Assembly (NCBI RefSeq): GCF_006345805.1
Contig: NW_021824068.1
Location: 1 to 20,071 of the forward strand
DNA length: 20,071 nucleotides
Source: Octopus sinensis
Taxonomy: Eukaryota
Reading direction: 5' to 3'
A program made the translations under genes and the position numbers. Every line of letters starts with the position of its first letter. The stretch's first letter is position 1. The notes under the pieces were generated by a model, which saw only the letters and a program-made list of their open reading frames with translations, did no database searches and was not told the DNA's origin. Shown here one piece after another: positions 1-20,071 of this stretch.

Positions 1-120
1 GATGCATATATGTGTCTTTGTCTATAAGACTCTACGTTTTCAGAGGAAGATGAGTAACTTCTTGTATCTTTAACAATCTTGTATCTGCTAAAATTTCCGT
101 CTTCCGATATTCTTCTCCAG

Positions 121-230
121 GAATGGTACGACCTACGGCTGACATGGAATCCTGAGGACTTTGGTGGAGAGACCATGCTCCATATTCCATCCGAAGACCT
201 TTGGAGACCCGACATCGTTATCTACAACAA
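121..230 (+). CDS. nAChR alpha subunit internal exon (110 nt, loop A)
   Basis: Acceptor ttcttctccag|GAA at 120/121. Translates [37 protein letters not shown](AA). Donor |gtgaac at 231 is phase 2. Missed by the ORF track. Confidence 0.93.
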
Positions 231-2840
231 GTGAACTCATTTCCTTTCTTATCTCCCTCATATTTTCTGCTTTTTTTTCTTCTTTATTCTCTAATTAGCA
301 TTTCCTCACCCTCTTTTACTCGTTTACTTGTTTTAGTCATTTGATTTTGGCCATGCTGCAGCACCGCCTTTAGTCGAGCAAATCGACCCCAGGACTTATT
401 CTTTGTAAGCCTAGTACTTATTCTATCGGTCTCTTTTGCCGAACCGCTAAGTTACAGGGGCGTAAACAAACCAGCATCGGTTGTCAAGCGATGTTGGGGG
501 GGGGGGACAAACACAGACACACAAACGTATACACACACATACATATATATATACGACAGGCTTCTTTCAGTTTCCGTCTCTCAAATCAACTCACAAGGCT
601 TTGGTCGGCCCTAGGCTACATTAGCTGGCACTTGTCCAAGGTGCCACGTAGTGGGACTGAACCCGGAACCATGTGGTTAGGAAGCAAGCTTCTTACCACA
701 CAGCCACGCCTGTATATGTTATGTTGTTTTCGGTAAATGGGGAAAATGTTTGGCGGTATTTCATCTGCGTTTACGTTCTGAGTTCAAGTATCGCCGAGGT
801 CGACTTTGCCTTTCACGGGGACGATACACGAAATACCAGTTGACCACTGGGGTCGATGTAATCACTCACCCTACTCCCCCAAACTTGCTGACCTAGTGCT
901 AAAATTTGAAACTAGTCATCATAAATTTTAACGTGAATATATAATCGAAGTCGAGAATCTGTTGTCTCTAAACAATTGTTTCTCGTCGAGTTTCACCTTC
1001 ATCGTCATCGTCATTATCCAGTCGGGTTTGTCGATAGTTGAATGATTCATCGTCGTGCGCCACGACTACAGATGATAGTAGTCAACGATAGCAAACTGTC
1101 AACGGTCTTGTTGAGTCTGACCGGAAATAGTTTATTGACTGCGTAGCATCTGGTGATATTCGCCATTGACGCTATAAGTTCATCTGCCAAAATAGGGTCA
1201 TATCCACCATGTTGCGTCCCTTGATTGCAGCCTTATAATAAACTAGCAGTATCGCCCGGCGTTGCTCGGGTTTGTAAGGGAAATGACTATAAAGCATTTT
1301 TAGAGAGTTATAGCCAAAAATCAGCAAAAAATGCATTAAAAATGGAAAAAAAATTATGGTAATTTTTTTTTTAATCGTTGACTCATCGTAGACATTTTTA
1401 GAGAGTTACTTCCCTTATATATAGCGAAAAAATGCATTAAAATGGGAAAAATGATGGTAATTATTTTTTTAAATCTAGACTCACCGTAGACGCGCGGGCT
1501 AATCCAGAAGGGCTCGATATGAATCACGACTATAAGATACCCGGGTTTGGTTAAACTGCACCGCAAAATGTGGGAGTAGTTAGGAATCTAAATCGTAGGA
1601 GACAGACACACAACCTTACTTTTATATATAAAGATATACATAATTATTTCTATTTAAAAAAAACTGTGTTAGATTGGTGATGTTTGCACTTGTTAGAAGT
1701 TCCTGGAATAATATTTCACTAAAATTTCTTGCGATGATATGTGTGTACAGAGTGTCCCAAAAGTCACTGACAGGTTTCAATTTTTAATAGCTTCCTTAAC
1801 TTTATAAATAAATGCATGAAATTTTGATACAGTATAAAGGACACAATGCCGTAGCGGGAGATTATTCTGTCTCCAAAGCACTGCTATAGCAACTGCATTG
1901 TTTCTCTTGCGGTATAAGCAGTTGTCCCATCTTGCTGGAACCATGTGTGAGGCCTTCACGTTCCTGGACTTGACTAGTCCGGATTTTTTCTTGTGGGGAT
2001 ACCTGAAAGAGAGGTTTTACGTCAAAAAACCGGAGACCCTGCTGCAACTGAAGGAGAATATCAACAGATAAATCAGAGAAGTAGGGTGTGAAACTCTTGA
2101 AGGTGTTATGGTGTAAGTTCTGGAAACAGCACGGGCGTGCGAAGCCGAAAACGACAGCCATTTAAGCGATGTCATTTTTCATGTGTGATGTAGTGGTGTT
2201 GCAAACTTTGACTTGTGCATATTGATTTCCATTATGTCCTTTATATTTTATCAAAATTTCATTCATTTATTTGGAAAGTTAAAGAAGCTATTAAACATTG
2301 AAACCCATCAGTGACTCCTTACATATTCAACAGCAAAAGTATTTTCTGTAAGCCTCGCAGTGCAGTCTTTTACAGGAATGTCATTCTATATTGCTTCACA
2401 ACAAATATCATTAACGATCCCTTTTATTCGATAAACACCATTATTTCAAAGGAATAAGGAAAAATAGTGCTTCGGCTACAGACATTTTGTCGCAGAAATA
2501 CTAAATTAATAATAATAAAAATAGTAATAATAATAACATTTGTAAAAAAAATCTTTAACACTCATCTATATCTAATATTTACCCCTCAAGTAATTATATA
2601 AATGTCGTAAATTTTCCTTAAATAATGATTTAATACGCAATAGATTTTATAGTTACTAAAGTTTTTTTCTTAGATTATATCAGTTAATCTGATAACAATT
2701 TTAAGAGGATATGACATTCTTTTAGAAATCCTGAACAACCTTGAGACACAAGTTTATAAAAATACATGTTTATATATGTATGCATTAGTGTGCATTTGTG
2801 CATATGTATATATGTATGTGTATGTGTGTACATACATATA

Positions 2841-2872
<32 letters not shown>

Positions 2873-5800
2873 GCAATACATATTCATATATTTATTATTT
2901 AATGGGAAAATTCAACAAAGCATTACTTAAATTTTCTCACCGACTTTGAATACATCCCGTAATTTTTTTTTATGTGATTCAGAAATATAGATATAAAATC
3001 AATATATTCATATATATTTCCTTTCTTCTTTTCTTTCTCTTCTTGTTTCCAGCGCCGACGGGGATTTCGTAATCACAATGTTAACAAAAGCCCTTGTGTC
3101 GTACGACGGTAAAATAGTTTGGGAACCGCCTGCTATCTACAAAACCTATTGCCCTATAGACGTAGAATATTTTCCGTTCGATACCCAGTTATGCTTCATG
3201 AAATTCAGCTCCTGGACTTACGATGGTAACGAAGTTGACTTGGTCGACTTTTGCCACGGCACCGGTCAAACGCAAGTTGATGGCAAGGTTGTGATCCTGA
3301 ATGGTATCGATATGAAAGGCTATTCTCAGAACTCTGAATGGGAAATTCTAAACGTAACATCAACTCGAGAGATCAAAACGTATCCATGCTGTCCAACACC
3401 TTACCCAATCATATTATACAACATAACAATGAGACGCATACCTCAGTTTTACACTTTGAACTTAATCATACCCTGTGTGTCAATTTCGTTCTTGACTATT
3501 CTTGTATTCTATTTACCGTCCGTGAGTGGTGAGAAAATCACTCTGTCCATATCAGTTCTCTTGGCACTGACTGTGTTCTTCTTGCTGCTTTCTGAAATCA
3601 TTCCGCCCACTTCTCTTGTGATTCCTTTAATCGGTAAATACCTCATGTTCACTATGCTAATGGTGACGGCATCGCTATTTCTGACTGTCAACGTATTAAA
3701 CATCAATTACCGAACAACCACAACTCATACAATGTCCCAATGGGTGAGGTATTACTTTTTGGAAAGACTACCCACTTTCCTTATGATGAAACGACCCCGT
3801 TTCGAAGATGAGCCGCCGATTCTGCCACCGTCCAAGATGCAAAGTTTAAGTACCTTCGACGGAGAAGAACCCGTAGAAACTCGAAGCATCACACTCAACT
3901 GCAGAGGAGAGGTGCCGACATACGAGAACATGTGTCCGCACCAGTCTATTGATGAGCCTGACCCTGGGAAGTTGGAGAAAATGCAAAGCCTTGATGACTG
4001 GACAAGCAAACTGGTGGAAGAGATGATCAGTAATGTGGAATATATTGCCAGCACCAAGAAAGATGTCGAAGAAGGCAGTGCTGTAAGTATAAACGTTTCT
4101 CTTTTGCCGTAGACTAAGGTGGGGAGCTGGCAGAATCCTTAGCACAAATAATTATAACAAATTATCATTTGTTTATAGTGATCAAATATATATGTTATAC
4201 ATTGGTTCGCTCCATCCATCAAATCGACATTCCTTGAATAGGTGCACGCCGGGTGTTGAAGTGAACGTAGGGTCACGTGAGAAGTGTTTTACTGAAGAAC
4301 ACAATGTACTGCTCAGTGTATACTCTTACTCTCTTTTACTCTTTTACTTGTTTCAGTCATTTGACTGCGGCCATGCTGGAGCACCGCCTTTAGTCGAGCA
4401 AATCGACCACGAGACTTATTCTTTGTAAGCCCAGTACTTATCCTCTCGGTCTCTTTTGCCGAACCGCTAAGTGACGGGGACGTAAACACACCAGCATCGG
4501 TTGTCAAGCAATGCTCGGGGGACAAACACAGACACACAAACACATACACACACACACACACATATATACATACATATATACGACGGGCTTCTTTCAGTTT
4601 CCGTCTACCAAATCCACTCACAAGGCATTGGTCGGCCCGGGGATATAGCAGAAGACACTTGCCCAAGATGCCACGCAGTGGGACTGAACCCGGACCATGT
4701 GGTTGGTTAGCAAGCTACTTACCACACAGCCACTCCTGTATATATATATATATATGTGTGTGTATGTGTTTTTGTGTCTGTGTTTCTCCCCACCCCCACC
4801 CCAACGTCACTTGACAACCGATGGTGGTGTGTTTATGTCCCCGTAACTTAGAGGTTAATATATATATATATATTATATATATGAAGGGCTTCTTTCAGTT
4901 TCCGTCTACCAAATCCACTCACAAGGATTTGGTCCGCCCGAGGCTATAGTGGAAGACACTTGCCCAAGGTGCCACACAGTGAGACTGAACCCGGAATTGT
5001 GGTCGAGAAACAAACTTCTTACCACACTGCCACTCCTGCATCTATGTTAGCATATAATAAATAAATTTAAATAAATTTAAAATGGTTCAATTTGTTTTCA
5101 TCCTCTTACAATATATTGGAAGCACTCCGTCGGTTACGACGACGAGGGTTCCGGTTGATCCGAATCAACGGAACAGCCTGCTCGTGAAATTAACGTGTAA
5201 GTGGCTGAGCACTCCACAGACACGTGTACCCTTAACGTAGTTCTCGGGGATATTCAGCGTGACACAGAGAGTGACAAGGCCGGCCCTTTGAAATACAGGT
5301 ACACAGAAACAGGAAGTAAGAGTGAGAAGAAGTTGTGGGAAAGAGTACAGCAGGGATCACCACCATCCCTGCCGGAGACTCGTGGAGCTTTTAGGTGTTT
5401 TCGCTCAATAACACTCACAACGCCGGTCTGGGAATCGAAACCGCGATCCTATGACCGCGAGTCAGCTGCCCTAACCACTGGGCCATTGCGCCTCCACCTT
5501 ACAATATAAAGTGTTTGCTGAGAAGATAAACTGTACATTGAAGTGCCTGGAGGCGCAATGGCCCAGTGGTTAGAGTCTCCGGCAGGGATGGTGGTGATCC
5601 CTGCTGTACTCTTTCACCACAACTTTCTCTCACTCTTACTTCCTGTTTCTGTCGTACCTGTATTTCAAAGGGCCGGCCTTGTCACTCTCTGTGTCACGCT
5701 GAATATCCCCGAGAACTACGTTAAGGGTACACGTGTCTGTGGAGTGCTCAGCCACTTACACGTTAATTTCACGAGCAGGCTGTTCCGTTGATTCGGATCA

Positions 5801-6149
5801 ACCGGAACCCTCGTCGTCGTAACCGACGGAGTGCTTCCACATTGAAGTGCAAAAATGGCTGAAATATCACAGAAGACTGCATACGCAGATCATCATATTA
5901 CCGCCATTTCTGATCCCTGTTCATATTAATTTTTTTTTATTAATATTTGTCCTTGTTCTTTTCTTCTATTTGCAGGCAGTACGTGATTGGGCCTACATCT
6001 CAACGTTGATAGATCGATTATTCCTTTGGATCTTTAGTGTGATTTGTACGATCGGAACCGTTGTCATTTACCTGAATGCACCCTCACACTTTGACAGTAG
6101 GCCTAGTTTAGGGGCAGGAGATTTCGTCAATCTTTCCTGCACTTTTTGA
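121..6149 (+). CDS. Nicotinic acetylcholine receptor alpha-type subunit (Cys-loop pentameric ligand-gated cation channel), 5'-partial, join(121..230,3053..4082,5976..6149)
   Basis: The three exons splice in frame with AG/GT boundaries (110+1030+174 nt = 437 aa + TGA). Motifs: loop [14 protein letters not shown], Cys-loop C-x13-C ([15 protein letters not shown]), loop [10 protein letters not shown], loop C YPCCPTPY (vicinal Cys, so alpha subunit), M1-M3, GEK-containing M2, M4 DRLFLWIF. From memory it is closest in style to the protostome Dalpha1-4-like group (loop-F insertion before GID). The exact orthologue cannot be assigned without a phylogeny. Confidence 0.95.
311..712 (-). mobile_element. 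tRNA-derived SINE, family A, near full length
   Basis: Minus strand: A-box-like TGGCTGTGTGG, B-box-like GGTTCAGTCCC, central (TA/TG)n, 3' (AAAGAGT)-like tail. About 85-90% similar by eye to the copy at 4322-4739. Confidence 0.85.
738..912 (+). mobile_element. tRNA-derived SINE, family B, 5'-truncated
   Basis: Contains GTTCTGAGTTCAA..CGCCGAGGTCGACTTTGCCTTTCA..CTGGGGTCGATGTAATC, which is shared with the copies at 7715-8548 and 11964-13535. Confidence 0.8.
1241..1635 (+). mobile_element. Non-autonomous Helitron/Helentron-like element (HINE/Lep1-type termini) with internal 2 x 98-bp tandem duplication
   Basis: 5' ACTAGCAGTATCGCCCGGCGTTGCTCGGG (CCCG/CGGG hairpin), 3' CAGACAGACAC..TTTTATATATAAAGAT. 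Tandem units at 1295-1392 and 1393-1490. The class assignment rests on remembered resemblance of the termini. Confidence 0.5.
1748..2316 (+). mobile_element. Tc1/mariner deletion derivative with long TIRs and a transposase C-terminal relic
   Basis: TA|CAGAGTGTCCCAAAAGTCACTG.. left end. About 70-bp imperfect inverted repeats at ~1762-1830 and ~2248-2316 (the outermost part of the right TIR is missing). 1967-2188 translates [43 protein letters not shown], the decayed WPPRSPDLTPxDFFLWG motif, with stops. Confidence 0.85.
2810..2892. repeat. (TA)n/(TATG)n microsatellite
   Basis: Direct inspection. Confidence 0.9.
3053..4082 (+). CDS. nAChR alpha subunit large exon (1030 nt; loops E/B/F/C, Cys-loop, M1-M3, intracellular loop)
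   Basis: A long polypyrimidine tract and tttccag|C GCC GAC GGG complete N-A-D-G in frame with the upstream exon. Matches ORF 3078..4112. Consensus donor GCT|gtaagt at 4082/4083 (phase 0). Confidence 0.96.
4116..4145 (+). mobile_element. 5' stub of family B SINE
   Basis: GGTGGGGAGCTGGCAGAATCCTTAGCAC matches the family B 5' end (GGTGAGCTGGCAGAATCGTTAGCAC at ~7719). Confidence 0.6.
4322..4739 (-). mobile_element. tRNA-derived SINE, family A, full length
   Basis: Same architecture as 311-712. 5' end CAGGAGTGGCTGTGTGGTAAG on the minus strand, with a tandem AAAGAGT-type tail. Confidence 0.88.
4745..5040. mobile_element. Rearranged family A SINE: middle segment in + orientation (4745-4856) joined through (TA)n to the 5' half in - orientation (~4882-5040)
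   Basis: 4750-4856 is the reverse complement of ~4462-4570. 4882-5040 is colinear with ~4582-4739. Confidence 0.75.
5117..5496 (-). mobile_element. tRNA-derived SINE, family C, full length with 11-bp TSD
   Basis: Minus strand: TGGAGGCGCAATGGCCCAGTGGTTAG (A box) ... GGTTTCGATTCCC (B box). TSD CTTACAATATA at 5105-5115 and 5498-5508. Confidence 0.92.
5548..5839 (+). mobile_element. tRNA-derived SINE, family C, with a 90-nt internal deletion (B box lost) and 12-bp TSD
   Basis: Reverse complement of the 5117-5496 copy apart from the missing 90 nt and a few differences. TSD ACATTGAAGTGC at 5535-5546 and 5839-5850. Confidence 0.92.
5976..6149 (+). CDS. nAChR alpha subunit last coding exon (MA helix end, M4, extracellular C-tail)
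   Basis: Acceptor ttcttctatttgcag|GCA (phase 0). Translates [57 protein letters not shown], matching the nAChR 'EDWKYVAMVIDRxFLW' M4 motif. Confidence 0.93.
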   Translation, partial: AVRDWAYISTLIDRLFLWIFSVICTIGTVVIYLNAPSHFDSRPSLGAGDFVNLSCTF

Positions 6150-6214
6150 ACATGTTACTCTACTGTACCCCTAATACATGTTAGTCTTGTTTTTGTTCTT
6201 ATTGGTGGTGGTAG

Positions 6215-6266
6215 TAAATATACACACATATGTATATATATATATATATATATTATATATGTATGT

Positions 6267-6341
<75 letters not shown>

Positions 6342-6696
6342 TATATATATATATATATAATAATATATATATATAATATATAATATATATATATATAATA
6401 TATATATATGTACTTGTAATTTAATATATACATAAATATATGCATCCACATATATTCATTATATATGAACACATATACATATGTTACACACACACACACA
6501 CAAATTATCTATCTATATATATAATATATATATATATTATATAAACATGTATATACATATATATATGTATATAAAAATATATATATATATGTATAAATAT
6601 ATATATATGTTTGTAGGTATATACACACATATATATGTGTGTATGTATATACGTATATATATATATATATATATATATTATACTCATATATATATA

Positions 6697-6777
<81 letters not shown>

Positions 6778-6860
6778 TATATATATATGTATACATATTG
6801 TATGTATATATATAGATATATACTATATATATATATATATGTCTGTAGGCAGATAGATAT
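6215..6860. repeat. Large compound (TA)n/(CA)n microsatellite immediately downstream of the nAChR stop codon
   Basis: Direct inspection. It produces the spurious YI-repeat ORFs. Confidence 0.95.
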
Positions 6861-6874
6861 TTAGATAGGTATAA

Positions 6875-6880
6875 AATAAA
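6875..6880 (+). terminator. Candidate polyadenylation signal AATAAA for the nAChR gene
   Basis: First canonical AATAAA I could find after the stop at 6149. The hexamer is common in AT-rich DNA, so support is weak. Confidence 0.25.
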
Positions 6881-7263
6881 CTGATAGATAATACCAATCC
6901 CTCAGACGCTGAAATATACTGGAGACAAAACTTGCACCGGTTTCGGTCAAGCAACCTCCACATACAGAATATAAAAGAAATTTGAAGAATTCTACTATTT
7001 TTAGGAAAAGTATCGAACATATAGTCCCCATTTTCTTTCTTTCTTTTTTTTTGTCCAATTTTACTTTTTTATGTATCCGAAAACTAATTACCGATGAGAT
7101 AATTAACAATAAGTTGAATTAATTAACTGAGTAGCTATGCACCCAGAAAATGTCTAGCCTTATGTCTAAATTTTAAAAATCAAGTTGCGTAATCGATAGA
7201 TCAATATGGGATACTTGATGAAAATCAGGATATATTTTTCGTTCCTTTTTTTTTTTTTCTTTG

Positions 7264-7405
7264 GTCTGAATTTAAATTCCGCCCAGCCTGACTTTTCTTC
7301 TTTTAAAAATTTTCACGAAACAAAAAAATCAGTTCTTTACTGAAATCGATAAAATCAAATATCCTCCATTTTCTCTTATACGTGGCCGTGTGCCTCTTAA
7401 TATTA

Positions 7406-7441
<36 letters not shown>

Positions 7442-7657
7442 GAGGATGATGGATGGATAGAAAAACATGGTAAATCTTCAGGTTAAACACCATTTTCTCT
7501 AAAATATCGTTCAAGTCACACCGAGGCTAAGATTTGCTTTCAAACCTTCCAGGGTCGATAAAATCAATCAACTAAATCAGTCAATCAAGTACTCAAATCG
7601 ATATAATCGAATAAGGCACTTTCCCTTAAATGTTTGGCCTCACGCCTATATCAGCTT

Positions 7658-7716
<59 letters not shown>

Positions 7717-7925
7717 ACGGTGAGCTGGCAGAATCGTTAGCACGCCGGGCGAAATGCTTAGCGGTATTTCGTCCGTCTTTACGTTCTGAGTTCAAATTCC
7801 GCCGAGGTCGACTTTGCCTTCCATCTTTACGGGGTCAATAAAATTATGTTAAGCACTGAGGGCGATGTAATCGACTAGCCCCCTTCCCTTAAAATTTCAG
7901 GTCTTAAGCCTATAGTAAAATGGAC

Positions 7926-7962
<37 letters not shown>

Positions 7963-8196
7963 GCGGTAAGCTGACAGAATCGTTAGCACGCCGGGCTAAA
8001 TGCTTACCGGTATTTTGTCTGCCACTACGTTCTGAGTTCAAATTCCGCCGAGGTCGACTTTGCCTTTCATCCTTTCGGGGACGATAAATTAAGGACCAGT
8101 TGCGTACTGGGGTCGATATGATCGACTATACCTCCCCACAAAATCCAGGTCTTGTGCCTATATTAGAAATTATTATTATTATTATCATTATTATTA

Positions 8197-8261
<65 letters not shown>

Positions 8262-8274
8262 TATTATTATTATT

Positions 8275-8318
<44 letters not shown>

Positions 8319-8548
8319 TATTATTATTATTATGTATGCTGCAAGCTGACCGAGTCGCTTAGCACGTCGGACAAAATGAATGCTTCGAGGCATTTCTTAA
8401 GAAACTTTGAATTCAGAATCTGTGGGGACCGACCTCACCATTTATACTTTCGGGGTCGATAAAATAAAGTTCCACTCAAGTGCTGGAGCATGTGATCGAG
8501 TAATTCTTTACCCTCACAAACTGCTGGCTTCGTGCCAAAATTTCAAAA
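7264..8548 (+). mobile_element. Head-to-tail array of five family B SINE copies separated by (ATT)n/(CAT)n tracts
   Basis: Copies at ~7264-7400 (very decayed), ~7442-7658 (decayed), ~7715-7925, ~7960-8169 and ~8338-8548. Spacers (ATT)n at 7407-7441, 7659-7712 and 7927-7959, and (ATT/CAT)n at 8170-8332. Confidence 0.8.
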
Positions 8549-8550
8549 AA

Positions 8551-8762
8551 TTATTATTATCATTATTATTATTATTATGATTTGGGTCAGGTTTGGTCTT
8601 ATTCCTGGTAGGATTTATGTGGGTAGCGGGTAACCCTACTGATAACCCTTGCTGTCCCTAAGAGACAAACTTTTTGTAGGAGCTCTACTGGGGATTTTAT
8701 TGCAATCTCCTTCAGCCATTTGTCTATATTTTTGCTTACTCTTCCCAACGCAGCAACAGACT
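8551..8762 (-). mobile_element. 3' fragment of an RLE-type (R4/Dong-like) non-LTR retrotransposon with (TAA)n tail
   Basis: Minus frame SVAALGRVSKNIDKWLKEIAIKSPVELLQKVCLLGTARVISRV matches the RLE C-terminal pattern 'VGALG...LQK..LLGTA.I.R'. It is followed by (TAA)n in the element orientation. Confidence 0.75.
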
Positions 8763-9025
8763 GTAAGAAAAAAATTCATGACATAGAACTACGAGAAATA
8801 ACCTTAGATGCCAAGAAAATTCCAAAGAATTTTAGCTGTTCATGATAATACTGTTTCTTGGAGCTGCACTAAATTAGGTTTTATGTCTGTTTTCTCTATC
8901 CATCTGTTCAAATCTATAGGAATAGTTCCTAATGCACCTATAACTATAGGGATACCTTTTACCCGCACTACTTTCCATAGCTTCTGTAACTTAATGGCTA
9001 GGTCCTGGTACTTTGCTATTTTATA
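8763..9025 (-). mobile_element. 3' fragment of a second RLE-type non-LTR retrotransposon
   Basis: KIAKYQDLAIKLQKLWKVVRVKGIPIVIGALGTIPIDLNRWIEKTDIKPNLVQLQETVLS*TAKILWNFLGI*, i.e. the restriction-like endonuclease end 'K..KY.DL...W....IPIVIGALGTIP'. Confidence 0.8.
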
Positions 9026-9329
9026 TATATACATATATACAGAATTTGAGGAAATAATATCCGCGTAAAGGATTGTTAAAAGCAATCCAAATGCCAACTG
9101 AGTTAAACCAAATATATCACCAATATATATGTATAAATAGTCTCATATATATAATATATATACATTCTGAGCTTGGTTGTTCACTATCAATCTGTTGTTT
9201 ATTTTGCCCGAAATCCCACTTTCTTCCTCAATCAGTTAATCGCACCCCCAAATCATTGGAGATATAGATTATCCATCATCTCGTTTTCAACACTAAGGCT
9301 GAGACTGTCGTACCATTCCAGAGGTGGCT

Positions 9330-10100
9330 GGGTTCCTCTGAGATATCTTGCTGTCATTGGTCGCTCGTGCTTCCCCTTTCTTTTTGGCTCGTCTCGACCT
9401 ATTAGCATTTCCCTATATCTTCCACTTCTTCCCCGCCAGCTCAAGGCTTTGGGGTGGTGCTACTGGGTATCTCTATCTGCAATCTCCTGGCCTTCAACTC
9501 CTGAAAATAAAGATGAAGCACAGTTTCTTTATTATTCACTTACATGTGACCCATCGAAACATCACCTTCTGAGATTTACTTTTACTGCTACTACTTCCGC
9601 AACTATTCGCCATTTTCTGATTTTTCCGACTTTTCCGTATAGAAAGCCCTCAAGAGTGTCTTCTTGTCACACGTACAGCAACTGAGATTTCTGCACTACG
9701 CCACCAATTTAATTGTTTCCTTGTCTGCGCCACTGGATGGCTCTATGATGTTCAGAGTCATCAGAGCCTACATGTCTGTACAGACCCTATTTATCTACAA
9801 TCCTGCACTCGCCGTCGACCCATTTCTATGCCACATAAGAAACGACGAACAAAAAATCAACGTCACCACAATGCAGATTACTTCTGGTAGTCGCAAAACA
9901 CTCTTGTTAGTTGTGACCCCCAAGTATCTCGTCTTCCTCTATATTGCTGCTCCAGCCAGTGGAAAGATGTACGACTCGGCTCTTTATCTGTTTCAAAATG
10001 ATACACATGCTCTCAAAGGTTCTGTCCCAGTCTGTGCAACACAGCTTACTATATACACTATACATGGCTCAAGGCTTCCTTCAACAGCTCCTTGAGGCCA
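9330..10100 (-). mobile_element. Highly decayed RTE-like LINE, RT C-terminal region
   Basis: Colinear decayed motifs on the minus strand across frameshifts and stops: ESMCI (KTEYMC), RYLGVT (FKYLGS), A*KW..CRIV.K.GLYRHV, CFDGSHV (RWFGHV), KRKGKHERP (GKRxRGRP). Confidence 0.5.
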
Positions 10101-10674
10101 TATAGAAACCCATCCAGTTATTCAGTGATTTTTTGAGACCCCTTTTTTGCAACACAGTTATGTTACTCTTTGTCAGTTTCTTGATACATTCTAAAGACAG
10201 GAATTCTGCCTTACGTAACATACCTTTCCAACGTGTTTTCTTTTTTTCCTTTGCGGGAGCAGGTCTCCCTTATTACCAATGCTAGCAAAATCGTTGTTAC
10301 TTCTAATAACGTCGTTTGAAATATCGTTATTTCTAAAGTATTTTCAATACCAGATATTTTCTTTATTTCACAACATATTTCTGTACTATCGTTTTCACAA
10401 TTTATTCCTTGAGGCCGGGGTACTAAACATAAAGGGAAAACTGCCCAAAAGTAAACGAATATTTTCAAAGATATAAAATATGAAAACATCCCAGAAAAAT
10501 ATCTATTTTTCCACCCTTCGTTAAATGCGGTGGATACAAATGTTTTCTAAAACCATCTTTTGGTGAAATAATTTGAAAAAAGAAAAAAAACATTTTTTAT
10601 TAAGCATTAGCGTGGCTAATCTAAATCTTCCATGGAGCTGTGTTTGGCACGTCCGCTCACTTCAAAACATACCA

Positions 10675-10678
<4 letters not shown>

Positions 10679-10718
<40 letters not shown>

Positions 10719-10788
10719 CATAATAATAATAATAATAATCATAATAATAATAATAAAATAATAATAATAATAATAATAATAATATATC

Positions 10789-10829
<41 letters not shown>

Positions 10830-10838
10830 CATAATAAT
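10679..10838. repeat. (TAA)n microsatellite
   Basis: Direct inspection. Confidence 0.95.
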
Positions 10839-11100
10839 CTAGATTTGCTCCTAGATATGCCAATTTCTCTGCAATGCATCCTGCAAAAACATTTGGAAAG
10901 TTAAATACAAGGACATTGAAATTGAGGTCCCAAAAATGTGGTATCTAAGAACGAGCTGTGGTTACCGGGACTTTAGGGGCAATACCAAGTGGCACCCTTA
11001 AACAATTTGGCCAAATACCAGGAAATCCAAAAGTATCAGAACTACAAAAAATTCTTCTTGTGAGTATTGTCAATATCCTAAGAAACATTGTCAACCTGTT
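10839..11100 (+). mobile_element. 3' fragment of an RLE-type non-LTR retrotransposon (frameshifted)
   Basis: LLDMP.. then KYKDIEIEVPKMWYLRT then VVTGTLGAIPSGTLKQFGQIPGNPKVSELQKILLVSIVNILRNIV, the RLE C-terminal pattern. It begins directly after the (TAA)n tract. Confidence 0.75.
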
Positions 11101-11324
11101 AATACCTGATTCCCTTAAAACTCTTTCAAAACTGAAATATTATAAATTTAATAGAATGTTAGTATTCAGATTCTGGTCCCTAATTCCTGTAATATATCTT
11201 TGCTAATTATGAATAACAACCGTAGTAAAACGTCCAACCTGTTGTTAATTGTGGTCTCGCGGTGAGACTCGGAACAACTCATATAAAACAAGGTAACAAC
11301 TTCTGTATATAACAACATATACTA

Positions 11325-11420
11325 GCATACATAAATACATACATACATACATACATACATACATACATACATACATACATACATACATACATACATACAT
11401 ACATACATACATACATACAT
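11325..11420. repeat. (ATAC)n microsatellite
   Basis: Direct inspection. Confidence 0.95.
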
Positions 11421-11734
11421 AGAATAAAAAAAAAGCATATAAAAGTATCAAAAAAATTATTGGAAATATAAAAAAAATGTACTTATAGAAAATGAGGAAG
11501 GGGTGTGAAATTGTTCAAGAATGTATTGAAAGATGTCAATATTTTTGAGTTTTAGATTGCACGAAATAATTAAATTAACCATTTATAATTAAATGAACAT
11601 ACAAACACACACATATATACACACATACAATGTATGCTAAACGAAATATAATAATAACGAAGATGAAGTGTCTGTAGAAGTTATTCTCACGAGTATATTA
11701 CAATTCCAAATGTGTAATATATTATTGTCATTTT

Positions 11735-11867
11735 ATATATATATATATATATATATTACATATATTGCACATATATATATATGTATGTATCTATATATAC
11801 ATATATATGTGCACATATTAGATATATATTACATATATATAATATATATATATATATTATATATATA

Positions 11868-11902
<35 letters not shown>

Positions 11903-11940
11903 ATATATATACTTACACATATATGGGCATATATATACAT
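11735..11940. repeat. (TA)n compound microsatellite
   Basis: Direct inspection. Confidence 0.9.
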
Positions 11941-11963
11941 AATTGTACTAGTTATGCTATTGT

Positions 11964-13535
11964 CGGCCAGTGGGATGGCTGAATCGTTAGAGTGTCGCCT
12001 AAATAAGTCCTGCTGTATTGTGACTGTTTGCATTCCGGGTTCAACTCTCACGGCAGTCAATTCTGCTTCTCCTTCATCACGCCCAGGATAGATAAAATAA
12101 AGTACCAGTCATGTACTGGGAACAATAGTAATAATGAAATCTCTCTCACCTCCCTCTGTCCAAATGATGGAATAGTACCTAAATCCATTTCTACTCTCGG
12201 CACAAGGCCTGAAATGTTGGGGGAGAGGGCTATCGATTCCATTGACTCTAGTATTCAACCGGTACTTATTTTATCGACCCCGAAAGCATGAAAGGCGAAG
12301 TGGACCTCAGTGTAATCCGAATTCAGAACATAAAGACGGATGAAATGGCGCTAAGCGTTTTGTCCGGCATGCTAACAATTCTACCTGCAAACCGCCTTCA
12401 TTGTACCTCAACTAAAAACCATTATCATTGGGTGGTAAGGTGAGAAGCTTGCAGAGTTGTTAGCACGCCGGACAAAATTCTAGGTGGCATTTCGTCCGTC
12501 TTTATGTTCTGAGCTCAAATTCCGCTGCGGTCCATTCTGCCTTTCAACTTTTCGGGGTCTTTCAAATAACCACCTGTCGAGCACTGGGCTCGATATATTC
12601 TACTTCACCCCTCCCCTCAAAACTTCCGGCCTTGCGTATATAGTTGAATGGATTTTTACTCAGCAGTGATTGGCAGAGTTGTTAGAGAGCTGGATACTAT
12701 TGTATAGTACTTTTTCCGGTTCTTTACATTCTGAGTTCAAATCCCTGCAAAGTCGACTTTGCCTTCCATGTTTCTACAGTCAATAGGATCAACCAAATTC
12801 TTTCGTCAATGTGTCTAGCTTTGTGTCATTTTTAGAGGCTATTAAAGAGAGGGAATTCAAATTCCGCCGAGGTCGACTTTGCCTTTCCTCCTTTCGGGGT
12901 CGATAAATAAAGTACCAGTTTCGCACTGGGGTCGATGTAATCGACTTAACCCCTTTGTCTGTCCTTGTTTGTCCCCTCTGTGTTTAGCCCCTTGTGGGTA
13001 GTAAAGAAATATATTAAATAGAGGGAATCTGAAGATTCGGTGGAGCGTCGGACAAGATTCCTTGTAGTATTTGTGGTGACTCTTCACGTTCTGAGTACAA
13101 ATCAGGGATCCTGGTTGGCCTAATTCTGTTCAGATTTTTTATTTTAAAGCCGTCCCTTAAAGTCCTGTCCAGATACCAAAAATCAAGTATAGGGTGCCAA
13201 AATCTTTATGGTTTCTTCATAAAGATTATCTTACCTTTTCGTTCTTCCGACGTCGATAAAATAGTGCGCCAGTCAAGTCCGTTGGCCCCAGTGAGGCACT
13301 GGGGCCAATGCAATCAACTGAAACCCTCCCCTTCAAATTTCTGGCCTTGTATTTAAGATTGAAACTACTAGAGGGGGGTGGGTTGGCAGAATCGTCAGTG
13401 CGTCGAACAAAATTCCTTACGATATATTTTCAGACTTTTAACATTTTGAATAAAAACCTTACAAAGGTCACCTTGGCCTTTTATCCTTTCGGAATCGATA
13501 AAACTAAGTACCAGTGAAGTACTACGATCGATTTT
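11964..13535. mobile_element. Dense cluster of about seven family B-type SINE copies or fragments
   Basis: + ~11964-12120; - ~12180-12398; + ~12436-12650; + ~12662-12792; + ~12853-13010 (different 3' tail TGTCTGTCCTTGTTTGTCCCC..); + ~13029-13370 (split by a ~125-bp insert); + ~13372-13535. Confidence 0.75.
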
Positions 13536-13734
13536 ATTGTTAGAATATTGGACACAGGCCCTGCGTCTATATTACAAATAATAATTAATTATTAGTGTCT
13601 TAACCTATAGATTTCTACTTATCGAACTCTGCTCTCCACATTACAATTCCATATTGCTACCGCTTACTTCGTTTGTAATCTAGAATCGTCTTCTAGAAAT
13701 GTGCTACAAAATGTCCTACGCTTGTTTGGTTGTC

Positions 13735-13764
13735 TCCCTTTCTCTCTGTCTCTCCCTCTACCCA

Positions 13765-13795
<31 letters not shown>

Positions 13796-13934
13796 CTGTC
13801 TCTCTCTCTCTCTCTTCATCTCCTCTTTCTGTATCTCCCTCCCTCTCTTCTCTCTCGTTCTTTATCTCTCATTCTCACCCATCCGTGTCTTTGTCATATT
13901 TTACACTATTTTTCTTAATTTACTTTATATATAT

Positions 13935-13966
<32 letters not shown>

Positions 13967-13973
13967 ATATATT

Positions 13974-14021
<48 letters not shown>

Positions 14022-14311
14022 CGCCTCCCCTCTTTCACTCTCGCTCTGTCTCCCTCTTTCTCTTTTTCTCGCTCGTTTCATTAATTTATTATTTATTTTA
14101 ACGAAAACACAAATTTTAAATTAATCATGACATACATTGTTGTATGTTGTACGTGGTGTGGATGTATGTGTGTGGGGTGTGTATGTATTTAAGTCTATGT
14201 ATGTGTAGATATGAATATATACATGCATATATATATTTGTGTATGTATAAGTATTATATATGTGTATATATATATATATACATATACATATACATATATA
14301 TATATGTATAT

Positions 14312-14345
<34 letters not shown>

Positions 14346-14540
14346 ATATTATATAATATTATATATTTATATAATATATATTGATAACAAACTTGACTTA
14401 GCATCATACGATTTAAAGTTTCATGGGTCCATCTTATGCGCCGACGAAACTTTACATTGTATAGTGCTAAGTGATTTGTTATATAACAAAGTATGTCGAG
14501 GGCCTCTTGGTTCTTTCTCTGACTCTCTCTCTCTCTCTCC

Positions 14541-14603
<63 letters not shown>

Positions 14604-14773
14604 TATATATATTATATATATATATCTATATATAGTATATATATATTATATATATACAGATTATATACATATATTATATATATATAATATACATATACAT
14701 ATATATACATACATATATATATACACACACATATACATAAATATATGCACACACACACACACCACACATACAC

Positions 14774-14831
<58 letters not shown>

Positions 14832-14832
14832 G
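13735..14832. repeat. Compound (CT)n/(CTAT)n/(TA)n/(TG)n/(CA)n microsatellite blocks (13735-14070, 14150-14380, 14520-14832)
   Basis: Direct inspection. Confidence 0.9.
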
Positions 14833-14945
14833 TGTAGACATCATAAATAAGAACGGAGATTTATACATCTTCAAAATTCGTTTATTACAATATTTCAATC
14901 CGACACGTGTTTCTGCTGCATAAGCGTCCTAATGCCCCTTGATGC
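14833..14945 (-). mobile_element. Possible Penelope-like element terminal-repeat relic
   Basis: Minus strand: hairpin, then GAAAC-ACGT-GTC, then AATAAA, abutting (TA)n. This resembles the layout of Penelope pseudo-LTRs, but the CUGANGA box is not intact. Confidence 0.3.
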
Positions 14946-15302
14946 ACCATTTATGTGCATTTAATTGGTTCAGTTGCAGTACATGTTCATTAAAGGTAGA
15001 ATAGTAAAACAGTCTTGTTCAAGGCTGTACACACACGAGTAAATGAAGCGAGCAATACGCTTTACATATATATATGTATGTATATTAATGTTTGGTTTTT
15101 ATGTGAAACTATATATAAAAACAATATTACGTTAAATTGAAGTACTGTTCGTTCATTTTTATCGAAATACATTGTCTTCAAATTTTACACGAAAACATTA
15201 AACAGGAACTTCGAAGTTCCAGCTAGGCAACTAACACCAGTGTGATGACAGATGCTTAGCCGTGACTTTTGAATCACTAACAGCTGTTCCAAATAAAAAC
15301 TA

Positions 15303-15402
15303 ATACATACATACATACATACATAAGTACGTACATACATACATACATACATACATACATACATACATACATACGTGCATACAGACATACATACATACAT
15401 AT
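15303..15402. repeat. (ATAC)n microsatellite
   Basis: Direct inspection. Confidence 0.9.
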
Positions 15403-16289
15403 AACATGATGGAGGTTATAACAAGGAATCCTAGGGATCCCCTCTGCAACACCTCATGTAGCAACCTTGCTTGCAAGTTGTTCAAGTATGTTATAGGTTA
15501 CACATTTTGGTTAACCATATAATAATTGGTTTTTACTTCCATCAATTACTAAAGGATCACTTCGTCAATCGAAGACTTTTATATCAAATAAGAATGTTAT
15601 TGTCCTCTCGAAGTTAATAACATTAATTTTAAGTGAGGGTCGGGGAAGACAAAACAGTGTTACGTACGTACATTTCGGTCAACCAACGCTAATATGTATT
15701 TCCATATGCTAATATATATATATATATATACATACATACATGTGTATATATATATAACTTGTATCCTGGAGGGTTAATACGACAACATTAATAACTCTGG
15801 AATTCGCATTAAGAATCTTGCAAACCTAATAAAAAATAAAAGTATCTAATATATATATATATATAATATATATATATAGTCACATTACTCTTATAATGTT
15901 ATTGTCTTACAGTATATAGATTAGAACGTCAGCTGCCTGCAAGAAACCTGTGATGCCAGATTCTTACCCCACTTGTACTGAAATCCCCTCCCGTTACATT
16001 GGCGGCATTTGTCAGAAAATTCTAAAATTCTGAATTGTAATCATTACAATTATACCCTCTTCCTTTGGGGGTGACGACTCAGAATCAAATATCTGTGGTA
16101 AAAAACAAAAAAAAAAGAAGAAAAACGATCCAGGTACTCATTTGCCGCACCAAAGTGTGGAAATTTCAAATTTCTTTTACCATTTTTTCTTCTTTTTCTT
16201 CTATAACTAAACTTTGTTTAATATCTTTATGATGATTCTCTCTATATCTGGACTTCTTTTGTCTCTCTCACACCATCTTCTTGTTTTAT

Positions 16290-16390
16290 GTCTTACATCT
16301 TTATATATATATATATATATTATATATATATATTAATATATATATATTATATATATATATATAATATATATATATATATATAATACATAT
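16290..16390. repeat. (TA)n microsatellite
   Basis: Direct inspection. Confidence 0.9.
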
Positions 16391-16694
16391 TTATATGTAT
16401 ATGTGTCTGTATTATGCGCATGTAGTATAATAATAACTATAATATATGCCAATATCTAACTCACTGCTGTGAACTGAAGCGTGGAATAATATTTAATAAT
16501 ATTTATAATTACATTATTTATTATTAAATTATATATAAATAATCATACATTGCTATTGTTGTTAAGAACATTAATTTTTTTCTTGTTAATAATATATAAA
16601 TAAAGTGATTCATCTCAGATTTGTTTGTTGTGTTTTTTTATATCATATATGTGTATGCATGTATGCATGTATATCTGTTTGTCTATATATCTAT

Positions 16695-16709
16695 ATCTAT
16701 AGATAGATT

Positions 16710-16766
<57 letters not shown>

Positions 16767-16795
16767 ATAGATATATGGATAGATAAATAGACATA
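16695..16795. repeat. (GATA)n microsatellite
   Basis: Direct inspection. Confidence 0.9.
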
Positions 16796-17458
16796 CATAT
16801 ATACAAACTTACATACATGCGTACACATCAATCACCCCCCACACACACAAACATATAAACTTAGATATGTTTCAGCCAAATATTAGTGGAGGCCATGTTT
16901 GACTTAACGGCTTAGCGTTTAAACCAACGACTTTTTAAACCTAGATTCGATGGGGATGAAAAATATAAACATTTGCCATCTATTTCCTGGACCATGGTTT
17001 CTGACTTTTTTTAGCAAATAATATAATTTGCTAGGCGAAGTCTTCGTCAACAGGTACGCCAAGATTAAACATATAAACACGAGGCCAATCCAGCATGTGC
17101 CTCTTGTTTTACATTTTAATTTTTTCAAATCCACCGCGCAATTTCTTCGAACGAATCTTCCAGAAATCATTATACATAATTAATAATATCAGGGTAATAA
17201 TGATTTTAGAAATCTTTACTACCAGTGACCTAGCGTATAGAAAAATTAGTCAATAGACTACATATTATTCATATAAAATACAGTGAACATTTAAACACAT
17301 TAAGAGGTTTCCATCATAGGACTCCCTTATGCTAGAAGGAACAGCTAAAGTCCAAACCAATAATTAGAGATAAATTCTCGAAAGGAATGAAAAATAAAAA
17401 CATTTACAATCTATTTCCTGAACCATGGCTTCTGACATTTTCCACAGGTTCATTCCTT

Positions 17459-17526
17459 CTACATACATACATACATACATACATACATACATACATACAT
17501 ACATACATGCATACATACATACATAC
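17459..17526. repeat. (ATAC)n microsatellite
   Basis: Direct inspection. Confidence 0.9.
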
Positions 17527-17559
17527 CATCTTCAATCCAGCGACAAGACCAGGTAAAGA

Positions 17560-18840
17560 CTGAGGATTGAGACGAATCAGTAGATGTTCAAGCTGTCTTC
17601 CTTGTATCATCTGGTTTTCTACACCCAACAATGCTTTACTGCAGCCGCCTTCTGCTCCGTTGAACACTAAAGGTTTCTTCCGCACAGTTCGGTGGATCCA
17701 GTCTTCACACGAATACAAGGTTTCGGGCTAAATTTGACCACATTTTATGTCTTCTTTTTCCAGGAACTGCTTGATGTATTGATGAAGAGTCAATGGTGTT
17801 GGAGAGCATAAAGGTTATTGTTGTAGCTGAGGAAAAGTGAACTGACATGGAGGACTGGATGCCCTCTGAATATTGGGGAAGAGTTACCTGTGTACCAAAC
17901 TGCCGACATTATCACTGGTGCTCAATGCCCAGTGAAAAGTGTAAAAGCTGTAAGGCGTGACACGGGCATCATGAAAACCAAATTCTCTCAAATTATGACG
18001 GTCTTTCGGTATGTCTCCAATAAGGATGACGTCACGCTGTCCGACCTCATTGAAAAGGGTCTTAGGTTCAATTCAGACGATTATATGAAACTGTTAGAGA
18101 CTATGGTCAAACTCTAGTTGAAGTGGGTTACTCCTGGAAAGCTATATGTGTGTGGCAGCTGGATTCAGCACCTCGTCATATCTCCGGAAAGAGTCCAGAA
18201 GTGGTCGGTGGAGAATTTCTAGGACTTCACCAGCACCAATTTCTGGCCCCCTAATGACCCTGATTGCCATCCCATATATTACAATGTGAGGAGCGCAGTT
18301 GAGAAATACCCCAGCCGCTCTGCTTACAACACTAAGGTCGAGCTGGTGGCCTAGATTAAGGACGTGTTCAAATTTCCTTCCTAGAACACAATGAAGAATG
18401 CATGCGCTAGGTTCCGGGTACGTCTTGGGGCCGTGGTGGAGTCTGGGGTCAGCCACTTTGAGTAAACAGTTATCTCATAACCATAATCTAGATGATGTAC
18501 TTTGTAAAAAAAAATACCTTATATTTTTTTGAAGGGATATTGTATTTTCTTTCTTAAGCAAACTGTCAAATTTAACACGAACACCCTGTAGGCAGGTGAG
18601 TCCTAATCTGCTAATTAACCTGCGCCTGGGATCTTGACAGGGGTTATTAATTCGAGTCAGAGTAGACCTGTGAACAACGGTGGTTAAGATGTTGTTCCAC
18701 ACTTCCCAAAAGCCTGGAAATCCCGAACCAGAGTCATTTCAACTGTTACTATAATAGCCTCTGCTTCTCTGAGCCGACAGTTTCGTACCTTCTCCACTCG
18801 TCACCCTTGATGCTCCACCTTCTCCTTACCCCAGATCTTG
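17560..18840 (-). mobile_element. Possible I-clade (RNase H-bearing) LINE relic split by the mariner insertion (17560-17713 + 18591-18840)
   Basis: Minus strand W.K..VxIKGxE (RNase H WVxGHxGIxGNE-like, frameshifted), then WEVWNN..VHR..RRRLISRLGLTCL|FV*RLDPPNC, in one frame once the transposon and one TA are removed. Weak by-eye similarity. Confidence 0.35.
17716..18588 (+). mobile_element. Tc1/mariner superfamily DD37D (maT-type) transposon relic, internally deleted, with TA TSDs
   Basis: TA at 17714-15 and 18589-90. Degenerate TIRs CAAGGTTTCGGGCTAAATTTGAC (left) vs CAGGGTGTTCGTGTTAAATTTGAC (right, reverse complement). Decayed transposase: IMKTKF..GLRFNSDDYMKLLETMVK..QLDSAPRH..QKW..ENF*DFTSTNFWPPNDPDCHPIYY..ACARFRVRLGAVV..HFE*. 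About 37 residues lie between the second D and the third catalytic position (now Tyr). Confidence 0.88.
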
Positions 18841-19319
18841 CGCTCATCACTACGACCAGTCCTTTCATCTCAGATCATCGATTCTCTATAGCTTTTTTTT
18901 TGTTTTTTCTTGCTCATGCCTGTCCTGCAGGGGTTGACTTCAAACCGTTTAGACGGCGAGATAATGAGATCAATCTCACCGGTCGTGCACGGCGTACAAA
19001 GACTATTGGCTCTGCCATTTCAAGCAGATCAAGCAATTAAAAACAAACAAAACAACATAACTCTGAAGAAAGATGTTTTCTTAAACATTTTCTATGAGAA
19101 TAAAACGCATTCTTGATACAAGAGAAAGAAAAAACAACATTTAATTGAAAATAAGAGAATACTTATAGCCTGAAAAAAAAAACTAAAGAAATATATTACA
19201 AGAACAACAAGAATAAAAACAGCAGTAAAAACAACAACAACAAAGAAAACAACAGTAACAGTAGCAGCAGCCTCGAGCTAACGCATGCGTATATACAAAG
19301 GCATACAGGTGTATATGCG

Positions 19320-19640
19320 TGCATACATATACATATATGTGCGCGTCTATATATATTTACGTGTGTGTCTGTGGTGTGTATGTGTACTCATACACACACC
19401 AACACACATTCACCACACACATATATATATATACATATATATATATATGTATGTTTGTATATGATTTATATATATATGTACACATATACATATATATATA
19501 TATATTATATATATATATATATATATCATATATATAGTATATATGTTGTATGTATGCATGTATGTATGTATATGTATATGTATATATATATTCTATATTA
19601 TATATATATAATATAATTATATATAATATAATATATACGT
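19320..19640. repeat. Compound (TA)n/(TG)n/(CA)n microsatellite
   Basis: Direct inspection. Confidence 0.9.
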
Positions 19641-20071
19641 AATCGCCCGATTTATCGCAGAGCAGAGAAATAATCAGAGTTTTCCTTAGCAAGCGACAAG
19701 TTCAGTTCTATGACAAAAGATGTCACTGCAGATAAGCAGTTTGATAATACAGAAGAAAAATATTTTGAGTGAGAAAACGGTCGTCTGGTGGCTGCCTTTG
19801 TAGAATAGTTGTTGGCTTGATATCGCCATCGTATTATTGTTATCAATTGCTAAAGCCGTATCAAACGGCCATGTTGTCGTCTGCTGCAGTCGATATTTTA
19901 TCAATGCCTAAAGTAAACAAAGTGTCCACTGTCAATTTCTTAAGGAAGCAGAAACCAATAATTGAGTTTGTATTGCTCAGCACTACAACGAAACGGAACT
20001 TTTATAGACAATTTACTCTCAACTTTTTTTCCTTCTTCATTTAATCACAACTTCAGTCTTTCTCTTTCTCT

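What the first reader, a model, noticed from the sequence alone, without database searches (positions are those of the whole stretch)
5105..5975. Near-perfect long inverted SINE pair in the last nAChR intron: a giant pre-mRNA hairpin just upstream of the M4 exon
Seen: two family C SINEs lie head-to-head, 51 nt apart, each with its own intact TSD (11 and 12 bp), so they are independent insertions. 5117-5380 pairs with 5574-5839, and the outer 186 bp (5117-5302) are perfectly complementary. A further perfect 26-bp stem (5471-5496 with 5548-5573) closes the loop, with a 90-nt bulge between the stems. The hairpin ends ~136 nt before the 3' splice site at 5975. Established: long dsRNA is the ADAR substrate, coleoid cephalopods edit neural transcripts extensively, and nearby intronic hairpins can act as editing inducers or alter splicing. 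Inference: this structure could recruit ADAR to a neurotransmitter-receptor pre-mRNA, modulate inclusion of the M4 exon, or be kept homogeneous by arm-to-arm gene conversion. It could also simply be two very young, neutral insertions.
Basis: partly seen in the sequence, partly recalled or inferred. Interest (0 to 1): 0.7.

Follow-up and report, generated by a model that had tools for sequence, protein, structure and literature searches.

The report
Young inverted SINE pair in intron
Two very recent, independent insertions of the same short mobile element sit in opposite orientations in the last intron of an Octopus sinensis acetylcholine-receptor gene. They would fold the pre-mRNA into a roughly 290-bp hairpin, which is real but belongs to a common, well-described class with no sign of a selected function here.

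Summary
The arms 5117-5302 and 5654-5839 are 186 nt long and 100% complementary. There are further stems of 36, 43 and 26 bp, an 89-nt bulge and a 51-nt loop. RNAfold gives -668 kcal/mol (z = -44).

The window is the whole 20,071-bp contig VCDQ01002293.1 of Octopus sinensis. The gene is a partial nAChR alpha-like subunit, and the intron (4083-5975) precedes the terminal M4 exon.

The orthologous O. bimaculoides intron has an empty site for both elements. It carries one copy of each target-site duplication, with the same 26-nt spacer between them. The arms are therefore two independent, lineage-specific retropositions.

An unrelated copy in O. vulgaris is 98.5% identical to the right arm, while the two arms are 98.1-98.5% identical to each other. 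Gene conversion is not needed to explain the arm identity.

The hairpin is not conserved. It leaves the branch region and polypyrimidine tract free, and the adjacent exon shows no clear duplex.

The most likely reading is an IRAlu-like, incidentally hyper-edited intronic dsRNA. Published work shows octopus genomes are unusually rich in such structures. ADAR recruitment is plausible but untested here. Effects on recoding or splicing are speculative.

Interest is low. This is a new member of a known kind.

The parts
3053..4082 (+). Penultimate coding exon of the nAChR alpha-like gene. It covers the end of the ligand-binding domain, M1-M3 and the cytoplasmic loop.
   Evidence: Pfam Neur_chan_LBD and Neur_chan_memb. 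The translation is 97% identical to the O. bimaculoides nAChR protein. An acceptor AG ends at 3052 and the donor GTAAGT starts at 4083.
4083..5975 (+). Last intron (1,893 nt). It holds older SINE copies at about 4313-4740 and 4858-5045, and the inverted pair.
   Evidence: GT at 4083 and AG at 5974-5975, with the reading frame continuous across the junction. It is colinear with O. bimaculoides L001 72573-73596.
5105..5115 (.). Target-site duplication of the left element, outer copy (CTTACAATATA).
   Evidence: Identical 11-mer at 5498-5508. It occurs once in O. bimaculoides, as cttacaTAata.
5116..5497 (-). Left SINE, full length (382 nt), antisense to the gene. Its head with A-box and B-box-like motifs lies at the 5497 end.
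   Evidence: Full-length alignment to dispersed copies: L007 40897-41281 at 95.6% and L001 51074-51450 at 91%. The motifs TGGCCCAGTGG and GGTTTCGATTCC can be read in the sequence.
5303..5338 (.). The only stretch where the arms differ. The left copy has two 1-nt deletions and a TC>CT swap.
   Evidence: The right copy matches the O. vulgaris and O. bimaculoides copies at 3 of the 4 positions.
5382..5470 (-). An 89-nt segment of the left copy, including the B-box-like motif, that the right copy lacks. It forms the bulge of the hairpin.
   Evidence: It is present in the full-length O. vulgaris and O. bimaculoides copies.
5498..5508 (.). Target-site duplication of the left element, inner copy.
5509..5534 (.). 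A 26-nt stretch of original intron sequence between the two insertion sites.
   Evidence: It aligns to the single-copy O. bimaculoides sequence between the two target sites.
5535..5546 (.). Target-site duplication of the right element, inner copy (ACATTGAAGTGC).
   Evidence: (family D2).
5547..5838 (+). Right SINE (292 nt), sense to the gene, with an 89-nt internal deletion that removes the B-box-like part.
   Evidence: Its body is 98.5% identical to the unrelated O. vulgaris copy.
5839..5850 (.). Target-site duplication of the right element, outer copy.
   Evidence: It occurs once in O. bimaculoides.
5117..5839 (+). Predicted pre-mRNA hairpin. Stems of 186, 36, 43 and 26 bp, an 89-nt bulge and a 51-nt loop (5497-5547).
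   Evidence: -668 kcal/mol, z = -44.
5976..6149 (+). Terminal coding exon (M4 helix, C-terminus and the TGA stop).
   Evidence: The translation is identical to the C-termini of the O. sinensis and O. vulgaris proteins.

Best explanation
Two copies of one young SINE subfamily retroposed independently, 26 bp apart and in opposite orientations, into the last intron of an Octopus sinensis nAChR alpha-like gene. Both insertions happened after the split from O. bimaculoides.

The element is about 382 nt long. It has a head with Pol III A-box and B-box-like motifs and no long A-tail. Both copies are almost unmutated from their common source, so they are nearly perfectly complementary.

In the pre-mRNA they should snap into a roughly 290-bp hairpin that loops out about 720 nt of the intron. 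By analogy with inverted Alu pairs, and given the documented behaviour of octopus repeats, this duplex is most likely bound and promiscuously hyper-edited by ADAR. It would then be discarded with the intron, with no selected role in recoding or splicing.

**Shown:** the anatomy, the target-site duplications, the empty orthologous site, the family membership, the youth of the copies and the thermodynamic fold.

**Inferred:** folding in vivo, ADAR binding and neutrality.
For: - **Source and gene.** The window is the complete contig VCDQ01002293.1 of GCA_006345805.1, with the gene at 103-6149.
- **Empty site.** O. bimaculoides L001 about 73418-73471 carries one copy of each target site and the 26-nt spacer, flanked by colinear intron at 81-95% identity.
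- **Target-site duplications.** Each arm has its own perfect duplication.
- **Dispersed family.** There is a full-length copy in O. vulgaris (L007 40897-41281) and one in O. bimaculoides (L001 51074-51450, with its own duplication). Partial copies sit at about 91% and older ones at about 80%.
- **Youth.** Body identities are L-R 98.1%, R-O. vulgaris copy 98.5% and L-O. vulgaris copy 97.0%. Only 2 substitutions separate the O. vulgaris copy from the 186-nt arm.
- **Fold.** z = -44.
- **Splice signals.** The splice sites, the CTGAT/TTAAT branch-like motifs and the pyrimidine tract (about 5911-5972) lie outside the stem.
- **Literature.**
  - Octopus shows the strongest hyper-editing signal of the species studied.
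  - It has an exceptionally high fraction of loci (4.4e-3) in long, nearly perfect dsRNA.
  - Across the species studied, most such structures are formed by neighbouring inverted repeats (all PMC5625713).
  - SINEs make up 11.6% of the O. vulgaris genome, with 4,544 recently active SINE insertions (PMC13282606).
- **Local base rate.** There are 29 other inverted pairs of at least 100 bp within 3 kb in 161 kb of octopus DNA.
Against: - No RNA data could be examined, so neither hyper-editing nor neutrality is demonstrated.
- Only one independent young copy could be sampled. The genome-wide identity distribution is therefore not known.
- L and R share two states (a T, and one G fewer, in gagTctccggca-ggg) that the O. 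vulgaris and O. bimaculoides copies lack. This fits a shared source subfamily but is also what conversion would give.
- The four L/R differences are clustered in 36 nt. My estimate is about a 1% chance if they were four independent, uniformly placed events.
- Two same-family young insertions 26 bp apart are rare. My rough estimate, based on one young copy per 161 kb, is a handful per genome.
- The contig is a short unplaced piece of a long-read assembly. Polishing could have inflated or deflated the identity.
Confidence: 0.77

Rival explanations
1. The hairpin is a functional, lineage-specific editing inducer. It would concentrate ADAR on the pre-mRNA and raise site-selective recoding in the flanking exons (3053-4082 and 5976-6149).
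For: Inverted Alu pairs induce site-selective editing several hundred nucleotides away in cis (PMC4053975). Long intronic stems act as editing inducer elements for neurotransmitter-receptor transcripts (PMC5654063, PMC3479170). The stem here is long and nearly perfect and ends 136 nt from the M4 exon. Coleoids recode neural transcripts heavily (PMC5625713, PMC9989829).
Against: The element is absent from O. bimaculoides, whose protein is 97% identical. Any role would therefore be very recent. Described inducer elements near efficiently edited sites are conserved (PMC5654063). No clear target duplex was found: the last-exon region gives z = -1.8, with 2 of 100 shuffles folding as well. No editing data were available.
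Confidence: 0.07
2. The arms are kept identical by arm-to-arm gene conversion, rather than by youth alone.
For: The perfect blocks are 186, 43 and 26 nt long. L and R share two states not seen in the O. vulgaris and O. bimaculoides copies. The differences are confined to one 36-nt patch.
Against: The right arm is as similar to an unrelated O. vulgaris copy (98.5%) as to the left arm (98.1%). That copy differs from the 186-nt block at only 2 sites. The 89-nt length difference has not been homogenised. The shared states are equally explained by a common source subfamily.
Confidence: 0.06
3. The hairpin alters splicing or 3'-end choice of the receptor transcript, that is, use of the M4 exon.
For: Strong intronic structure can change splice-site use (review PMC7404189). 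The O. vulgaris annotation carries an isoform, CAI9731363.1, that replaces M4 with an acidic low-complexity tail after '...EEGSAAV'. Alternative 3' ends at this junction are therefore at least predicted.
Against: Both arms lie within one intron, so pairing only shortens the effective intron. The splice sites, branch-like motifs and pyrimidine tract are outside the stem. The alternative tail is not encoded in the window, and it looks like a low-complexity prediction. It is unknown whether O. vulgaris has the pair at all.
Confidence: 0.04
4. The structure is an assembly or polishing artefact, or a single-event inverted duplication, foldback element or twin-priming product, rather than two insertions.
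For: The window is a short unplaced contig of a long-read assembly. The arm differences include two 1-nt indels and a TC/CT swap, which are typical consensus errors.
Against: Each arm has its own perfect target-site duplication. The 26-nt spacer and both flanks are colinear with O. bimaculoides. A chimeric palindromic read or a single-event duplication would not produce this. The two arms also differ by an 89-nt internal deletion.
Confidence: 0.04
5. The hairpin is processed by Dicer into endogenous siRNAs against this SINE family, in the manner of an hpRNA locus.
For: A 186-bp perfect duplex with a short loop is an ideal Dicer substrate. This rests on my own knowledge of Drosophila hpRNA loci.
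Against: No small-RNA data were available. The hairpin is intronic and nuclear, and expected ADAR hyper-editing antagonises dicing. Nothing distinguishes this locus from the many other inverted pairs.
Confidence: 0.02

Closest known systems
Inverted-repeat Alu (IRAlu) pairs in primate introns and UTRs, the main substrate of promiscuous ADAR hyper-editing
   Same: Two copies of one abundant SINE family lie in opposite orientation within one transcription unit, arose by independent insertions, and are predicted to form a long near-perfect intramolecular dsRNA. The same rule is reported across Metazoa, and octopus is the strongest case (PMC5625713, PMC9989829).
   Different: This is an unrelated SINE family, about 382 nt, with A/B-box-like motifs and no A-rich tail. 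The identity is much higher (98-100%) and the spacer much shorter (51 nt) than in a typical Alu pair. From my own knowledge (Lobachev et al. 2000, Stenger et al. 2001), such close, near-identical inverted Alus are depleted in human DNA because they are recombinogenic. Editing was not examined here.
Editing inducer elements (Gabra-3, GluA2 and GluK2 intronic stems; NEIL1 and GLI1 Alu pairs)
   Same: A long stable intronic stem within a few hundred nucleotides of coding exons of a neurotransmitter-receptor gene.
   Different: Inducer elements near efficiently edited sites are conserved and paired with a short duplex that holds the target adenosine (PMC5654063). This stem is absent from a congener. 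No target site or clear duplex is known.
Recently active octopus SINEs
   Same: The element is dispersed, has target-site duplications and has copies at 80-98% identity in O. vulgaris and O. bimaculoides. This fits the reported SINE expansion and the 4,544 recently active SINE insertions in O. vulgaris (PMC13282606).
   Different: I could not tie the element to a named library family. ARAGORN and Rfam do not recognise the head as a tRNA. The right copy is an internally deleted variant.
Intronic complementary repeats that regulate circular RNA formation (my own knowledge: Zhang et al. 2014, Jeck et al. 2013)
   Same: Inverted SINE pairs in introns of a neural gene.
   Different: Back-splicing is promoted by pairs that flank exons. 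A pair inside one intron, as here, would compete with such pairing, if it does anything.

Membership tests
SINE (non-autonomous Pol III-type retroposon) | Many dispersed copies at unrelated loci | tested here: met
   Copies at L007 40897-41281, 13546-13727 and 38328-38486, and at L001 51074-51450 and 58281-58458.
SINE (non-autonomous Pol III-type retroposon) | Each copy flanked by its own target-site duplication | tested here: met
   Perfect duplications of 11 bp and 12 bp. The L001 copy has its own duplication, gtcatcgacttaca.
SINE (non-autonomous Pol III-type retroposon) | Empty orthologous site in a related genome | tested here: met
   O. bimaculoides L001 about 73418-73471.
SINE (non-autonomous Pol III-type retroposon) | Internal A and B promoter boxes in the head | tested here: met
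   TGGCCCAGTGG and GGTTTCGATTCC can be read in the left copy and in the O. vulgaris and O. bimaculoides copies. The consensus motifs are from my own knowledge. The right copy keeps only the A box.
tRNA-derived SINE specifically | Head recognisable as a tRNA (cloverleaf or tRNA model) | tested here: not met
   ARAGORN finds no gene. Rfam finds no tRNA match, even at E <= 10 on 5370-5510. Only box motifs support a tRNA origin, so I do not file it as tRNA-derived.
SINE (non-autonomous Pol III-type retroposon) | 3' tail shared with a partner LINE | not tested
   The 3' 180 nt also occurs at 78-83% identity in other elements. No LINE was identified.
IRAlu-type inverted-repeat dsRNA (ADAR hyper-editing substrate) | Two same-family repeats in opposite orientation in one transcript, close together | tested here: met
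   Both lie inside intron 4083-5975, with a 51-nt loop.
IRAlu-type inverted-repeat dsRNA (ADAR hyper-editing substrate) | Long, nearly perfect predicted duplex | tested here: met
   -668 kcal/mol, z = -44.
IRAlu-type inverted-repeat dsRNA (ADAR hyper-editing substrate) | Clusters of A-to-G mismatches in RNA reads over both arms | not testable with these tools
   No RNA-seq access.
Editing inducer element | Evolutionary conservation of the stem | tested here: not met
   Absent in O. bimaculoides. No copy of the family was found in the Argonauta locus, whose last intron is about 680 nt.
Editing inducer element | A nearby short duplex holding a selectively edited adenosine | tested here: inconclusive
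   The fold of 5851-6160 gives z = -1.83. Edited sites are unknown.
Editing inducer element | Editing falls when the stem is removed | not testable with these tools
   Needs a minigene or a comparison of natural presence and absence.
Single-event palindrome (foldback or MITE element, twin priming, inverted duplication) | One target-site duplication around the whole structure, with the spacer not being original host sequence | tested here: not met
   There are two separate duplications, and the 26-nt spacer is orthologous host intron.

The most novel reading that the evidence does not exclude
The pair would be a very recent, possibly still polymorphic, natural gain of a near-perfect ADAR-recruiting hairpin. 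It sits 136 nt from the M4 exon of a neuronal acetylcholine-receptor subunit. It would measurably change recoding or 3'-end choice of that transcript in O. sinensis relative to congeners that lack it. That would make it a natural experiment on how new cephalopod editing sites are born.
Probability: 0.06. Interest if true: 0.55.

Novelty: new member of a known kind. Interest (0 to 1): 0.2.

Why it matters
As it stands, this is a clean textbook example rather than a discovery. It shows, with an empty-site control, how two fresh SINE insertions create a long dsRNA inside a neural gene. This is the class of structure reported to drive the exceptional hyper-editing signal of octopus transcriptomes.

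Its practical value is as a test locus. The structure is nearly perfect, very young, absent from O. bimaculoides, and next to coding exons of a receptor gene. Comparing carriers with non-carriers could show whether a new intronic hairpin changes nearby editing or splicing in a cephalopod.

At the DNA level, a near-identical inverted pair with a spacer of about 50 bp is the kind of quasi-palindrome expected to be unstable. Its population frequency would therefore be informative.

Tried and rejected
- **O. vulgaris orthologous intron, the closest species.** One isoform is not on record. The other gene range is 111 kb and no DNA is served. The neighbouring paralogue locus L007 shows no synteny with the window.
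- **More O. vulgaris or O. sinensis DNA from paralogues.** Two genes were too long.
- **Sampling the SINE family through its ORF in the protein collection.** There was a single hit, an O. bimaculoides UniRef entry, so this was a dead end.
- **Exact look-up of the last-exon ORF, to find other individuals.** Nothing is on record.
- **Logan contigs that carry the large exon (L003-L006).** They come from a species only about 90.7% identical and end before the intron of interest.
- **Rfam and ARAGORN.**
  - The window gives only microsatellite-driven sub-threshold miRNA hits.
  - One sub-threshold mir-3473 hit lies on the inner stem, at 38 bits against a gathering score of 71.8.
  - No tRNA was found.
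- **The alternative C-terminal tail of the O. vulgaris isoform.** It was searched in the window and the loci, and only low-complexity noise was found.
- **Readings rejected.** Chance complementarity, a single-event inverted duplication or foldback element, and a palindromic-read assembly artefact. All are excluded by the separate target-site duplications and the colinear empty site.


Full report
**Observation**

- The repeat finder reports arms 5117-5302 and 5654-5839 of 186 nt at 100% complementarity.
- It also reports 5303-5338 / 5617-5652 (36 nt, 94%) and 5339-5381 / 5573-5615 (43 nt, 100%).
- An inner stem 5471-5496 / 5548-5573 is 26 nt and 100% complementary, with 51 nt between its arms.
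- BLAST of each copy against the window gives 98.5% over 267 columns, with 2 mismatches and 2 one-base gaps. It finds no third copy.
- The unpaired segment of the left arm is 5382-5470, which is 89 nt.
- RNAfold of 5100-5980 returns a single continuous hairpin at -668.4 kcal/mol. Dinucleotide shuffles average -255.9 +/- 9.3, so z = -44. Folded as DNA, the same region gives z = -62.
- The direct repeats CTTACAATATA (5105-5115 and 5498-5508) and ACATTGAAGTGC (5535-5546 and 5839-5850) are perfect.

**Where it is**

- The ORF across 3078-4109 matches Pfam Neur_chan_LBD (1.3e-30) and Neur_chan_memb (5.1e-53). The translation of 5976-6146 matches the last 29 positions of Neur_chan_memb, which is the M4 helix.
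- An acceptor AG ends at 3052, GTAAGT starts at 4083 and an acceptor AG lies at 5974-5975. The frame is continuous across 4082|5976 and ends in TGA at 6147-6149.
- The spliced 400-aa product is 97% identical to O. bimaculoides 'neuronal acetylcholine receptor subunit alpha-4 isoform X1'.
- Its 90% cluster contains an O. sinensis partial protein whose only contig is 20,071 bp long.
- The look-up of that protein returns GCA_006345805.1 contig VCDQ01002293.1, with the gene at 103-6149.
- The window is therefore an entire short, unplaced contig of the O. sinensis assembly. The intron is the last one of a nicotinic-receptor-type subunit gene.

**What the arms are**

- Both arms are copies of one dispersed element of about 382 nt.
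- The right copy (5547-5838) is in the sense orientation of the gene. The left copy (5116-5497) is antisense. The two 5' heads therefore face each other.
- The head carries TGGCCCAGTGG (A-box-like) and GGTTTCGATTCC (B-box-like). ARAGORN and Rfam do not recognise it as a tRNA, even at E <= 10 on the isolated head. I call it a SINE with Pol III-type boxes and not, strictly, a tRNA-derived SINE.
- Other copies exist at unrelated places:
  - a full-length copy in O. vulgaris (L007 40897-41281);
  - a full-length copy with its own target-site duplication in O. bimaculoides (L001 51074-51450, 91%);
  - partial copies at about 91% and older ones at about 80%.
- The right copy lacks 89 nt, including the B-box-like motif, that all full-length copies have.

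**Independent, lineage-specific insertions**

- The O. bimaculoides orthologue (L001) is colinear with the window on both sides. Window 2875-4309 aligns at 95.2%, 4860-5110 at 80.7% and 5838-6253 at 91.2%.
- Between these blocks, O. bimaculoides has only about 33 bp where the window has 728 bp.
- Reading that site and aligning it to the window with both elements removed shows four things in order:
  - one copy of the first target site, cttacaTAata;
  - the same 26-nt spacer;
  - one copy of ACATTGAAGTGC;
  - the downstream intron.
- This is a classic empty site for both elements at once. It excludes a single-event inverted duplication, a foldback element, twin priming and a palindromic-read artefact. 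It also shows that both insertions post-date the O. sinensis / O. bimaculoides split, cited as 13-33 My in PMC13282606.
- The Argonauta hians orthologue has a last intron of about 680 nt. No copy of the family was found in the 9 kb held.

**How young, and is conversion needed?**

Over the 262-nt body shared by all copies, the identities are:

| Pair | Identity |
|---|---|
| Left - right | 98.1% |
| Right - O. vulgaris copy | 98.5% |
| Left - O. vulgaris copy | 97.0% |
| Any of these - O. bimaculoides copy | 88-90% |

- Within the 186-nt perfect block, the unrelated O. vulgaris copy differs at only 2 positions.
- The right arm is therefore as close to a random young copy in a sister species as it is to its own partner. 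The arm identity is what youth alone predicts.
- All left/right differences lie in 5303-5338 and are private to the left copy: two 1-nt deletions and a TC>CT swap.
- The right copy matches the other copies at 3 of the 4 positions. At the fourth it has C where they have T.
- These clustered small changes could be one complex mutation, or even consensus errors of a long-read assembly.
- Using the published scale for O. vulgaris of JC 0.065 for about 18 My (PMC13282606), one to four events in about 586 nt suggests an age of roughly 0.5-2 My. This is my rough inference, not a measurement.
- L and R share two states absent from the other two full-length copies. That fits a common source subfamily, but it cannot formally exclude conversion.

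**How common is this kind of thing?**

- In the 161 kb of octopus DNA fetched for other reasons, I found 29 inverted pairs of at least 100 bp within 3 kb. That is 3 in O. bimaculoides L001 and 26 in O. vulgaris L007.
- The best of these are 92-93% identical.
- The window's pair is the most perfect and most closely spaced of the pairs found in octopus DNA.
- Published work reports the following:
  - Octopus has the strongest hyper-editing signal of the species studied.
  - The fraction of octopus loci able to form long, nearly perfect dsRNA is exceptionally high, at 4.4e-3.
  - Across the species studied, most such structures are neighbouring inverted repeats (all PMC5625713).
  - Evolutionarily young repeats are the primary editing targets across Metazoa (PMC9989829).
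  - SINEs are 11.6% of the O. vulgaris genome, with 4,544 recently active SINE insertions (PMC13282606).
- With about one young copy per 161 kb (n = 1, so very uncertain), random placement in a genome of about 2.8 Gb would give a handful of young same-family pairs within 50 bp. This configuration is therefore rare but not inexplicable.

**Likely mechanism**

The following steps are inferred.
- When the intron is transcribed, the left arm is made first. About 50 nt later the right arm emerges, so intramolecular pairing should be fast.
- The hairpin loops out about 720 of the 1,893 intron nucleotides.
- The 5' splice site lies more than 1 kb upstream. The candidate branch motifs (ctgat at 5911-5915, ttaat further on), the pyrimidine tract and the 3' splice site are 70-136 nt downstream of the stem and unpaired.
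- The most probable fate is promiscuous ADAR hyper-editing of the arms and removal with the intron, as for intronic inverted Alus.

**The functional readings**

- *Editing inducer.*
  - There is direct precedent. Inverted Alus and intronic stems raise editing at sites hundreds of nucleotides away (PMC4053975, PMC5654063, PMC3479170).
  - However, those elements are conserved when they serve efficiently edited sites, and they need a separate short duplex around the target.
  - Here the stem is absent from a congener with a 97% identical protein. The last-exon region folds only marginally better than shuffles (z = -1.83).
- *Splicing or M4 use.*
  - The O. vulgaris annotation contains an isoform that replaces M4 with an acidic low-complexity tail right after '...EEGSAAV'.
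  - That tail is not encoded in the window. I could not learn whether O. vulgaris has the pair.
- *Gene conversion.* This is unnecessary, for the reasons given above.
- I rate each of these below 10%.

**At the DNA level**

The pair is a quasi-palindrome of about 2 x 290 bp with a spacer of about 50 bp. From my own knowledge (Lobachev et al. 2000, Stenger et al. 2001), such close, near-identical inverted SINEs are recombinogenic in yeast and depleted from the human genome. Its survival fits a very recent origin, and it may be polymorphic. The contig's unplaced status is compatible with, but no evidence for, a haplotype-specific structure.

**Verdict**

The hairpin is a member of the well-known class of inverted-SINE intronic dsRNAs, which is especially abundant in octopus. 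Functional claims remain untested, and on present evidence they are unlikely.

Noticed in passing
P0121 (O. vulgaris CAI9731363.1) versus P0125 / window 5976-6149: The O. vulgaris annotation has an isoform that lacks M4. After '...EEGSAAV' it continues 'LFMNNTGAGKRG...EEEEEEE...GGGGGGGG'. The shared 'AV' plus L would fit use of only the first 7 nt of the M4 exon (a GTGATT donor-like site at 5983), spliced to a distant exon. The O. vulgaris gene range (111 kb) is about 40 kb longer than in O. bimaculoides. It may be a prediction artefact.
   Followed up: partly
window 313-712, 4313-4740, 4858-5045: These are copies of a different, older SINE family (tttcagtttccgtctaccaaatccactcacaagg...). The intronic copy is shared with O. 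bimaculoides (L001 72918-73345). O. sinensis has an extra partial copy of its 3' half (4858-5045) that maps to the same O. bimaculoides segment. This suggests a local duplication, or a second insertion, just upstream of the inverted pair.
   Followed up: no
window 5117-5302 (3' 180 nt of the SINE); L007 39234-39403, 14680-14861, 73416-73596; L001 58281-58458: The 3' module that forms the perfect 186-bp stem also occurs on its own at 78-83% identity in other elements. It may be a tail shared between SINE families, or with a partner LINE.
   Followed up: no
window 5474-5570 (-): The two facing SINE heads plus the loop give a sub-threshold Rfam hit to mir-3473, at 38.4 bits against a gathering score of 71.8. 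It is a 26-bp stem with a 51-nt loop and is probably meaningless.
   Followed up: no
pre-insertion site, window 5509-5534 and flanks: On its own strand, each element is preceded by a similar short motif 5' of its target-site duplication: AAACTGT|ACATTG... and AAACACTT|TATATTG.... This may hint at an endonuclease target preference, but n = 2.
   Followed up: no
L002 (Argonauta hians) 7965-8168 / 8472-8675: A 204-bp inverted pair, 98.5% identical and 304 bp apart, lies downstream of the orthologous gene. It is another near-perfect hairpin-forming repeat, in a distant octopod.
   Followed up: no
L003-L006 (Logan SRR11869384-94): Whole-genome contigs of an unidentified octopod carry the large exon at about 90.7% DNA identity to the window. 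That is more distant than O. bimaculoides (95%).
   Followed up: no
window 6200-6870, 11660-11990, 14150-14850, 19290-19700 and elsewhere: There are very abundant (TA)n, (CA)n and (TATG)n microsatellites. They produce dozens of sub-threshold Rfam hits to mir-297, mir-466 and mir-3149, and long spurious ORFs.
   Followed up: no
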